Part shown: positions 1 to 64,000 of the stretch, piece by piece
Numbering within the stretch: the first letter of the stretch is position 1
How the letters are laid out: every line of letters starts with the position of its first letter
Source: a virus
Length of the DNA stretch: 64,000 bases
IMG/VR virus record: IMGVR_UViG_3300010430_000004
Coordinates: 104,537 to 168,536 of that record
Strand: one strand, 5' to 3'
The notes under the pieces: generated by a model
Database searches by the model: none
What the model was told of the DNA's origin: nothing
The model's input: only the letters and a program-made list of their open reading frames with translations
Made by a program: the position numbers and the translations under genes

Positions 1-336
1 GAAGACGTTCTTCGTGACCTTAAAGAGGCACTGAATGACGCTGAAGATTTACCCAGAGAATATAGAGCTGAGAGAATTATGCAAGTTTTTGACAAGCACT
101 TGTTACTAAACAAAATACCACTACAGATCAATCATTATGATATTACAGCTATGGTGTCCAATGCTAAAGGCAACATGATTAATATGCCTAGTTATGTAGA
201 AATCTCTAAAAAACAAGTAGGACTTCATGAAGTTAGATTTGTTGCTATTTTACAGTCACTTATAGGATATTTAAATAGAAAAGACGCATTGAAGAGAATG
301 CCAGAAATTGAATTTACTAAAAGAAGGCAAAAATGA
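1..336 (+). CDS. hypothetical protein, 5'-partial (frame is open from base 1)
   Basis: Frame of ORF 79..336 has no stop back to position 1 (EDVLRDLKEALNDAEDLPREYRAERIMQ...). Confidence 0.7.
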   Translation, partial: EDVLRDLKEALNDAEDLPREYRAERIMQVFDKHLLLNKIPLQINHYDITAMVSNAKGNMINMPSYVEISKKQVGLHEVRFVAILQSLIGYLNRKDALKRMPEIEFTKRRQK

Positions 337-671
337 ATTTTATTCATATTTATTTTTATGTTTCTTGCGTAATAAGTGGAAATGATATAAATCACACAGA
401 TGCTTTTAGAAATATTAAAAGTGAGCATTTAAATATGTCACTTGAAAAACATGTGTGCTCTAGAAGAGAAGGTGTTTCTATATATATACCACCATCGAAT
501 GTCAAGCATTTAACTCCAGTTCTTATAAGAACTGCAAAGTTTACTGCTGCAAATTCGTATACTGATCTCAATAAGGGAAGCAAATTAGAAACAGGCGCAT
601 CAGAAGGGTGCAAAATAACAACAAAAGAAAGAGTATACATTTCAGCAGTTAGCTGTAAAAGTTACAATTAA
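333..671 (+). CDS. hypothetical protein
   Basis: ATGA overlap with upstream stop; fits operon tiling. Confidence 0.6.
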   Translation: MNFIHIYFYVSCVISGNDINHTDAFRNIKSEHLNMSLEKHVCSRREGVSIYIPPSNVKHLTPVLIRTAKFTAANSYTDLNKGSKLETGASEGCKITTKERVYISAVSCKSYN

Positions 672-681
672 GGAGAATATA

Positions 682-1002
682 ATGGGTAGAGGAAGAAGTG
701 CAAAAAGTATTGAAGAAAAAATCAGTGAAGAATTGCCTGAGTTTTATGATAGTGTTCAATCAATGAGCATTGAGCAATTAAAGGATCAGTTGGCTCGTGA
801 CGCTGGATATCGCGTAGAAAACCAAATAGCCAAAAAAGAAGATACTGAACTTAAAGCTGCTCGTGATCACGCCTCATTTCTGGCTGGCCCTTATAATGAT
901 GCTGAGAAAATGCTTAAACTTAAGGCTGAATTTGTTAAATCTCTTCTTGACGCTAAAGGTGGATCAGTTGAGCAAAAAGACACAACCGAAAACGCATCTT
1001 AA
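682..1002 (+). CDS. hypothetical helical protein
   Basis: AGGAG RBS upstream; 106 aa. Confidence 0.8.
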   Translation: MGRGRSAKSIEEKISEELPEFYDSVQSMSIEQLKDQLARDAGYRVENQIAKKEDTELKAARDHASFLAGPYNDAEKMLKLKAEFVKSLLDAKGGSVEQKDTTENAS

Positions 1003-1195
1003 TAAAGGTCTTCAGGAAAACATCAAAAAGAGTGGTGCTTTACCTGAAGATTTTGCTATGGTTAACATAGCTGTTCGCTATGATCAGATGAGGTGCTTTA
1101 TTGCTCACCTTAGAATGATTAATATTGACGTTGAGCTTCCTCCAAAAGTAGAAGCTCTTGTTAAGTTTTATGAAAACAAGGGAAAATCGGAATGA
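968..1195 (+). CDS. hypothetical protein (probable TTG start at 968)
   Basis: In frame of track ORF 863..1195; GGTGG before TTG; stop overlaps next ATG. Confidence 0.55.
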   Translation: MSKKTQPKTHLNKGLQENIKKSGALPEDFAMVNIAVRYDQMRCFIAHLRMINIDVELPPKVEALVKFYENKGKSE

Positions 1196-1677
1196 CTACT
1201 CTACAAAAACTAGATTATTGTATAGCAAAAACTGAGTATTCAGATTCTATGTTCGCTTGCCATTGGCTTAGTGTTACTGAAAGAACTATTAAAGCTTTTA
1301 GGGCTCTTTCTACTGAAGAACAAGAAAATCCAGAATTAAAAATAACAAAAAGAATAGGCCCTATTTACAATTTTCTAAAACTGGCCGAAAAAGCAAATTT
1401 ATTTAGAGACTATCATCCAGCCAATATTATGGGCGCTGATTTAGACGAATATACCAGAGATCCTGAAGATGATGACTGCTATCTTTCTCCATCTTTATTT
1501 GTAAAATATTTCGGAGAGTACCCTGGAGAATATTCTGAAGAAAGCTTGATGAACTATATACATATTATTATTGTAAATTTTTGCAAAAAAGAGATAGAAA
1601 TAGAAAAGCTTGAGTCAAAGATTAAGCTCATGGAAAATGAAAAAGAAATTAAAAGACTTAGAGAAGAAAACTCTTAA
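1192..1677 (+). CDS. hypothetical protein
   Basis: 161 aa ORF, ATGA coupling. Confidence 0.75.
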   Translation: MTTLQKLDYCIAKTEYSDSMFACHWLSVTERTIKAFRALSTEEQENPELKITKRIGPIYNFLKLAEKANLFRDYHPANIMGADLDEYTRDPEDDDCYLSPSLFVKYFGEYPGEYSEESLMNYIHIIIVNFCKKEIEIEKLESKIKLMENEKEIKRLREENS

Positions 1678-1691
1678 TTGAAGGGCTATTC

Positions 1692-2318
1692 GTGAGGGTT
1701 CTTGCTCTAGATATGTCAACTAAAACTGGATGGGCTATTCTAGAAATGGAAAAAGGCAAATGCGAGCTCATTGATTGTGGAGTTCTTAAACAAACTCCAG
1801 AACCTGAAGGCTATGAGTATCCCTTTAGTTATCTTAAATGGTCAAATATGTGCTTTGATCAGATAGCTAAGATCTGGGACACTAAAGCAAACCCTGAAGT
1901 AGTCGTTATAGAAGAAACCGCTAAAGGTTCTAGAAACTCTTTTACTCAGAAAATTTTAGAATTCATCCATTTCAGAATGGCGCTTTGGCTTCAAGACGAA
2001 TGTGAGCAAAACCCTGAATTAAAATATAGATACTATTTAACTGAAGAATGGCGTAGAATAGCAGGGTGCCAACAAAACGCTGCTGAAAAGAAAAACAATG
2101 CTAAACGTAGCAGAGAAAAAGCCAAAGCCAAGAAAAAAGGAGAAGCTACTACAGTTATAAAAGATAAAGAAGGCAACCGTTTAGGTAGGGTGACTAAAAA
2201 ACACGTTAATGTTAGAAGATGTAACGAGGTTTTTGGCACAGAGTTCATACTCAAGGATGAAGACAAGGCCGATGCTTGTTTGTTAGGGTATGCTTATTAT
2301 AAGGAGAATTTTGAATGA
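1692..2318 (+). CDS. RuvC-like Holliday junction resolvase
   Basis: RNase H-fold acidic motifs VLALDMSTKTGWA, VVIEE, DKADA. Confidence 0.75.
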   Translation: MRVLALDMSTKTGWAILEMEKGKCELIDCGVLKQTPEPEGYEYPFSYLKWSNMCFDQIAKIWDTKANPEVVVIEETAKGSRNSFTQKILEFIHFRMALWLQDECEQNPELKYRYYLTEEWRRIAGCQQNAAEKKNNAKRSREKAKAKKKGEATTVIKDKEGNRLGRVTKKHVNVRRCNEVFGTEFILKDEDKADACLLGYAYYKENFE

Positions 2319-2426
2319 CAATAACAATACCTGATTGGATGGGTTACGCATTTGTGGCTTATTTAGTTATTAGATGTTTTCTAACATATATGGATATAAA
2401 GAGTTATAAATAATATAAGGTAAAGC

Positions 2427-3221
2427 ATGGATAAAGACAAAGTACTGCAAGCAGTAAATGACATTAAGAAAAAGTTTGCGACTGAAAGTGTAGATGAAGA
2501 ACAGGTGAAGGAAAGCTTCGTAGATAAGCTTAATGCCTTGCTACAATCTATTTTCGGAGATGATGTTGATGCTGCCTATGAGCTTCTTGAAAAAGGCGAC
2601 CTTTCTAATTATAGGAAGAGCTATATTAAACGATTAAGAAAATTTGTATATTCTAATCTGAAAAATTTCTTCTACGCAGCGTTTATGTTCAGTATTGTAG
2701 CATTTCTAGTATCTGAAGCTGTTACTTTTTATGCCGTTGATGGAGTGGTAGAATCTAAGACGTATATAAAGGCTATACTGACTGAAGTCAGTTTCATCTT
2801 TCTTTCCGGCTATGTAGCAACGACCAAATGGACCCAGGTAATAAGCAAATTACTCCTGGCTGGAGTATTTGGGCTTATGCTGTTTGTAATCTCTGCTGAA
2901 ACTCTTAAACAGGGAGAAGCAGGAAGTCAAGAGTCTGCTATTATTGCCCAACAGATTATCACACTAGAGACACAGATAAAAGAAAAAGAAGAATTGATTA
3001 AATACTATGTATCTATTGGTTGGCCAAGAAATGCCACAACTACTAGATTAGAGAAACAAAAATTAGTAGATAAGCTGCTATTACTAAAAGAAAAACAAGC
3101 AGCTGGAAAAAATGAAAGCGTTACTGACATTGAGCGTTATAAAAGTTATGGTAAGGCTTTCTTTAGAGTGATATTATTAATGATCAACTTACTTATTTCT
3201 AGAAGAGTGTTTAAGTTTTGA
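2427..3221 (+). CDS. membrane protein with coiled-coil region
   Basis: Several hydrophobic segments plus heptad-rich segment. Confidence 0.75.
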   Translation: MDKDKVLQAVNDIKKKFATESVDEEQVKESFVDKLNALLQSIFGDDVDAAYELLEKGDLSNYRKSYIKRLRKFVYSNLKNFFYAAFMFSIVAFLVSEAVTFYAVDGVVESKTYIKAILTEVSFIFLSGYVATTKWTQVISKLLLAGVFGLMLFVISAETLKQGEAGSQESAIIAQQIITLETQIKEKEELIKYYVSIGWPRNATTTRLEKQKLVDKLLLLKEKQAAGKNESVTDIERYKSYGKAFFRVILLMINLLISRRVFKF

Positions 3222-3499
3222 GAAATAGAAGTAGAATCAGGGGCTATTGTTTTTGTTGCGGTACAGAAACTGCAAAATGGACCAATATGAAGGGTATGTC
3301 TTTTAGATGGAGGCATACTAGAAAAATACTAAGACATGATTTTTGGAATTATGTCTGTACTGTTTGTGGAGAATATGGTATGTGGAGTTGTGACATTGCA
3401 AAATTTGCCCAACTCATTAACATGGGCACTGGTGATCTTTCAGGAAATGATGACTCTCAGGGTATGGACTACAAATATTTTAATAAGGGTGGAATATGA
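3218..3499 (+). CDS. small zinc-ribbon protein
   Basis: CFCC...CTVC cysteine pairs. Confidence 0.6.
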   Translation: MRNRSRIRGYCFCCGTETAKWTNMKGMSFRWRHTRKILRHDFWNYVCTVCGEYGMWSCDIAKFAQLINMGTGDLSGNDDSQGMDYKYFNKGGI

Positions 3500-3807
3500 G
3501 CATCAAAGACAAAGAAGTCACTATTGAAGAATTTGCTAAATGGGCAAGTAATAATAAAAACTATACATGGTATCATGGAAAAGGCGGTGGCTTTGATTTT
3601 GGCGGCACTAATTGTCCCTTTATTAAATATATGCGCCCTGCATTGGATACTCGTGACATGAAGGTTTATAGAATAGAGTGTGACCGTAAAGAATATACTA
3701 CAGATTTTAGAGACGAAGGCGAAGGTACTATCCTTGATATTTTATCCGCTAAACTAGAAAAAGCTATGAAAAACCACAACAAAGAAATGGAGAAAGAAAA
3801 TGAGTAA
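3496..3807 (+). CDS. hypothetical protein
   Basis: RBS GGTGG, ATGA coupling. Confidence 0.7.
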   Translation: MSIKDKEVTIEEFAKWASNNKNYTWYHGKGGGFDFGGTNCPFIKYMRPALDTRDMKVYRIECDRKEYTTDFRDEGEGTILDILSAKLEKAMKNHNKEMEKENE

Positions 3808-4432
3808 TGGAATAGTCAAACAATTCGCCACTTCTGATTGGCACGTTGGACATCATAATGTTATTGATTTCTCTAACAGGCCCTTCAAGGATACTCGTGA
3901 TATGCACAGAGTATTGATTAATAATTATAACTCTACCGTACCTGAAGATGGCATTTGCTATTTTGTAGGCGACATGGGCATGGGAAATCCACTTACTCTT
4001 AAACACGTTATTAAAGAGCTAAACGGTACTAAAATTTTAGTACTAGGAAATCACGACAAAGGATTAAACAAGATGTACAGTCTAGGCTTTGACGTAGTAA
4101 CGTTTGGAGCGATCTTTGATATTTGTGGTGAGCAAGTAACAATGACCCATTGCCCTCTAAGAGACACATACAGAGAAGATACAAGCAAAATGAAAGAAGG
4201 CGAGCTTTGTCCTAACTGGCATGGTGAGCATAGAAAAAAATATAAAAAATATACCATTCCTAATTGGGGCCAATATCATCTTCACGGCCATATCCACTCT
4301 CCAAACTCTGGTCAATCAAAAAAGATTGAAGGTAGACAAATGGATGTTGGAGTAGATGCTAACGGATATCGCCCAGTAAGTTGGAGTGCCATTGAATCAT
4401 GGATAGCAAAGACTAAAAATGTCAAAGGGTAA
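3800..4432 (+). CDS. calcineurin-like metallophosphoesterase
   Basis: SDWHVGH, VGD, LGNHD, THCP, HLHGHIH, DVGVD motifs. Confidence 0.9.
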   Translation: MSNGIVKQFATSDWHVGHHNVIDFSNRPFKDTRDMHRVLINNYNSTVPEDGICYFVGDMGMGNPLTLKHVIKELNGTKILVLGNHDKGLNKMYSLGFDVVTFGAIFDICGEQVTMTHCPLRDTYREDTSKMKEGELCPNWHGEHRKKYKKYTIPNWGQYHLHGHIHSPNSGQSKKIEGRQMDVGVDANGYRPVSWSAIESWIAKTKNVKG

Positions 4433-4655
4433 TTTAAGCGTTTTTGCTGCCAATAAAACAAACTATAATGATGGAATTAATAAAAGAGAAGATTTTATTA
4501 CTAGAAGATGGTCAGCATATAGATTAGAAAAATTTGTAGGATTGAGAAGCTTTACTGATGCAGACTCCTACAATGATATGAGAAGTAATGGGTTCGCTTA
4601 TCCTCTTGATGAACACAATCATATAGAAGCTAGAAATAAGAAAGACAAAAAATGA
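4419..4655 (+). CDS. small protein, tandem paralog 1 of 3
   Basis: Shares an ungapped 41-aa core (invariant K,Y,N,W,E,F,Y) with the next two ORFs. Confidence 0.75.
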   Translation: MSKGNLSVFAANKTNYNDGINKREDFITRRWSAYRLEKFVGLRSFTDADSYNDMRSNGFAYPLDEHNHIEARNKKDKK

Positions 4656-4870
4656 GTAGGACTATAGTTAATTTTGGAAAAAAAGCAAACTATAATCCTA
4701 AAGTAAACACTTCAAGCCTTAGCATTAGAGAAAAATGGCACAAGTTTAGACACGAAACATACATAGGAATTGGCAATTTTTCTAATACTGATAATTATAA
4801 TAGTGGAGTTTCAGAAAATACGAATATAAAAGAAAACAAAAGTTCAGAAATGGTAAACTTAAATGAATGA
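4652..4870 (+). CDS. small protein, tandem paralog 2 of 3
   Basis: Same 41-aa core; ATGA coupling. Confidence 0.75.
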   Translation: MSRTIVNFGKKANYNPKVNTSSLSIREKWHKFRHETYIGIGNFSNTDNYNSGVSENTNIKENKSSEMVNLNE

Positions 4871-5078
4871 TGATTACATAAACAATATAATAGTAAAGAC
4901 TAAATATTCTTATTCTCTTAATGATAGAAGTTTTCACATGGAAACCCACTGGTCTAATTATTGTATGGAAGATTTCGTAAGTGTAGCTGGATTTACTAAT
5001 ACTGAAAATTACGATGAAATTGAAACAGAAGATATAGCCACGGATATAGAAGACCATGATCATTATAGCGACGAGTGA
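4863..5078 (+). CDS. small acidic protein, tandem paralog 3 of 3
   Basis: Same 41-aa core; acidic C-terminus. Confidence 0.75.
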   Translation: MNDDYINNIIVKTKYSYSLNDRSFHMETHWSNYCMEDFVSVAGFTNTENYDEIETEDIATDIEDHDHYSDE

Positions 5079-5754
5079 TACTCATTATAGGCACGAAAAA
5101 GTGGAGCTAGCTCCAGGTGATGTGTTTATTCATGCCGGAGACAACAACGCTGGTGGACCAAGCTGTGCTCGTGATTTTATTGAATGGGTTGGCGAACTTA
5201 ATTACAAACATAAAATAATTATTGCAGGCAACCATGATAATGCCTTTGCCGATGATCCCAAGTATATTGAGCAATTATGTAAAGATAATGGGGTCATATA
5301 CCTAAACGATTCTGGAGTAGAGATTGATGGGGTTAAGTTCTGGGGAAGCCCATGGACACCTAAGTATGGATTAGACATTTATGTATTTAACGCTGCACGT
5401 TCAGTAACCGAACAAGCATTCTTAGGTTTTAAATATCCATTAATAGAAGAAAAGTGGGCTCTTATCCCTGAAGATACTGACGTATTGATTACCCACGGCC
5501 CAGCTTATGATGTTCTTGACGTAAACAAAAAAGGCATACCTTGTGGGTGCGTAGAGTTGAGAAAAGCCATAGAAAAAATAAAACCACAGGTTCATATCTT
5601 TGGTCACATTCACGAAGGCGCTGGAGATACTAAAATAAATGAGACTGAATACTATAACGTGGCTTACTTTGGTAAGATTACAAGGCACTCTCGTAACGAA
5701 TACACTATTGAAAAAAATCCAGCAAGCATGATTTATATTGACGATAATAAATAA
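5056..5754 (+). CDS. metallophosphoesterase (MPPED/239FB-like)
   Basis: SDTH, HAGD, AGNHD, LITHGP, HIFGHIHE motifs. Confidence 0.9.
   Translation: MIIIATSDTHYRHEKVELAPGDVFIHAGDNNAGGPSCARDFIEWVGELNYKHKIIIAGNHDNAFADDPKYIEQLCKDNGVIYLNDSGVEIDGVKFWGSPWTPKYGLDIYVFNAARSVTEQAFLGFKYPLIEEKWALIPEDTDVLITHGPAYDVLDVNKKGIPCGCVELRKAIEKIKPQVHIFGHIHEGAGDTKINETEYYNVAYFGKITRHSRNEYTIEKNPASMIYIDDNK
5742..5748 (+). promoter_or_regulatory. candidate class II promoter element CGATAAT upstream of the ncRNA
   Basis: Same YGATAHT motif precedes seven other gene starts; the spacing predicts a TSS near G5757. Confidence 0.45.
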
Positions 5755-5756
5755 TT

Positions 5757-6103
5757 GAATCTCCAGTCTGGACGGTGCGGTGTCGAAAGCCCACGTTCTT
5801 CCTGGACCGAGGGTTATGTGCGAGGCATATTAAAATGGTTGCTAAGATCTGCCCTTTACTTGTGGTATAGTCCATGAACTTACCACAGCCCCTAGAGATA
5901 GGTAGCTCCTTGATCTAGTAGAGGCTCTGCAAGCCTACACTGTTACTAGACGCGTCTAGACAGTTGTTTTTAAGCCCTATTATGGGCAGAACAAGCAGCG
6001 CATGGTGGATGTAGGAAACGCCACTAGGAGTCACAATCCTCTCAGCAGCTCAATGATACGGGGCAACAGCTGGAAAACTGTGAGGTTGCGGCTCGCTTTT
6101 TTT
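5757..6103 (+). ncRNA. large structured non-coding RNA candidate, family not recognised
   Basis: ORF-free, visibly GC-richer than flanks, tiled by abutting hairpins with G-U pairs on the + strand, ends in T7. Confidence 0.75.
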
Positions 6104-6171
6104 ATTCAGCTCAAATCTGAGCCGAGCAAAATCTTCAATAATTTCAATGACTTTATTCTCTAAAAATTTAC

Positions 6172-6200
6172 TAGCATTTTTTAATAATCCATGTTATATT
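6172..6200 (+). promoter_or_regulatory. class I sigma70-type phage promoter
   Basis: TAGCAT-17nt-TATATT with extended -10 CATGT and A-tract upstream. Confidence 0.85.
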
Positions 6201-6221
6201 TAACTCAACAAAGGAAATAAA

Positions 6222-6437
6222 ATGGTTTATTTAATAGTTGTAGGCTTAATATGTACCACAGGCACTATTGATTGTTATTCAAAAATAAATAACAAAGCCG
6301 AGAAAATAAACGTTACTAGAGAAATGACCAAAAAAGAGTGTGTAGAGAAGACAATGATTCTTAGAAAATATATAACAGACAATAAATTAGGAAAACCTAT
6401 AGTTGTTTGTAGAATAAACTGGGAGAAGGTACAATGA
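6222..6437 (+). CDS. small secreted/membrane protein
   Basis: Hydrophobic N-terminus, four Cys, RBS AGGA. Confidence 0.65.
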   Translation: MVYLIVVGLICTTGTIDCYSKINNKAEKINVTREMTKKECVEKTMILRKYITDNKLGKPIVVCRINWEKVQ

Positions 6438-6850
6438 ATCCAAGAACGCCTAAATTTTTTAACAATGGAATTGAAGTCAAACACATTTCTGAGAAAAAAG
6501 GCAGAGGTGTATTTGCTACTCGTACTATTAAAAAAGGTGAAGTATTTGAAATAGCGCCCTGCCTAATAGTGCCCCATGATGAGAGTGAACTAGTAAACGA
6601 CACTTTTTTAGGTTTTTATACCTATTCTCCTCCAGGGCCAACTAAGGATGAGGATGAAGAAACATACGATGAGTGCTCAATTATTGCTCTTGGTTATGGA
6701 TCTTTATATAATACTAACAAGAACCCAAACGCTGACTATGCTGTTTATTATAACCATGCTAAATACTTTGCGCTAAGAACTATTAAAAAGGGCGAAGAAA
6801 TATTAATAAACTATGGTTGGGATGAGTCTTATACAAAGGATTTTGAATGA
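6434..6850 (+). CDS. SET domain protein (lysine methyltransferase-like)
   Basis: KGRGVFATRTIKKGE, GSLYN..PNA, IKKGEEILINYG. Confidence 0.9.
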   Translation: MNPRTPKFFNNGIEVKHISEKKGRGVFATRTIKKGEVFEIAPCLIVPHDESELVNDTFLGFYTYSPPGPTKDEDEETYDECSIIALGYGSLYNTNKNPNADYAVYYNHAKYFALRTIKKGEEILINYGWDESYTKDFE

Positions 6851-6931
6851 AAAAGCTAAGCCATTGGTGGCGTTGTAGTTGGTGTGGATTTGCCACAAAT
6901 GATTCGGTGCATATTTGCAAGGGGAAATGAT

Positions 6932-7180
6932 ATGGATGTTTATGTGGTTACTTATGGATATGACTATGAAAGCACTTCTGTTCTTGGAGTATACTCTACT
7001 GAACAAAAAGCCCAAGCAGCAGTAGAAGATATGGTTGGTAATTATTATGATGAAGTGAAATGGTACACAGACTATATGGCTAAAGAGTATAGCAGTGAAT
7101 CAGACAGCACTGGTAGAAGATTTGAAATTGAACAATGTCAGTTAGATGACCAATATGAAGATGATTTATTCGAGGACTAA
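6932..7180 (+). CDS. hypothetical acidic protein
   Basis: ATG 6932 after GGGGA; in frame with track ORF 6884..7180. Confidence 0.65.
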   Translation: MDVYVVTYGYDYESTSVLGVYSTEQKAQAAVEDMVGNYYDEVKWYTDYMAKEYSSESDSTGRRFEIEQCQLDDQYEDDLFED

Positions 7181-7182
7181 TT

Positions 7183-7557
7183 ATGTTATACGGACTATAT
7201 ATGGAAAAAGAAACAGATAATATTGCTATAAAGCGCACAGCAAACTCTATTGAAGCTTTCAATCACACCCACTATCATAAGGTTTGGAAGGCTAGAAGAG
7301 AAATTGGTGATAATCTAGGAAATCTTGATCAACCAAACCATTCGCTTGTGGGTAAAAAGCTCAGAAATCGCAAAACAGGAGATATTTATAATGTGGAGTC
7401 TGTTAAGAAACAGTTCTATGCTGGATGGTATTTTGGAGCGCTGCTTGAGTGTAACAACAGTCATTGTTTTGCATGGTTCCACAACGAAAGCAGTATAGAT
7501 AGTATTGTTGAAAAGCATTGTATAGAATTTTGGGAAGATTTTGAGGAAGTGAAATGA
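7183..7557 (+). CDS. hypothetical protein
   Basis: GAGG RBS; operon tiling. Confidence 0.7.
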   Translation: MLYGLYMEKETDNIAIKRTANSIEAFNHTHYHKVWKARREIGDNLGNLDQPNHSLVGKKLRNRKTGDIYNVESVKKQFYAGWYFGALLECNNSHCFAWFHNESSIDSIVEKHCIEFWEDFEEVK

Positions 7558-7838
7558 AAACACTGAAAAAAATTAAACTAACTTCAGATTGTGGAACAAT
7601 GGCATGGACCGTTGATTTGCATGAAGTCGCCCACGATAGGGCCTGTTACTATTCCAAAAAAGACAGCGACAATGCCACTTATGAAGATGAATATGAATTT
7701 ACCTGTGAAGACGACTACGAAGCTGTTGATTGGTTACAAAACAATATGGACTGGTATAATTGTAGATCATTAAAGATGATTATGAATTTTGAAAAACCTT
7801 TAAACGAAGTAGATATTGACGATTGGGAGATAGTATAA
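7554..7838 (+). CDS. hypothetical acidic protein
   Basis: GAGG RBS; ATGA coupling. Confidence 0.7.
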   Translation: MKTLKKIKLTSDCGTMAWTVDLHEVAHDRACYYSKKDSDNATYEDEYEFTCEDDYEAVDWLQNNMDWYNCRSLKMIMNFEKPLNEVDIDDWEIV

Positions 7839-8323
7839 TGGGCTTAGATATAGATGGAATAAAAATTATCAGAGAAGGAAAAACCGATGACACTGTTTTT
7901 GTATACGAAGGTTTTGAACGGTCCCTTAAAGATGAAGAAATAGTAAGTCTTGATTATGATGACGAAAATTGGGAATGCGTAGCTGACGGAATCTCTATGT
8001 CTTATGGATCATATAATGGATTTAGAAGAGTGCTGGCTGAAGCAGCCCTAAACACAAGTGTAGAAAATGTATGGAAATTGGCTGGAAATCTCAAAGATAG
8101 TGAACCTTATCCTTCTCCAATTTTTCATATACTTAATTTTGCAGACAATGAAGGTTTTATAGGCCCATCGGCTGTAAAAGAATTAGATAGTTATTTTGAT
8201 GAAAGACTTGAATATCTTAAGGAAGAGCTTTCGGATGATGAATACTATATGCACAAGGTTATTAGTTTAGCTGAATGTATTAAAGAAACTGCCAAAGAAA
8301 ATGGCTACTTGAGGTTTGGATAA
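7838..8323 (+). CDS. hypothetical phage protein
   Basis: TAATG coupling, GGAG RBS, starts MGLDI. Confidence 0.75.
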   Translation: MGLDIDGIKIIREGKTDDTVFVYEGFERSLKDEEIVSLDYDDENWECVADGISMSYGSYNGFRRVLAEAALNTSVENVWKLAGNLKDSEPYPSPIFHILNFADNEGFIGPSAVKELDSYFDERLEYLKEELSDDEYYMHKVISLAECIKETAKENGYLRFG

Positions 8324-8898
8324 TGGGTAGAAAATTATCAAGGGCCTTGAACCCTAAACATGGTTGGCGAGAAGCTTTAGAAGATCTTAAGGATTTTTTA
8401 TGGTACGACCCAGCTAGTTGGTGTCGATCAAAAATTGAAATGCTTCAGAGAATGGTATATTGGGGCTGGCACATGAGATGGAGTTGGGACTTTGACGCTA
8501 GTACTATTTATGAAATGCTTTACAGAAAATTAGACAGAATTTACTGCTGTATGAGAGATCATTCCCATTGTGTATGGAACAGCAGCATCGAACAGCCTAG
8601 AATGAGAGAACTAAGAGAAGCTAGAGAAATCGCTAAAAGACTATGGGAAGATGACTATGATATGGCAGCTTTCTATGAGACTGAGGAAAAATACGGCAAG
8701 CTTAAATCATGGACTGAAAAAATTCCAAACAAACCTCTCTATAGATATCATTCTTTATGGGGAAATGACGAAGAAGTTGATAAGAAAGCTATAGTGTTTA
8801 ATCGTAGAAGAGATAAGCATTGGAGAGAAGTAAAAAAGCTTCATAAAGATCGTTTATTTTATTTGCTAAACAAAAACGTAGAGTATTGGTGGGACTGA
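8323..8898 (+). CDS. hypothetical Trp-rich phage protein
   Basis: 191 aa, TAATG coupling. Confidence 0.75.
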   Translation: MGRKLSRALNPKHGWREALEDLKDFLWYDPASWCRSKIEMLQRMVYWGWHMRWSWDFDASTIYEMLYRKLDRIYCCMRDHSHCVWNSSIEQPRMRELREAREIAKRLWEDDYDMAAFYETEEKYGKLKSWTEKIPNKPLYRYHSLWGNDEEVDKKAIVFNRRRDKHWREVKKLHKDRLFYLLNKNVEYWWD

Positions 8899-9128
8899 TG
8901 ATTCATCATTATCTTTATAAAAGCTTTTCAAATAAGACAAAAATAGCATACGTTAAGTTGACTTGTACTGGAGAAAAATATGTCTATGACGCTAAGGCCA
9001 GAAATGGTTGGTCGAATACCCCAAGTAGGGTTGCTCCAGTAACTACTAGTGCTAAATTAACTACTTGCCCATTGTGCAAGAAAAAACTAGTAGACAAGTT
9101 AGAAAGCCAATTAAAGGAGTTGAGATAA
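8898..9128 (+). CDS. hypothetical protein, possible zinc binder
   Basis: TGATG coupling; CPLC motif. Confidence 0.6.
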   Translation: MIHHYLYKSFSNKTKIAYVKLTCTGEKYVYDAKARNGWSNTPSRVAPVTTSAKLTTCPLCKKKLVDKLESQLKELR

Positions 9129-9388
9129 TGGAAATTTTATTTTTCATCATTCCAGTGTGGATTCTTATATTTGTAATGCTTGTTGTTTACAGCATTAGCA
9201 AGAAAAGATTAAAAGCATTCTTATTGCAGTTCTTAATATATGAGGTATTTTTTGCATTATTAGCCACGGTAGCTTTTCCAGTTTTTGGGACATTCTTTGG
9301 ATTTACTTCTTATACTGCTGCTGCAATGTTTTGTGCTTCTGACTTATTAGATTGGGTCAAAAAAATAGGAGAGAAAAATGAAAAGTAA
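9128..9388 (+). CDS. small membrane protein
   Basis: AGGAG RBS; three hydrophobic segments. Confidence 0.65.
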   Translation: MEILFFIIPVWILIFVMLVVYSISKKRLKAFLLQFLIYEVFFALLATVAFPVFGTFFGFTSYTAAAMFCASDLLDWVKKIGEKNEK

Positions 9389-9650
9389 AACTACAATACT
9401 ATTATCTATACTGCCTTTAGTATTTGGATACTTGATTCTTATAGGGGTCAGCAATTCAGATGGGATGGAAGCTTTTAAAAAATCTGAACAAAAAACAGCA
9501 ACTTGTAGCCTCAAAGGATTTAAAGGTTTTCCAGAAAACGTAACCGGACCAGTTACCCTAGAGTTGGCCAAATTAATCACGGTTATGGTATCCAACGATG
9601 ATGAAAGTTTAGAAATTACCGTAGCAAAGAAAAGGTGCGAAATCAAATGA
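9378..9650 (+). CDS. exported/membrane-anchored small protein
   Basis: N-terminal hydrophobic helix; AGGAG RBS. Confidence 0.65.
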   Translation: MKSKTTILLSILPLVFGYLILIGVSNSDGMEAFKKSEQKTATCSLKGFKGFPENVTGPVTLELAKLITVMVSNDDESLEITVAKKRCEIK

Positions 9651-9988
9651 AAATTTTATATATAATTTTATTAACTTTTGCTATACAATCAGCACAAGCT
9701 TTTACAGCAAAAGACGCAAAAACTTTGGCTAATATTAGTAATCTAACCACAGAAGCAGAAAATGACGCTGAAATATGCAAACTTAATATACTAAAAGATG
9801 TTAGAAAAAAAGCAACTAAAGGTTATTCAATCCTTTTCTTAATAATGAATGATAGAGACTCTTGCAGTTGGGGAAATGTCCCAGAACTAGTTTCTAAAAA
9901 ACTCGAAAAGATGGGATATAGTACGCATTTAGTTGAAGCTGGAATTAACGGTAATAAATGGACTAGAATATTGACGGTAGGGTGGTAA
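9647..9988 (+). CDS. secreted small protein
   Basis: Signal-peptide-like MKILYIILLTFAIQSAQA. Confidence 0.65.
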   Translation: MKILYIILLTFAIQSAQAFTAKDAKTLANISNLTTEAENDAEICKLNILKDVRKKATKGYSILFLIMNDRDSCSWGNVPELVSKKLEKMGYSTHLVEAGINGNKWTRILTVGW

Positions 9989-9989
9989 T

Positions 9990-10328
9990 ATGCAAGGCGC
10001 AATACTAAATGAATTATTAAGCACCATGGACGCTAAGATGTTCAATCTGGCTGTTCAGTTGTTGCTTTTCGGAGCTATCGGTTTTTGGCTAAAAGACATG
10101 AATAGTCGTATAGTAAATTATTACAAACTTAAGATGAGTGATTTTGGCCGTGGAACAAAAGTTCTTATACTAGGACACGAAGGATTTATTAGTCGGATCG
10201 GATTCAACGAAGTAGAGATTACTATAGATGTAGACAAGACCCTTTTCATTCCAGTAAATAAGTTTATAAGCACTGACAAGATCATTGTAGCTAAACAAGT
10301 TCACCAAAAAATAAGGGATGAGAAATGA
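9990..10328 (+). CDS. truncated MscS-family-like protein (one TM + beta domain)
   Basis: FGRGTKVLILGHEGFISRIGF...TLFIPVNKF matches the MscS middle beta-domain pattern. Confidence 0.6.
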   Translation: MQGAILNELLSTMDAKMFNLAVQLLLFGAIGFWLKDMNSRIVNYYKLKMSDFGRGTKVLILGHEGFISRIGFNEVEITIDVDKTLFIPVNKFISTDKIIVAKQVHQKIRDEK

Positions 10329-10555
10329 GTAAGGTTAGATTTAAGAGATATATGCACTCTAATAAAGAAGACAATTATGACCTTGAAGAAACATTCAAAG
10401 ACAACGAACTGCTGTATTGTGGATATGAAGAAGAGTTGGTATATGAGTATGATACCCTTACTAAAGAATTAAAACTTATAGGAGCTGGTGGATATTTTCT
10501 AGGCGATGAAAAAATTTCAGAAAGTGAATTAACGGAGATAAAGGAATATGACTAA
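10325..10555 (+). CDS. hypothetical protein
   Basis: ATGA coupling. Confidence 0.65.
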   Translation: MSKVRFKRYMHSNKEDNYDLEETFKDNELLYCGYEEELVYEYDTLTKELKLIGAGGYFLGDEKISESELTEIKEYD

Positions 10556-10787
10556 AAAATACGATCCAGATATGCAAAATTTACCATCTATAGAAATAGA
10601 TTATGGTCTAGTTCCTGAAATCTATGATGGAATAGTGCAAGATATGCACAAAGGGTACCTTACAGTTAAAGTAAATGGTCAAGAAATAGAAGATAGAGTT
10701 ACTGCTAACCTTATAGAAAAATTAATAGGTTGTGTAGATCACGAAACTCTTATTGGAATACTTAAAGATATAAGGGATTATAAATGA
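10548..10787 (+). CDS. hypothetical protein
   Basis: GGAG/AGGA RBS; overlap. Confidence 0.65.
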   Translation: MTKKYDPDMQNLPSIEIDYGLVPEIYDGIVQDMHKGYLTVKVNGQEIEDRVTANLIEKLIGCVDHETLIGILKDIRDYK

Positions 10788-11359
10788 TTAGTGTTGAAAA
10801 GAAAACTGTAGAGAAGTACACAGTAAGAGGCGATGGCCTTAGCTGGAGCATATTCACCCTAGATGATGAAACTGGCGATATCAGTGTTCAATCTGATTGG
10901 GGCAACTACTCTTATATATGGAATTGCAGAGGGAATGGAAAGTCCCTAAAAGACTTTTTAATCACCGCTGGTGTTGGCTACGTTAAAGACAAATTTAGTT
11001 ACCCATGTAACGGCGGCAAAAAACACGTTTATCGTAAAGAATCCCTTGACAACTTTAAAAGAGATATTATTAATGCTAGAAGAGATCATCAAATTCCTAA
11101 ACATTATGCTAGATCTTTTTACGAAGCTCTTGATCATTTAGATCTACATGGAGATATCAATACTGTATATCATAGCGTTGAAAATATGGTTAGCTATTTG
11201 CAAGACAGCTGTGAGTTAGATTTATTTGACGATGGACCTTGGAGTGATGACTATGATTTTATGGAAAATGTAGTGGTTGGTTGTTCTCCACAGCTTAACA
11301 CTTTTATGGAAAAAGTTTGGCCAGTATTTATAGACGCTTTGAAAAAGGAAAGAAAATGA
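10784..11359 (+). CDS. hypothetical phage protein
   Basis: 191 aa; ATGA coupling. Confidence 0.75.
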   Translation: MISVEKKTVEKYTVRGDGLSWSIFTLDDETGDISVQSDWGNYSYIWNCRGNGKSLKDFLITAGVGYVKDKFSYPCNGGKKHVYRKESLDNFKRDIINARRDHQIPKHYARSFYEALDHLDLHGDINTVYHSVENMVSYLQDSCELDLFDDGPWSDDYDFMENVVVGCSPQLNTFMEKVWPVFIDALKKERK

Positions 11360-11625
11360 CTGAAGAAAAACTAGACTACTATATGAATAGAAAAGAACAA
11401 ATTACCCTAGCTGAATCTAAGACTTTAAGGGCCAACTCTGCTCAGTGGAGGAAATTGTATTCTAAAATGGACGACAAAGCTTTGTTGAGTGTAGTCGATA
11501 ATTTTCTTAACAATATATTCATAGAAGATACTGGAACTTATGATAGTCAACTGGTTCACACTATTGTACCGTTACTTGTTAAACGTATAGATCCCAATCA
11601 TAAAAGAAGCAATGACAGATACTAA
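11356..11625 (+). CDS. hypothetical protein
   Basis: ATGA coupling, AGGA RBS. Confidence 0.65.
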   Translation: MTEEKLDYYMNRKEQITLAESKTLRANSAQWRKLYSKMDDKALLSVVDNFLNNIFIEDTGTYDSQLVHTIVPLLVKRIDPNHKRSNDRY

Positions 11626-11866
11626 TTGGAGTGCTTGCTATATATGTCAGGGAGATTTGCCCGATGACTACGAGTATGCCACCTGTTGTTCAGGAAGGGA
11701 GTGTGGTTGTATGGGAATGCCTATAGAAGTTCCTATATGCTCTTATGATTGTGAAAGATTGAACGGTAGAATGTTTATGGATTATTCTATAGAAGTAAAT
11801 ATTAAAAGCTGGTATCCTGCTTGGCTGGTTAAATTAATAGTAAAATATAAGATTTGGAGAAATTAA
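11612..11866 (+). CDS. Cys-rich small protein
   Basis: CYIC, CCSGRECGC, CSYDC. Confidence 0.65.
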   Translation: MTDTNWSACYICQGDLPDDYEYATCCSGRECGCMGMPIEVPICSYDCERLNGRMFMDYSIEVNIKSWYPAWLVKLIVKYKIWRN

Positions 11867-12828
11867 TGAGTATATTTAAACCTAGAGTAGTTTATAAGCC
11901 TTTCGAATACCCATGGGCTGAAGAGTATACTGAGAAACAACAAATGGCTCACTGGCTTAAATCTGAAGTGCCCATGAGTAGTGACATTAATGATTGGAAA
12001 ACCAAACTGTCTGAGTCTGAAAAGAATCTTATAGGAAATATATTAAAAGGCTTTACCCAAGTAGAGGTTATTGTGGGAGATTATTGGACAACCAAGGTTC
12101 CTTACTGGTTTCCTAAACCTGAGATTATTGCTGCTGCCATTACTCTAGGAAGCTTTGAAGTCATTCACCAACAAGCCTATAGTCATCTCAACGATAGCCT
12201 TGGGTTAGATAACTACTCAGAATTTTTAGATGATGAGGCTACTAAAAATAAGCTAGACCTTTTAGTGGCTACTAAGAACAAAAACAAAGAAGAAATAGCT
12301 AGGAGTCTTGCCATATTTAGTGCATTTGGAGAAGGCGTACAATTATTCAGTAGCTTTGCTATTCTTATGAGCTTTAGCCTAAGAAACCTTATGAAAGGCG
12401 TAGGCCAAATAGTGAGTTGGAGCGTTAGAGACGAATCTCTACATTCTAATTTTGGCTGTAAACTATTCAGAGAAGTTATTAGAGAGAACCCTGAGATCTG
12501 GACAGATGATTTTAAAAAGACTATTTATGACGCTGCACGACTAGTTGTTGAGTTAGAAGATGCTTTCATTGACAAGGCTTTTGAATTAGGTAATATTCCA
12601 GGGCTAACTAAAGAAGACATGAAAGCATTTATCAGACATAGAGCCAGCACCAAGCTAGGCGATCTTGGGCTAAAAATGAATTGGAAAAATATAGACCAAG
12701 CTGCATTAGACAGAATGGATTGGTTCGATAACTTAACGGCTGGAGTAAATCATCAAGACTTTTTTGCAGGTCGCGTAACAGATTACTCAAAAGGGCACGT
12801 AGACTTTAGTGGGATATTTACAAAATGA
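11866..12828 (+). CDS. nrdB: ribonucleotide reductase class I beta subunit
   Basis: YKPFEYPWA, EVIHQQAYS, EGVQLFSSF, RDESLH, DFFAGRVTDY; start by TAATG coupling. Confidence 0.97.
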   Translation: MSIFKPRVVYKPFEYPWAEEYTEKQQMAHWLKSEVPMSSDINDWKTKLSESEKNLIGNILKGFTQVEVIVGDYWTTKVPYWFPKPEIIAAAITLGSFEVIHQQAYSHLNDSLGLDNYSEFLDDEATKNKLDLLVATKNKNKEEIARSLAIFSAFGEGVQLFSSFAILMSFSLRNLMKGVGQIVSWSVRDESLHSNFGCKLFREVIRENPEIWTDDFKKTIYDAARLVVELEDAFIDKAFELGNIPGLTKEDMKAFIRHRASTKLGDLGLKMNWKNIDQAALDRMDWFDNLTAGVNHQDFFAGRVTDYSKGHVDFSGIFTK

Positions 12829-13121
12829 TAGATTTTTATGAAAAAGTTCTCAATACTAAAATTGAAAGCCATGACTTTAACGACCCTATTACTCTTAAGA
12901 GGTATCTTCAAAAATTACTAACTACTCTTATAGATGAGGAAGAAAGCTTTAGTGGCAAGAGACCTTTCGGAAACTCTGGATGGCTATGGGACGTATATCT
13001 AGCTTTAATAAAAGCCGGACATATTCCAGGCAAATTAGATGAAGATGGATATATTGAAGAAATTGAAACCAAAGACGCTGATAATTTAATCAATAATTGT
13101 ATAGAGCACTTATTCAAATGA
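12825..13121 (+). CDS. hypothetical phage protein
   Basis: FSGKRPFGNSGW motif; ATGA coupling. Confidence 0.7.
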   Translation: MIDFYEKVLNTKIESHDFNDPITLKRYLQKLLTTLIDEEESFSGKRPFGNSGWLWDVYLALIKAGHIPGKLDEDGYIEEIETKDADNLINNCIEHLFK

Positions 13122-13306
13122 GTATATTCTATACTAAATATTTTCAAATATTTGAAGGCGAAAACAGAGAAAGCTTATTGTTTGGAATTGGAATAGGCAC
13201 TTGTTATGTATGTTCTGATGATGATGATTTTAAGGCTATTTCAATAGATATCATTTTTATAAAACATTTCAATATTTTAATTAGATATAAAACTGTAAAA
13301 AAATAC

Positions 13307-13335
13307 TAGCATTTTGTTTGCTTTCATGTTATGAT
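13307..13335 (+). promoter_or_regulatory. class I promoter
   Basis: TAGCAT-17-TATGAT, CATGT extended -10. Confidence 0.85.
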
Positions 13336-13354
13336 AAATCTAACTGGAGGAATT

Positions 13355-13747
13355 ATGGAAAACAATAAATTAGAAAAAATGTTAACATCATTTTTAGAGC
13401 GTCTTGATAAAATTGAAGACTTTGCTATTGAACACGCTCCTGATTTTGTTAAAGATATAGTTAAGGTAGAGTACGTTAAGCTTCAAAATCAAATAATTCA
13501 TAGTACAATTATCTTTGTTATAGCTGCCACTTATATTGCTGGTTTCTTTTATTTCATAGGAATTGAAGATTCTGATAATTTTGGAAAACAGTTAGTTTTT
13601 GGCATTCCAGCTATTATAGCATTTCTAGGGGTTATTGGTTCTATTTTTGACGGAATCAATGAAATTCTCGAATATAGAGAAATGAAAGCTTCTGAAAGAT
13701 TGGTAGCCATTAATGGAATAAGCAAACTTCTTAAGGGAAAATTCTAA
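13355..13747 (+). CDS. membrane protein (2 TM)
   Basis: GGAGG RBS before ATG 13355; the track start lies inside the promoter. Confidence 0.75.
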   Translation: MENNKLEKMLTSFLERLDKIEDFAIEHAPDFVKDIVKVEYVKLQNQIIHSTIIFVIAATYIAGFFYFIGIEDSDNFGKQLVFGIPAIIAFLGVIGSIFDGINEILEYREMKASERLVAINGISKLLKGKF

Positions 13748-13940
13748 TGAAATACTCAAAAACAGCTACTATTTTAGCAATGTATGGAGCAGCTTTTTAC
13801 CTTATAATGGATCCTTTCATTTTTACTGGAGTGCTTTTGTTGTTTATTGGAACAGACCTAGAAAGTAGATGGCTTAGTGGGCCTGTATTAAAGAAACCTA
13901 AAAAAGGTGGCCTTGATCGCTGGCTGAATAGGCATAAAAA

Positions 13941-14246
13941 ATGATTTATTTATTTGAAGACTATAGCGGAGAAGATTGGTCTGCCAATGATTATATGAAA
14001 TATATTGACTGCTTTGGCAGCATTGAAGATCTTGAAAAACGCTTAATGATGGGTGATCTTAGCGCATACGAAGATTACAGAATTATGGAAAACGGTAATT
14101 GGAGAGACGTTAAATTAAAGCAGCATTATAAAAAAGTAACATCAATAAAAGATAAAATTATCACTGATGCTTATGGAAATGAACACACTATTCCAACAGA
14201 AGTGACAAATAATGAAAAAGACTATATAACTGTGGAGTACTCGTGA
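13941..14246 (+). CDS. hypothetical protein
   Basis: Operon tiling. Confidence 0.65.
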   Translation: MIYLFEDYSGEDWSANDYMKYIDCFGSIEDLEKRLMMGDLSAYEDYRIMENGNWRDVKLKQHYKKVTSIKDKIITDAYGNEHTIPTEVTNNEKDYITVEYS

Positions 14247-14285
14247 CTATTGGAATGTGGTTCTTTTTAATAATGATTCTGTGGT

Positions 14286-14615
14286 GTGGACACGTACCAA
14301 AAAATAGGAAGTGATGTGGATAGCCTTAAAAATATGCTTAAAAAATATTACAAATTCTATAGAGCGCCACTTAACGAAGATCTTGAGCTTGATCTTGAAA
14401 AAATAGTAAACGATGTTGGCACTCATTTTTATAATATGGGCAGAATAACCGAACTAGATAAAATGAAAAGAATCAAAAGAGAAGTTATGAGCACTATGAT
14501 ACTTTGTGATGCTTGTGATCTTCAGGTTCCAGAGATGGCTTGTACTTGTTATGAAGTCGATATTATAGACGTATTGGACAATATTAAAAAAATACTAGGA
14601 GAAAACGATGGATAA
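14286..14615 (+). CDS. hypothetical protein with CxxC..CxC
   Basis: CDAC...CTC; start uncertain. Confidence 0.6.
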   Translation: MDTYQKIGSDVDSLKNMLKKYYKFYRAPLNEDLELDLEKIVNDVGTHFYNMGRITELDKMKRIKREVMSTMILCDACDLQVPEMACTCYEVDIIDVLDNIKKILGENDG

Positions 14616-14775
14616 AACTGAAGTTGTTGAAAGGCTTAAAGAAATGGCAGCTGATCTTCAAGAGCTGGGGTTTATACTAACCAACCATGAAGAACAAGAT
14701 GCTTATGAGATTTTAAACGATGCTGCTGATCTAGTAAATGAAGCCGCCGATACCATAGACGTAGGTGAAGAATGA
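14608..14775 (+). CDS. small acidic protein (55 aa, not in ORF track)
   Basis: AGGAG RBS; MDKTEVVERLKEMAADLQELG...; fills the gap exactly. Confidence 0.65.
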   Translation: MDKTEVVERLKEMAADLQELGFILTNHEEQDAYEILNDAADLVNEAADTIDVGEE

Positions 14776-14972
14776 GTAATAAAATGATGAGCACTCACGA
14801 TTTGCATTGCCCTAACTGTCACACAGAGGTTGATCCAGATACTTTGCAGCAACTATGTTTTGAACCTTATAATGGAATCTACTTTGAATGTGACGATTGT
14901 AAGCATGGATATTCTCTCAATATATATGTAGAAGCCCAATTAATCAGTGAACCAGAGACAGATGATGAGTAG
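14772..14972 (+). CDS. zinc-ribbon protein
   Basis: CPNC...CDDC. Confidence 0.65.
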   Translation: MSNKMMSTHDLHCPNCHTEVDPDTLQQLCFEPYNGIYFECDDCKHGYSLNIYVEAQLISEPETDDE

Positions 14973-15184
14973 TGCTTATATAACTTTAAAAGGCAGGTAT
15001 AAGTTTTTTCAAGACTTTTCAACAGTAATTATAGATTTTAAAAGAGCCAAAAAATTTGAAGTGGTAGATGAAGTAAACGGCCTTTTAAGACTAAGAGCCA
15101 AAAACTTTGGTATTCTTGGCAAGAAAAATCAGTATGGAAATGGCTGCTTATATTTAAGCCCTAAAAATATAAAAGGAATACAAG

Positions 15185-15463
15185 ATGAGCGATAAAATGA
15201 GCGAAGAATACGGAAAAAGTAAGAGTTTTTTACAAGCATTAGATGAATTTTCTACAGAGCTTATGAAAGATTGGATGGAAGTAGAAGAGATTGTTCTAAA
15301 AAAGCACAGCTTTATCAAAGCAGTAATGCAAACAATGCCAACTGAAATTGAATACAGAAAACCTTCAGAAAAAGACTTTCTAGCAAGAGCCCTTGAAGAG
15401 GGGTGTTTTGAAATTTATACCCATGCAAATAGAGTCACTATTAGATTGAAGGATGAGGAGTAA
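15185..15463 (+). CDS. hypothetical protein
   Basis: AGGA RBS; tiling. Confidence 0.65.
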   Translation: MSDKMSEEYGKSKSFLQALDEFSTELMKDWMEVEEIVLKKHSFIKAVMQTMPTEIEYRKPSEKDFLARALEEGCFEIYTHANRVTIRLKDEE

Positions 15464-15726
15464 TGGAATTTTTTAGGAAATGTTTAAGCAAAACCACCAG
15501 TTCAGATTGGGCGTTTTTATTGGTTCAATTTGGTCTTTTGATTTATGGTGTTTATGAAGAAAAACCTGATCTTTTATTTATAATAATTGTAGCTATTAGT
15601 TTAGGCTTTTTGTCCAGTCAACTAATATTTAGTGCTTTGCATGACGTAGTAATGGATGAAGCAAATGATCTTATAGATATTCAAAAAAAATATATAAAAA
15701 TACTTAAGGAAAAAGATGAAAGTTGA
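15463..15726 (+). CDS. small membrane protein
   Basis: Two hydrophobic segments; GAGGAG RBS. Confidence 0.65.
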   Translation: MEFFRKCLSKTTSSDWAFLLVQFGLLIYGVYEEKPDLLFIIIVAISLGFLSSQLIFSALHDVVMDEANDLIDIQKKYIKILKEKDES

Positions 15727-16078
15727 TCGTAGAAAGTTCCTAAAAGCCCTCGGTGGAGTGGCTGGTGCTGCTGCATTGGGAATTACTCTAATACCTGAAA
15801 GAAAAAGCAAACTAAATATTGATTGGTCCTCAGTGGAAACAAAACCTCCAGGGGCTATAGCAGATGTTCAGGTTATAAATACTGAAGGTGGAGTTCTTAC
15901 TCGTGAAATTGTTGAAGAAGCAGCAGAAAGAGCTGTACAAAGCTTTGGTCAACCCTATAAGTATATTATGCCCTATGACGTAGCAAAGGCTTGGATGGAA
16001 GTGGACGACAAGACTTTGAAAAAAATTCTAAAAAACAATTCAAATATTATCATTTCTGACTTTGCTTGGGGATATTAA
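15716..16078 (+). CDS. twin-arginine (Tat) signal protein with capsid-like segment
   Basis: DRRKFLK + hydrophobic stretch; VINTEGGVLT...EAAER...FG...MP segment. Confidence 0.7.
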   Translation: MKVDRRKFLKALGGVAGAAALGITLIPERKSKLNIDWSSVETKPPGAIADVQVINTEGGVLTREIVEEAAERAVQSFGQPYKYIMPYDVAKAWMEVDDKTLKKILKNNSNIIISDFAWGY

Positions 16079-16083
16079 AAAAT

Positions 16084-16344
16084 ATGAGTCAAACACTTGC
16101 AGAAAAATTAAGAAATAAAATTCAAAAAGACCTTTCTATTTTTCTAAAACAGAAAGTTTGGTCTCCTGAAACAGAAGAGGGCAAACTACAGCGAGAAAAT
16201 ATACAAAAAACTGTAAGCAAAGCTGTTGAGTGCTTTTTAGAAGGAAACGTAACAGAAATACAACCAATAATAGAAGACGTTAAAATAGTTGGCAGCTCTA
16301 TAGAACTAAAGCTATCAATACCAATAAGCTACATAGAGGAATAA
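16084..16344 (+). CDS. hypothetical protein, possibly tail-sheath C-terminal/gp25-like fold
   Basis: Two helices then a beta-hairpin ending ..LSIPISYIEE. Confidence 0.55.
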   Translation: MSQTLAEKLRNKIQKDLSIFLKQKVWSPETEEGKLQRENIQKTVSKAVECFLEGNVTEIQPIIEDVKIVGSSIELKLSIPISYIEE

Positions 16345-16345
16345 T

Positions 16346-18061
16346 ATGAAAAAAGGCATCGATTATCCTAATTGGATGAACGAAGTTTCTGTTCAGACAA
16401 TGAACAAGGGACAATTACTTCCAGGTGAAAACGTATATCAAGCCTTTGAAAGGGTAGCTAACTCTGCTGCTTGTCGATTGCTTATTCCAGACATGAAGAA
16501 ATATTTCTATGAAGCTATGGAAAAGGGTTGGCTATGTCCAGCCACTCCAGTACTTACTAATATGGGCACTTCTCGTGGTTTACCTATTAGCTGTTTTGGA
16601 ATAGACGTAGACGATAACCTGTACGATATCTATGACAAGGTTACTGAACAAGCCGTACTCACTGCTCAAGGTGGAGGGGTTGGAGTAGGCATGAACCGAA
16701 TCAGAGGCCGTGGAGCACCGATTAAACAGCGTGGTGAATCTGAAGGTATTATTCCATGGGCACACGTCTATGATAGCGCCATTATTGCTACTTCTCAGGG
16801 AAATATTAGGCGTGGAGCATCATCAATTAACCTTAATATTAGACATAAAGACATTCACGAATTTCTTAGAATGAGAAGACCAGAAGGTGACACTAATCGT
16901 CAGAACCTCAACTTGCACCATTGCGTACAAATCACTGATGAATTTATGGAAAGCATCGCTAATGGAAATAAAGCCGATCAAGACTTGATGATTGAGATTC
17001 TAAAGACTAGATTTGAAACAGGCGAGCCTTATATTCACTTCATCGACACTACTAACTATGATAATCCTGCTGGATATAAAAGACTAGACCTAGACGTTTC
17101 TATGACTAATATATGTTCAGAGATTGTTCTTCATACCGATCCAACTCACAGTTTTGTTTGTTGTTTATCTAGTCTTAACTTATTAAAATATGATGATTGG
17201 AAAGACTATGTTTTCGATAATGGTATGACTCTCCCAGAACTAACTGCTTGGTTTCTTGAAGGAGTTTTAAACGAATTTATTGAAAAAGGAAAATCTATAA
17301 AAGGCATGGAAAACGCCATCAGGTCTGCTGTAAAGGGTAGGGCTATTGGAATAGGCGTTCTTGGCTGGCATGGGTTTTTACAATCAAAAAATATTCCATT
17401 CGTTTCTCTAATGAGCACTTCCTATACTCATGGAATATTTAAATTCATTGATTCTGAATCATTAAAAGCTTCTAAACAAATGGCTGAAATATTTGGCGTA
17501 CCTAAATGGTGCGTAGATACTCGACACTCTCACAGAATAGCCTTAGCTCCCACAGTAAGTAATAGTGCTAGGGCGAATACTAGTGCTTCTATTGAGCCAT
17601 ATAGGGCCAATGCGTGGAACTATAAAGGCGCTCAGGGAGTTTACTTAATGAAGAACCCTCAATTAGAAACTTTGCTTAAAGATCTTGGAAAAAACACCAA
17701 AGATGTTTGGAAAAGCATAGTAGTTAACGGTGGATCTGTTCAACATCTTGAATTCTTATCAGCTGACCAAAAAGAAGTATATTTGACTTTTCCAGAAATA
17801 GACCAAGTAGAGCTGGTACGTTTGGCTGGACATAGACAAAAATATATAGACCAGGCTCAAAGCGTTAATTTATGTTTTCCAGCAAATGCTGACGCTGATT
17901 ATATATGGGATGCTCATTTTGAGGCTTGGAAAAAGGGCCTAAAGACTCTTTATTATTGCAGAAGTGAAAGCGTAATTAAAGGTGACACTGGAAGTAGAAG
18001 CTTTGTACGCAAAAATGTCGATAATAATGAGGAAGAAGATTGCAGTTTTTGCGAAGGATGA
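16346..18061 (+). CDS. nrdA: ribonucleotide reductase class I alpha subunit (short form, no ATP cone)
   Basis: PATPV, PISCF, GGGVG, TNICSEI, VCCLSS, ALAPT, LKTLYY, C-terminal CSFCEG. Confidence 0.97.
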   Translation: MKKGIDYPNWMNEVSVQTMNKGQLLPGENVYQAFERVANSAACRLLIPDMKKYFYEAMEKGWLCPATPVLTNMGTSRGLPISCFGIDVDDNLYDIYDKVTEQAVLTAQGGGVGVGMNRIRGRGAPIKQRGESEGIIPWAHVYDSAIIATSQGNIRRGASSINLNIRHKDIHEFLRMRRPEGDTNRQNLNLHHCVQITDEFMESIANGNKADQDLMIEILKTRFETGEPYIHFIDTTNYDNPAGYKRLDLDVSMTNICSEIVLHTDPTHSFVCCLSSLNLLKYDDWKDYVFDNGMTLPELTAWFLEGVLNEFIEKGKSIKGMENAIRSAVKGRAIGIGVLGWHGFLQSKNIPFVSLMSTSYTHGIFKFIDSESLKASKQMAEIFGVPKWCVDTRHSHRIALAPTVSNSARANTSASIEPYRANAWNYKGAQGVYLMKNPQLETLLKDLGKNTKDVWKSIVVNGGSVQHLEFLSADQKEVYLTFPEIDQVELVRLAGHRQKYIDQAQSVNLCFPANADADYIWDAHFEAWKKGLKTLYYCRSESVIKGDTGSRSFVRKNVDNNEEEDCSFCEG

Positions 18062-18226
18062 TATGAAAGCTTTAACAAATATTTTATTAGCCATTGGCGG
18101 CATTGTGCTTGTAGGTGGATGTATTTATGGTGGTTTTTGGTTAAAGAGAACAATGAATTACAACCTATATTACAAAGATCAAATAGTAAAAGAAATTAAA
18201 GAAAATGTAAAGAAAGAGTGCCTCAA

Positions 18227-18721
18227 ATGAGTTGGAGTGAAAGCGTAGCCAAAGACACTTGGGAAAACAATGAGCTTTTTGAATTCTCTTTAGTTGGGGA
18301 TGACTCTATGATGGCTATTCTTTGTAATGAATTTGAGCCTTACAATGTTGTCACAAATAAGCAATTAAGTAAAGGCGATTTATTTTACGATGGAGCCGGA
18401 CAAGCAGCAGTTATTATATCTCAAATTATAACAGGACCATATAAGGTTTATGAATACGAAGCTGTTTCTGAAGAAAATCCAACTTACGCTGTTTACGAAG
18501 ATCCTATAGTAAGGGCCAGAAACCTTAGATTTCTTAAAACCTCAAACACCTTTATTGATTTATTAGAAGTTTCTGGATATACTGGTCATGTAGTTGATGG
18601 AGATGTAGAGATTCATTTTAAAGGTAGTGATCATTATTGTGTGCTTGCTAGGGAACTTTTTGAACCACAGTATTTAGAATTTATTGAACTTTGGCATGGA
18701 GTTAAAATTGAAAGTAACTGA
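18227..18721 (+). CDS. hypothetical protein
   Basis: ATGA coupling at 18227. Confidence 0.65.
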   Translation: MSWSESVAKDTWENNELFEFSLVGDDSMMAILCNEFEPYNVVTNKQLSKGDLFYDGAGQAAVIISQIITGPYKVYEYEAVSEENPTYAVYEDPIVRARNLRFLKTSNTFIDLLEVSGYTGHVVDGDVEIHFKGSDHYCVLARELFEPQYLEFIELWHGVKIESN

Positions 18722-19190
18722 TACACATATTTATTTTTGGGGAGGGATATACTCTCAATGGGCTAAGGTAAAGTTTAATGATGGAGAGAAAGAATTTTCA
18801 TCTGCTGAACAATACATGATGTATAGAAAAGCAGTAACTTTTAATGATTTAGAAGCTGCTGAAAAAATTATGAAAACCAACGACCCTAAGAAACAAAAAG
18901 CTATTGGAAGAACTGTAAAAAACTTTGACCCTGATGTTTGGTCTAATATGAGCCTAGCAGTGGTTACTCTAGGAAACTTTTTTAAATTTAGCCAAAACCC
19001 TAAATTGTATAAAGAATTGTTAGCTACTGGTGATAAGACTATAGTAGAGGGCTCTCCCTATGATAAGATTTGGGGAGTTGGGTTAGCATGGGATGATCCT
19101 AAGATTTTAGACGAAGCTAACTGGGATGGCCAAAATTTACTAGGCATAGCTATTATGGAAACTAGGTTCCTTTTAAGAGAGGTTGCATGA
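18708..19190 (+). CDS. NADAR family ADP-ribosyl hydrolase (YbiA-like)
   Basis: SQW, SAEQYMMYRKA..F.D, KAIGRTV, KFSQN, EGSPYDKIWGVG, GQNLLG; TTG start after GGAG. Confidence 0.92.
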   Translation: MKVTDTHIYFWGGIYSQWAKVKFNDGEKEFSSAEQYMMYRKAVTFNDLEAAEKIMKTNDPKKQKAIGRTVKNFDPDVWSNMSLAVVTLGNFFKFSQNPKLYKELLATGDKTIVEGSPYDKIWGVGLAWDDPKILDEANWDGQNLLGIAIMETRFLLREVA

Positions 19191-19477
19191 GAAATTTAAT
19201 AGCTGTTCTTAGACTGTGCATTACAGTAGCCTTAGCAATGTCTGCTTACAAGTATGGAAAAATTGAAGGACGTAGAGAAGGAAGAGCCCAGGGCGCATAC
19301 GATGGTATGAAATGGGGCAATGAAATGCTTAAGAAAGAAAAAAGAATCAAAGAAAATGAAATCGAAATCCTTGAAAAGGTTATAGAAAAATGCGACCTAC
19401 CAGAGTCCCATGGTCTTGGTCCGGTAGAAACTGCGAGCCTTGATATTTATAAGAATATAGGAGAATATAATGAGTGA
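19187..19477 (+). CDS. membrane-anchored small protein
   Basis: N-terminal TM then GxxEG repeats. Confidence 0.6.
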   Translation: MRNLIAVLRLCITVALAMSAYKYGKIEGRREGRAQGAYDGMKWGNEMLKKEKRIKENEIEILEKVIEKCDLPESHGLGPVETASLDIYKNIGEYNE

Positions 19478-20396
19478 TCCAAATGATATCTGGGAAGACG
19501 AAGGTTCTGACAGAGAATATATGACTGAAGAAGAATACGAAGCCGTAGCAAACGGTCAGTATATTGATGAGGGTTATCAAGAAGTTTACGAAGATGATCC
19601 TAACAATTTCATGGATGTATATGAAGAAGAATACGAAGATATGGAAGATGAAGAGCTTCAAGCAAAAACTGATGAAGTTCTTGATGGTGCTCTTATACGT
19701 CTTGAGCAAGGCCGCTTATATAAAATGATTATGGAAACCATAGACGGTGGAATGTTTGAAGATACTGGATGCGATGAGCGTTCTATCAAAAATGTTGAGC
19801 GTGAGATGAAAGCGTTTATTATGAGTCGCCTAGAAGTTCTTCTTGGCATTCGTAAGAAAGCTGCAAAGAAAGTAAAAGTTGTTCGTGAAAAACAAGAAAA
19901 TCAACTAAGTGACGTTGAAGTAGCTGTTATTAAAAAATTAACAAACACTGCTATCCAAAAGTCTGGCATTAAACCAGTAAGTGGGAATAGCGGATCACTT
20001 AAAAAGGTTGGAGCGCCTAAACAAGCGCCTAAACCTCAACCAAAAGCTGCTGCACCTGCTCCAAAGCCTAAGCCTAAGAGAAGAAAAAAGGCAACTAAAT
20101 CAGCAGCGCCTAAGAAAAAGGTTAGAAGAAAAACTAGAAAATCATCCAAATCCTTTGCTGACATGACAGACGAAGAAAAACTGGCTAGAAATCAGGAAGT
20201 TAGTGATAGACAAGCTAGAAATAAGGTAAAATACGATGGGGTGCCAACAGCACCAGGCTCACCAGCACCACTTCCACCTCCAACAGGAGATGAAATGGCA
20301 ATGTACCATCAACAACAGGCTCAACAAATGCCAAATGGAACCGATCTTAAAGGAAATTTAACCCAACACATACTTAACGCGTTGAATAAGAAATAG
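19470..20396 (+). CDS. low-complexity protein with acidic N-terminus and Lys/Pro-rich middle
   Basis: Composition read from translation; AGGAG RBS. Confidence 0.8.
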   Translation: MSDPNDIWEDEGSDREYMTEEEYEAVANGQYIDEGYQEVYEDDPNNFMDVYEEEYEDMEDEELQAKTDEVLDGALIRLEQGRLYKMIMETIDGGMFEDTGCDERSIKNVEREMKAFIMSRLEVLLGIRKKAAKKVKVVREKQENQLSDVEVAVIKKLTNTAIQKSGIKPVSGNSGSLKKVGAPKQAPKPQPKAAAPAPKPKPKRRKKATKSAAPKKKVRRKTRKSSKSFADMTDEEKLARNQEVSDRQARNKVKYDGVPTAPGSPAPLPPPTGDEMAMYHQQQAQQMPNGTDLKGNLTQHILNALNKK

Positions 20397-20404
20397 GAGA
20401 GACA

Positions 20405-20899
20405 ATGCAAAGCAATAAACCAAAAATATCTGAGAGAGTAGAAGCCCTTGAATTATCTGTAGAAAATTTAAGTGCAGCAAATTTAGGTATGGCGCAAGCT
20501 CTAGAAAATCAAAGAAGAGTAGTTGTTTCTCTGGCTGAAAAGATGGATGCTATTTTTTATCTATCTAGTGCTAACCAGCCCATTACAGAAGAAGCAGTTG
20601 ACGCTAGAGTAATTGATTTAAAAGAAAAAGAGCTTAAAGCTGAAACTGAGCAAGCATTAACTAATGGCGACATTAAACCAGCAAAAGTTGTGGGAAATCA
20701 AAGCTTTGTGGTTGTTCGTGAGTTAGATAAAGATACGAAAAAAGTCATTCAACCTAGAGCACAAATTGCTTTAGCTTATATGCCTGATGAAGTTAAAGAT
20801 GACTTCCTTGGAAAAAAGAAAGGTGACAAAATCGAAAATGGAAACGTAATTATTGAAATTATTGAAGTTTATGATTTTGTTAAACCTGAAGGTAAATAA
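20405..20899 (+). CDS. coiled-coil + degenerate FKBP/GreA-C-like domain protein
   Basis: FLGKKKGDKIE...IEIIEVY; resembles 49913..50521. Confidence 0.6.
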   Translation: MQSNKPKISERVEALELSVENLSAANLGMAQALENQRRVVVSLAEKMDAIFYLSSANQPITEEAVDARVIDLKEKELKAETEQALTNGDIKPAKVVGNQSFVVVRELDKDTKKVIQPRAQIALAYMPDEVKDDFLGKKKGDKIENGNVIIEIIEVYDFVKPEGK

Positions 20900-20928
20900 G
20901 GGTAATCTTTACCTTAAAGGGAGCTTAT

Positions 20929-22134
20929 ATGAGTATTAAAAATTATACAGAAAAAGAAATAGCGTATATCATTAATTCTAAAGACACCAAAGACTGGACT
21001 TGGAATGAACTAGCTGAGAAGTACAACAAGAAGTTTAATCAAGATCGTTCACCTGAAACTATTAGAGAGTGTTATAAACGCTACGTTCATCTGTATAATG
21101 ATGATCAGTTTGTGGTCAAACAATTACGAACAGTAGCAAATACTAAGAAAAATTCAGCCCTAAAAGCTAAAGAAAACCGCGTAATTCTCGAAAGGCTTAA
21201 TACTCTTGAAGAAATTCTAGAAGTTACCAAAAATGCTGCTCGTGAAATTATTAAAGATATTCCTAAAAAGTCAAAATTTAAACCTCTTAAATCTAAGAAA
21301 CGTCTAATGACTAAGGAATTATTGCTGTCGGATATTCATTTTGGCAAATTAACTGCTACTTTTAATTTAGAAGTATTGCACAGGCGACTAGATGAAGTTG
21401 TTCGTGCTACTCTACACGAGATTGAAAGAGACAGCAAAGAATATGCTGTAGAAAGACTGATTATCCCTATACTAGGAGACATTATTGAGTCTGATACTAT
21501 GCACGGACCAGAAAGTTCTAAGGGTTGTGAATTTGGCAATTCTAGGCAAATATACGAAGCACAGATTGGCTTGTTCAAGCACGTTGCTAAACCTATTTTA
21601 GACTACTGCCATGATAAGGGTATTTTTGTAGAATTTGTTATGGTTACTGGAAATCACGACCGGACTGAAGAAAAAAGAACCTTTAATGATCCAGGGGAAG
21701 ACAATGTTACTTATATTATTTACAATACCCTTAAAGATTATATTGAACTTGCTGGCTATAATAATGTATCTTTTGACATACCTAGTGGGCCTTGGGCTAT
21801 TACTAGCATTTATGGCTCTACTGTTATGTATGAACATTACGATAACGCCGCTAATGACTCTCGTAAAGCGTTAGAAACATTGATGACCAAAAGAGCAACG
21901 AACAATATTAAGAAAATTATTCATTTTATGAGGGGTGGACATTTTCACAATACTACTTCTTATGACAACAACCGCATCCAAATCAACGGTTCTTTCCCTG
22001 GAAACGATTCTTACTCTAGCATACTAGGTTTTGATTCTCCAGCTGCTCAGACTCTTAATAGTTATGTTAAAACTTCTAGAAGAAGCAACAGCTTTTATAG
22101 AACCTTTGTTATTCAACTAGAAGACGTAAAATGA
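20929..22134 (+). CDS. HTH + metallophosphoesterase (putative exonuclease)
   Basis: N-terminal WNELAEKYN helix-turn-helix; LSDIHFG, GDIIE, GNHDR, GHFH. Confidence 0.85.
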   Translation: MSIKNYTEKEIAYIINSKDTKDWTWNELAEKYNKKFNQDRSPETIRECYKRYVHLYNDDQFVVKQLRTVANTKKNSALKAKENRVILERLNTLEEILEVTKNAAREIIKDIPKKSKFKPLKSKKRLMTKELLLSDIHFGKLTATFNLEVLHRRLDEVVRATLHEIERDSKEYAVERLIIPILGDIIESDTMHGPESSKGCEFGNSRQIYEAQIGLFKHVAKPILDYCHDKGIFVEFVMVTGNHDRTEEKRTFNDPGEDNVTYIIYNTLKDYIELAGYNNVSFDIPSGPWAITSIYGSTVMYEHYDNAANDSRKALETLMTKRATNNIKKIIHFMRGGHFHNTTSYDNNRIQINGSFPGNDSYSSILGFDSPAAQTLNSYVKTSRRSNSFYRTFVIQLEDVK

Positions 22135-22385
22135 TAGTAAAGTCCAGTCACCTAGCTCTTAGATTTTATAAAAATGATGGCTGGACTATGGCCCTTTTAT
22201 CTGAGTGTTTAGAGAAAGGCTCTGCTATAGAATTTTGCCCAGGTATTGGTCTGGAATATTACAGATTAGAAGTGGGCTCACGACTAGACCTTGACAAGCT
22301 AATGCCTCATGTAACCAATGTTCAGAATTGGAGAAACGAGTTAATTGGCCCTTCCAGAGAATATATAGACAAAATGATGTGGTAA
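22131..22385 (+). CDS. hypothetical protein
   Basis: ATGA coupling. Confidence 0.6.
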   Translation: MIVKSSHLALRFYKNDGWTMALLSECLEKGSAIEFCPGIGLEYYRLEVGSRLDLDKLMPHVTNVQNWRNELIGPSREYIDKMMW

Positions 22386-22414
22386 TCTCCGATACTTAAT
22401 AGTATGGAGGTTAT

Positions 22415-22771
22415 ATGTCAGCAAATTCTAAAAGATCAAATAAATTATACAACTATTTAGTCAACACTTTTGGTTTAAACAAAGAGACTATTCTAGAATA
22501 TGTAGACAACCGTGTACAGGATCTATTGCCAAAGCATATAGACAATAAAATAAACTCTTCAAAAATGGAATATATGATACTTGGCACTGTATCTAATATT
22601 ATAAATAAAGGCTTTGGCGAGCATTCTCCCTACTATGATAGGAGAGTGGCTTTTGATAAATATGTTAAAAAATGTATAAGAGAAGAAGTAATTAAAATTG
22701 TCAAAGAAACTAAGGAAATAGAAGTCAAGCTAATAGACAAAGATACTTCAACAATACGTAGGGCGGATTAA
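22415..22771 (+). CDS. hypothetical protein
   Basis: GGAGG RBS; CGATACT motif upstream. Confidence 0.7.
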   Translation: MSANSKRSNKLYNYLVNTFGLNKETILEYVDNRVQDLLPKHIDNKINSSKMEYMILGTVSNIINKGFGEHSPYYDRRVAFDKYVKKCIREEVIKIVKETKEIEVKLIDKDTSTIRRAD

Positions 22772-23055
22772 TGCAACATACCCTTAAAATTAATTTAAGT
22801 TATCTTATATATAATCTAAACGCTGAAATGCTGGATACAGATTATTATATTCCATATACTGAAGAAGATGCTAAAATTGTAGATAATTTTAGTGAAGTTT
22901 TTAATAGAGCAGTTTTTCTTAAAAAGAAGAATGAAAAACGTCACGCTCTTGAGCAAACCTTTATACAAATGAAAGAAATGTTAAAAGAAAATGACAGTAG
23001 AGGAGCTTTTGAGCTTCTTGAAAGGTTTTCAAAATTAGGAGAAGAAAATGATTAA
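22771..23055 (+). CDS. hypothetical protein
   Basis: TAATG coupling. Confidence 0.65.
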   Translation: MQHTLKINLSYLIYNLNAEMLDTDYYIPYTEEDAKIVDNFSEVFNRAVFLKKKNEKRHALEQTFIQMKEMLKENDSRGAFELLERFSKLGEEND

Positions 23056-23281
23056 AGTCGGAATGGTGCTTATGTGCATCCTTAATATAAACTATACAGA
23101 ATACCCACTTAGATTAAAAAACGTACCAGTAAAAGTGTTGCACATCACCAATGACCAGAAGGCCCTTGTTAGATATGACCTTAAAACTGTATCATCGGTA
23201 GAATATAGTGGTGGACCACAGCTAGAAGTTTTTCATGTAGAAGACCTTAAGGGCGATTACATGAAGTGTAAGGGTAAATAA
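23048..23281 (+). CDS. hypothetical protein
   Basis: AGGAG RBS. Confidence 0.6.
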   Translation: MIKVGMVLMCILNINYTEYPLRLKNVPVKVLHITNDQKALVRYDLKTVSSVEYSGGPQLEVFHVEDLKGDYMKCKGK

Positions 23282-24049
23282 TTGAGTCGGATATGGGACA
23301 ATGAAGCAGCACTAGCAAACGAACTAATCCTATGGTTAACCAAAGAGGGTTGGGTGGTTCATCAAGAAGTCCAACTTACTGGTTCTGGAAGAACAGTAGA
23401 TATTGTTGCTGAAAAGGATAATAAGCTTTGGGCCATTGAATGTAAGAATACCTTTACGGAAAGTGTTCTGGATCAGTGTTATTTACATACGCCTAACTTT
23501 CATTATATCTCTTGTGCAGTTCCTGGATATCGTAGAAGCTATCGCTATTCTAGTTCACAAAAAGAAACATCTTTTGTTAAAGAGCACTTTCTAAGATGCC
23601 ACGGAATAGGTCTGATTAGAGTGGGTGAAAGACAAAGAAAAAATTCACTAAACGTCCATGAAGAAATCAAGCCAGAATATCAGAGGATGTTTAAAAAGAA
23701 CACAACAATGAAGCTTTTTCTTACTCGTATAAAAAAGATAAGAGCTAAGTTTCACGAATTGCACCAGACAGCAACCGCTGGTGCCACAGGTGGACAAGTA
23801 ACGGACTATAAGGTTTCCATGTACAACCTTAGAGAGTACCTTAAAGATCACGACCTCGTAGATCCTCTGGCAGTAGCCAAGATTGTAGAGCATCATTATA
23901 GAAAGCCTCACCTATTTAAGGCCGCGATATTAAGAGGCATAGACAACGGCTGGATTCCTGGCGTAGTAAAAGAAATAGTTGGTCGAAAAGCTCATATAAA
24001 ATTCTTAAAAGAAGAATACAATACAGATGGTTCTCCCATAAATCCATAA
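23282..24049 (+). CDS. PD-(D/E)XK nuclease-family protein
   Basis: QEV...VDIVA...AIECK...Q pattern. Confidence 0.7.
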   Translation: MSRIWDNEAALANELILWLTKEGWVVHQEVQLTGSGRTVDIVAEKDNKLWAIECKNTFTESVLDQCYLHTPNFHYISCAVPGYRRSYRYSSSQKETSFVKEHFLRCHGIGLIRVGERQRKNSLNVHEEIKPEYQRMFKKNTTMKLFLTRIKKIRAKFHELHQTATAGATGGQVTDYKVSMYNLREYLKDHDLVDPLAVAKIVEHHYRKPHLFKAAILRGIDNGWIPGVVKEIVGRKAHIKFLKEEYNTDGSPINP

Positions 24050-24100
24050 AATACCTATAAAATTTCCAAAAACATGATCAGTTTGTGATATTATAATACA

Positions 24101-24484
24101 ATGGATCATCTTATAACACGATCAGACAGACTTAAGAAAAAGTTAGAAGACTTAGATTTTGAAATGTATGCTGCTAAAGCTAAAATGGATAGAGCTAGAA
24201 TTAATAAAAATTACTATAAATATATGGTGATTTCTTCTGAAAAAAATCTTGCAGAATTGTCTAGGGATAACATTACAGTTAATATGAGAGAGTTTGCTAA
24301 GATACGCAAAGAGTTAGCAATGGCTCGCGAAAGGCTTGCTCACTTTCTCATGGAGTATAGTAATCATGTACGATTTCTAGAAGCTGCTATACCTCGTTAT
24401 GAAGCCATGAAAATGGAATACGACGATATTATTAACCAGTTACAGAATAGAAAAGTAATATTACTGTTCAAGAGGAAAACGTGA
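24101..24484 (+). CDS. coiled-coil protein, probably leaderless
   Basis: No SD; TGATATT starts 15 nt before the ATG. Confidence 0.7.
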   Translation: MDHLITRSDRLKKKLEDLDFEMYAAKAKMDRARINKNYYKYMVISSEKNLAELSRDNITVNMREFAKIRKELAMARERLAHFLMEYSNHVRFLEAAIPRYEAMKMEYDDIINQLQNRKVILLFKRKT

Positions 24485-24699
24485 AAGACGAAGAGATTAG
24501 GAAAAAAATTGAAAATGACCCTGATTACATCTATAATCCTAAGATGGGTAATTCTCTTAAAAAAATGGTAGACAGATATCCAGATGGCATTGAGGATGAA
24601 AAGATAGCCAAAGTCCTTTGCATGGATATTGAAGAAATGAACAACATCTACGAATCTATTCTGGTTAAATTAAGAAAAGTATTAAAGGTGGAGGGCTAA
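24481..24699 (+). CDS. stand-alone sigma factor region 4-like HTH protein
   Basis: DEKIAKVLCMDIEEMNNIYESILVKLRK matches the sigma4.2 pattern (EIA..L......V..I....L.KLR). Confidence 0.6.
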   Translation: MKDEEIRKKIENDPDYIYNPKMGNSLKKMVDRYPDGIEDEKIAKVLCMDIEEMNNIYESILVKLRKVLKVEG

Positions 24700-25206
24700 A
24701 TGGCTGGTGCAATCGCAGGAATAGCTTTGGTATTGTTTTTATTTTTAGGATTACCATTAGCTTTATATAGAGATACTATAGATTCTCAAAGAAAAGCATT
24801 AAGAGATTTAATGAATGAGAGAAATAAAATCATTGAAAGCTCAAAGGTAGATATTCTAGTTGAGCTAAAAAAAGGAAACGATTTAACTGAATCTGTAGAA
24901 TCTTATAGAGATATTTCGTACAATATATATAGCAGAAGAAGATATACAGTCTCTGCTATAGAAAGAGCTAAAAGAATTGTTAGTGGCTGGAGTGAAGCCC
25001 AGGCAGTAACTATAACTTCTAGTAATGACAGAAAAATATTCCCAATGCACAGAGTATCAAAAATTATTATTTGTGAATCCAATGTTCTTAAATGGGAAGA
25101 TGCTTACAAAGATACTGATGAATTTAAGGAAAGATTAGAAGAAATTCTAGAGAAAAAACACGCAAAGAAACTTTTCGACAAGGTATATAAAGGAAAAGTT
25201 ATATGA
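24700..25206 (+). CDS. membrane-anchored hypothetical protein
   Basis: N-terminal TM; GGAGG RBS. Confidence 0.7.
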   Translation: MAGAIAGIALVLFLFLGLPLALYRDTIDSQRKALRDLMNERNKIIESSKVDILVELKKGNDLTESVESYRDISYNIYSRRRYTVSAIERAKRIVSGWSEAQAVTITSSNDRKIFPMHRVSKIIICESNVLKWEDAYKDTDEFKERLEEILEKKHAKKLFDKVYKGKVI

Positions 25207-25832
25207 ATATATTAGTATGGGATACTGAGACTGGTGGATTAGACGCTGGAGTGCATAGTCTGCTTACTGCCTATTTTGCTATTATTGACTCTAAAACTTT
25301 TGAGGTTAAGGCCGAGCTTAATTTAAAACTAAAGCCAAATGATGGTAAGTATAATCTTACTCCAAAGGCTATGGAAATTAATGGAATTGACATTGATAAG
25401 CACGACAAGGAAGCCATCACTTATGCTGAAGGCAATAAGATTTTGGTTAAGTTTTTAAATGATAACAAGATTAAAGGCAAACGAATTCACTATTACCCTA
25501 TGGGGCAAAACATTGGCTTTGATATTGATATGATTCAGGCGTATATCCTTTCAAAAGAAGAATACAAGAAGTGTGGAATCCATTATATTGAAATGGACAC
25601 AGCAGGAATAGCCCACTTTCTAAAAGTCATTGGTATATTCCCTGATCATCTCCAGCTTAATCTGGGTAAATTAGTAGATCACCTTAACCTTCCAAAGCGT
25701 AATGCCCACGAAGCCAAAGATGACGTTTTGATGACTATTGACGTTTTTAAAGGTTTAGTAAATATGTTCAGAGATAAAAAAGATTCTGCTTCTTCTCTAA
25801 AAACTAAGCTTATTTTAGGAAGCATTGAATAG
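25203..25832 (+). CDS. DEDDh 3'-5' exonuclease (DnaQ-like)
   Basis: WDTETGG, GQNIGFD, HEAKDD. Confidence 0.9.
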   Translation: MNILVWDTETGGLDAGVHSLLTAYFAIIDSKTFEVKAELNLKLKPNDGKYNLTPKAMEINGIDIDKHDKEAITYAEGNKILVKFLNDNKIKGKRIHYYPMGQNIGFDIDMIQAYILSKEEYKKCGIHYIEMDTAGIAHFLKVIGIFPDHLQLNLGKLVDHLNLPKRNAHEAKDDVLMTIDVFKGLVNMFRDKKDSASSLKTKLILGSIE

Positions 25833-25842
25833 TAAAAAAGAC

Positions 25843-25871
25843 TAGCTTTCTTCGATAATTCATGTTATATT
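25843..25871 (+). promoter_or_regulatory. class I promoter
   Basis: TAGCTT-17-TATATT. Confidence 0.85.
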
Positions 25872-25888
25872 AAAACAAAGGAGAAATT

Positions 25889-26236
25889 ATGACACTATTC
25901 GATCTTGAACGCGAACATATATTAAATACCCTAGTTACTACTGGGTGGAGAATGGAAGAAACTGCCAATTCTTTAGGCGTAAGTACTTCAACTCTAAAAG
26001 CAAAATTAAAAATACACAATATTCCATATACAGATGAAGAAAAATGCAAGACAATTATAGCTGGCATTAATAGAATGAAATTGAGTGCCATTCGAGTATT
26101 TTTAAGTTCTATGAATACTAAAACTCTCAGAGAAGTTTTGGAATTTGCTGAGTCAAATTATGACAACAGAACGTATTGTACCTTTTTTAAACACAAACCA
26201 TTTTTATTGTTAGTAGATGAGTTGAAGGCTAGATAA
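25889..26236 (+). CDS. Fis-family HTH protein
   Basis: LFDLEREHILNTL...EETANSLGVSTSTLKAKLK. Confidence 0.8.
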   Translation: MTLFDLEREHILNTLVTTGWRMEETANSLGVSTSTLKAKLKIHNIPYTDEEKCKTIIAGINRMKLSAIRVFLSSMNTKTLREVLEFAESNYDNRTYCTFFKHKPFLLLVDELKAR

Positions 26237-26673
26237 TGTTTTTAGTATATTTAGTGTTTCTTCATTTTATTGCAGACTTTATTCTTCAAAGCAGAGAAAT
26301 GGGTCAAAAGAAAAGCAAAGAGCTTAAATGGTGGAGCTTGCACGTAGGTATCCAATTTTTAGTTTTTCTTTTCGGAATATGGATATTTAAAGGCCCAGAT
26401 TATGCTCTAGTATTTGCTCTATGGAACGCTCTCTTTCATGGAATGGTAGACGCTGTTATTTGGAATCTGTATGGCATTTCTGTATTTTATAGAGAATATA
26501 AAGGAAATATTCATCCTTCAGGAAGTGTAGCAGATGAAATACATAAAGAAGAGTATAAAAATAAATTAAAGAAAAATTGGAAATACTGGGAAGATCATTT
26601 ATTCTATACTACCATAGGCTTTGATCAGCTTCTTCATATCGCAACGATATTATTATTGGTGGAGAACCTATGA
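26236..26673 (+). CDS. DUF3307-like membrane protein
   Basis: HFIADFILQ, H..VD, DQLLH. Confidence 0.75.
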   Translation: MFLVYLVFLHFIADFILQSREMGQKKSKELKWWSLHVGIQFLVFLFGIWIFKGPDYALVFALWNALFHGMVDAVIWNLYGISVFYREYKGNIHPSGSVADEIHKEEYKNKLKKNWKYWEDHLFYTTIGFDQLLHIATILLLVENL

Positions 26674-29600
26674 GCCCTATGAAATCTTTTATTAGCCCTC
26701 ACACTCATTGTGAAACATCAATGACTGGCTCTACTATTGCCAAAATGGTTAAGCGAGCAGTTGAGCTAGAGCGTAGTCATTTCTCATATACAGATCACAA
26801 TACTTTTTCTGGACTATATAAGGCTTACAATGCCTCTAAAGAAAGCGGTCTAGGCTTTGTTCCAGGAGTAGAGTTGTATTTCATGGACAATCAATGTGAA
26901 ACTATAGCCAATACAGATTCTCAATTTTTTAAGTACTTCAAAACTACTGTTTATTTTAAAGATCAAGAGGCTTTCCAAGCAGTAGCAAATATTACCAGAA
27001 GAGAACGTCCAACTTCAGACATTCGTGGTGAACAGCAAAAACTATATAACTGGCAGGATCTAAAAGATATTGCTGAATTGAATACAGTTTTTGCCACCTC
27101 TGATATGCAGGATCTGATTTCTAAAAATTTAATAGTTGGAAATACAAAATCTGCCCTAAATACTTACAAAAAATTAGTAAACATAGTAGGTAAGGACAGG
27201 CTATATGTTTCAATCATTGCCCACAAAGTAGATCGTACTTGGTTGCGTAAAGTCAAAGTTACTCTATTTAATGGTACTGAACTAATGCTAGATGACAATG
27301 ACAAGGTAGACTCTAATAGCTTTAAAAACGTAAACCCTATGGAACTACACACCCACTCTAATAAACACCATACCATTAAATCTATGACAATTAATGGTGT
27401 TTTTTATAACGTAAATCAAAGAGTGGAAAAGACAGAGCCAACTGAAGATTTTTATCCCATTGATGGCGATCTTGACCTCCAGAAAAGATCAAATAAGTTT
27501 ATGTATATGCTTGCTAAAAAGTTTGACCTTAAATGCTTAGTCAGTGATTATGCTTATTTTGCTGAAAAAGACGATAAAGTTGTTCAAAATATGAAGCTTG
27601 AGACTACAAAATTTGCCGCTGATTATTGTATGTTAAACAATGAAGAGGTTATTGATTACATGACTAATGTATTAGGCATTACGATAAAAGATGCTGAAGA
27701 AATGATGGCAAATACATTATCTTTTGCTAATCAGTTTAATGATTTCAAATTAGAATATGATTATCGATTACCTGAAGTGGGTGGAGATGCTTACCAAAAG
27801 ACTCTGGAAATCATTAAGTCTACTGGTCGAGCACACTTATTAAAAGACCCAGTGTATCGTGACCGTTTAAAACATGAATTTAAAATTTTAAAAGACAATG
27901 GCATACTTGATCTTTTGCCATACTTCTTGCCTATCAGAGACGTATTAAACTATTACAAAGATCAGGGAGAATTGACTGGCCCTAGCCGTGGAAGTGCTGG
28001 TGGATGCCTTCTTATGTATCTTATGGGTATTACTCAGTTAGATCCCATTCCCTATGATTTACCGTTTGAGCGTTTCTTTTCAATGGACCGTATAGAAAAC
28101 AACAACTTACCCGATGTAGATGTGGATTTGCCCCATAGAGAATTGCTGGTTGGAGATGATGGATATCTCACAAGGGTATATGGCAACAAATGGGCTCAAG
28201 TATCTACTAGATCTTTGCTTAAAATTAAAAGTGCGATTAAAGACGTTTCTCGTTACGTTAATGGTGGAAAAGTTACTGAAGAAGCTGAAAAAATTTCCAA
28301 AGCTTTGCCAGCTCCACCACAAGGGGTGAGTGGCCCAGACGCTGTTTTTGGTTTTGAAGATTCATCTGGAGCACACGTTCCAGGTTTATTGGAACAATCA
28401 GATACCCTTCAAGAATACGCACTAGCAAATCCTAGAGATTGGAATATTATAACCCATGCTCTTGGGGTACCTCGTCAGATATCTCGTCACGCTTCAGCTT
28501 TTATTATAGCTGATCAAGACCTAAACGAATTAGTACCTATGATGAGCATTAAAGAAGCTAATCGAGTAACCCAATGGGAAGCTGGAGAAGTAGAAGCCGC
28601 TGGTTTAATCAAATACGACTTTCTTTGTGTATCTCAATTAAAAGATATTGGAGATTGTCTTAAATATGTAAATGAAAAAAATAAAGACGCTTTTACTGCT
28701 GGAACTTTCACTCACAAAGATGTTGAAACTTATATATGGAACTTGCCAGTAGACCTTGAAGCCTATGCTGCTTTTTATGAAGGCAATACCGAAACCGTTT
28801 TCCAGTGTAACACCAAGAGTATGCTTCCTTTCGTTAAGCGTATTAAGCCTAAAAATATAATGGACCTAGCAACTATTCTAGCCCTTGTTCGTCCAGGGCC
28901 TCTAGATTTTATTGATCCTAAAACTAATAGATCAATGGCTGAAGAATATATGTGGAGAAGAGAAGGTAGATCACAACCAGACATTAAAGAGCTAGCTGAA
29001 TTGTTACCAGACACTTACGGTATTATTGTATTTCAGGAAGATATTACCAAAATCGCATCTAAGCTTGCCGGATTTTCTGGACCTGACGCTGAGAATCTTA
29101 GAAAATTTATGTGTAAGAAGAAAAAGAAAGCTATGATGATGATGAAACCTGCCTTTGTTGAAGGTGCCGTTAATAACGGACATACTGAAGAAGTAGCTAA
29201 CGCTATTTGGGATCAGATGGAAACTTTTGCAGCATACGGATTTTCTATCATTCACAGTGTTGGCTATGCTATGATAACCTATGCTTGCGTCTTTCTTAAG
29301 CACAACTATCCACTAGAATGGTGGGCTTCTGTTCTTTCCAATGCCAAGGATAAAGAGATCAATGAAGAACTTTGGAAGTATGTTAAAGATATGGTTGCTT
29401 CTCCTGACATTAACTTATCTAAAGAACATATAGTTATCGATTATAAAAATAACAAACTGCGTTCTAAATTATCAATGATTACTGGCCTTGGCGAAAAAGC
29501 TATCCAGCCAATTATGGAAGGTAGGCCCTACAAAGATATTAGAGACTTTGTTGATAAAGAAGTATGTGGAATGAGCATGACAAATAAATTAGCCTATATT

Positions 29601-30320
29601 GGTGTGTTGGATTCTTTGTTTGATCCTAATACTCAGCCATTAGATAAGCTACAAATAATTGCTGACTTGTTTGAAGAGAGAAAGTTTTATAAAAAGGTTC
29701 AGGACAAGGCTGATTCTCTTAATATAAAACTAACAAGAGAAGCTTTAAATTCTGCTGATCAACTTTATGAATTTGCTCAAGGAACTGAAGGACTTCACAG
29801 ATTAGCACCTGTTAAAAAAGGCACTCTTGATCAGAAGTATTCCTTCTTATCCAGCCTAGAGGACTTTAAACTTAAAAAGAGTATTCTGCCAAGTATGCCT
29901 ATTAGTCTGATGGATGCTTTGCTTGAAATGAAAAATGACAAGATTCACGACACTAAGGATTCAAGAACAGGGTCTAGATATTGCGGCATAAACAGCAGGG
30001 GCAGAGAAACCCCAATCATAAATGGCAAACGAATGAGAATGCTTGATGAGAGAATAATAAAGAAAGACTTTTACTTTGCTGTACCTGTGTATATACATGA
30101 AGCAAAGACTTTCGATTATTCTGGTGGAAGAAAAAAAGCACTAAAAATTATAGTTGATGCTGATGGCTATATTTCAGAAAAAGTACTCTGGCCAAACTAC
30201 GAGTCTCAGGAACTGGAATATCCAGAAAATTTGAAAAAGGGAGCAACAGCTCTTATGTTCTTTTCAAAAAAAGAAGACTCGCCCTACACAAACATCAATG
30301 ATATCTATGTGATAGAGTAA
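26670..30320 (+). CDS. dnaE: DNA polymerase III alpha subunit (family C)
   Basis: PHP HTH/TDH, GPSRGSAGG, LPDVDVD, SRHASA, KYDFL, RPGP, YGFS..H. Confidence 0.95.
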   Translation: MSPMKSFISPHTHCETSMTGSTIAKMVKRAVELERSHFSYTDHNTFSGLYKAYNASKESGLGFVPGVELYFMDNQCETIANTDSQFFKYFKTTVYFKDQEAFQAVANITRRERPTSDIRGEQQKLYNWQDLKDIAELNTVFATSDMQDLISKNLIVGNTKSALNTYKKLVNIVGKDRLYVSIIAHKVDRTWLRKVKVTLFNGTELMLDDNDKVDSNSFKNVNPMELHTHSNKHHTIKSMTINGVFYNVNQRVEKTEPTEDFYPIDGDLDLQKRSNKFMYMLAKKFDLKCLVSDYAYFAEKDDKVVQNMKLETTKFAADYCMLNNEEVIDYMTNVLGITIKDAEEMMANTLSFANQFNDFKLEYDYRLPEVGGDAYQKTLEIIKSTGRAHLLKDPVYRDRLKHEFKILKDNGILDLLPYFLPIRDVLNYYKDQGELTGPSRGSAGGCLLMYLMGITQLDPIPYDLPFERFFSMDRIENNNLPDVDVDLPHRELLVGDDGYLTRVYGNKWAQVSTRSLLKIKSAIKDVSRYVNGGKVTEEAEKISKALPAPPQGVSGPDAVFGFEDSSGAHVPGLLEQSDTLQEYALANPRDWNIITHALGVPRQISRHASAFIIADQDLNELVPMMSIKEANRVTQWEAGEVEAAGLIKYDFLCVSQLKDIGDCLKYVNEKNKDAFTAGTFTHKDVETYIWNLPVDLEAYAAFYEGNTETVFQCNTKSMLPFVKRIKPKNIMDLATILALVRPGPLDFIDPKTNRSMAEEYMWRREGRSQPDIKELAELLPDTYGIIVFQEDITKIASKLAGFSGPDAENLRKFMCKKKKKAMMMMKPAFVEGAVNNGHTEEVANAIWDQMETFAAYGFSIIHSVGYAMITYACVFLKHNYPLEWWASVLSNAKDKEINEELWKYVKDMVASPDINLSKEHIVIDYKNNKLRSKLSMITGLGEKAIQPIMEGRPYKDIRDFVDKEVCGMSMTNKLAYIGVLDSLFDPNTQPLDKLQIIADLFEERKFYKKVQDKADSLNIKLTREALNSADQLYEFAQGTEGLHRLAPVKKGTLDQKYSFLSSLEDFKLKKSILPSMPISLMDALLEMKNDKIHDTKDSRTGSRYCGINSRGRETPIINGKRMRMLDERIIKKDFYFAVPVYIHEAKTFDYSGGRKKALKIIVDADGYISEKVLWPNYESQELEYPENLKKGATALMFFSKKEDSPYTNINDIYVIE

Positions 30321-30340
30321 ATTTTACTTAAAAATTTTAT

Positions 30341-30369
30341 TAGCATTTTTCAACAATCTATGTTATATT
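30341..30369 (+). promoter_or_regulatory. class I promoter
   Basis: TAGCAT-17-TATATT. Confidence 0.8.
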
Positions 30370-30388
30370 AAAAGAAATAGGAGGCTTT

Positions 30389-30553
30389 ATGCCAACACTA
30401 ATTGCTAGTATTATTAATTTTTTTAAAGTACCTGTAGTATTGGGTGCTGCTATTTATCTTAAATATGGAATGCCCATGTTTGCTGATTACTTATTTGTAG
30501 TAGCTGGCGTTTGGATGGTTCTTGGTTTAATTAAATGGATTAGAGGAGAGTAA
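30389..30553 (+). CDS. small membrane protein (54 aa, not in ORF track)
   Basis: AGGAGG RBS directly after promoter; MPTLIASIINFFKVPVVLGAA... Confidence 0.7.
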   Translation: MPTLIASIINFFKVPVVLGAAIYLKYGMPMFADYLFVVAGVWMVLGLIKWIRGE

Positions 30554-30554
30554 G

Positions 30555-30824
30555 ATGAAATATAATAAAGTAAAAATGAATGAATACTGTAGCTACCACA
30601 GCAAGACTATTACCTATACTAACGATAAAGGTCGTAGAATACAAGAAGAAAGCGTGGTAATTAAATGTGACCCTTGCAAACACGCTGATGCGATTGTTAG
30701 AGCTAACGGACAAGAGTATGGCCTTAGAATGATTGCTTCTGCTGCCCATAATGCTCCAAAGGGTTCTTTTTGGAAAAACTGCCACGGCTATGCCAAGAGA
30801 AAGTATTCGGCAAAGGCTTCATAA
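30555..30824 (+). CDS. hypothetical protein
   Basis: GGAG RBS; Cys/His rich. Confidence 0.65.
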   Translation: MKYNKVKMNEYCSYHSKTITYTNDKGRRIQEESVVIKCDPCKHADAIVRANGQEYGLRMIASAAHNAPKGSFWKNCHGYAKRKYSAKAS

Positions 30825-31642
30825 TGATTGAAACACGCCGCCACAAAAAGATAGCTTTTATAACAGATATTCATGGTTCTCAAGCAACTCTTGAAGCTTT
30901 GTTAAAAAAGATCCCAAAGGACTATACCATCGTTGGCGGTGGAGATCTTATTGATCGTGGAAAACGTTCAAGAGAAGTTGTTCAAATGTTTATAGATAAT
31001 GATTGGCCCTGTGTTATGGGCAATCACGATTTTTTTATGACTGATGAGCGTAATCCAAGATTTTGGAAAGCTCGCCATTCCTTGTGGTGGGCCAATGGTG
31101 GAAAATCTACTATCAGAAGTTATGGTGGAAAGTGGAAGATTCAAAACGATACAGATCATAGGCAAATCTTCCAAGAACACAGAGCTTGGATGAGGGCGCT
31201 TCCCATAGTGATAAAATTTCCAAATATAAAGATCAATGGTAGAGAAGTGTGGGTTTCCCATTCTCCTCTAGATAGGTCTATGGAAATAGCCATGACTTCT
31301 GAAATTCTTGAAAAAGTTTTAAAGACTTGTGACAGAGAGTACGCGCTTACTCAACCAAATTCCCCTGAAGGTTTAATTGTTCAAAATGCTTTTTGGAGAC
31401 ACTGGGATGATGGAATAGTAACCAAAGAAAATAAAAGACCCAAGGGTTATCCCAAGGATAATTTTCCATTCTTTAACGTAACAGGCCATACTACTCTGTT
31501 TGATGTTCATATAGATGAACACTTTGCTTGCGTAGATACTGGCTCTTATTATCCAGACGGCAAAATGTCTGCTTTACTGTTGCCTGAAATGACGGTAATT
31601 GAGCAGGAACCTATTGAAGATACTTATCTTTACAAAAAATAA
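30824..31642 (+). CDS. PPP-family Ser/Thr protein phosphatase (lambda NinI/PrpA-like)
   Basis: TDIHG, GDLIDRG, MGNHD, W..NGG..T, GHT, DTG. Confidence 0.88.
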   Translation: MIETRRHKKIAFITDIHGSQATLEALLKKIPKDYTIVGGGDLIDRGKRSREVVQMFIDNDWPCVMGNHDFFMTDERNPRFWKARHSLWWANGGKSTIRSYGGKWKIQNDTDHRQIFQEHRAWMRALPIVIKFPNIKINGREVWVSHSPLDRSMEIAMTSEILEKVLKTCDREYALTQPNSPEGLIVQNAFWRHWDDGIVTKENKRPKGYPKDNFPFFNVTGHTTLFDVHIDEHFACVDTGSYYPDGKMSALLLPEMTVIEQEPIEDTYLYKK

Positions 31643-31652
31643 TAAAAAATAC

Positions 31653-31681
31653 TAGCATTTTTTTATTTTTCATGTTATATT
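31653..31681 (+). promoter_or_regulatory. class I promoter
   Basis: TAGCAT-17-TATATT. Confidence 0.85.
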
Positions 31682-31699
31682 AAAATAACTGGAGGATTT

Positions 31700-32629
31700 A
31701 TGAAAAATATACTGATTCTACTTTTTATGGTTTTTATGTTGAGTCATTTCGCCAAAGCTGAGACTATTAAAATAGCAGTCATTGACACTGGCTTTGATTT
31801 TAAATCTGAATGGGGTCCAAATAAACATGGGCTTGTTAAGCCTAAATTTTGTGTAGCAGATTCTAAAAAGGGAATTTACACTCATAGAGATTTTGTTCTA
31901 GAAGAATTAATGAGACCTGAATTTGAAGAATTGAAAGCACTGCTTAAATCTCCTAACCCAGATGGAGATAGGGTAATGGCCCTTTCTGTTGGTCACAATA
32001 TCAGGAGAAGATCATTGGCTCAAGATAATCATGGACATGGCACCCACGTTGCTGGTATTATAGCTAAAGAACTAAAAGACGTAGACTATTGCATGATCAT
32101 TCTTAAATATTTTGATCCCAATTCTGCTACTAACAATTTGAAAAATACCATAAAGGCTTTTAAATATGCTGTATCTTTAAATGTAGACTATATTAATTAC
32201 AGTGGTGGAGGTTTAGAATACTCTCAAGAAGAAAAAAATATTGTCATGGAGGCACTTAAAAAGGGCATAAAAGTTGTCACTGCTGCTGGTAACGAAAGAA
32301 CAAATAGTGACGTTAATAAGTATTACCCTGCTCAATATGACCCTAGAATAATAAATGTGGGAAACAGATGCATTGAGTGCGATGGTGGATATATTGAAGG
32401 AAAAGACAGATTTGGTAAGACTATAAAAATTTCAAGTAGTAGCAATTATGGAAACTCTATAGACTATTATGAAATTGGTGAAAAAGTTATTAGCTTGTAT
32501 CCAAACAATGGATACGGCCCAATGACTGGTACAAGTCAAGCAACACCCAAGGCTTTGGCTAAAGAAGTAAAAAGAGACATTCTTCGTAAAAAGATTGAAT
32601 TTTACGAAAAGACAAAAAACATAATCTAA
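31700..32629 (+). CDS. secreted S8 (subtilisin-like) serine protease
   Basis: Signal peptide; IAVIDTG, HGTHVAG, AAGNE, GTSQATP. Confidence 0.93.
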   Translation: MKNILILLFMVFMLSHFAKAETIKIAVIDTGFDFKSEWGPNKHGLVKPKFCVADSKKGIYTHRDFVLEELMRPEFEELKALLKSPNPDGDRVMALSVGHNIRRRSLAQDNHGHGTHVAGIIAKELKDVDYCMIILKYFDPNSATNNLKNTIKAFKYAVSLNVDYINYSGGGLEYSQEEKNIVMEALKKGIKVVTAAGNERTNSDVNKYYPAQYDPRIINVGNRCIECDGGYIEGKDRFGKTIKISSSSNYGNSIDYYEIGEKVISLYPNNGYGPMTGTSQATPKALAKEVKRDILRKKIEFYEKTKNII

Positions 32630-32655
32630 CGATATTATGTAATGAAGGAGTTTTT

Positions 32656-32892
32656 ATGAGAAAACAATTATTGGATACTATAGAACACTCTGAACACCTT
32701 AAAGTGAAAATGTTGATTAGCACCGATGAAACTACTCTTTTTGCTCATATTAATTATGACGATGGAAAACAAAAAGCCACCATTGAAAAGGGCTTTAGAA
32801 ACAACATACTAGGTGTAAAGGCTATGGATAGCTTTATCGACAAGATGGTAGATAACGATGGAATACTTGATTATTTTAATTTGAGGAAATAA
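32656..32892 (+). CDS. hypothetical protein
   Basis: AGGAG RBS; CGATATT upstream. Confidence 0.7.
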   Translation: MRKQLLDTIEHSEHLKVKMLISTDETTLFAHINYDDGKQKATIEKGFRNNILGVKAMDSFIDKMVDNDGILDYFNLRK

Positions 32893-32907
32893 ACTAAAGG
32901 GGCAATA

Positions 32908-33678
32908 ATGCTTAAGCAAATATTAGAAGAAATTAAATCAAATAAAGAAATGGCTGCTCGTGATCCAGAAAGCGTACCGCAAGAGATTGCTGCCGCTGCT
33001 CGTGGAGACATTCGTAGAGCTAAAGAAAACCTTAAAGGTCTTTATTTTAAATATAAAAACGAACTTCAAAAAAGAATCATCTTTATTATGGTTAATGGTA
33101 AGTCTTCAAAAAAGTTTGCTCAAACCATGACTAAAAATTATCCAGGGGTAGATTTTAATGCTGAAGATTTTTACCAAAAGATAGTAGATCAAATTGACCC
33201 TCAGAACTATACAAATAGAACGTTAAGCAATTCTGTTGTTGACATTCTTAACGCTGTAGTAGATAACAGATGTCTTGAAATCGGAGTAAGTGGTCGTCCA
33301 GCTTTGCTATATAAAGAAGAATACAACACCTTGTTAGAAACTAAGGAAGACCTAGTTAACGTTTTTTCTAGAATGTTAAACGATCAAGTTGGTGGAGAAT
33401 TTGTTGGAATTGACTACCTTGATCAAGCAACAACTAAAGCAGTGACTGAAGGTTTTTCAGGTAAAGTTTTACCAATCGTTGTTCATTCTCAAAACGTAGA
33501 ACTTTTAGAGTCTTTGGGCAAAGACTTTTATGAAAAACTTACACCAAATGTTTTTACAATAACCGCTGGAATTGCTTCTAAAGAAGTTTCCGAAAAATCA
33601 ACCCTAACTGTAACAGGCAAAATAACTAAAACCAGTATCGAAAAAGCGATCAAACAAATTAAAGCCGAATTGCGATAA
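32908..33678 (+). CDS. hypothetical protein (possible degenerate NMP-kinase-like fold)
   Basis: 256 aa; IIFIMVNGKSSKKFA lacks a canonical Walker A. Confidence 0.7.
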   Translation: MLKQILEEIKSNKEMAARDPESVPQEIAAAARGDIRRAKENLKGLYFKYKNELQKRIIFIMVNGKSSKKFAQTMTKNYPGVDFNAEDFYQKIVDQIDPQNYTNRTLSNSVVDILNAVVDNRCLEIGVSGRPALLYKEEYNTLLETKEDLVNVFSRMLNDQVGGEFVGIDYLDQATTKAVTEGFSGKVLPIVVHSQNVELLESLGKDFYEKLTPNVFTITAGIASKEVSEKSTLTVTGKITKTSIEKAIKQIKAELR

Positions 33679-33699
33679 TTAAAATAAAAGGAGAATATA

Positions 33700-34776
33700 A
33701 TGAGTAGACCAGCTATTGGAAAATCAAACCTAAGTGGTGAGTATGTAAGAAAGAAATACTTTTCTTGCAAAGATGGAAATAACATTTACCGAATCCTACC
33801 AGCAATGTTTAATCTTGCTACTACTGGAGAGTGGAGTAAATTTTACAGAGTAGAGTTTGGATATAAAAATTCAGATAATCGAATGAAACCTTTTCTTTCG
33901 CCTCGTAGAGTAAACAAAGATAAGATGGTTGAAGTTGAATCAGCTGCTCATGTTTACCGTCAAGAGCTTAAGGCAGAGACTGAAGCTTTAAAAGCCTCTA
34001 TCAAAGAAGGTTTAGAAAACAAAACAATCACTAAGGAAGAAGCTAAAGAAGCTTATGATAACCAAAAAGCAATCAACAAGCGATTTAACCTAGATAGCAA
34101 GCACTACATGAATGTAATCAACGAAGCTGGCGAAATTGGTCAACTTAAAATTCCAAACAGAGCTATGCAAGGTCTTCGTCCACTTCTTAAAGAACTTGAG
34201 CAAAAAGGAATCGATCCACTTAGCGTAGACAATGGTCGTTGGTTTAATTTCCATAGATCTGGTTCTAGTCTAGATACAGTATATACTGTTAGTGTGGTTA
34301 AAGAACAAGTTGAAGTAGAAGGTCACGGTACCCTTGAAAAAGATAAAGTACACGTTCTAAGTGACAGCGTTCTTGATCGTCTAGAAAAAGAAGCTTTCAA
34401 ACTAGATCAACTATTTCCTGCTCCAAGTGCTGAAGAAGTTGAGCGCATTGTAAAAGAAGGACCTAGTGCAGTTGATGAGATTCTTTCTCCTAAAAAGCCT
34501 GCTGCTTCTGAGACTGCTCCTGTAGCTAAACAAGAGCCTGAAGTTCCAGCTGCTCAAAGTGCCGCTGCTACTGTAGAAGCACCAGCTCCTACCCCAAAAG
34601 TAGAAGCAGTTGCTGAAGCTCAAGAACCAGTTATTGAAACTAAGAAACCAGATCTTAACGCTTTAAAAGCTGCTGCTGGTGTTGCACCAACCCCAAAAGC
34701 CGCCGTTGCTCCTACTCCAGCGCCTGCTGCTTCTAATGAAGAGGACGATGACGCATGGATGGACGAGTTTCAGTAA
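33700..34776 (+). CDS. single-stranded DNA-binding protein (gp32-like)
   Basis: YRILPA, G..F...R.G....T.Y core, Pro/Ala linker, acidic-aromatic tail EEDDDAWMDEFQ; replication context. Confidence 0.7.
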   Translation: MSRPAIGKSNLSGEYVRKKYFSCKDGNNIYRILPAMFNLATTGEWSKFYRVEFGYKNSDNRMKPFLSPRRVNKDKMVEVESAAHVYRQELKAETEALKASIKEGLENKTITKEEAKEAYDNQKAINKRFNLDSKHYMNVINEAGEIGQLKIPNRAMQGLRPLLKELEQKGIDPLSVDNGRWFNFHRSGSSLDTVYTVSVVKEQVEVEGHGTLEKDKVHVLSDSVLDRLEKEAFKLDQLFPAPSAEEVERIVKEGPSAVDEILSPKKPAASETAPVAKQEPEVPAAQSAAATVEAPAPTPKVEAVAEAQEPVIETKKPDLNALKAAAGVAPTPKAAVAPTPAPAASNEEDDDAWMDEFQ

Positions 34777-35153
34777 AACAAGTAATAGTTGTCCGTAAGG
34801 ATCTTAAAATGCCTAGTGGTAAGTTAGCTGCGCAAGTAGCTCATGCGTCACTAGGCGCTTTTCTTTGTGGAGTGCCTAAAGATAGAAAAGTTCTTCAAAT
34901 GCCTATAGATGAGTGCAAGCGCATTTGGCTAAATGATGAATTTACCAAGGTTTGCTTAATGGTAAACTCTGAAGAAGAATTACTTGAAATACATAAAATA
35001 ATCAAAGCCAACCTAACTGGTATACCCCATGCACTAATTAAGGATGCTGGACATACAGTATTTAAAGAGCCAACCATCACTTGCCTTGGGATTGGCCCAT
35101 GGTATTCTGATGTTATAGACTCTGTTACTGGGAAACTTAAATTATATAGGTAA
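34755..35153 (+). CDS. pth2: peptidyl-tRNA hydrolase, Pth2 family
   Basis: KQVIVVRKDLKM..GKLAAQVAHAS, DAGHT, TCLGIGP. Confidence 0.93.
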   Translation: MDGRVSVKQVIVVRKDLKMPSGKLAAQVAHASLGAFLCGVPKDRKVLQMPIDECKRIWLNDEFTKVCLMVNSEEELLEIHKIIKANLTGIPHALIKDAGHTVFKEPTITCLGIGPWYSDVIDSVTGKLKLYR

Positions 35154-35155
35154 TT

Positions 35156-35719
35156 ATGTACGAATTTAATGATAGAATTTATGATAAGAAGTGGCAAACC
35201 AAGGAAAATAAGGAATACGCTAAAAAGGCCAAATCTTTTCTAGAACTAAGGGCACCACTTTATTCTCGCGTACCTGATTCTTGGGCTAAGGAAGTTTATG
35301 AATTGCTTATGCTTTGGGAAAAGCAACACGGCATTACCATAACAGATTCTAAATATTTTAACAGCTACGATCATTCTTTTAGTTTTAAAGGTTTAAAAAT
35401 AGCAGTTCTTGCTTATTTTCGATATCTTAAAAAGAAACCTACAAAATTTGATCCAGATAAAAAGCAGGCATTGTGGGATCTCAAAAGAGACCTAGCTATA
35501 TTTACGGTTCTTTTTAGAAAGACCCTTGGAAAACTCATTAATATTCGTAAAAAGCCAGGTATACATATTACTCAATTAAAAGAGAAATATGGTAGACTGG
35601 TCATTTATTGGGAAGCCACTAATAAGCAGGATGAACTATTTATTAAAGACATGGTTAAGTATGATATTAAAAGAGTAAGCGAAGAGCTTACAGCAAAAGG
35701 TGTATATAATAATGAGTAA
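35156..35719 (+). CDS. hypothetical phage protein
   Basis: QLKEKYGRL motif; 187 aa. Confidence 0.7.
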   Translation: MYEFNDRIYDKKWQTKENKEYAKKAKSFLELRAPLYSRVPDSWAKEVYELLMLWEKQHGITITDSKYFNSYDHSFSFKGLKIAVLAYFRYLKKKPTKFDPDKKQALWDLKRDLAIFTVLFRKTLGKLINIRKKPGIHITQLKEKYGRLVIYWEATNKQDELFIKDMVKYDIKRVSEELTAKGVYNNE

Positions 35720-36212
35720 AAAGCTTATAATTCCAGGCCATGGCCACTGTAAACAATTAGAACTGTCTATGGATAAAATTAAAGAAGCACAATCTCGTAC
35801 TCACGAAACTAAAGTAGTTACGCCTGCTACTTATAATGAATTGGAATACGTCTTTAATGAAGCCTACAGAGACGCTATTAAATATATCACTGAAATTAGA
35901 CACGAAAAAACTAAAATTGAAAAAAGTATGCAGGAACGCAAAGCAGATATTATACTGGATATTATACCAAAAATGCTAGCTGACCAACCAAAAAGCAGTA
36001 ACAACGCTGACTTTAGAAACGCCGTTATTGCTCGTGATGAAGAATATCAAAACCATCTAGAGCATCTTAATAAACTTGTTGCCCTTGAAAGCCATTTTGA
36101 AGGCATTGAAGATCACATGACTAGAACTTGTAGGGCCATGAAAAAGTCCATGGATCTAATAATCAGGGCTGGGTATATACCTCCGGTTCAAAATACTGGA
36201 GAAAAACTATGA
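35712..36212 (+). CDS. helical protein, possible UvsY-like recombination mediator
   Basis: Coiled-coil with NADFRNAVIARDEEY; lies between SSB and RecA genes. Confidence 0.5.
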   Translation: MSKKLIIPGHGHCKQLELSMDKIKEAQSRTHETKVVTPATYNELEYVFNEAYRDAIKYITEIRHEKTKIEKSMQERKADIILDIIPKMLADQPKSSNNADFRNAVIARDEEYQNHLEHLNKLVALESHFEGIEDHMTRTCRAMKKSMDLIIRAGYIPPVQNTGEKL

Positions 36213-36553
36213 CTAAAAATTTTGAAAAAGAAGTAGCACTTAGCTACTCAGAATCGGAGTGGAATATTGTTTGTTTAGAACTTACCCATGTACCAACAAA
36301 CACTAAATTTGAAAAGCGTTATGATAAAAAGCTAATAATAGACATGAATATTTACGATGATGCTCTTATGCACTTGTTTAATATAGTACATTCTAAAGGC
36401 GAAGATATCTTAACTTCTGAAGTCTTTCACGAAAGCAACAGATGCGTAAGGCACACTCTTACCTGTGGAACTACAGGCAAGCAAGCAAGTATGGTAGTTA
36501 GTGTGCATGATCTAATCAATATAAAAGAAGCTCTTAGGGAAAAAATTAAATGA
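36209..36553 (+). CDS. hypothetical protein
   Basis: GGAG RBS; ATGA coupling. Confidence 0.65.
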   Translation: MTKNFEKEVALSYSESEWNIVCLELTHVPTNTKFEKRYDKKLIIDMNIYDDALMHLFNIVHSKGEDILTSEVFHESNRCVRHTLTCGTTGKQASMVVSVHDLINIKEALREKIK

Positions 36554-37107
36554 AATACACCTTAGATGATTTGCCTAACATTGAACTTGGAGTTTCTGAG
36601 CGTTTGGAACTTTTTAGAGAAGGTTGTGGCGAAAAAAATAAAATAAAGCTTTTTTGGGAAAAGGGTTGGCTACCTGTTCTTTCTATGTGGGATTATAGAT
36701 GGGAAAAAGATAGAGACTCAGATCTATGTGAATCTATAGCTTTTATAGCAAAGCCTATTAAAATTAAAAAATTAATAAAATCATTCAAGCAAGATCACTG
36801 GGCAGCGATAAACCCAAACTTAGGCGAGCTTCTTAGTGATGTTGAAATAGATTTAAGTAAAGTAACATTTAATCTTAAGAAACACGAAGCTAGCGGTTAC
36901 TACAGTTATACTACGCTTGATCTTTATGAAGAAAGAATGGAAACTGATGAAGAATTTGCTAAAAGAAAAAACCTTCAAGAAGCCTATATAAACAAAACTA
37001 AAAAAGCAGAATTAAAAAGAAAACAAGCAATAGTTGAAGAAGAAAAAGAAAAAGAATTAAAAGAATTAAAAAGGCTTCAAAATAAATACTATGAGGAGAA
37101 TATATGA
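36550..37107 (+). CDS. hypothetical phage protein with C-terminal coiled coil
   Basis: ERMETDEEFAKR...ELKRLQNKY. Confidence 0.7.
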   Translation: MKYTLDDLPNIELGVSERLELFREGCGEKNKIKLFWEKGWLPVLSMWDYRWEKDRDSDLCESIAFIAKPIKIKKLIKSFKQDHWAAINPNLGELLSDVEIDLSKVTFNLKKHEASGYYSYTTLDLYEERMETDEEFAKRKNLQEAYINKTKKAELKRKQAIVEEEKEKELKELKRLQNKYYEENI

Positions 37108-38150
37108 GTACTGGAAAATTTTTAAATCAGCTAAGAAAAATGGAAGGTGCTGTTGACCAAGAATATAATCCGTTTTTAAACGTGATAACTTCTGGTTCAC
37201 CTAGTCTTGATTGGATATATGGCAAAGGCATGGGTCTCCCTCTAGGATATTCTGAGATTCTTTTCGGGCCTCCTAAGTCTGGAAAATCATTATTGACTTA
37301 TATGAAGGCTGGTGCCTTGCATCAATCAGACCCTGAAGCTATTGTTATTAAATTTAATACTGAAATGCGTGAAGGTGGACAGTTAGCTCCTTATTGGGGT
37401 ATTGACCCTGAGCGTTATATAGCCTTTGACGTTAACGAACCTGAACTTATTTTTAACAGGTTAGTAAACGATATCTTGCCAATGGTTCAAGGTGGATTGC
37501 CTGTTAAATATATTATTATTGATTCCATTCAAGGTATTCGTGGATTAAAAGAACTTAACAGCAATGACGTATCTCAGCATCTTATCGGAGATCACGCTCA
37601 AACTGTTCAAAAAGGTTTGAAGATGATTCTTCCAATGCTTCGTAGAAATAAGATTGCATTGACCTGTACTGCTCATGTAAGAGCAAACGTAGATATTGGT
37701 CCAGGTGGAAAAGGGCCATCAACTAAGATGGGTGGAGCGTGGGCTCTTAAGCATTTTGCTGAGTACTTTGTAAGCGTAAATCGTGCAGCTGCTAAGGATG
37801 ATAAGGTAGATATTGCTGGTAAGAAGTTTGAGAAAGATGACACTAAGGATCTTAGAGGAAATAAAGAACAATATGGACATAAGATTTGGGTTAAAATGGA
37901 AGAGTCTTCTGTAGGAGTGGCTGGTCGAGCTGGTCAATTTACTCTTAGCTATGATGAAGGTTTGATCAACACCGATGAGGAAATTTTTAAACTAGGAAAT
38001 GCTTATAACCTTATTGAACAAGCCGGAGCGTATTTTACCATTAATGGCCAAAAATTCCAAGGTAGAGCAAACGCTGCAATGGCTTTAAGAGAAGATAAAG
38101 ATCTTCAAGATTCCATTATGAAGGTTGTTCGTGAAAACAACAAAGGATAA
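37104..38150 (+). CDS. recA: RecA/UvsX-like recombinase
   Basis: GSPSLD, GPPKSGKS Walker A, IIIDSI Walker B, GGAWALKH, QAGAYF. Confidence 0.92.
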   Translation: MSTGKFLNQLRKMEGAVDQEYNPFLNVITSGSPSLDWIYGKGMGLPLGYSEILFGPPKSGKSLLTYMKAGALHQSDPEAIVIKFNTEMREGGQLAPYWGIDPERYIAFDVNEPELIFNRLVNDILPMVQGGLPVKYIIIDSIQGIRGLKELNSNDVSQHLIGDHAQTVQKGLKMILPMLRRNKIALTCTAHVRANVDIGPGGKGPSTKMGGAWALKHFAEYFVSVNRAAAKDDKVDIAGKKFEKDDTKDLRGNKEQYGHKIWVKMEESSVGVAGRAGQFTLSYDEGLINTDEEIFKLGNAYNLIEQAGAYFTINGQKFQGRANAAMALREDKDLQDSIMKVVRENNKG

Positions 38151-38342
38151 TTGGAAAAATTACTGTGCTAAAGAAGACATGGCAGGGGTTTGCTTAACCA
38201 AAGACAAACCTGCAATGTCTAAGGCTTTTAAAAAACTATCAATTTATGAATGGGCTGGACAACTAGTTTGCCCTAACCCTAGAGAAGTAGCAATGAGACA
38301 AATGGTTATTGATCCTTTTTGGTACTCTTTTAGAAAGGATAA

Positions 38343-38555
38343 ATGATGTGCATGATGTGTGTTGAAATCATTAACGAGAGAATGAGAATGGAAGAAGCTA
38401 TGCGCAATGTAGGTGAACTTATTCGTTCTGCTAAAGACTATGAAGAATTCGAACACTATACAGAGCTTTCTGAGGCCATTTTAACCGATGATGATGAAAA
38501 ATTAAAAAAAGTACTAGATAAAGGAACAGATAATGGAAATAAAAGAACATCTTGA
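38343..38555 (+). CDS. hypothetical protein
   Basis: AGGA RBS; MCMMC N-terminus. Confidence 0.6.
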   Translation: MMCMMCVEIINERMRMEEAMRNVGELIRSAKDYEEFEHYTELSEAILTDDDEKLKKVLDKGTDNGNKRTS

Positions 38556-38829
38556 ACTTCTTGATAAGAAGTTTGAAAAAGTTAGAAAAGCTATTATTGA
38601 ACAACACAGTAGAATAGATCCTATACAAAATGAGCTATTAGGAAATAGGAATGAATATCATATAATGATGGAAGCTCTTAAACAGCAAAATCAGAGAATG
38701 CAAAAAGTAGAAAGTGAAAATAAGCTCATTTTACAAACACTGAAAACTTTATCGACTCAAAACGAGAAAAAAGGACTAGCATATTTTCTAAAATCATGTT
38801 ATACTAAATTTGTGAACATTTTTTCATAA
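38533..38829 (+). CDS. coiled-coil hypothetical protein
   Basis: AGGA RBS. Confidence 0.6.
   Translation: MEIKEHLELLDKKFEKVRKAIIEQHSRIDPIQNELLGNRNEYHIMMEALKQQNQRMQKVESENKLILQTLKTLSTQNEKKGLAYFLKSCYTKFVNIFS
38777..38805 (+). promoter_or_regulatory. class I promoter embedded in upstream CDS
   Basis: TAGCAT-17-TATACT with CATGT. Confidence 0.8.
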
Positions 38830-38838
38830 GGAGAGTAT

Positions 38839-39750
38839 ATGGAAGTGAAAAGAGAAGTATCAGAAAACATCGACATCAATGAGCGCATTGATTATAATGA
38901 CAACCTTGAATTAGTGACTATGCGTTGGAAGTACTTGCTTAGATCACCTAATCCAGAAGAAGCTTTGATGAAACAATCCAAACCTATTATTGAAAAGGTT
39001 TCTAAAGAAAATTGGAATAAGTTTAATCATGTATACTATACAGTAGGTTATGATCTGGATGATATTCTAAATATTGCCAGATGCCATACGGTTAGTTTCT
39101 ATGGGATCTTTTCTGTAAGAACTGAAGAGAAGCATAAAGAAAAATTTGTTCAATGGTATAAAAACAAAAATGGAGAAAATACATACCCTACTGAAAAAGA
39201 CTTTTTGTATAAGGATATGTACAATCTTCAAAAGTTTCTTATTCAACGCATGGAAGAGGTAGCTAAGGTTTGTTTTCAAAAAAATAGAAATATTAGAGGC
39301 ACTAAAGAGATCTTTAAAATTTTTAAAGCTACAAATCCTCTACAAGTAGATGATATTGCCCTTATTGAAGATCCTAAAAAATATAACTATATTGAAATTA
39401 CCAAGAAAGAATACAATGCCACTAAAAAGGCCCTTAAACTAAAAGGCGACAATTCTTTTTACAATGGAGACGATTATATCAGAGTGGTAGCTATTGCTGC
39501 TCAAGATATTAAAACTGTAGATTTTTTGGATCATTATTTGACTGAAAACTCTGAATATTACAAAACTCCTGAGCGAAAAATGTTTGACATGGAGACAAAG
39601 GCAGAGTTAATGGAAATGAAAGATAAATATGAAGGCTTTAGTTCTGATAAAAAGAAAAGAACCCTTAAAGAGTTTATTGATCAGAACAAGGGCTGTGATA
39701 GAATGAAGGTAGAAGTTAGCCAAGCCAGAGCTATGCTTAAAGGACTTTAA
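38839..39750 (+). CDS. hypothetical protein, possible sigma-factor region 2-like domain
   Basis: LMKQSKPIIEKVSK...GYDLDDILNIAR resembles sigma 2.1-2.2; CDS certain, function tentative. Confidence 0.55.
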   Translation: MEVKREVSENIDINERIDYNDNLELVTMRWKYLLRSPNPEEALMKQSKPIIEKVSKENWNKFNHVYYTVGYDLDDILNIARCHTVSFYGIFSVRTEEKHKEKFVQWYKNKNGENTYPTEKDFLYKDMYNLQKFLIQRMEEVAKVCFQKNRNIRGTKEIFKIFKATNPLQVDDIALIEDPKKYNYIEITKKEYNATKKALKLKGDNSFYNGDDYIRVVAIAAQDIKTVDFLDHYLTENSEYYKTPERKMFDMETKAELMEMKDKYEGFSSDKKKRTLKEFIDQNKGCDRMKVEVSQARAMLKGL

Positions 39751-40673
39751 TGACTGAGAAGCAGGAAAAATTCTTAAACTTATTAATGGATGAGGGTGAA
39801 ACTTTTTGTGTCGCCCATAATCCTTACGGCTATCATTCCATTAGTCGTAAAGATCTTAATAAGCCAGAATTCTTACTGACTCCACCTGAGCCTTCTCCTG
39901 AACAACTAGCTGAAGGCAAGTATCTAAAACCAGAAAATATAACCCTGGACATGATAAATATGTTAGCTATCAACCCTATTTCTGGCTGGAGAGATGACCG
40001 CTCTGTAACTTCTCTAAGAAATTTTTTAGTAGAGATTGATGATGGACCACTTAAAGAGCAAAAAGAATACATGGATAAAACCGGATTGCCCTACAGTGCT
40101 TGTGTATTCTCTGGAGGTAAGTCTTTGCATTTTGCTGTTTGTTTAGACGTACCATTGCCAAATATTGAGGCTTATAAAATGATTAGTAGGTGGATACTTG
40201 CTATAGTAACTCGTGCTGATCAGCAGACTATAAACCCTAGTAGAAGTATCCGTTTTCCTGGAAACAAGCGTAGAGTATATGGCAAAAAAGTAGTGCCATT
40301 TGAAGAGCGTAGAGATCAGAAGCTTCTTATATGTCGCGAAAGAATCACCCAAAAAGAGCTATTTAACTGGCTAAGTAAGCATAAAGATAAGAAACCTAAA
40401 ATAAACGTCAGAAAAAAGACCATATCAACCAACGCTTCTCTTAAAAGCCTAAGTAAATGGGCAAAAGGTGAAATAAAAGATGGAGTTCCTGCTAGAGACG
40501 GCAGAAATAAGACATGGTTTGCTCTTGGCTACGACTTTTGTTTGGCAGGATTCGAAATAAACGATACTTATAGTATATTAGAGGCTTACTTCGCTGAAGA
40601 GCACGATTTTACCAGGCGAGAGTGGGAATATACTATTAACCGTGGCTACAAAAAGTGTATTGAGGAAAATTAA
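39750..40673 (+). CDS. AEP/RepB-like primase with C-terminal PriCT-like domain
   Basis: VEIDD, SGGKSLH, SRSIRFPG, GRNKTWF. Confidence 0.75.
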   Translation: MTEKQEKFLNLLMDEGETFCVAHNPYGYHSISRKDLNKPEFLLTPPEPSPEQLAEGKYLKPENITLDMINMLAINPISGWRDDRSVTSLRNFLVEIDDGPLKEQKEYMDKTGLPYSACVFSGGKSLHFAVCLDVPLPNIEAYKMISRWILAIVTRADQQTINPSRSIRFPGNKRRVYGKKVVPFEERRDQKLLICRERITQKELFNWLSKHKDKKPKINVRKKTISTNASLKSLSKWAKGEIKDGVPARDGRNKTWFALGYDFCLAGFEINDTYSILEAYFAEEHDFTRREWEYTINRGYKKCIEEN

Positions 40674-42157
40674 TGAAAAGAACGACCAATGAGTTTAATG
40701 TCAAGTATCTTAGTCACTTAAAGGATGTAAATTTCCTATTAGAAGGCTCATGCAAGCAATGGAACTCAGTCGCTACTAATCAGCTCAAGAGAAAGCTAAA
40801 ATTAGAAGAAGACTATTTTGAAGATGAGCGCACTAAATGTATTAGTTTTGATGTTAACTTTCAAAACGGTTCTGTAGCTTCTTTTCTATTTGTTCCAGAA
40901 GATATAAAGACCTTTGATCTTCAAGAAGAATTAGTATCTTCCTTTGGTGATACCATTAAAGAATCAAACAACATCTCATTCAACATATTGGGCCTTGATA
41001 AAAAACTTCAAAAATCATTAGTTAGAGATATGACTAGTCTTATCAAGCTATATGAATGGGAAAAGCCTACTTTCGGCAAACGCAAAAATAAGAAAGAGAA
41101 ATATCCCAAGAAAAAGAACTACGGATTTTATAGTGAACTGGAAGACAGTGAAACTTATATCACTGAAGGTATTGAGCTAGCTGAAGCAAATAACCTAGCC
41201 AGAACACTTTGCGTAATGCCTGGAAACTTCATGAAAAGCAAAGACCTACTAAAAGCTGGCATTAAGGTTGCTAAAAACCTTAGATGTAAGTATGAAGTTC
41301 TTAAAAAAAGCAACCTTATGCACTTAAGGGCTGGGGCTTTTTTATCAGTTATGCAAGCAGACCCAGATAGTGAAGGTGGAATTCTTCATATAAAATACCG
41401 CACAAGAAGCAAAGCAAAGTCTGTAAAAAATATAGCCATTGTAGGAAAAGGTATAGTATTTGATACTGGTGGGTACTCAATTAAAGACGATGAGAGTATG
41501 CAAAATATGCACAAAGATATGACTGGAGCTGCCATTGCCTTGGGAGCTTTTAAAGCTTTAGTTAAAACTAAACCTAAGTGCAATATTGATTGTTATCTAG
41601 CAGTAGCTGAGAACCTTATATCTCCTACCGCTTATCGTCCAGAGGATGTTGTTACGGCTATGGATGGTACAAGTATAGAAATAAAAAACACTGACGCTGA
41701 AGGCCGTATGTGTCTCATAGATACTATGATCTACGCCCAACGTCAAGAACTTAAAATTGACTTGATGCTTGACTTTGGTACCCTTACTGGAGCTGCACCG
41801 TATTCTATGGATACTAAGTATGCTTGCGTATTTTCTAATAACTACGAATTAGCACTAAAAGCCGTAGAGGTAGGGCAAGAATGCGGAGAAAGAGTGTGGA
41901 ATTTTCCAGTAGGAGAAGATTACGCTGAACAATTAGAAAGTGAAATAGCTGATATACGTCAGTGTCAAAAATCAGAAAATGCCGATCACATATATAGTGC
42001 TACTTTTCTCAAGCATTTTGTAGGCGACAAGTTAGATTGGGTCCATGTAGACCTTTCAGCTGAAGAAAACGAAGGTGGACTGGGACTAGTAGAAACAGAC
42101 ACTACTGGCCATGGTGTTCGCTGGGCCTACGATTTTATCAAAAAATATACAGAATAA
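40673..42157 (+). CDS. pepA: M17 leucyl aminopeptidase
   Basis: GKGIVFDTGG, KDMTGAA, NTDAEGR, TLTGA, WVHVD. Confidence 0.93.
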   Translation: MKRTTNEFNVKYLSHLKDVNFLLEGSCKQWNSVATNQLKRKLKLEEDYFEDERTKCISFDVNFQNGSVASFLFVPEDIKTFDLQEELVSSFGDTIKESNNISFNILGLDKKLQKSLVRDMTSLIKLYEWEKPTFGKRKNKKEKYPKKKNYGFYSELEDSETYITEGIELAEANNLARTLCVMPGNFMKSKDLLKAGIKVAKNLRCKYEVLKKSNLMHLRAGAFLSVMQADPDSEGGILHIKYRTRSKAKSVKNIAIVGKGIVFDTGGYSIKDDESMQNMHKDMTGAAIALGAFKALVKTKPKCNIDCYLAVAENLISPTAYRPEDVVTAMDGTSIEIKNTDAEGRMCLIDTMIYAQRQELKIDLMLDFGTLTGAAPYSMDTKYACVFSNNYELALKAVEVGQECGERVWNFPVGEDYAEQLESEIADIRQCQKSENADHIYSATFLKHFVGDKLDWVHVDLSAEENEGGLGLVETDTTGHGVRWAYDFIKKYTE

Positions 42158-42164
42158 AAAATAC

Positions 42165-42193
42165 TAGCATTTTTTAATAATCCATGTTATACT
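42165..42193 (+). promoter_or_regulatory. class I promoter driving the tRNA-like RNA
   Basis: TAGCAT-17-TATACT; 30 nt identical to the promoter at 6169-6198. Confidence 0.88.
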
Positions 42194-42204
42194 GTTTTTA
42201 GTAC

Positions 42205-42269
42205 GGTAGGCTACGGTGTGGTACCCTCTGTTGGCCAAACACCCAGGTTCGAATCCTGGGTAGCCTGCC
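42205..42269 (+). ncRNA. non-canonical tRNA-like RNA
   Basis: Perfect T-arm CCAGG-TTCGAAT-CCTGG, 9-10 bp closing stem, shrunken D and anticodon-like arms, no encoded CCA. Confidence 0.7.
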
Positions 42270-42287
42270 CGAATTTTTGGAGGAATT

Positions 42288-42677
42288 ATGGGAATGTTTG
42301 ATAGTTTTTATTTTGCTAAAGATCTATTACCTAAAAATAAAGTAGATGAAAATCACGAATTCCAGACAAAAAGCCTTGGATGTGATCTTGACAAATACTA
42401 TATTGACTCTAATAGAAACGTTACAAGGGTTCCTTTCTTTGAACAAGGCGAAAAAGACCAAGAATTAATCAGGAGATATGAAATTGAGGAAAAAATAAAC
42501 GAAGTAGTTTATGTTCGTTCTCATGTTTTTTACTATGAAAATGAAAACGATCTTTTTGGTAGAAAATATTTAGGAAGTGACGTTCAAGAATATAAAATTG
42601 TAATAAAAGATAATAAATTAGTATATGCTGAAAAAATATTAGACGAAGTTATGGGAGAAGATAATGAAAACCCTTAA
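42288..42677 (+). CDS. hypothetical phage protein (MGMFD...FQTK type)
   Basis: GGAGG RBS. Confidence 0.75.
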   Translation: MGMFDSFYFAKDLLPKNKVDENHEFQTKSLGCDLDKYYIDSNRNVTRVPFFEQGEKDQELIRRYEIEEKINEVVYVRSHVFYYENENDLFGRKYLGSDVQEYKIVIKDNKLVYAEKILDEVMGEDNENP

Positions 42678-43014
42678 AGAATTATGCGAAGAATCTCTAG
42701 AAAAAAGAACAACAACCCTTTATATGGCTCTTAAAGAAAAGGCTTCCTTTGAAAACAATCAAAGCATTAAAGATCATTTACTCAACCAACTAAATGAGTT
42801 TCAATACAGATTTGAAGTAGGCTATCGAGAAGGTTTTTGGTTTTCTCAGAAATTAAATAAAGAAAAAGATGAAAAAACAGATAAACTTTTAAAGGCTTTA
42901 AATAGCATCGCCCATATTGGTGTGGTAATGGACAATGAAACTGGCCAACAATGGGATTGTGACCCTATTCAAGTAGCACAAGAAGCCCTATCAGAATATG
43001 CGGATATGCCATGA
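42664..43014 (+). CDS. hypothetical protein
   Basis: GGAG RBS. Confidence 0.65.
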   Translation: MKTLKELCEESLEKRTTTLYMALKEKASFENNQSIKDHLLNQLNEFQYRFEVGYREGFWFSQKLNKEKDEKTDKLLKALNSIAHIGVVMDNETGQQWDCDPIQVAQEALSEYADMP

Positions 43015-43253
43015 CTTATGAAGAAGCTGTAAAATCAGACAAACCATTTAATAGAAAGAAATATAAAGATGGATGGTATAATATAGATGACAGGGGCTAC
43101 ACCTGCCACATAAGAGATTTATCCATCAGATGTCCAGCCTTTACTGAAGAAGACAAGAAAGCCACTGATTGGCACGTTTGGGATGGAAAAACTTTAACTG
43201 AAATTAGAAAACAACTCAGAGAACAAAGGAAGAAAAATGATAACACTAAATGA
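43011..43253 (+). CDS. hypothetical protein (DUF2829-like ATDW ending)
   Basis: MTYEEAVK...EDKKATDW. Confidence 0.6.
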   Translation: MTYEEAVKSDKPFNRKKYKDGWYNIDDRGYTCHIRDLSIRCPAFTEEDKKATDWHVWDGKTLTEIRKQLREQRKKNDNTK

Positions 43254-44013
43254 GAAGCCAGTAAAAACTGATATGTTTCCAGACAATACTAGCCAGGTAT
43301 GGAAGGTTGAAAATCTTCCACCTAAAGGTTTGGCAGCTAAAGTGGTATGGACTTATTCACATGAAGGTGAATTCATGCAGCTTGCTCAGTTAAGAGCCTT
43401 GCTTCACAAAAATGAAAATCCTGCTTATCTTACTATATGCTATTTACCTTATGGTAGACAAGACAAGGAAATTTCCAATGAAGCTACTTTTGCTTTACAG
43501 CCCTTTGCAGCGTTATTAAACTTTTTAGATTTTAGACACGTTACTATAGTGGACCCTCATTCTACTATTGCCACTGATCTTATATACAACTCTGATGCGT
43601 ATTATCCTATAACCACGATACTTAATCTTATAAGTAAGACAAGTACTGATCTACTTTGTTATCCAGATAAGGGCGCTTTAGGAAAATATGCGTCAATGTT
43701 TGAGATGGACCATGTATATGGTGAAAAAGTAAGAGATCAGTCGAGTGGTTGGATCACGGACTATGCTCTTATCGGCGATGTGAAAGATAAGACGGTTCTA
43801 ATCGTAGATGATATTTGCGATGGTGGAATGACCTTTAAACTTCTAGCAAATGCCTTGATGGAGAATGGCGCAAAGGAGGTAAATCTATATGTATCGCATG
43901 GTCTTTTTTCTAAGGGCCTAAAAACACTTAAAGAAAACAAAATTAATCGGATTTTCACTAAAGAAGGTGAATGTAGTGAGGTCCAAGGAAATATAACTTA
44001 TAGGAGATTATAG
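43237..44013 (+). CDS. ribose-phosphate pyrophosphokinase-like protein (candidate Adps of NARP1)
   Basis: LPYGRQDK, VDPHS, PDKGA, IVDDICDGGMTF, VSHGLFS. Confidence 0.9.
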   Translation: MITLNEKPVKTDMFPDNTSQVWKVENLPPKGLAAKVVWTYSHEGEFMQLAQLRALLHKNENPAYLTICYLPYGRQDKEISNEATFALQPFAALLNFLDFRHVTIVDPHSTIATDLIYNSDAYYPITTILNLISKTSTDLLCYPDKGALGKYASMFEMDHVYGEKVRDQSSGWITDYALIGDVKDKTVLIVDDICDGGMTFKLLANALMENGAKEVNLYVSHGLFSKGLKTLKENKINRIFTKEGECSEVQGNITYRRL

Positions 44014-44015
44014 TT

Positions 44016-45533
44016 ATGAGAGATTTAAATGCAATGTTATTATGTGATTTTTATAAACTGAGCCACAGAGCTCAATACCCAACAGGTACAGAGAAAGTAT
44101 ACTCTACCTGGACCCCAAGAGCCAGCAGAATGAAGGGCGTAGACCATGTAGTCGCTTACGGTTTTCAAGGCTTTATCAAAAAATATCTTATTCAATTTTT
44201 TAACAATGAGTTTTTTAGTAGACCCATTGCAGAAATTACCGAACAATATTCTAGAATTATAAAAGGAACGCTAGGCGTAGAAGAGCCTGATTTTTCTCAT
44301 ATAGTTGCTTTACATAAACTTGGATATTTGCCGATTAAAATTAAAGCCCTTCCAGAAGGTACAAAAACCCCTCTAAGAGTTCCAATGATGACTATTCAAA
44401 ACACTCACAAAGATTTTGCTTGGTTGACAAATTACTTAGAGACTCTTGCCTCTTGTGAATTGTGGCAAGCCTGCACTAGTGCAACTATTGCTGACCAATA
44501 CCGTCAGATATTAGACAAATATGCCAACAAAACTGTAGGAAATACAGAGTTTGTTCAATTTCAAGGTCACGATTTTTCCATGCGTGGAATGAGCAGCTTA
44601 GAATCTGCTATGATCAGTGGTTCTGGACATTTACTAAGCTTTGCTGGTACTGATACCATTCCAGCTGTTAGTTATCTTGAAGAATATTATAATGCTGACG
44701 TAACTAAAGAATTAGTTGGTACAAGCATTCCAGCTACTGAGCACTCTGTTCAATGTGCTTATGGCAATGATGATCTTTACCTTAAAAGAATGATGACTGA
44801 GGTTTATCCTACTGGGCCAGTAAGTATCGTGTCTGACGGATATGATTTTTGGGATGTTATTGGTAGAGTTTTGCCTAGCCTTAAAGAAGATATTCTTGCT
44901 CGTGGTGGAGATCGTGGTCCAGAATTTTTGGATAAAGTAGTTATTCGACCTGATTCTGGTGATCCTGTAAAAATCGTATGTGGAGATCCATCAATAGGGG
45001 CTTTGATTAAAGATTTGGAAATATATTCAAAAGAAGATGAAATGATAGCAAAGGGTGCTGTTGAATGTCTATGGGATATTTTTGGTGGACACGTCAATGA
45101 ACAAGGTTATAAGGTTCTTAACCCTAAAATTGGTCTAATTTATGGAGATGCCATTACACTCAATCGTTGCGAAGAGATTTGTAAACAATTAGAAGCCAAA
45201 GGCTTTGCAAGCACTAACGTAGTGTTTGGTATTGGAAGCTACACTTACCAATATAACACCAGAGATACTTTTGGGTTCGCTCTTAAGAGCACTCTTTGCG
45301 TTATTGACGGAGATGAGAAACAAATTTTTAAAGACCCTAAAACTGATAATGGCATTAAAAAGAGCCAAAAAGGTCGGGTAGTAGTTCTTGAAAAGGATGG
45401 TGAGCTTACTTTTATGGATGGCCTATCTCTTGAAGATAAAATGAGCAAGGATCTTTTAAAGACAGTTTTTTGTGACGGTAAACTTGTAATTGACCAAAAA
45501 TTGGAAGATATTCGAGAAAGAGTAAGAAAGTGA
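44016..45533 (+). CDS. nicotinamide phosphoribosyltransferase-like protein (candidate Namat of NARP1)
   Basis: DFYKLSH, HDFSMRG, PATEHS, VSDGYD, RPDSGDP, YGDAI, RDTFGFALK, KDPKTD. Confidence 0.93.
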   Translation: MRDLNAMLLCDFYKLSHRAQYPTGTEKVYSTWTPRASRMKGVDHVVAYGFQGFIKKYLIQFFNNEFFSRPIAEITEQYSRIIKGTLGVEEPDFSHIVALHKLGYLPIKIKALPEGTKTPLRVPMMTIQNTHKDFAWLTNYLETLASCELWQACTSATIADQYRQILDKYANKTVGNTEFVQFQGHDFSMRGMSSLESAMISGSGHLLSFAGTDTIPAVSYLEEYYNADVTKELVGTSIPATEHSVQCAYGNDDLYLKRMMTEVYPTGPVSIVSDGYDFWDVIGRVLPSLKEDILARGGDRGPEFLDKVVIRPDSGDPVKIVCGDPSIGALIKDLEIYSKEDEMIAKGAVECLWDIFGGHVNEQGYKVLNPKIGLIYGDAITLNRCEEICKQLEAKGFASTNVVFGIGSYTYQYNTRDTFGFALKSTLCVIDGDEKQIFKDPKTDNGIKKSQKGRVVVLEKDGELTFMDGLSLEDKMSKDLLKTVFCDGKLVIDQKLEDIRERVRK

Positions 45534-45970
45534 TAGTTGAAGAAATTCAAGGAAATCTTTTAGATACAACCGTGAGCGCAATTGCTCACGGTGTTAATTG
45601 TCAAAATACTATGGGTAGTGGAGTAGCTAAGGCCTTGTTTACCAAATGGCCTGAGATTAAATCTAAATACCATGATTTTTGCAACATGAATGGCCCATCT
45701 CACAGATTAAGCCAAGTTCAGGCCGTGAATACTGATGATAAAACTATATTGAATTGCTTTACTCAAGAGTGGTATGGTTATGATGGCAGAAAATATGTCA
45801 GCTATGATGCTATCTATGAGTGTTTCAATTTTATTTCTCAGTTTTATGACGAAGTAGCTATTCCAAAAATAGGCTGTGGCCTAGCAGGTGGTGATTGGAA
45901 TGTTGTCAAAGAAATAATAAATTCTGCTACTGGCAGCGACTGTAAAGTTTACGTTTATTATTTAAAATAA
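45530..45970 (+). CDS. macrodomain protein (ADP-ribose processing)
   Basis: GNLL, HGVNC..MGSGVA, PKIGCGLAGGDW. Confidence 0.92.
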   Translation: MIVEEIQGNLLDTTVSAIAHGVNCQNTMGSGVAKALFTKWPEIKSKYHDFCNMNGPSHRLSQVQAVNTDDKTILNCFTQEWYGYDGRKYVSYDAIYECFNFISQFYDEVAIPKIGCGLAGGDWNVVKEIINSATGSDCKVYVYYLK

Positions 45971-45975
45971 AAAAT

Positions 45976-46004
45976 TTGCTTTTCTGTACGTTTCATGTTA
46001 TATT
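45976..46004 (+). promoter_or_regulatory. class I promoter
   Basis: TTGCTT-17-TATATT with CATGT. Confidence 0.85.
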
Positions 46005-46025
46005 AAATTTAACTTAGGAGATTGC

Positions 46026-46283
46026 ATGAAATTCTACCACGTTACAACTAACCACGTTTACCTACAAAAAGTAGGTTTCATGGAAAAAGGCATGATGTTT
46101 ACTACAGACCTTGCCTATGCCAAACAACAATTAAAATCTAAGAGAAAAGGCTTAAACAAAATGCAACCCATGATTGTTTCTATTGAAATGATTGATTCAG
46201 CATTTGAAAGAACTAAAGCTAAAAAAGAAACTTATAAAAATATTGTAATGTTCCTTTCACATATAGAGGTTCTTAATGTTTGA
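46026..46283 (+). CDS. hypothetical protein
   Basis: AGGAG RBS after promoter. Confidence 0.65.
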   Translation: MKFYHVTTNHVYLQKVGFMEKGMMFTTDLAYAKQQLKSKRKGLNKMQPMIVSIEMIDSAFERTKAKKETYKNIVMFLSHIEVLNV

Positions 46284-46560
46284 TTTATACCCAACAGATT
46301 ATCACATGACTGTTTATAGAAACCCTAAAGGCAGTTCTAGTGGGCTAGATTATTCTTTTTATTTAAGCAACCATGACGGTGCTTCTAGACTTATGAATCT
46401 TACAGACTTGTCGATGGATGAAATCGAAGGTATTGTTGGCCGATTTAGGCAAAACCACGAAAGAGCAGGAAAATTAAAAGGCGAAGTATTTGTTTATATG
46501 GATGGCCTTGTTAGAATCAAACATCACTTTACTAAAAAAATTATATGGGAGAACAGATAA
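46276..46560 (+). CDS. hypothetical protein
   Basis: GAGG RBS. Confidence 0.6.
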   Translation: MFDLYPTDYHMTVYRNPKGSSSGLDYSFYLSNHDGASRLMNLTDLSMDEIEGIVGRFRQNHERAGKLKGEVFVYMDGLVRIKHHFTKKIIWENR

Positions 46561-46725
46561 TGCTATATTTAGGACACGTTTCGGTTTGGTTTTTTATAAT
46601 TCTTTTATTGCTAATCTCAAAAATTGTAAAACTAAAAAAAGGAAATGCTTTAATTGCTTGCTTGGTTTTTGGTATGATTTTTGCTGTACCAAGCTGTACA
46701 ATTCAACTGGTTTTTGGAGGATAAA

Positions 46726-47922
46726 ATGAGAACAATTAATTTAGATCAAAACGACAATGCTGATATTACAAAATTTCCAACCCTATACAAGCAAACCACT
46801 ACTGGAAAAATCCAACAGTGGCAGGTTCAAGTTTTTGGAAACGGAGTGACCTCTACTTATGGTCAAGTAGATGGCAAGCTTCAAGAAACTACTGACATTG
46901 TTAAATCTGGAAAAAATATAGGAAAAGCAAACGAAACTACCCCTGAAGAACAAGCAGGGCTCAAGGCTCAACAGCTTTTTGATAAAAAAGTAAAAGAGGG
47001 ATATGTTACAGATATCACCCTTGCTCAACAAAATGCTAACAACCTTGAAGGTGTCGAGCCTATGCTGGCCTTTGATGCTGAAAAGAAAAAGAAATATATG
47101 ACTTTTCCAGGAACAGGTCAGCCAAAACTAGATGGCTTTAGGTGTATAGCAGTTATTCAAAATGGAAAATGCCAACTATACACTCGTACTCAAAAACCTA
47201 TCAATACGCTTCCTCATATAGTTCAAGAATTAGAACAAGTGTTTGGTACAGCAAAATCTATAGTTTTGGATGGAGAACTTTATAATCACGAATTGAAAAA
47301 TGATTTTGAAAAGATTTGCTCCTATATTAAAAGAGACGAAGTACATGAGAATCACGAAATTATTCAGTACCATATCTATGATCATGTTTCCGAAGGGACT
47401 CACCATCAAAGATATTCCATGGTTAACGCTGCTTTAAATATAAGAATGGTACCTTGTATGTTTTTGAAAACAGTAGAAACAGTTACAGTTAACTCTGAAC
47501 AAGAATTAGAGGCTTTTTTCCACAAATGTTTAGCAGATGGCTATGAAGGCGCAATGTATCGTCATCCTGAAATGGAATATGAACACAAACGATCAGCTGG
47601 TTTACTCAAAATTAAAGTTTTTGAAGACGCTGAGTTCGAAGTTACTGGTGTTCAAGAAGGCACTGGTAAACTCATGGGCCAAGCAGGGGCTATCCTTGTT
47701 AAGGACTCTGACGGAAAAGAATTTAAAGCCAAACTAAAAAGTCTTACGGATAGCAACGGCAAACGTGTAGAAAGCAAAGAAGACTATCAAGCAAGATGCG
47801 CTGATTGGCTAGTCAATATTGAAAACTATATAGGAAAAATGATTACTGTTCAATATCAGGGCAAAACCAAACACGGAATTCCACGGTTTCCTATAGCCCT
47901 TAGAATCAGGGAGGCAGAATGA
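46726..47922 (+). CDS. lig: ATP-dependent DNA ligase with N-terminal WGR-like domain
   Basis: QPKLDGFRC, LDGELY, EGAM, LKIK, RFPI; GGAGG RBS before 46726. Confidence 0.93.
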   Translation: MRTINLDQNDNADITKFPTLYKQTTTGKIQQWQVQVFGNGVTSTYGQVDGKLQETTDIVKSGKNIGKANETTPEEQAGLKAQQLFDKKVKEGYVTDITLAQQNANNLEGVEPMLAFDAEKKKKYMTFPGTGQPKLDGFRCIAVIQNGKCQLYTRTQKPINTLPHIVQELEQVFGTAKSIVLDGELYNHELKNDFEKICSYIKRDEVHENHEIIQYHIYDHVSEGTHHQRYSMVNAALNIRMVPCMFLKTVETVTVNSEQELEAFFHKCLADGYEGAMYRHPEMEYEHKRSAGLLKIKVFEDAEFEVTGVQEGTGKLMGQAGAILVKDSDGKEFKAKLKSLTDSNGKRVESKEDYQARCADWLVNIENYIGKMITVQYQGKTKHGIPRFPIALRIREAE

Positions 47923-48124
47923 ATGAAATTTTAAAAGCAATCCAAGACAATAAAACTGTTATAAGCTATGTGCCATCTAGATTTGCTGATAAATTTAATA
48001 GTTTAACTTGGGATCGTCATACCTGTCAGAAAATACACATGGCTTATAAAATAGCTGCTGGTGGCGTTATTGTTAAAAATATACCAACAAAAGTTCAACT
48101 ATCTAAATTTGTGGAGTATACTAA

Positions 48125-48499
48125 ATGAAATTTTTTAATAGATTTTCTTATTATAGAGACAAAAATGAAGACGTTTATGTAAACTTGGGCGTTTCTTGGA
48201 TCTGGGATAGATACGTTAATGTAGTGCCTTCTCAGGAAACTCAAAGTTTCCTATCTAAAGTTGGCTGGGGTGGACCCAAAGGGAAAGGGATCAGTAGAAC
48301 TTTTACTTTTTATTTATATACTAGAAAATATGTCAGAATGTTTACTATTGATTTTAGCACTATTGAAAGGCCGTGGACAACTGAAGAATTAAAAAGCGCA
48401 CCGACTGAAATGGATAAATATAATGAGAGAATGAAAACTGTTAGAGAACTATCCAAAAGACTGGGAAGACACAAAAAAACTTCAAATAATGATATTTAA
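48125..48499 (+). CDS. hypothetical protein
   Basis: GGAG RBS; ATGA coupling. Confidence 0.65.
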   Translation: MKFFNRFSYYRDKNEDVYVNLGVSWIWDRYVNVVPSQETQSFLSKVGWGGPKGKGISRTFTFYLYTRKYVRMFTIDFSTIERPWTTEELKSAPTEMDKYNERMKTVRELSKRLGRHKKTSNNDI

Positions 48500-48587
48500 T
48501 TATTATGAATAAAGAAAAGATAACAGAATCTAAATGGTGGAAGCGACAATTTGCTTATCACTATAAGAAATTTGGGGTTTGGTACTG

Positions 48588-49406
48588 ATGAAATTTAAAA
48601 AAGAAAACAATACTAGGCGTTATGTCTGGGTAGATCAATACGGAATTATTGGACACGCTTACCCTGGAGGGGTAGAAGGTGGAGATTCTGTTTGCTGGAA
48701 TGGACATTATAAGTATTTTTCTGAAATTGATGATGGCGTTTCTATGAGGGAAACCTTTGAAGTAGCCTTTGGAGGCTATGTTCGTCACCCACATCATCAC
48801 CCAATATACAATCGCTTTGGCTCTTATTATGAAAACGCTTATATGGGAGTTATTTCTCGTGACCAAAAGACTGGTGTTTTATTGGGCCTAATTGCCGAAA
48901 AAGATAGAATTGGAATGCTTAGACTAATAGCAAATTGGGCACTAAAGGGCTTTTTATTTAGCAACAATGTCGTCCACAATGGCGTAGAGCCCTCTGAGAC
49001 TAAATTCAATCTTATTAAATTTTTCTATAATCCTGAAGATAAAGAAAAAGGAATAAAAAGGACAAACCATTATCACATTCCAGGCTTTACTGGGCCAAAT
49101 ATGTGGCAGATGGCCCTTAGAGGTTTTGGGGTGTTTTCATGGTTATTTTGGCCAATCTTGTTCTTTCTAGATCTGCATATACTTTTAGATACTGGCTTTG
49201 AAAACGCTGATACTGATGACGATTCTATTAATTATCTTGGAAGATTGCACGTAGCTAAAACTATAGTGCCAACACCTATTAGTTGGTTGGCTGTTAAACT
49301 TCTAGATAAAGAAGAATTAAAACAAGAATTAGCTACATATTGGATTGGCTGGAGAGATAACCCTGGAATGTATGACATTCACGCAAAGGCTATTGATGCA
49401 CTCTAA
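48588..49406 (+). CDS. hypothetical protein with a hydrophobic segment
   Basis: TGATG coupling to a 27-aa micro-ORF (48505..48588). Confidence 0.75.
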   Translation: MKFKKENNTRRYVWVDQYGIIGHAYPGGVEGGDSVCWNGHYKYFSEIDDGVSMRETFEVAFGGYVRHPHHHPIYNRFGSYYENAYMGVISRDQKTGVLLGLIAEKDRIGMLRLIANWALKGFLFSNNVVHNGVEPSETKFNLIKFFYNPEDKEKGIKRTNHYHIPGFTGPNMWQMALRGFGVFSWLFWPILFFLDLHILLDTGFENADTDDDSINYLGRLHVAKTIVPTPISWLAVKLLDKEELKQELATYWIGWRDNPGMYDIHAKAIDAL

Positions 49407-49731
49407 AACTGTTCTTCTTATTGATGACGCTCGTGATGAAGGCCATAAAAAGATACATAGGCGAGTAGATATTATTGCCAGAAATTATTGGACAGGCATT
49501 GAATGTCTTAAGTTAAGAAAATGGGACTTATTGCTTCTTGATCACGACTTAAATAGCTTTGAAGACATTGCTGATGCTACTACTGAAAAGACTGGCTATG
49601 ATATTATGTGTTTTCTTGAGCAAAATCCAGAATACTTGCCTAAGAAAATAGAACTAGTCACTTCAAACCCTGCTGGAAGAAAAAATATGCAATTAGCTAT
49701 TGATGCTATTAAAAGAAGAGGGCTGTTGTGA
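49396..49731 (+). CDS. cyclic-phosphate-processing receiver-like domain protein
   Basis: LLIDDAR, LDHDL, TGYD, VTSNPAG. Confidence 0.75.
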   Translation: MHSKTVLLIDDARDEGHKKIHRRVDIIARNYWTGIECLKLRKWDLLLLDHDLNSFEDIADATTEKTGYDIMCFLEQNPEYLPKKIELVTSNPAGRKNMQLAIDAIKRRGLL

Positions 49732-49857
49732 GACTGGGTAGGGTAGAAATTGGCAAAACTGTCTGGGTTGCTAAGAAAATTAAAGAGCCATTTATAGCCC
49801 TATATAAAGGCAGCTGTGGTTGTATATTTCTTGATCTATTTTTTGCTACATTTTATA

Positions 49858-49886
49858 TTACTTGGTTGGGAAATGAGTGTTATGAT
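49858..49886 (+). promoter_or_regulatory. possible class I promoter variant
   Basis: TTACTT-17-TATGAT with TGT extended -10, upstream of the FKBP gene. Confidence 0.5.
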
Positions 49887-49912
49887 ATTATTAAAAATAA
49901 AGGAGAAAATCA

Positions 49913-50521
49913 ATGAACCCAAAAGTTAAAAATTATTCTAGAAAGCAACGAAGAAACCCTGCTTATCATGGGGAAATTCTAGACCAACACGCTAATGCGC
50001 TTAAGCAAATGGAAAACGCTGTTGTTCGCAATATTAAAAGTTTAAATGCACTGAATAAAGATTTTACTAGTCTTCTTCGCCTCAATCCAGCTGATACGAT
50101 TACTGAAGGTGACATGGTTGTTGTCGATTTTGTTGGTCGTTTAGTTAATGAAGATCGTTCATTAGGCGATGGCTTTCAAGGAAATTCTGCTAAAGGCATG
50201 ACAATTAAAACTCTTGGAAATGGTGAATTGGTTGAAGGTTTTGAAGACCAGCTAGTTGGTTTGAAGGTTGGAGATACTGTAGAAGTTGATTTAACTTTTC
50301 CAGAAGACTATCACCCTCACCTTGCTAAAAAAGATGTTAAATTTTTCGTAGCAATTATGGAAGTTCTTCGTGAGCCAGCCAATGGTGGTTACGTTGATCA
50401 AAAGTTAGCAGACCTTGATAAGTATAATGCTGAAAAAATTAAAAAAAGTGAAGACTCTATGAAAGCCGCTCAAAAGCTTGCTGGAGTTTCGGAAGATACA
50501 GAAGTTGAAGTGAAATCGTAA
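49913..50521 (+). CDS. trigger-factor-like FKBP peptidyl-prolyl isomerase domain protein
   Basis: GDMVVVDFVG, LG...LVEGFEDQLVG.K.GD, LTFPEDYH..LA.K.V.F. Confidence 0.88.
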   Translation: MNPKVKNYSRKQRRNPAYHGEILDQHANALKQMENAVVRNIKSLNALNKDFTSLLRLNPADTITEGDMVVVDFVGRLVNEDRSLGDGFQGNSAKGMTIKTLGNGELVEGFEDQLVGLKVGDTVEVDLTFPEDYHPHLAKKDVKFFVAIMEVLREPANGGYVDQKLADLDKYNAEKIKKSEDSMKAAQKLAGVSEDTEVEVKS

Positions 50522-50730
50522 TGATTTCAATAAAAGCAGTCAGTAATTCTGGTTCTAGCTTACAAAAACTGTTCGAAAATGAACAAGCAGATGAAGCTAT
50601 GGAATATTATAGAGAATTGAGCAAAGAAGGATATTCTGTTCAATACACTTCTCTCCCAGATATGACTGTTGAACAATATATCACAGATTTAAATAATAGG
50701 GTTAAGAAAATTCTAGACCCTAATGCCTAA
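50521..50730 (+). CDS. hypothetical protein
   Basis: TAATG coupling; followed by terminator. Confidence 0.6.
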   Translation: MISIKAVSNSGSSLQKLFENEQADEAMEYYRELSKEGYSVQYTSLPDMTVEQYITDLNNRVKKILDPNA

Positions 50731-50746
50731 GGGCTCCTTTGTTTTG

Positions 50747-50773
50747 GTCTCACCTCTCCGGTGGGACTTTTTT
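50747..50773 (+). terminator. rho-independent terminator
   Basis: GTCTCACC-TCTCC-GGTGGGAC stem then T6. Confidence 0.85.
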
Positions 50774-50788
50774 ATTTCAAAAAAATAG

Positions 50789-50817
50789 TAGCTTTTTTCA
50801 GAAAACCATGTTATGAT
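50789..50817 (+). promoter_or_regulatory. class I promoter
   Basis: TAGCTT-17-TATGAT with CATGT. Confidence 0.85.
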
Positions 50818-50837
50818 AAATTTAACTGGAGGTTTTT

Positions 50838-51149
50838 ATGAAAAAAGAATATTTAAAATATTTAATTTCTGGAATAGATGGCAAAATTCTATTTGCTATT
50901 GAAGTCTGTGGTCATAAAAAACAAGTCGAAGGTTGGCCAAAATATTTGAAATATTATGGTGGTCCGGTTTATGCCGTTGATCAAGATGGAATTGTTTATA
51001 ATTGCAAAAGAAACGATATACATGAAAATGGAAATTTAATCCCAATGAAAGATAGGAAGGCTAAGGCTTTTACTATAGTTGAGCCTTCTTGTGATAAAAA
51101 GGCCATTAACTTTGGCAAGGAAATGTTGGAATGGTACAAAGCAATTTAG
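50838..51149 (+). CDS. hypothetical protein
   Basis: GGAGG RBS. Confidence 0.7.
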   Translation: MKKEYLKYLISGIDGKILFAIEVCGHKKQVEGWPKYLKYYGGPVYAVDQDGIVYNCKRNDIHENGNLIPMKDRKAKAFTIVEPSCDKKAINFGKEMLEWYKAI

Positions 51150-51311
51150 TAGAAAATCCAATAACAAAATTGGAAAAAGAAATTGAAAAATATGAAAAAG
51201 TGGTAGACAATATGCCAGCTTGCAGCTTTAGGGATACTTTTGTTGATAAGGTATATTTGCTCAAGAAACAATTAAAAGCTGCTAAAAAGAAAGCAGAAAA
51301 GAAGGTACAAA

Positions 51312-51590
51312 ATGAAATCTAAAAACGGACAATTTTGGATGGAAGCTAGTATAGCAACCAACGATGATGATAAAATACTTGAAGTCACTGCTGGACCCTA
51401 TGATTATAACGCCAATACAGATGGGTTTAAGGTAACTATAAAAAGCTGTGATATAAAAGATCCAAAAATATATACAGAGCTTTGGCTAACCCCTAGAGAA
51501 CTTGATAGTGTTGCCAAAATGTTTGCTGCTGTTAGAAAGCATCACAATACTATGGCTAAATATGAAAAAGGAGATAAGGATGAGAATTGA
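51312..51590 (+). CDS. hypothetical protein
   Basis: Operon tiling. Confidence 0.65.
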   Translation: MKSKNGQFWMEASIATNDDDKILEVTAGPYDYNANTDGFKVTIKSCDIKDPKIYTELWLTPRELDSVAKMFAAVRKHHNTMAKYEKGDKDEN

Positions 51591-51782
51591 TATTTGTGTA
51601 GTTTTAATTAGTGCCTTTATCGAAAAGAACCAAATCTGGCTTGCTGGCTCACCTGGATGCCAATTTGCTGAGGTTTATAGTGTTGCCCAAGATAATGGCG
51701 ATGAAGAAATTATGGCTTGCCTAGACAGGGTAGATGAGCTTGGAATGGTTGAACACTGCTTTAGCGAGCTATAGGAGAGGTT

Positions 51783-52169
51783 ATGAAGGTTTTAATTAAC
51801 GACTGTTTTGGTGGGTTTGGAATAAGCACTGAAGGTTTTGAATGGCTTATTAAAAATAAGAACTGGAAAGTTACAGAGTTTAAAGATAGAGGATATAAAG
51901 ATGAAACTGCCCAAATAGTTTTATCTAATAGTGGAAAGATAGACATGAGCCCAATGGGTATTGAGTACTATTTCACTCAAAGTAGAAGTGATAATAGTCT
52001 TAGGACAAATGCTGATCTTATCGAAATGGTAGAAACTTTAGGGTCAGAAAAAGCCTCTGGGAGATTTTCCGAGCTTAAAATTTTAGAAATACCAGATAAT
52101 GTGGATTTTACCATTGAAGACTACGATGGCAGTGAACATATCGCTGAAGTGCATAGGACTTGGAGATAG
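51783..52169 (+). CDS. conserved-looking phage protein (INxCFGGF...EDYDG type)
   Basis: GGAGAGG RBS; motif pattern. Confidence 0.75.
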   Translation: MKVLINDCFGGFGISTEGFEWLIKNKNWKVTEFKDRGYKDETAQIVLSNSGKIDMSPMGIEYYFTQSRSDNSLRTNADLIEMVETLGSEKASGRFSELKILEIPDNVDFTIEDYDGSEHIAEVHRTWR

Positions 52170-52170
52170 T

Positions 52171-52470
52171 ATGTTTGGGTTTTTAAAGAAGAGAAAAATA
52201 ACATTAACAAAAGATATAGTTGAAGATATTAAAAATCTACCAAAAGAAGAGGAGGCTTATATAACTAGTATTTTGGATATAATCACGCCTGAATATTTAG
52301 AAAATAAGGCCGTAAAAACTATGGATTTTTATTATACCTTTATAAGTGACAGTATTGTTTATTTTATTAAGGTAAAAAAAGATATTTGCATTTTTGAATG
52401 GAAAATACCATCAAGCTATACTACGTTAAAAGAACTTGGAGAAACAAACAAGGATGAAAAAGAAGGATAA
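52171..52470 (+). CDS. hypothetical protein
   Basis: GGAG RBS before ATG 52171. Confidence 0.6.
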   Translation: MFGFLKKRKITLTKDIVEDIKNLPKEEEAYITSILDIITPEYLENKAVKTMDFYYTFISDSIVYFIKVKKDICIFEWKIPSSYTTLKELGETNKDEKEG

Positions 52471-52568
52471 AATTTTATTAGCAATAGCAATATTTGCACC
52501 ATTTGGTATTTCGATAGCATTGTCTATTAAAGCACACGATTTATATAAAGCTAAAAAGGAAAAGGAAA

Positions 52569-53069
52569 ATGAAGACAGAAGTAAAAATGACAGAAAAGAT
52601 GGGTAGAGGCGTATTTGCCACTGCTGATATTAAAATGGGCGAATTAATTATGGAAGACCATATTCTTCTTGTTCCCCATGATGAAACTACTTTTGCACTT
52701 TCCAGAACCATAGTCAATTTGTATGTTTTTGGCTTTGGAACAAAAGGAGTGGCAATTTCTCTAGGTCATGGAAGTTTGATCAATCACGACCCTAGCCCTA
52801 GTGTAGAAGTTCACCAACAACATGATAAAGACACTATTCAGTTTGTAGCTAACCAAGATATCAAGGCTGGTGATGAGATTTTTATAGATTATATGTATAC
52901 TATAGAAAAAGCTCACGGTATTTATGAAAGAACAAGAGCGTCATATAAAGATGGCACTGCCCAAGCAGCAATGAAGGGCACTGAAACTAAATATTCTAGA
53001 GATGATATGATCAAGGCTCTTGACCTTGCTGAAAAAGATCTAAAAGAATTAAACCAAAGGTCATTATGA
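52569..53069 (+). CDS. SET domain protein (second paralog)
   Basis: MGRGVFATADI..GE, GSLINHD..PS, IKAGDEIFIDY. Confidence 0.9.
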   Translation: MKTEVKMTEKMGRGVFATADIKMGELIMEDHILLVPHDETTFALSRTIVNLYVFGFGTKGVAISLGHGSLINHDPSPSVEVHQQHDKDTIQFVANQDIKAGDEIFIDYMYTIEKAHGIYERTRASYKDGTAQAAMKGTETKYSRDDMIKALDLAEKDLKELNQRSL

Positions 53070-53308
53070 AACATTTAAGAGAAATTCACAACGCTTCATT
53101 AAAGCAAACAAAAATGGAAATACGCAAGGCAAGGACCGTATTGGTTTTTGCCAGTGCTTTAGATAGTGTGGTTAAAATTTCTAAAAAAGAGGCACTGGCC
53201 TCTTTAAGTAACTTTGCTGATTATGGTACTTTTGATTTGTTTATAGACGACAATCTTAAAGAGATTCAGGTGGAATACCCTTCACACGATTACCCAGCTT
53301 CTTTTTGA
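53066..53308 (+). CDS. hypothetical protein, last gene of the + arm
   Basis: ATGA coupling. Confidence 0.6.
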   Translation: MKHLREIHNASLKQTKMEIRKARTVLVFASALDSVVKISKKEALASLSNFADYGTFDLFIDDNLKEIQVEYPSHDYPASF

Positions 53309-53480
53309 GCTTTTTAATACGTCTTTCAATTACTCTTCTTTGTTTTCTGTTTAGTTTTAGTTTATGCTTTTTTTCTTCAATTTTTATAGAATGAACAGTT
53401 GTACACTCGCACCTTGTAGTGTTGTATTTGGTTTCCTTACAATAATCACAATAAAAGTCAGTATAGGTAGTTGAGTACAT
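53256..53480 (-). CDS. small zinc-ribbon/basic protein
   Basis: CDYC..CEC, LNRKQRR; TAATG coupling with the MuF gene. Confidence 0.55.
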   Translation of the reverse strand: MYSTTYTDFYCDYCKETKYNTTRCECTTVHSIKIEEKKHKLKLNRKQRRVIERRIKKLKKKLGNRVKGIPPESL

Positions 53481-54226
53481 TATAACATCTTCTTCTGTGC
53501 TTCATATTGATCGTGTTTGCGACCAATATAGGTGACCCTACCCTTGTCATCAAAACCATAGCCAGGTGCCAGAAACGTCAACACACAGCGACAGTTAGGG
53601 TGTCCACCATATATACTTGGCGCATTCATTCCTTTTTTCCAAAACTCATGTTTTATTTCTGAAAGCTTCCACACTCTAGGAATAGTGGTACCTTCTATAA
53701 GGTGAAGGGTTTTTTCTGGTTCTTTAGCTGTTTTATCATCTAAAGTAACAACCCAAAACACATCAGGGTCTTCTACTCCTCTTTGACTGCTCATCTTTTC
53801 AATCTTCATTGCAGTAGACAAGTTTCTAATCTTAGTAGCTTCACTAGAAATGGCAGTTTTAAAATTAGAACCAGCAACAGATAATTCTTTACCTATTATG
53901 CTCCTGACTTTGTTAAAGTCTATAGGGTTGTCAGAATCAGCAGCTGAAACAGATTCACTAACTACTTTATCTAGTATTCTAGATTTGGTTCTGGCTTGAA
54001 GCCCTTCAATATAAGCGTTAGTGATTTGAAGAGAAGTCTTGAGTATATCTCTTTCTTCAGGGCCAGGATTTTCACCAAGACCAGATAAAAATATAGATAT
54101 GAGATTATTTTGGCGAGTAGATATCTTGCCACTTTTAGGATTAAAACCCATAAAGTCGTATGCCATAGACTGAAATAAATTGTCTATGATATTTGCTATC
54201 TTTGTCGTTGCTTTATTGCTTATCAC
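53480..54226 (-). CDS. head morphogenesis protein (MuF/SPP1 gp7-like)
   Basis: HPNCRC motif; downstream of portal. Confidence 0.75.
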   Translation of the reverse strand: MISNKATTKIANIIDNLFQSMAYDFMGFNPKSGKISTRQNNLISIFLSGLGENPGPEERDILKTSLQITNAYIEGLQARTKSRILDKVVSESVSAADSDNPIDFNKVRSIIGKELSVAGSNFKTAISSEATKIRNLSTAMKIEKMSSQRGVEDPDVFWVVTLDDKTAKEPEKTLHLIEGTTIPRVWKLSEIKHEFWKKGMNAPSIYGGHPNCRCVLTFLAPGYGFDDKGRVTYIGRKHDQYEAQKKML

Positions 54227-54794
54227 TCTTAATTGCCTTTTCTATTGCACTAGAAGCATCAGAACTTCCAGTATCCCAGTTGGCAATCATAGACTTTACT
54301 ACTTTATGCTGTTCAGTAAGTACTTTAGGAGCTGGTTTGCCTGTGGTAATATTTACTGCTTTTTTAGTTTCGTCAAGTTTACTAACTTTCCATAAACTTT
54401 TGTTTAGTTTCTCAGCATCGGCTTTAATCTTGTCTAAAGACTTTTGAAGTTCTTGTTTGTTTTTTCCACGAGACTTAGCAACTAAAGCTTCCATTTCCTG
54501 AAGAGATTGATCAAGTTCAGTAGCATTAGGATCACCCTGTTCAGCAGCTATATCTGCTTGTTCAGCGTTTAGTGCAGCAGGATCTTGTCCAGTAGGATCT
54601 TCTTGTCCAGGCAAACCTGCTTGGGCAGCAGCTTCAGCTTGAGCTTGGGCTTCTTTTTCAGCTGCCATTTGCTCTTTCTCAGCGTCATCTAGACCTTTTT
54701 GATAACCTTTTTGAAAAGCTAAATCAACTCCGTTCATATACTTACTGAGTAAGGTTTTATATTTAACTTCCCAATCAGTTTTCTTCATCATCAT
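54213..54794 (-). CDS. hypothetical head-associated protein
   Basis: Between portal and MuF genes; Ala/Gln-rich with repeated xxKS. Confidence 0.65.
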   Translation of the reverse strand: MMMKKTDWEVKYKTLLSKYMNGVDLAFQKGYQKGLDDAEKEQMAAEKEAQAQAEAAAQAGLPGQEDPTGQDPAALNAEQADIAAEQGDPNATELDQSLQEMEALVAKSRGKNKQELQKSLDKIKADAEKLNKSLWKVSKLDETKKAVNITTGKPAPKVLTEQHKVVKSMIANWDTGSSDASSAIEKAIKSDKQ

Positions 54795-56649
54795 CTCCTA
54801 AATCAGCCATTTCTTGATCGATCATTTCTTGAATAAGCATTTTATAATTTTCAAAAGCAAACTCTGGATCTTCAGCGTAAAAAGCCCTAACAGCATTTGG
54901 ATTAGTATCCATCATAAGCTGTAGGTTTTGCTGCCAAAAGGCATCTCTTTTATATTTTAATATCGTATTGAAAAAGTGGGCAGGATCTTCTAATTTTTCG
55001 CCCATAAACTTGTTAACATCTATATATTTATCAACTATGAGGCCGTGATATTCGTTAAATAAAACGTCTCCACCAAGATGGGGTCCAACTTTTTGTTTGT
55101 CAACTTCTTCAAGGATTTCATCCATACTCATATGAATTGGTTGATCCTGCTGAAGTCTGAGGGACTCTTCTTGTCTAGACTGTGCATCAAGACCAGAAAG
55201 TTTGATTTCTACTATTTGAGCAAGCTCAGGGTCAACAATGGGTAACAACTTTCTATTAAGAAAATCTTGCCATTTTAGTATAAGTGGACGCAAGCCAGTA
55301 TCACGAGCAGCAGTTAATTTAAATTCGTTATTACTCTCAGATAGGGTTTTTTGATTAGTTCCACGGCTAAGGTGAGTATATCCAGGCAATTCATCTGGAC
55401 TCATATTAAAAGCTGCTAGGATATTTCTAGAAACTTCTTCATAAAGGAATTCAAATTCTCCATCTTTCTTTTGAGGAGATGTAGAAATCCATTCAACTTT
55501 ATCGTCTTGCCCAACACCAAAGATAGGTGTTCTAAAGGCGTTTTCAACAGAGTTAATGTTGGCCATATATTCTTGTTTAACCTGATCAATAACTGCTTGG
55601 TCAGCTTCATCGCTTTGGAATACTAAAATTCCCTTGGAAGCTTTACCATTCATAAAGTATAATTTTCTATAAGACTCAATACTTAGATGAGTGGTTATAC
55701 TTGAAAGAATGTTATCCATAGGGGTAACAGGATAGTCATTGTGTTCAACATCAGTAGATGGGTATAAGTTTTGTACAAGAAGCTCTTCAGATGAAAATGC
55801 CTGTCTAGGAATTCCATCTATTTCTTGAATCCATTCGTACTGATCTCTTTTAAGCATTTCAATGTTAATGTCTATAGTTTCGCCTGAAATTTGCTCTAAT
55901 AATCTAATTGATTGTTCACGAACACCTTTAGCATACTCACCATGGCGAACTGCACGTTTAATAGTACCAATATCTATTGGTCTAAAGTATTGAAATTTTC
56001 CATCTTCATCATAAGTAACATCTGTACCATGACGACCAAAAGAAATACCGTTTTTAGTCTGAACAAAGAAATAGTCAGATAAGGATAGTTTTTCCTCTTC
56101 CTGCATATCGTCAGGCTCATAACCGCAAGTAACTAGTATATTCTTGATGTCATTCATTCTGGCTTCAATTTTAACTACTTCTTGATCAGTGAAAACACCT
56201 TCAAATTCAGATTTAATGTCAATCTCAAGACCAATGTCAAACCTGTCAGCTTTAAAGCTTCCGAACATAGATAATGTATTACCACGAGCGTTGATAATGG
56301 CAGCAATTAGGTGATCCTGTACGCGTATATCCTTGATATAGCTATCAGGTATCAGTTTTCCTTTGTTCTTATAAATACCAGCATAATTGTCGTGGTTGTT
56401 AGGTTTTTCAGTAATAGCTAGACGTGGAAGTACGATTGAGCCTCTTTTAGACTCACCTTGCAATCTTTTTGCAACAAATTCAAGGCTTTGGCCATTTTCA
56501 TCTTTATTAAGTGGCTCATATCCCATTTCTTGCATCATTTCAGATGCAGCAGGGGCAGCAGCAAAAATTATGTCTCTTTTTTCACTCTTTTTGACAGGAG
56601 CTTTTTTAGCTCTAGGAGTGGGTTTTTTAGGTTTTTTGTCTTCAGCCAT
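54775..56649 (-). CDS. portal protein
   Basis: F.NG...KGIL, DGEFEFLY...ILAAFNMSPDEL, GLRPL; directly follows terminase. Confidence 0.85.
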   Translation of the reverse strand: MAEDKKPKKPTPRAKKAPVKKSEKRDIIFAAAPAASEMMQEMGYEPLNKDENGQSLEFVAKRLQGESKRGSIVLPRLAITEKPNNHDNYAGIYKNKGKLIPDSYIKDIRVQDHLIAAIINARGNTLSMFGSFKADRFDIGLEIDIKSEFEGVFTDQEVVKIEARMNDIKNILVTCGYEPDDMQEEEKLSLSDYFFVQTKNGISFGRHGTDVTYDEDGKFQYFRPIDIGTIKRAVRHGEYAKGVREQSIRLLEQISGETIDINIEMLKRDQYEWIQEIDGIPRQAFSSEELLVQNLYPSTDVEHNDYPVTPMDNILSSITTHLSIESYRKLYFMNGKASKGILVFQSDEADQAVIDQVKQEYMANINSVENAFRTPIFGVGQDDKVEWISTSPQKKDGEFEFLYEEVSRNILAAFNMSPDELPGYTHLSRGTNQKTLSESNNEFKLTAARDTGLRPLILKWQDFLNRKLLPIVDPELAQIVEIKLSGLDAQSRQEESLRLQQDQPIHMSMDEILEEVDKQKVGPHLGGDVLFNEYHGLIVDKYIDVNKFMGEKLEDPAHFFNTILKYKRDAFWQQNLQLMMDTNPNAVRAFYAEDPEFAFENYKMLIQEMIDQEMADLGDDDEEN

Positions 56650-56681
56650 TAAATATCCTCTAAATATTAAAGATTACTTCT

Positions 56682-58553
56682 TTAAAAGGTAAATCCGATC
56701 TTGCCTTTTTTCTTGATAGTTGGGTTTTTTCCCTTATCTCTTACAGCTAAATCTTTAACTTTTTTCTTAAGCAAATTGTCGTTATAGCTCTGAGCCTTCT
56801 CTTGCCAAGTATCTCCTTTGGGTTTGTCGTTTCTTCCAGCAAAATTGAAAGAACCTCTCTTCCCTAAATAAGTAAATATCAAGTAACGTATAGCATCCAT
56901 GATATCTGACGTACCATCTTTACCATGCTCAGGTACTCCATCAATAGGATCACCCTTACCGTCAGTTTTCCACTTATACACTTCAAAACAATCAAGAATT
57001 CTTTCAGTATTTCCAGAAACTAGTACTTTTAGCTTTCTAACGTTATTAGAGTCAGTTATTACTGATTGAACACAGTTAATTCCATCAACTACAAAATCTT
57101 TAGTCTTTTTAACGCCTTTTGCAGTACCCTTGACAGCCCTGTTCAGTTTTCTGATACTTCCTGGTTGAGCAGAATCACAATACCACTTCTTAGGTCTGTA
57201 TATCTCATCGAATTCTTTGGCATATTTGTCGATAAGATCAGAATCTTCTAATCCAGAAGCAGACACTATATCCATAATCCACATATCGTTATTTGGTAAA
57301 ACTGCCGCTATAACTATGGTAGATTCATCTGTAAAACCCCAATCCACTCCAGCAAAGAATGGAATACCCATATCGTGCATATAGTCTATTAAAAATCCTA
57401 AAGTTAGGTTTTTCTTGTCAGGTTCACCAGTAAGATATTCCCAAGCTTCTTGTAATTGTATAGAATTTTCGTGCCTGCTAAATCTAGGATAAACTAGACC
57501 AAAACTGGAAGGTTTATTACACAAAAGCTGGGCATTGGCCCAATCAGGAGCGGTTTGTTTAAAGTTGTTATGAACAGCAGTCAAAGGCTTGTAGAGTCCA
57601 CCGATATTGCTCTGTGGTCGATCTACTAGCCTATTTCGAATAACGGATAACATGGGGTGTTTCGCTATGCCTGCGTATGCCTCAAAGGGCTCGTATTTGA
57701 CTTTTTCTTCATCATTAAGTTTATTAAACTCTTCAGGGCTCATGTTTCTCATTGGTAAATTTATAGAGACGTATCTCAAAACTTTAGGTTTGTCTACCTG
57801 AGCAACTTCTTCTGGTATTCTTTCAGTAATGTCTATAATATTCCATCTAAGAATTTCTCCACCAGCAGCAACTGTCTCTTTTAGAGTCTTTTCCATCAAT
57901 CCACCAGCAAATTTACGAGTAGAAAGATAGACAGTTAATGGATAATAACCCTTATAAGTACATGGAATCATTTTAGCTTCTTCTAGGGCTCGTGGATCTT
58001 GAACAACGTCAACCTCATCCATAAAAAGCAGAGGAGTATGCTCACTATTCATACCAGCAACAGTAGCAACAACAACTCTGAGATAAACGTCATCACCATC
58101 ATCAGTAATATATTGAATTTTACCCTTATTGTCTGACTCTTTTGTCCAGCCTTGAACCTCTAAATACTTGTGAATTTTACGAAAAAATGAGTTAACGTAT
58201 TGAATAGCCTTTTCAGACTGAGGCTTAATTGCCGCTCCATGGGCAACTGCAATTTTAAAATGTATCATACACAGAACTTCAATGGCAGCTGCTGATAGTG
58301 TCTTGTATGAGTCACGAGAAGCCAGCATAGCAACCTGTGGAACATTCATAGATTCTTTGGTCTTGATTAGCTCATATATGCGCCACATAGCTTCAGCTGG
58401 CGAATGCGTACTTTCTGGATAAACCACTCCTAATGGAAAATCCAAATCAAGATAAGTAATCATCCAATTCCTGAGTTCTTCAGCAGAATTCAAGGGCTTT
58501 AGGATCATTTCACCTTTTAATTGTTCAATTTGCGCTTTTTGCTCTTCTGTCAT
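56682..58553 (-). CDS. terL: terminase large subunit
   Basis: ASRDSYKT (Walker A variant), LFMDEVD, AGVDWG, YCDSA, DIMDAIRY. Confidence 0.88.
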   Translation of the reverse strand: MTEEQKAQIEQLKGEMILKPLNSAEELRNWMITYLDLDFPLGVVYPESTHSPAEAMWRIYELIKTKESMNVPQVAMLASRDSYKTLSAAAIEVLCMIHFKIAVAHGAAIKPQSEKAIQYVNSFFRKIHKYLEVQGWTKESDNKGKIQYITDDGDDVYLRVVVATVAGMNSEHTPLLFMDEVDVVQDPRALEEAKMIPCTYKGYYPLTVYLSTRKFAGGLMEKTLKETVAAGGEILRWNIIDITERIPEEVAQVDKPKVLRYVSINLPMRNMSPEEFNKLNDEEKVKYEPFEAYAGIAKHPMLSVIRNRLVDRPQSNIGGLYKPLTAVHNNFKQTAPDWANAQLLCNKPSSFGLVYPRFSRHENSIQLQEAWEYLTGEPDKKNLTLGFLIDYMHDMGIPFFAGVDWGFTDESTIVIAAVLPNNDMWIMDIVSASGLEDSDLIDKYAKEFDEIYRPKKWYCDSAQPGSIRKLNRAVKGTAKGVKKTKDFVVDGINCVQSVITDSNNVRKLKVLVSGNTERILDCFEVYKWKTDGKGDPIDGVPEHGKDGTSDIMDAIRYLIFTYLGKRGSFNFAGRNDKPKGDTWQEKAQSYNDNLLKKKVKDLAVRDKGKNPTIKKKGKIGFTF

Positions 58554-58557
58554 ATAT

Positions 58558-59049
58558 TTAAGATTTCCCTATCTTCACTTTATTCCAGTTAAATTTGCAA
58601 ATTTCCTTGATTCTATGCGCTATATTGTGGCTAGCTGGCACCTTAAATATGCCATTATCTATATTTTCTTGAAACCAAAGCAACAGGTTCTGGACCTTAT
58701 CATAACTAATATCTGAGTAAATCCTTGAAAATCTTGTCCTTTTGAATACAAATCTGGGTTTTGGGTAATTTCTAGGTCTTATTTGTGTCTGATCTTGCTT
58801 TTCTATATACTTCCATACAAAGTTTAATGCGCTATAAGGTAACAAAAAAGTATCTTTATCTAGCGAAGTTGCTATTAAATGTACATATTTGTTACAATAA
58901 GCATCAGCAACGCTACATTTTGTAGCATTTCCATTTTTAAGAACCAAGATTTCAGCTTCTCCATCAATTTTACCGATTTTGCCAGTAGATTTGAAGGTGA
59001 TTTTGTATTTAGGGTCTTTCGTTTGCTTCGTTGGTGTATTTGTCGGCAT
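58558..59049 (-). CDS. hypothetical basic protein
   Basis: 163 aa between chaperonin and terminase. Confidence 0.55.
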   Translation of the reverse strand: MPTNTPTKQTKDPKYKITFKSTGKIGKIDGEAEILVLKNGNATKCSVADAYCNKYVHLIATSLDKDTFLLPYSALNFVWKYIEKQDQTQIRPRNYPKPRFVFKRTRFSRIYSDISYDKVQNLLLWFQENIDNGIFKVPASHNIAHRIKEICKFNWNKVKIGKS

Positions 59050-60781
59050 TACCTGTAACTCTCCTAAATTCAGTTTCGGCTTGAGCTTCAGCTAATTCTA
59101 GAGCGTTATCTCTAGGGTAAACAACCATTCCACTCATAGTACCCATGACACTGGCAATACCTATAGCATTTACCACTGCTTCTTCTACTGCTTTTCTAGC
59201 ATCGTACAGTCCTAGTTGTTTAGCGGTTCCAAATTTGTGAATATTAACGTCATAACAATGTTTGGATTTTGGACCCATGAGTTTACTAAGTATACCCTCA
59301 ATCTCATCATCAGAGTAACCAGCATTTGTCAACAGCCTTTCAGCTGGTTTAATAAGTGCTGGAACAAGTACATCAAAAATAACGCTTCCTGGCTTATTTT
59401 TGCCAGCCAACATTAGAGAGATGTCGATTAATGTTCTACACCCTCCAGGAAGGGCACCATCAGTAATAGCAGCTCTAACAGCACAAACAGCGTCTTCTGC
59501 TCTATCATGCTTTTCCTTAAGTTCGCCTTGACTGCCAGCAAATACTTTTAACTTTGCTATACCTTGGGTAAGTTTACCTAAACGTTCTTGCAATAGTATT
59601 CTTTCAATTTTAGATTCAGCGTTTTCGATCATTTGATCAAGCTGCTCAGATCTTTCTTCAATGAGGGCAGGGTCAGAATCACCAACAACTGTACTTCTGA
59701 AGCGATACATTTCAAATCGCTCCATACCATGACCAAGATCATCCATTTCGGCATTAGAAACGTTATTATCCATTCCAAAAACTTTAGCTCCAGTAAATGC
59801 TGCTAAGTCTTCTAAGAATTCTGTCTGAGAATTAATGATCTGATCCATTGGAGTCTTGATAGGTACGATATTCAAAGCACTAGGGTTGGCAAAGTTCATT
59901 GCAAGCTCTGTAAGGATACCTTCACTAAAGCCATGAGCAACGAATACTAGATTTTTATAGTCACTTTCCCCTGCATGAAAAAGTTCACCAGCCAACTTTA
60001 GGATTGGTAGAAATTGTACAAGGTCATTAACCATACCATTATATAATAAGAAAATAGGACTTTCAAGATCACATCTCTGATTTCCACGATCGTTAATAAA
60101 AGCATTTCCAAATTTACCAATGCTTTCCTCATAGCCTATTGGAATGGGCAAACCTTCAATAAGTTCCACTTCATAACCTTCAGGTCCAGAAAGTTCTTGG
60201 ATCGTTACGTGGGCACTGCTTCCAAACTCTAACTTTTTAAAACATTCAATAACGGCTTTGGCCATTTCGATATCGCCATTAGCTGAAATAGTAGCTACTT
60301 GTTCCAGTAATTTACGATTCTTTGGAGTAATTTTGATAGTGTTTTCTTCAATAAAGGGAAGAATTTCTTCTTTAAGGCATTTCTTAATTTCACGAGCAAC
60401 ACGTTGTGGAGAAGCTTTTTTGTTAGCCTTAGTATAGGCAAAAAGGGCATTAATAAAAGCATTAGAAAGAATAGTAGCAGTGGTAGTGCCATCTCCAGCT
60501 TCAGCGGCGGTTTTTCCAGCAACATCTCTAGTCTGTTCAACAATAACGTGTTTAAAAGGATCAACATATCCTAGACTTTTAAAAACTGTAACCCCATCTT
60601 TGGTATTTTTAGATGGAATACCGTGAAGGTCGCTTTCAATAAGAACGTTTTCTCCTCCAGGACCCAAGGTAGACCCTACAATTTCAGCTACTTCGTTCAT
60701 AGTCGAAAGAACATAATCTCGGATTTTTTGCTTGTCTGAAATAAATAGTTTAGAACTGGACTTAACTTTTTTTGATGACAT
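59009..60781 (-). CDS. groEL: GroEL-like chaperonin
   Basis: STLGPGG, TKDGVTV, AGDGTTTAT, ATISANGD, EDAVCA, LPGG. Confidence 0.95.
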   Translation of the reverse strand: MSSKKVKSSSKLFISDKQKIRDYVLSTMNEVAEIVGSTLGPGGENVLIESDLHGIPSKNTKDGVTVFKSLGYVDPFKHVIVEQTRDVAGKTAAEAGDGTTTATILSNAFINALFAYTKANKKASPQRVAREIKKCLKEEILPFIEENTIKITPKNRKLLEQVATISANGDIEMAKAVIECFKKLEFGSSAHVTIQELSGPEGYEVELIEGLPIPIGYEESIGKFGNAFINDRGNQRCDLESPIFLLYNGMVNDLVQFLPILKLAGELFHAGESDYKNLVFVAHGFSEGILTELAMNFANPSALNIVPIKTPMDQIINSQTEFLEDLAAFTGAKVFGMDNNVSNAEMDDLGHGMERFEMYRFRSTVVGDSDPALIEERSEQLDQMIENAESKIERILLQERLGKLTQGIAKLKVFAGSQGELKEKHDRAEDAVCAVRAAITDGALPGGCRTLIDISLMLAGKNKPGSVIFDVLVPALIKPAERLLTNAGYSDDEIEGILSKLMGPKSKHCYDVNIHKFGTAKQLGLYDARKAVEEAVVNAIGIASVMGTMSGMVVYPRDNALELAEAQAETEFRRVTGNADKYTNEANERP

Positions 60782-60816
60782 TTATTCTCCCATAACGTTA
60801 CTATTATAAATATCGC

Positions 60817-61074
60817 TTAATTGTCTATATTATTAAGGAAATCTATAATATCATCTTTGAGTTCAAAATCTGATTTTTCTAAATATCCTTTTTTCATGGC
60901 ACTTAAAGCACCAGTATATGAGATCTTGCCTTGTTCAGCCATTTTAATAAGATCTTCTTCCATCATTGCTTGAATTACTTTTTTAGTCTTTAAACAACTA
61001 GAACATTTTCTACCATAATTTGGAGTTTTAAGCCATGTATGTGACCCGAAAAAACATTTAATTTTCTGTATCAT
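60817..61074 (-). CDS. small protein with C-H-C-C motif (DUF1660-like)
   Basis: KCFFGSHTW...CSSC. Confidence 0.55.
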   Translation of the reverse strand: MIQKIKCFFGSHTWLKTPNYGRKCSSCLKTKKVIQAMMEEDLIKMAEQGKISYTGALSAMKKGYLEKSDFELKDDIIDFLNNIDN

Positions 61075-61086
61075 CTTCTGATTCCA

Positions 61087-61665
61087 TTATCTTTCTTCTC
61101 CAAATCTTTCCTTAACTTTATCAAAGATAGATCTGCAATGAGCATCTAATCTAGACATAGAATCTTCTCCCATTGCACTCAACAAAAGCCTGTCTTCTGG
61201 CCTTTCTTTCAGATAGCCTTCAATGTATTCCAGTGGATTTGCCCAATCTAATTCGTCAGATTTATTTATATTGATTCTATCTTTAATTACTTGTTCAGCA
61301 ATATCGGCATGGTAGGTAAGAAGAAAAGCCCCAAATACAGTTACACTTCTATGGGTGCCGCCATCACAATTTATACTTATCTTTGGTGTTTTTCTATAGT
61401 AAACGTGCCATCTTAATACTCTGTTTATAGCGTAAAAAAGTTCAGGAGTAGGTTTTCTATCTTCATTCCAAGGATACCAAACTAAAGGTCTGTCTAGTGG
61501 AGGCTCCATCCAGGTGTCAGTTACCGATATATAAACGTCTGCCTTGTCATCCTCATCTAGTTTATCAAAATTCATTGACAATTTGTTTGGACGATTTCTA
61601 ACAAAAATTTCACTTTCGTTTATTTTATAGATATACCCAGAGGCATCTCTTTTTGGATCATTCAT
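61087..61665 (-). CDS. CX5R protein-tyrosine/dual-specificity phosphatase-like protein
   Basis: INCDGGTHRS P-loop. Confidence 0.7.
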   Translation of the reverse strand: MNDPKRDASGYIYKINESEIFVRNRPNKLSMNFDKLDEDDKADVYISVTDTWMEPPLDRPLVWYPWNEDRKPTPELFYAINRVLRWHVYYRKTPKISINCDGGTHRSVTVFGAFLLTYHADIAEQVIKDRININKSDELDWANPLEYIEGYLKERPEDRLLLSAMGEDSMSRLDAHCRSIFDKVKERFGEER

Positions 61666-61682
61666 AATGTATAAATATCGTA

Positions 61683-62072
61683 TTAGTTATTGAACCAATA
61701 TTTTAGGGCTATGTTGTGTTCGGCTGGAACGTGAAGTTCGTTGCAAACTTCAATGGGATCTTTGAATACCCAATCATCACACTCATTGTCTGGATCATTA
61801 GAGGTATCTACTTCGCCTGTGGTGGATACTTTAAATAAATAAATAAGCATATCTTTACCATTGCGATCTTGAGAAAACTTGGCACAAATTAGTTCAATTT
61901 TTGAAGCATTCAGTCCGGTTTCTTCCTTAACTTCACGAGCAATAGCTGCTACAGGGCACTCATTCTTCTCAACGTGTCCACCTGGCTGTGTCCATTTATC
62001 ATTATCATTACGCTTGCCCATAAGCAATTCGTCATAATCATTACAAATGTAAGCCACAGCTACTCTACGCAT
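61683..62072 (-). CDS. Nudix hydrolase
   Basis: PGGHVEKNECPVAAIAREVKEETGL Nudix box; ATG at 62072. Confidence 0.92.
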   Translation of the reverse strand: MRRVAVAYICNDYDELLMGKRNDNDKWTQPGGHVEKNECPVAAIAREVKEETGLNASKIELICAKFSQDRNGKDMLIYLFKVSTTGEVDTSNDPDNECDDWVFKDPIEVCNELHVPAEHNIALKYWFNN

Positions 62073-62220
62073 CTTGTATTTGCCTATCAATTATTTTTTT
62101 GTTTTCTTGTCTAGCAGATGAACGTTGGCTTTTTCTGACCTTACGTTTATTTTTAGGAGAGGGGTTTCCTATACAATAATGACACTGGCAACCAGTTTTA
62201 TATTGGGCAAGAAATTTCAT
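62065..62220 (-). CDS. small basic Cys protein (51 aa, not in ORF track)
   Basis: GAGG RBS; MKFLAQYKTGCQCHYC...; fills the gap. Confidence 0.55.
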   Translation of the reverse strand: MKFLAQYKTGCQCHYCIGNPSPKNKRKVRKSQRSSARQENKKIIDRQIQDA

Positions 62221-62221
62221 A

Positions 62222-63979
62222 TTATCCTCTAATTTTCTTTACTACTAAGTTTTTATCTTTAAAACTAGCAACATGAGTGCCAGACTCATTGTGCCAATTA
62301 CACTTGCCAGTCTTCTCGTCGTGACTGTGCTTAAGATTAGTGTGCCCTTTGCTTCCCAGTATTTGTTCAGCATGACCTTTATCTTTAGCACCATAATGAG
62401 TGCCATGTTCATCTTTCTTCTTGAAAGTACTTTCCATTTTCATCATCCCTGATAAACGTTTTTCATTTTTTTCAAAATGTCTAAGAGCAACAAGTTTGGT
62501 AATAGCTTCAACTTCTTTTTTACTAAGGTGAGGCATTCTTGTTTGAAAAAACTTAACAAAAGCTTGTTGATCACCCCAAGAACGATACGCTTCTTCCATC
62601 TTTTTAAACCTAGTTGGTTTTGGCCCAACACCTATGATTCCCTTTGCTGCTTCTTGGGCATCTGAGTTTTCTTGAGAGTTTGAGTCCTTAACTTTATCAT
62701 CGGCGATAGGTTTTAATGTTATTTTCTTTTTGCTTGGTTTTTTCTTTTTGTTTTTCTTAGGTGGATTTTCTTTAGAAAGAACCTGCAAACCTTCGTCTAC
62801 GCATTCTTTAGCTAAAGCTGCTCCACCAGTAAGCTGTGAAGGTGCCGAGGCTCCAGAACCAGCAGTCATTGTTTTGTTTAGTTCTTCCATTTTTTTCATA
62901 GGCGCTATAAAACGATCAAATAAACGTCTAGCTTCGCCTCGATTGCCAGATTTAAGCGTTTCACCTATATGGGCAACCATAGATTTTCTATCAGCATGAC
63001 CTTCAGGAATATGAGAAGCATGAGTAGCTGACATTGTTTCGTGAAATGCTGGTTTTTTAGGTTCAGGTTTTGTAGATAGTGGTTTTTCTTTAGAGTTACC
63101 TAAGCTTTTATCCCATTGAGGGGGTTGAGCTTTTATATTTTTCTTCTCGGAGTTTGGTAAAGCGTTTCCAGCATCATCTCTACGTTTAATGCTTCCAAAT
63201 TTTTGGTTAGTAGAATTCATTGGCTTATCATCTTTAACTGTAACTTTTCCAAACTCTCCAGGTTTACTTTTAGGTTTGTCATCTAATACTTTAACGCTTC
63301 CAAATTTAGCACGAGCTTCTGGTTTAGTCATTGCTGGTTTTTTAGGGGAAGGATACATAGAATCTTCTTTTTTAAGAGCCTCTACATCAACTTCTTCTCT
63401 TTTTAATAATGACTCAACATTGTCGTCACTATTAATTTCTTGAAAACTTGTTTCAGTTTTAAATAATGAATACTCTTCAGCATCTTCTAATATTTCACAA
63501 TGAGCAGTTTTGTTACAAGGTTTTACAGTAATGGCTATATCCCTAGCTAAAGAATCTTGGATATTGATCCCATCACGCTTCATTGTTCCACCTTCAATAG
63601 ACCAAGCAACTAGGCTTCTGGATTTTGCTCCGTGATGTCTGTTATCATATCTTAGAATAGCAGCGGCATCTTTAGCTCCACTATGGCCAACAGCATCGAA
63701 CAGCTCACCTTTGGCATAAATAAATGGAACCTTGATTTTGTTCCACCAATATTCTTGTCTTTCATTAGAGCAATCAGATTTTTTGAAAATTTTCTTAGCA
63801 AATGTGATCTTGCCAATAACCTGGACTGGACTATCTTTAGACTTATGCTCCCAGTTAAATACAGAATCATCAGCACCAAGACTGGAAATGTCCATTCTGG
63901 ATATGTCTATCTTTTCAGCAGAGCTATCCATCACTTCTGACGCTGCAATTCCATCAATTATTGTACCACGTTTGCTCAT
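62222..63979 (-). CDS. prohead protease with long scaffold-like extension
   Basis: IDGIAASEVMDS..E, FNWEH, VIGK, WSIEG, AIT.KP.N (HK97/T4-type protease motifs) in the first ~170 aa. Confidence 0.75.
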   Translation of the reverse strand: MSKRGTIIDGIAASEVMDSSAEKIDISRMDISSLGADDSVFNWEHKSKDSPVQVIGKITFAKKIFKKSDCSNERQEYWWNKIKVPFIYAKGELFDAVGHSGAKDAAAILRYDNRHHGAKSRSLVAWSIEGGTMKRDGINIQDSLARDIAITVKPCNKTAHCEILEDAEEYSLFKTETSFQEINSDDNVESLLKREEVDVEALKKEDSMYPSPKKPAMTKPEARAKFGSVKVLDDKPKSKPGEFGKVTVKDDKPMNSTNQKFGSIKRRDDAGNALPNSEKKNIKAQPPQWDKSLGNSKEKPLSTKPEPKKPAFHETMSATHASHIPEGHADRKSMVAHIGETLKSGNRGEARRLFDRFIAPMKKMEELNKTMTAGSGASAPSQLTGGAALAKECVDEGLQVLSKENPPKKNKKKKPSKKKITLKPIADDKVKDSNSQENSDAQEAAKGIIGVGPKPTRFKKMEEAYRSWGDQQAFVKFFQTRMPHLSKKEVEAITKLVALRHFEKNEKRLSGMMKMESTFKKKDEHGTHYGAKDKGHAEQILGSKGHTNLKHSHDEKTGKCNWHNESGTHVASFKDKNLVVKKIRG

Positions 63980-64000
63980 TATTACCTCGTAAAGTATATA

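What the first reader, a model, noticed from the sequence alone, without database searches (positions are those of the whole stretch)
5757..6103. ~350-nt densely structured non-coding RNA of unrecognised class
Seen: this is the only long ORF-free stretch in the window and is clearly GC-richer than its flanks. Helices abut with 0-4 nt linkers: TCCAG5762/CTGGA5802; AGGGT5810/GCCCT5851 enclosing TATGT/GCATA; TGTGGTA5861/TACCACA5881; CTAGA5892/TCTAG5914; AGGCT5922/AGCCT5932; ACTGT..CTAGA-CGCG-TCTAG-ACAGT 5939-5964; TGTTTT..GCCC/GGGC..AGAACA 5965-5993. A multibranch 3' domain is closed by AGCAGCGCA5994/TGCGGCTCGCT6087 and followed by T7. Several G-U pairs work only on the + strand, which points to an RNA rather than a DNA cruciform. 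It lacks the hallmark sequences of tmRNA, RNase P and SRP. Inference: a novel phage ncRNA (scaffold, sponge or ribozyme).
Basis: partly seen in the sequence, partly recalled or inferred. Interest (0 to 1): 0.82.

Follow-up and report, generated by a model that had tools for sequence, protein, structure and literature searches.

The report
Modular phage RNA with antitoxin-like pseudoknot
The gene-free stretch is very probably a real, uncatalogued non-coding RNA gene of a large uncultured phage, built from exchangeable folded modules and ending in a small pseudoknot shaped like the RNA antitoxin ToxI, which suggests but does not show that it is a decoy against host RNA-cutting defences.

Summary
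The stretch is real and non-coding, but not unusually stable (MFE z -1.1). The evidence is comparative. Homologues sit beside orthologous genes in related phages (L081/L219/L220, L216-218). All 25 position-equivalent base pairs of the three 5' domains hold, 13 through two-sided changes. Between two close phages the 5' 219 nt are 98.6% identical against 72-78% at third codon positions, while the central hairpin block is replaced outright. A phage-type promoter motif precedes it; a hairpin and U7 close it.

The 3' domain is an H-type pseudoknot (6027-6039, 6079-6083) with a covarying stem. It recurs at the end of a different RNA in unrelated phages, alone behind a gene in other relatives, and twice in L081. 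Its commonest form copies the ToxI core (GGUG, loop, UACC, AAGU, second stem), but the tandem repeats, tails and Rfam match are missing, and the window's copy is degenerate.

No Rfam or literature match was found. Best reading: a mix-and-match decoy RNA against host RNases or RNA-binding proteins (about 40%). Expression and function are untested.

The parts
5056..5754 (+). Calcineurin-like metallophosphoesterase gene, upstream neighbour; its orthologue (65% identical) also precedes the homologous RNA in L081/L216/L219, with an 84-aa ORF in between
5742..5753 (+). Phage promoter-like motif (CGATAAT-AAATA) in the last codons of the upstream gene; probable start of the RNA at about 5755-5756 (inferred)
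   Evidence: matrix built from 12 other sites of this genome ranks it 29 of 337,040 positions; the same motif scores higher before the L081 and L216 homologues
5755..6103 (+). Whole predicted RNA, about 349 nt
   Evidence: nhmmer match over its full length to L081:1388-1744, E 9e-5 among all loci; no ATG-started ORF of 25 aa or more inside it
5762..5806 (+). Domain 1: long bulged hairpin (5762-66/5802-06, 5770-73/5795-98, 5775-77/5792-94, 5779-81/5789-91); the loop 5782-5788 holds the palindrome UCGA, kept in L081 and L216
   Evidence: 15 of 15 pairs kept, 6 two-sided and 2 one-sided changes against L081
5810..5855 (+). Domain 2: closing helix 5810-14/5851-55 between conserved linkers; inner fold not conserved
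   Evidence: 5 of 5 pairs kept, 2 two-sided and 1 one-sided change
5861..5887 (+). Domain 3: hairpin with an inner 3-bp stem; position-equivalent hairpin of different sequence in L081 and L216
   Evidence: pair probability 0.96; (placement by hand, less firmly anchored)
5892..6024 (+). Exchangeable block of five hairpins (5892-5918, 5922-5936, 5939-5964, 5965-5993, 6005-6024); three loops hold 4-nt palindromes
   Evidence: 50% identity to the L081 block against 48% for shuffles; L081 and L216 blocks are also unrelated, 50% against 47%; helices
6027..6039 (+). Pseudoknot stem 1 (6027-30/6036-39) with loop UCACA (6031-35)
   Evidence: 42 of 44 cells paired over 11 copies; pair 2 is U-A, C-G or A-U and pair 4 is G-C, C-G or A-U; shuffle test on 6 distinct forms p 0.003
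6040..6078 (+). Variable insert in the long loop of the pseudoknot; holds a hairpin 6048-51/6061-64 whose loop motif AYGAUA also occurs in L081 and L216, there just upstream of the pseudoknot
   Evidence: distance between the two strands of stem 2 is 9 to 76 nt among copies
6079..6084 (+). Pseudoknot stem 2, 3' strand (UGUGAG), complementary to the loop; invariant, so not tested by covariation
   Evidence: present in all 11 copies
6088..6103 (+). Short terminal hairpin (6088-90/6094-96, loop GCU) and U7: terminator-like 3' end
   Evidence: stem changes with compensation in L222, L238, L240 while the loop start GCU is kept; only terminator-like site of the region
6167..6200 (+). AT-rich sigma70-like promoter for the next gene, so the RNA is probably not its leader
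   Evidence: seen directly in the sequence; a similar stretch follows the L081 homologue; not called by the consensus scan

Best explanation
A stand-alone phage RNA of about 350 nt, made from its own phage-type promoter and ended by a hairpin and U tract. It is a string of modules: three conserved 5' stem-loop domains, a block of short hairpins that is swapped wholesale between close phages, and a 3' H-type pseudoknot with the architecture of the type III antitoxin ToxI. Shown here: non-coding conservation, the 5' helices, the pseudoknot's first stem, the exchange of the middle, and the spread of the pseudoknot module on its own. Inferred: that it is transcribed, and that it works in trans as a decoy. 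In that reading the pseudoknot binds a host RNase toxin or another pseudoknot-binding protein, the exchangeable hairpins are further baits that change with the host, and self-complementary loops may let copies stick together.
For: Homologues beside orthologous genes. 25 of 25 equivalent pairs kept, 13 by two-sided change. 5' half 98.6% identical against 72-78% at third codon positions; middle at shuffle level. Promoter motif in both lineages. The pseudoknot module occurs at the end of an unrelated RNA in DnaB/ERF phages (L116, L222, L226, L227), alone directly after a 67-aa ORF in phages with about 60% terminase identity (L238-L240), and twice in L081. ToxI and phage TE pseudo-ToxI read GGTG, 6 nt, TACC, TT(T), AAGT, then the strand that pairs with the loop (PMC3475682 supplements). 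Six of the 11 copies read GGTG, 5 nt, TACC, insert, (A)AGT, then the pairing strand, in the same register; such a pattern arises about 5 times in 2.9 Mb of reversed control sequence. ToxI is an H-type pseudoknot with a GUU triplex (PMC5086642); the top G-U pair and the later U are kept in 10 of 11 copies, and both change together in the window. Patchy presence, with no match in 8 near-complete related genomes, fits an accessory counter-defence gene.
Against: No expression data. Family A rests on three distinct sequences, two of which share their 5' half. The helices were placed by hand between conserved anchors. Stem 2 never varies, and the energy model gives it probability 0.0 in the window, preferring another helix (that model cannot form pseudoknots). 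The Rfam ToxI model does not hit the module, not even in its shortest form. There are no tandem repeats or conserved single-stranded tails, which ToxI needs to block its toxin. Long inserts in that loop are not known for ToxI (own knowledge). The window's own copy departs from the ToxI letters (GGAG/AUCC, AAAC). ToxI was picked after seeing the motif. The palindromic loops (5 of 9, P about 0.006, post hoc) are not enriched in L081 or L216.
Confidence: 0.4

Rival explanations
1. The pseudoknot-plus-hairpin module is a cis-acting 3' end device (a stability element against exonucleases, or a ligand-dependent terminator switch like the small H-type riboswitches). Phages put it at the end of whatever transcript needs it, and the rest of the RNA has a separate job.
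For: In 10 of 11 copies it lies directly before a short hairpin and a U-rich run; in L238-L240 it follows the stop codon of a gene within about 10 nt. In the window the stem-2 strand overlaps an alternative terminator stem, 6080-84/6092-96. In L116 and L226 a ribosome-binding site follows closely.
Against: An internal second copy in L081 has no terminator behind it. The overlap with a terminator stem is lost in L222, L238 and L240. No riboswitch family matches. In the window a separate promoter-like stretch follows.
Confidence: 0.25
2. A self-assembling scaffold RNA of the GOLLD/ROOL/OLE type: conserved ends, a variable linker, and copies joined by self-complementary kissing loops.
For: Conserved 5' and 3' parts around a free middle, as described for ROOL and GOLLD (PMC12286853). 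Five of nine window loops hold 4-nt palindromes. In the family B RNA that shares the 3' module, one loop is a 6-nt palindrome in four different sequences, the signature that paper uses for intermolecular kissing loops.
Against: That palindromic domain is absent from the window and its genome. Only the UCGA loop is kept in family A, without covariation. Modules occur alone and in different company, which a fixed cage would hardly allow. No Rfam match to GOLLD, ROOL or OLE.
Confidence: 0.15
3. A precursor that is cut into several small stable RNAs with separate roles, like the small stable RNAs of the T4 tRNA region (own knowledge).
For: Modules travel separately: L229 has the family B 5' domain without the pseudoknot; L238-L240 have the pseudoknot alone. 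The genome holds several other promoter-linked short folded segments.
Against: No tRNA or processing signal was found near any homologue scanned. This rival describes the processing, not the function, and does not exclude the decoy reading.
Confidence: 0.12
4. A DNA element (origin, cruciform array, recombination cassette) or a chance GC-rich spacer.
For: Folding energy is not exceptional. One perfect 14-bp palindrome lies at 5946-5959. No RNA data.
Against: G-U pairs and a pseudoknot are kept on one strand only; a promoter motif and U tract flank it in two lineages; it is missing from near-complete relatives, which an origin would not be.
Confidence: 0.08

Closest known systems
ToxI type III antitoxin RNA and phage TE pseudo-ToxI (Rfam RF02519; PMC3475682, PMC5086642)
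   Same: Small H-type pseudoknot with a 4-bp first stem topped by G-U, GGUG/UACC letters in the commonest form, AAGU directly before the second stem's 3' strand; carried by a phage with no toxin gene detected.
   Different: Loop of 5 nt instead of 6 with another sequence; one copy (two in L081) instead of 36-nt tandem repeats; inserts of up to about 70 nt in the long loop; no conserved tails; no Rfam score; the window's copy is degenerate.
GOLLD, ROOL and OLE large orphan RNAs (PMC12286853)
   Same: Phage-borne, uncatalogued function, conserved ends around a variable middle; covarying palindromic loop in the family B RNA.
   Different: No sequence or model match; 349 nt against more than 800 nt for many GOLLD RNAs; not beside tRNA genes; modules are exchanged between unrelated RNAs; oligomers not shown.
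raiA motif RNA (RF03072)
   Same: Similar size range and a few short words recalled from memory.
   Different: The model finds nothing in the genome at E up to 10.
Candidate structured RNAs of viruses (Fremin, Bhatt and Kyrpides 2023, PMC10690425)
   Same: Same kind of source data; a module could be among its 10,006 candidates.
   Different: Could not be checked: no supplementary files are held.

Membership tests
ToxI / pseudo-ToxI (type III antitoxin) | H-type pseudoknot core | tested here: met
   stem 1 covaries, 42 of 44 cells paired, p 0.003; stem 2 complementary in all 11 copies but invariant
ToxI / pseudo-ToxI (type III antitoxin) | Core letters GGUG, UACC and AAGU in register | tested here: inconclusive
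   met in L116, L226, L227, L238, L240 and nearly in the inner L081 copy; the window copy has GGAG/AUCC and AAAC
ToxI / pseudo-ToxI (type III antitoxin) | Tandem repeats of about 34-36 nt | tested here: not met
   no such direct repeats in 5600-6300; single copy in the genome
ToxI / pseudo-ToxI (type III antitoxin) | Match to Rfam RF02519 | tested here: not met
   no hit at the module in five genomes at E up to 10, none in the shortest form
ToxI / pseudo-ToxI (type III antitoxin) | Adjacent toxN gene (true TA operon; absent for a mimic) | tested here: inconclusive
   PF13958 not found in five records, but the control genomes did not ring either; neighbours are a phosphoesterase and a 71-aa ORF of no family
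ToxI / pseudo-ToxI (type III antitoxin) | Cleavage by and inhibition of a ToxN-type RNase | not testable with these tools
   needs an experiment
GOLLD / ROOL / OLE | Match to the family model | tested here: not met
GOLLD / ROOL / OLE | Position near tRNA islands (GOLLD, ROOL) | tested here: not met
   no tRNA gene in the window or nine homologous loci by ARAGORN; one tRNA 10.6 kb away in L116
GOLLD / ROOL / OLE | Covarying self-complementary loop | tested here: inconclusive
   met in the family B domain, which the window lacks; window loops palindromic without covariation
GOLLD / ROOL / OLE | RNA-only oligomer | not testable with these tools
   needs an experiment
tmRNA, RNase P RNA, SRP RNA, group I/II introns, known ribozymes and riboswitches | Match to Rfam or ARAGORN models | tested here: not met
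Retron or other RT-linked RNA | Reverse transcriptase gene in the genome | tested here: not met
   PF00078 absent, control rang in 4 genomes
CsrB/RsmZ-type sponge | Many GGA motifs | tested here: not met
   6 found, 5.8 expected; same in homologues

The most novel reading that the evidence does not exclude
Large uncultured phages build composite decoy RNAs from a shared pool of folded modules, exchanged between unrelated phages. One module is a ToxI-type pseudoknot that carries extra hairpins inside its long loop and neutralises type III-like RNase toxins of their hosts: a natural, mix-and-match RNA counter-defence array rather than the simple repeat expansion seen in phage TE.
Probability: 0.22. 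Interest if true: 0.85.

Novelty: new variant of a known kind. Interest (0 to 1): 0.64.

Why it matters
RNA mimics of antitoxins are known from very few phages, as expanded repeats (phage TE, PMC3475682). If the pseudoknot here is such a mimic, it shows the strategy spread as a portable module across unrelated environmental phages and built into larger RNAs with exchangeable parts. Its shortest form is about 24 nt, so the idea is directly testable against cloned toxins. If it is a 3' end device instead, it is still an uncatalogued structured RNA motif with covariation support, and the family B palindrome adds a new candidate for natural RNA dimerisation.

Tried and rejected
Rfam at gathering and E-value thresholds on the window and homologues: nothing. 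raiA model: nothing. blastn of the element or homologues against cultured phages and plasmids: nothing credible. Exact 5' motif scans: none in viral contigs, 29 unrelated matches in metagenomes. 3' motif in prokaryote genomes and three further viral contigs: chance matches in coding DNA. Models of the family A 5' domains and the family B domain over 50 and 48 viral records: only the training loci. Long-range pairing of domain 1 with the 3' end, which the energy model favours in L081: rejected, because the window's changes break those pairs but compensate in the local hairpin. Group I intron core in family B (a P7-like GACAC/GUGUC pairing): rejected, the middle base varies without its partner and L229 lacks the second strand. 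Mimicry of or complementarity to E. coli rRNA: 18 comparisons, one at p 0.01, as chance would give. Small peptide: no shared ORF. Palindromic loops over all homologues by MFE: 11 against 8.5 expected, not significant. Sequencing runs: one DNA run, probably the source sample, no variants; no RNA holder listed. Exact motif search in the literature: none. The ToxI plasmid record was not held.

Full report
Setting. The window lies in a 168.5-kb phage genome of 36% GC, found in one marine sediment DNA run. Its nearest cultured relative by terminase is Myxococcus phage Mx1 at 31% identity; the host is unknown. The finding fills most of a 467-nt gap between a metallophosphoesterase gene (5056-5754) and a 71-aa ORF followed by a SET-domain gene.

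Observation. The gap is the longest in the window, its GC content is in the top 0.06% of genome windows, and all listed helices are at the stated places. The folding energy is ordinary: z -1.13 on the + strand, -1.38 on the - strand, and -1.6 when only local hairpins are allowed. Rfam and ARAGORN give nothing. The single sequence therefore cannot carry the claim; homologues must.

Homologues, family A. The closest relative of the upstream phosphoesterase (65% identical) lies on L081, which holds a full-length match to the element (E 9e-5 among all loci) and orthologues of three genes that lie downstream in the window. Cluster members gave L219 and L220, nearly identical to L081, and L216-L218. 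Between L081 and L216 the first 219 nt of the RNA are 98.6% identical, while third codon positions of neighbouring genes are 72-78% identical. The next 150-175 nt are no more alike than shuffles (50% against 47%), and the last 61 nt are 87% identical. Both middles fold into short hairpins. The window's middle is a third unrelated block. A syntenic phage (L001, L082) has no such insert after the phosphoesterase gene, and 8 near-complete related genomes show no match.

5' structure. Placed between conserved anchor words, 25 of 25 base pairs in domains 1-3 hold in both the window and L081, 13 with changes on both sides and 3 on one side (an unadjusted MAFFT alignment gives 4 two-sided changes in 16 pairs). 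Three sequences are a thin basis, and domain 3 is the least firmly anchored.

Ends. A motif of the form CGATA(A/C/T)T followed by an A-rich run precedes many intergenic units of this genome. The copy at 5742 ranks 29 of 337,040 positions, and the same motif stands before L081 and L216. At the 3' end a 3-bp GC hairpin with loop GCU and U7 closes the element; the stem changes with compensation in L222, L238 and L240. An AT-rich promoter-like stretch follows at 6167-6200. A stand-alone transcript of about 349 nt is inferred, not shown.

The 3' module. An exact scan for the 3' end found L116 in an unrelated phage, next to DnaB and ERF genes, with no protein match to this genome; its relatives gave L222, L226 and L227. 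These family B RNAs share only the 3' module with the window, and L229 has their 5' domain without it. A model of the module then found it standing alone just after a 67-aa ORF in phages whose terminase is about 60% identical to the window's (L238-L240). L081 has a second copy inside its middle block. Over 11 copies a 4-bp stem encloses the invariant loop UCACA: 42 of 44 cells pair, two positions covary, and a shuffle test on the 6 distinct forms gives p 0.003. The loop is complementary to an invariant UGUGA downstream, at a distance of 9 to 76 nt, the longer gaps filled by separate hairpins. This is an H-type pseudoknot; in the window it is 6027-6039 with 6079-6083.

Comparison with ToxI. The ToxI repeat of Pectobacterium and the pseudo-ToxI of phage TE read GGTG, six loop bases, TACC, two or three T, AAGT, and then the strand that pairs with the loop (PMC3475682 supplements). 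The commonest form here reads GGTG, five loop bases, TACC, an insert, AAGT and the pairing strand, in the same register. A scan for that pattern finds the module copies plus 5 other places in 2.9 Mb, and 5 in reversed control sequence, about 1 in 1000 for a stretch of this size, before allowing for the fact that ToxI was chosen afterwards. ToxI has a GUU triplex between its stems (PMC5086642); the top G-U pair and the U before stem 2 are kept in 10 of 11 copies, and in the window both change together, to A and C. That these are the triplex bases is from my own knowledge. Against membership: no tandem repeats, no conserved tails, no hit with the Rfam ToxI model, long inserts, and a degenerate window copy. 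It is shaped like ToxI; it is not shown to be one.

Palindromic loops. In family B one loop is a 6-nt palindrome in four different sequences, on a covarying stem, the signature used for intermolecular kissing loops in OLE and GOLLD (PMC12286853). The window lacks that domain. Five of its nine loops hold 4-nt palindromes (P about 0.006, post hoc), but its homologues do not repeat this apart from the UCGA loop. This stays a secondary lead.

Mechanism and verdict. A real structured non-coding element is about 90% likely. Patchy presence, wholesale exchange of the middle, a doubled module and the ToxI-like core point to a decoy against host RNases or RNA-binding proteins (about 40%). A cis-acting 3' end device (25%), a self-assembling scaffold (15%), a precursor of small RNAs (12%) and a DNA element (8%) are the rivals; some overlap. 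No catalogue or paper searched holds it, though one large viral RNA catalogue could not be checked. Earlier notes of this scan report several other orphan modular phage RNAs (unchecked), so the general kind is not unique. What is new here is the portable ToxI-like pseudoknot and the documented cassette exchange. Novelty: new variant of a known kind. Interest 0.64.

Noticed in passing
L116:2535-2615 (-), L222:9240-9322, L226:3712-3792, L227:3328-3405, L229:1050-1130: A separate uncatalogued RNA domain (family B): three-way junction with a stem capped by a 6-nt palindrome that changes sequence (UGCGCA, UGUACA, UGAUCA, UCUAGA). Strong candidate for a kissing-loop dimer.
   Followed up: partly
L238:1506-1606, L239 and L240 near 1506-1575: The pseudoknot module alone, about 10 nt after the stop of a 67-aa ORF that follows an ATPase-like gene, about 1 kb from the chaperonin gene.
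   Followed up: partly
genome G000 C1:96748-96785 (+), outside the window: Weak match to the Rfam ToxI model (19.6 bits, E 0.037, below the cut-off of 50); not examined.
   Followed up: no
L133:15532-15600 (G000 C1 about 51531-51600): tRNA-like element (48 bits) with a 3-nt loop in place of the anticodon loop, behind the phage promoter motif.
   Followed up: no
G000 C1:45587-52650: At least nine short folded non-coding segments, each behind the same promoter motif; none matches Rfam except the tRNA-like one, and none shares a module with the finding.
   Followed up: partly
window 6108-6121: A further 5-bp hairpin directly after the U tract, not present after the L081 homologue.
   Followed up: no
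window 3800-4432: A second phosphoesterase-like ORF (metal-binding motifs seen by eye, no Pfam hit), separated from 5056-5754 by three small ORFs; L081 has an RNA ligase gene 2 kb downstream of its RNA. RNA end repair genes near the element would fit an anti-RNase role.
   Followed up: no
L227:3700-3760; L222:9520-9680 and 9860-9990: More non-coding folded segments behind the family B RNA, one with a T-arm-like hairpin and CCA end; not called by ARAGORN or Rfam.
   Followed up: no
L116:2320-2355 (-) and equivalents in L222, L226, L227: A conserved family B stem recalls the S8-binding helix of 16S rRNA (from memory); local alignment to E. coli rRNA was not significant.
   Followed up: partly
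window 6434-6850: SET-domain gene in a phage, two genes downstream of the RNA.
   Followed up: no

Follow-up and report, generated by a model that had tools for sequence, protein, structure and literature searches.

An orphan tRNA-like element, probably tRNA-derived, in the leader upstream of a phage NARP1-like gene pair

The locus, its promoter and its leader

The window studied here, i.e., the whole stretch of 64,000 nucleotides that was analysed, is the final 64 kb of a 168,536-bp IMG/VR virus record; it has a G+C content of 35.9% and its genes are tightly packed, mostly on the + strand. Between a gene for an M17 aminopeptidase and a block of six closely spaced or overlapping ORFs lie a promoter and a leader that contains a 65-nt tRNA-like element (Table 1). 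The block includes a NARP1-like pair, namely the Adps-like and Namat-like genes, together with a gene for a macrodomain protein, and from gene spacing alone we infer that all six ORFs share one transcript. A first-pass annotation of this DNA had placed the element at the head of an operon with NARP1-like genes, and this placement is upheld: the promoter and leader precede all six ORFs, the NARP1-like pair and the macrodomain ORF among them.

The protein encoded by the first ORF (129 aa; 42288-42677) is a member of a small family whose N-terminus, MGMFD-F-F, is invariant. Pfam has no match for it, and a PHROG family without known function matches it only weakly; its AlphaFold model is all-beta and confident (pLDDT 83), with no match in the PDB at E<=0.001. 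On one metagenomic phage contig (L192, 1501-2732), a homologue of this protein is followed directly by a gene with an RNA-ligase domain, one gene beyond which lies a metallophosphoesterase.

The promoter belongs to a recurrent class with at least ten copies in the genome, in agreement with the proposal that the element has a promoter of its own. The class motif, ACTAGCA/AGTAGCT-N15-TGTTATAyT, stands in each copy 15–30 nt upstream of an RBS and an ATG, and the copy in the window is nearly identical to that at genome position 110706. The architecture of the class comprises an A-run, ACTAGCA, a T-run and, exactly 15 nt after ACTAGCA, TGTTATAyT, always directly before a gene. The -35-like box departs from the sigma-70 consensus, which suggests a recognition factor directed by the phage. 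From the usual spacing of 6–8 nt we infer that transcription starts near 42200-42201; the element begins some 4–5 nt past this point, at the 12th base after the -10 box TATACT that ends at 42193, just as had been annotated.

The order of the leader is thus -10 box, 11 nt, the 65-nt element, CGAATTTTT and GGAGGAATTATG, and the GGAGGAATTATG context also occurs behind the class promoter at genome 76649 on the minus strand. As leaders of this class are normally 15–30 nt long, the element can be seen as an insertion of 65 nt into a short leader that is standard in all other respects, and among the class members this leader alone carries such an insert. Since the other promoters of the class do without the element, it is not needed for expression. 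A terminator was rejected as its main role: the segment 42257-42271 with the following T5 run is only a weak match to the consensus, and the tRNA-like fold is far more stable.

Table 1. Features of the locus, of the promoter class and of Adps leaders in related phages. Positions are those of the window unless a genome or contig is named.
Feature	Position	Strand	Remarks
M17 aminopeptidase gene	40673-42157		upstream of the element; Pfam E 1.6e-91
Promoter	42163-42193	+	ACTAGCA 42163-42169, 15 nt, extended -10 TGTTATACT 42185-42193
Other promoter class sites (three of at least nine)	genome 36143, 39136, 76649	-
Other promoter class sites (six of at least nine)	genome 100414, 110706, 130377, 134875, 136187, 143311	+
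Closing stem, 5' strand	42205-42214	+	pair probabilities 0.91-1.0
Leader GGT	42205-42207	+	pairs with trailer
Acceptor, 5' strand	42208-42214	+	inner 7 nt of stem; Rfam tRNA alignment begins at 42208
Core	42215-42242	+	28 nt, non-canonical
GGTACC	42220-42225	+	within core
Palindrome TTGGCCAA	42231-42238	+	within core; halves read by tRNA model as loopless anticodon stem
T-arm	42243-42259	+	CCAGG, loop TTCGAAT, CCTGG
Closing stem, 3' strand	42260-42269	+	pairs with 42205-42214
Acceptor, 3' strand	42260-42266	+
G at discriminator position	42267	+	followed by CC at 42268-42269
Spacer	42270-42287	+	18 nt: CGAA, T5 run 42274-42278, RBS GGAGG 42279-42283
Start codon ATG of first ORF	42288-42290	+
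Six-ORF block served by the leader	42288-45970	+	ORFs packed tightly or overlapping
First three ORFs downstream of leader			129 aa, 116 aa, 80 aa; no assigned function
Adps-like PRPP-synthetase homologue	43237-44013	+	fourth ORF of block
Namat-like NAMPT homologue	44016-45533	+	fifth ORF of block
Macrodomain ORF	45530-45970	+	sixth ORF of block
Adps leader, related phage	L011 3114-3222
Adps leader, related phage	L016 3106-3224
Adps leader, related phage	L017 ~3120-3203
Adps leader, related phage	L022 2621-2791
Adps leader, related phage	L026 ~2870-2952

An intact acceptor/T-arm stack around a shortened core

The sequence at 42205-42269 on the + strand is as it was first described, with the stems, the T-arm and the 28-nt gap all in place. 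The closing stem has 10 bp, one of them a G.U, and directly adjoins a T-arm whose stem has 5 bp, among them the closing pair G53-C61, and whose 7-nt loop, TTCGAAT, is canonical, such that 15 stacked pairs run without a break and all are intact. When its inner 7 bp are read as an acceptor, the element has the stack of acceptor (7 bp) and T-stem (5 bp), capped by a canonical T-loop, that true tRNAs display; the base at -1 relative to this acceptor is U. The observation that no CCA is encoded stands as far as it goes, though on the 7-bp reading the stem is followed by G-C-C in the places of N73-C74-C75. Between the 5' strand and the T-arm lie 28 nt, as had been counted, versus about 41 in a tRNA, where the D-arm, anticodon arm and variable loop are found.

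The intact acceptor/T-arm stack is far beyond chance. The window contains a single copy of the 17-nt T-arm and its 100 shuffles contain none, and a descriptor of a T-arm with an adjacent closing stem of at least 7 bp, run over the 168.5 kb of the genome, matches at two places, the element and a tRNA at genome 51530 (shuffled genomes: mean 0.1). The minimum free energy of the whole element is -29 kcal/mol (z = -2.9), and in folds of the 131-nt leader it forms an independent domain.

The core presents a different picture. Two layouts can be drawn that are nearly isoenergetic: a mini cloverleaf with the hairpins GGT-GTGGT-ACC and TGTT-GGCCA-AACA (-27.4 kcal/mol), and a three-way junction with one central arm, which RNAfold slightly prefers (-29.0 kcal/mol). 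With the outer stem and T-arm held fixed and the 28-nt core shuffled 1,000 times, the native core shows no excess of folding over its own shuffles (z = 0.09), 51% of which are as good. Thus, the mini D-arm (42215-42225) and short arm (42229-42241) of the first-pass annotation can be drawn and are possible, but as D-like and anticodon-like arms they find no support against shuffles. The same applies to the D/T elbow that the element was said to retain: a D-like hairpin with its GG is drawable, against which stand the shuffled cores and the score of the mascRNA model (15.8 bits, threshold 42.5; see below). Neither palindrome of the core is unusual in the genome, and there is no restriction-site avoidance at either.

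Detectors of tRNA genes place the element below their limits. ARAGORN makes no call in the window, as had been expected, and Rfam returns no match there at its gathering threshold. Searched alone, a 79-nt segment scores 18.8 bits against the tRNA model RF00005 (threshold 29; E 0.048); the match disappears in scans of 501 nt and of the whole window, and at E<=1 genome-wide. The alignment nevertheless runs end to end from 42208 to 42267, taking the inner 7 bp as acceptor, G42267 as discriminator and the full T-arm, whereas nine positions are deleted between TTGG and CCAA and part of the D-arm is missing too. The element has no 7-nt anticodon loop on a 5-bp stem, and as the model aligns to it without that loop, it can be considered tRNA-like but unable to decode. 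The earlier claim that it is unlikely to decode is thereby sustained on all three counts, i.e., by ARAGORN, by the Rfam score and by the alignment.

Insertion of any 7-nt loop between TTGG and CCAA causes ARAGORN, at default settings, to call a 71-nt tRNA whose acceptor has 8 bp, whose D-arm is small and whose variable region has 3 nt. In the control, 23 of 300 shuffled cores (8%) are also called at some insertion point, so this result, which fits a decayed tRNA gene, only mildly favours the deletion of a loop (p ~0.08) and does not demonstrate a single clean deletion. The acceptor end itself (A1-U72, G2-C71, G3-C70 and G73, then CC) is of a type that tRNA-Trp and tRNA-Gln genes of phages possess, and the AGG...CCT-G-CC end with the same T-arm occurs in tRNA-Trp and tRNA-Gln of viral contigs. 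The ancestor may have been a tRNA gene of the phage whose acceptor end was of the Trp/Gln type and which lay between promoter and protein genes, like the tRNA genes of related phages; the anticodon loop and some of the D region would then have been lost.

Relatives and tRNA genes of related phages

The element is an orphan, a tRNA-like and probably tRNA-derived sequence that was found in none of the relatives searched. Megablast and blastn searches with positions 41000-43500 against 50,697 phage records gave no match, and blastn with the element gave only T-arm/acceptor matches to assorted tRNA-Trp, Asn, Arg, Pro and Gln genes. The exact 20-nt 3' half was found in IMG/VR in one unrelated 85-nt tRNA, apparently a tRNA-Pro, and in none of the 185,579 species genomes of GTDB. 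Patterns fared no better: TTGGCCAA followed by the T-loop matched two ordinary long-arm tRNAs in IMG/VR and nothing homologous; GGTACC...TTGGCCAA...GGTTC matched 84 stretches of the JGI metagenomes, none with a T-arm; and the T-arm with a CTGCC end matched 11 normal tRNA-Gln, Trp and Arg genes in IMG/VR and nothing else. A covariance model built from the single sequence recovered only ordinary tRNAs from 39 related phage records, and at 80 Namat loci neither ARAGORN nor our own descriptor detected a short-core element. With no homologue at hand, there is no evidence from covariation.

Neighbouring genes were traced as well. The element is absent from the two nearest contigs (L005 and L006, whose peptidase is 82% identical), and a metagenome scan with the peptidase found no relative. 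On L005 (2838-2980) and L006 (4482-4625), the ACTAGC box still stands after the peptidase stop, but the promoter behind it differs and the gene that comes next is unrelated, which makes the site of the element a boundary of gene-module exchange. Seven loci with homologues of the 129-aa protein (L002, L003, L089, L192 and L194-L196) have either no element or no intergenic space, the homologue being overlapped by its upstream gene or preceded by an ordinary leader.

The phage itself has a single match to the tRNA model (genome 51531-51599, 48 bits), while the count in related phages ranges from 0 to 35. This gene (G000, genome 51530-51600) lies outside the window, 53 kb upstream of it. Its anticodon loop has 6 nt according to ARAGORN; with a loop of 7 nt the anticodon would be GUU (Asn), position 33 would be C, and the anticodon stem would contain a C.A mismatch. 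As with the element, GA, a T run, an RBS and an ATG come next. In the relatives, tRNA genes often stand 6–7 nt past a -10 box of the TGATATAAT type, ahead of protein genes, and in one (L009) a tRNA-Ala and an odd tRNA lie directly upstream of the NARP1 pair.

Incomplete tRNA-like sequences are found in several related phages. They include a 39-nt acceptor/T-arm minihelix straight after a TATAAT box (L187; G019 145575-145613), a 58-nt short-core tRNA look-alike with an encoded CCA (L185; G036 89072-89129) and a 57-nt form with an Ile-type anticodon arm and no T-arm (L184; G014 75156-75212). These pieces show that truncation of tRNAs is common in this phage group, with detection biased toward pieces that retain the T-arm and acceptor. 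At the end of a tRNA cluster, just before an ORF, stands a tRNA-Trp-like gene of 75 nt (L178 1486-1560; present with identical sequence on the reverse strand of L181), which has the loop CUCCAAA, G73 and an encoded CCA; only three of its five anticodon-stem pairs form, and ARAGORN does not call it.

A separate kind of leader was encountered in related phages: it is conserved and structured, measures about 75 nt and lies, behind a TGATATAAT promoter, ahead of Adps in the NARP1 pair (Table 1). From its AAGGCArGT start it runs through a CCCTAGATTGA..TGGG hairpin up to the RBS AAGGAGCC, where it ends; both sides of a long-range stem appear to change between phages. It has no match in Rfam at the gathering threshold and can be put forward as a candidate riboswitch or regulatory leader of a phage NAD-reconstitution operon. 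No leader of this type is present in the window.

Processing signal, relic or decoy

The most probable reading, which we hold tentatively, is that the element may be a tRNA-derived, non-decoding acceptor/T-arm module in an mRNA 5' leader that is processed by host RNase P and 3' nucleases, much as the t-elements of plant mitochondria are. Of the three roles first suggested for it (mimic or decoy, RNase P/Z processing signal, Y-RNA-like module), the processing signal indeed fits best, given the intact stack, the U at -1 and the G-C-C after the stem. The leader would fold into the 15-bp stack capped by the canonical T-loop, and host RNase P would measure from this loop and cut 12 bp away, leaving the 7-bp acceptor; by this ruler the cut is expected between 42207 and 42208. 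RNase E, RNase Z or 3' exonucleases would then cut or trim the A/U-rich CGAAUUUUU trailer, freeing a stable RNA of about 60 nt with a G-C-C end, to which an A would be added if the host CCA enzyme acts, while the operon mRNA would gain a new 5' end a few bases upstream of the RBS. Counting against the processing reading, cleavage by RNase P could be slowed or displaced by the pairs between the 3-nt leader and G-C-C.

RNase P acts at a fixed distance from the tRNA elbow along the stack of T-stem-loop and acceptor, and RNase Z clamps the elbow (PMC4919913). In plant mitochondria, t-elements with the motif GGTTCRANYCC upstream of mRNAs direct cleavage of this kind, for which RNase P and RNase Z are the proposed enzymes (Forner et al. 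2007, PMC1920247), e.g., upstream of cox1, rps4 and ccmFN1 in Arabidopsis (PMC1920247); the phage element contains this motif as GGTTCGAATCC at 42246-42256, along with its 10-bp closing stem. Further, the RNase P-dependent maturation of the MALAT1 3' end at mascRNA is efficient only if leader and trailer pair so as to extend the acceptor (PMC8457004). Were the element processed and useful to the phage, it would represent tRNA-shaped 'punctuation' in a bacteriophage, an instance of the principle, known from mitochondria and vertebrate lncRNAs, that mRNA ends can be defined by tRNA-like structures, and could offer a simple, portable RNA-processing tag for bacteria.

Nearly as likely is an inert relic, a serious if doubtful candidate in which the element would be a tRNA pseudogene left by an internal deletion, its stems still perfect because it is young, with no benefit to the phage; RNase P may cut such a relic as a side effect. 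Its singleton status, with no conserved relatives, fits this account, as do the near-complete loss of tRNAs from the genome (one match, against 0–35 in related phages), the assorted truncated pieces in those phages, the tRNA call once a 7-nt loop is restored and the want of excess structure in the core. It sits less well with a heavily altered middle beside 15 stacked pairs and a T-loop with all its canonical bases: uniform decay would not spare exactly the half that enzymes read, though detection methods favour that half, and the shuffled cores that also pass loop restoration weaken the case for one deletion. A relic would record a large phage lineage in the course of losing its tRNA genes and warn that tRNA finders miss such pieces. 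That the structure acts instead as a 5' stabiliser or translational element, guarding the mRNA from decay that depends on the 5' end or pairing the RBS with CCUCU (42225-42229), appears quite unlikely. A stable domain does lie just past the inferred start site, and a CCUCU/GGAGG pairing of 5–6 bp is possible, but this pairing is weak, the minimum-free-energy fold separates the tRNA-like domain from the RBS, and as a plain hairpin would serve equally, the canonical T-loop is left unexplained.

A role as mimic or decoy is attractive because an anti-defence operon follows, yet we consider it unlikely. A freed, anticodon-less mini-tRNA would titrate a host binder of tRNA bodies, such as a tRNA-targeting defence nuclease, a synthetase or a modification enzyme. 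Judging by gene position, it would be transcribed with the NARP1-like and macrodomain genes; anticodon nucleases presumably could not cut an RNA without an anticodon loop; its acceptor end is that of phage tRNA-Trp and tRNA-Gln; and mascRNA shows that a body of 57 nt arranged in this way suffices for an L-shape (PMC11693755). Against this, there is neither conservation nor a partner gene, the structure of the core is unsupported, and the link to the operon is one of position only. Genes for Ro60, RtcB, an Rnl2-type ligase and a CCA-adding enzyme were not found in the phage. The fuller version, in which the phage would make a mascRNA-like, anticodon-less mini-tRNA of about 60 nt, cut by RNase P from the leader of an anti-defence (NAD-reconstitution and macrodomain) operon, as decoy or inhibitor of a tRNA-binding immune nuclease or a synthetase of the host, is to be regarded as very unlikely. 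If true, it would be the bacterial-virus counterpart of eukaryotic viral and lncRNA-derived tRNA mimics, and a released RNA with a target would constitute a new type of phage counter-defence RNA. Least credible, indeed extremely improbable, are a Y-RNA-like module, a tmRNA-like domain or an attachment site with the 3' part of a host tRNA, for all of which there speaks a general likeness to tRNA only. The suggestion of a Y-RNA-like module fails: the YrlA model does not match even at E<=10, and the phage lacks a Ro60/TROVE gene (a search for the TROVE domain gave matches in control genomes and none here). A tmRNA was rejected in the absence of an ARAGORN or Rfam call and of a match at E<=10, the wobble being a U.G in the outer extension rather than G3:U70. 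So was attP: the 20-nt 3' half occurs in 0 of 185,579 species genomes, searches with the Phage_integrase and Resolvase domains found neither a tyrosine nor a serine recombinase in the phage, and the core of such a site would not carry the complementary 5' acceptor strand.

With the bacterial YrlA Y RNAs (RF02553; PMC4201824), the element has in common a non-decoding, tRNA-like module of acceptor, T-arm and D-loop; it differs in lacking the long Ro-binding helix and in a phage devoid of a Ro60 gene. Phage tRNA genes of the Trp/Gln type and phage pseudo-tRNAs are likewise close: the element resembles tRNA-Trp and tRNA-Gln of viral contigs in its AGG...CCT-G-CC end and its T-arm, shares the promoter-proximal place seen in relatives, and departs from such genes in having no anticodon loop, a compact D region and sub-threshold scores with ARAGORN and Rfam.

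In a layout that nearly parallels that of mascRNA and menRNA (RF01684), the acceptor of 7 bp can be drawn next to an 11-nt D-like hairpin with GG, which is followed by a short third arm and then by the T-arm of 17 nt. Its segments of 7 + 11 + 17 + 17 + 7 (59 nt) compare with 7 + 11 + 15 + 17 + 7 (57 nt) in mascRNA, with no linkers, and both have an acceptor extended by leader and trailer and no anticodon. In its crystal structure, mascRNA forms an L that is held together by an elbow of GG and T-loop (PMC11693755). On the 79 nt, the RF01684 model scores 15.8 bits versus a gathering threshold of 42.5 (E 0.34), and mascRNA and menRNA are 3' ends of vertebrate lncRNAs whereas the element lies in a phage leader; the resemblance is one of analogy only, not membership. 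The t-elements of plant mitochondria, for their part, are organellar and several have mapped RNA ends, whereas the phage element is distinguished by its place in a phage leader and the 3-bp extension of its stem by leader and trailer. With them it shares a non-canonical cloverleaf, a T-arm of the GGTTCRANYCC type with its acceptor, the absence of decoding and a putative position within a transcript, beside the end of an mRNA.
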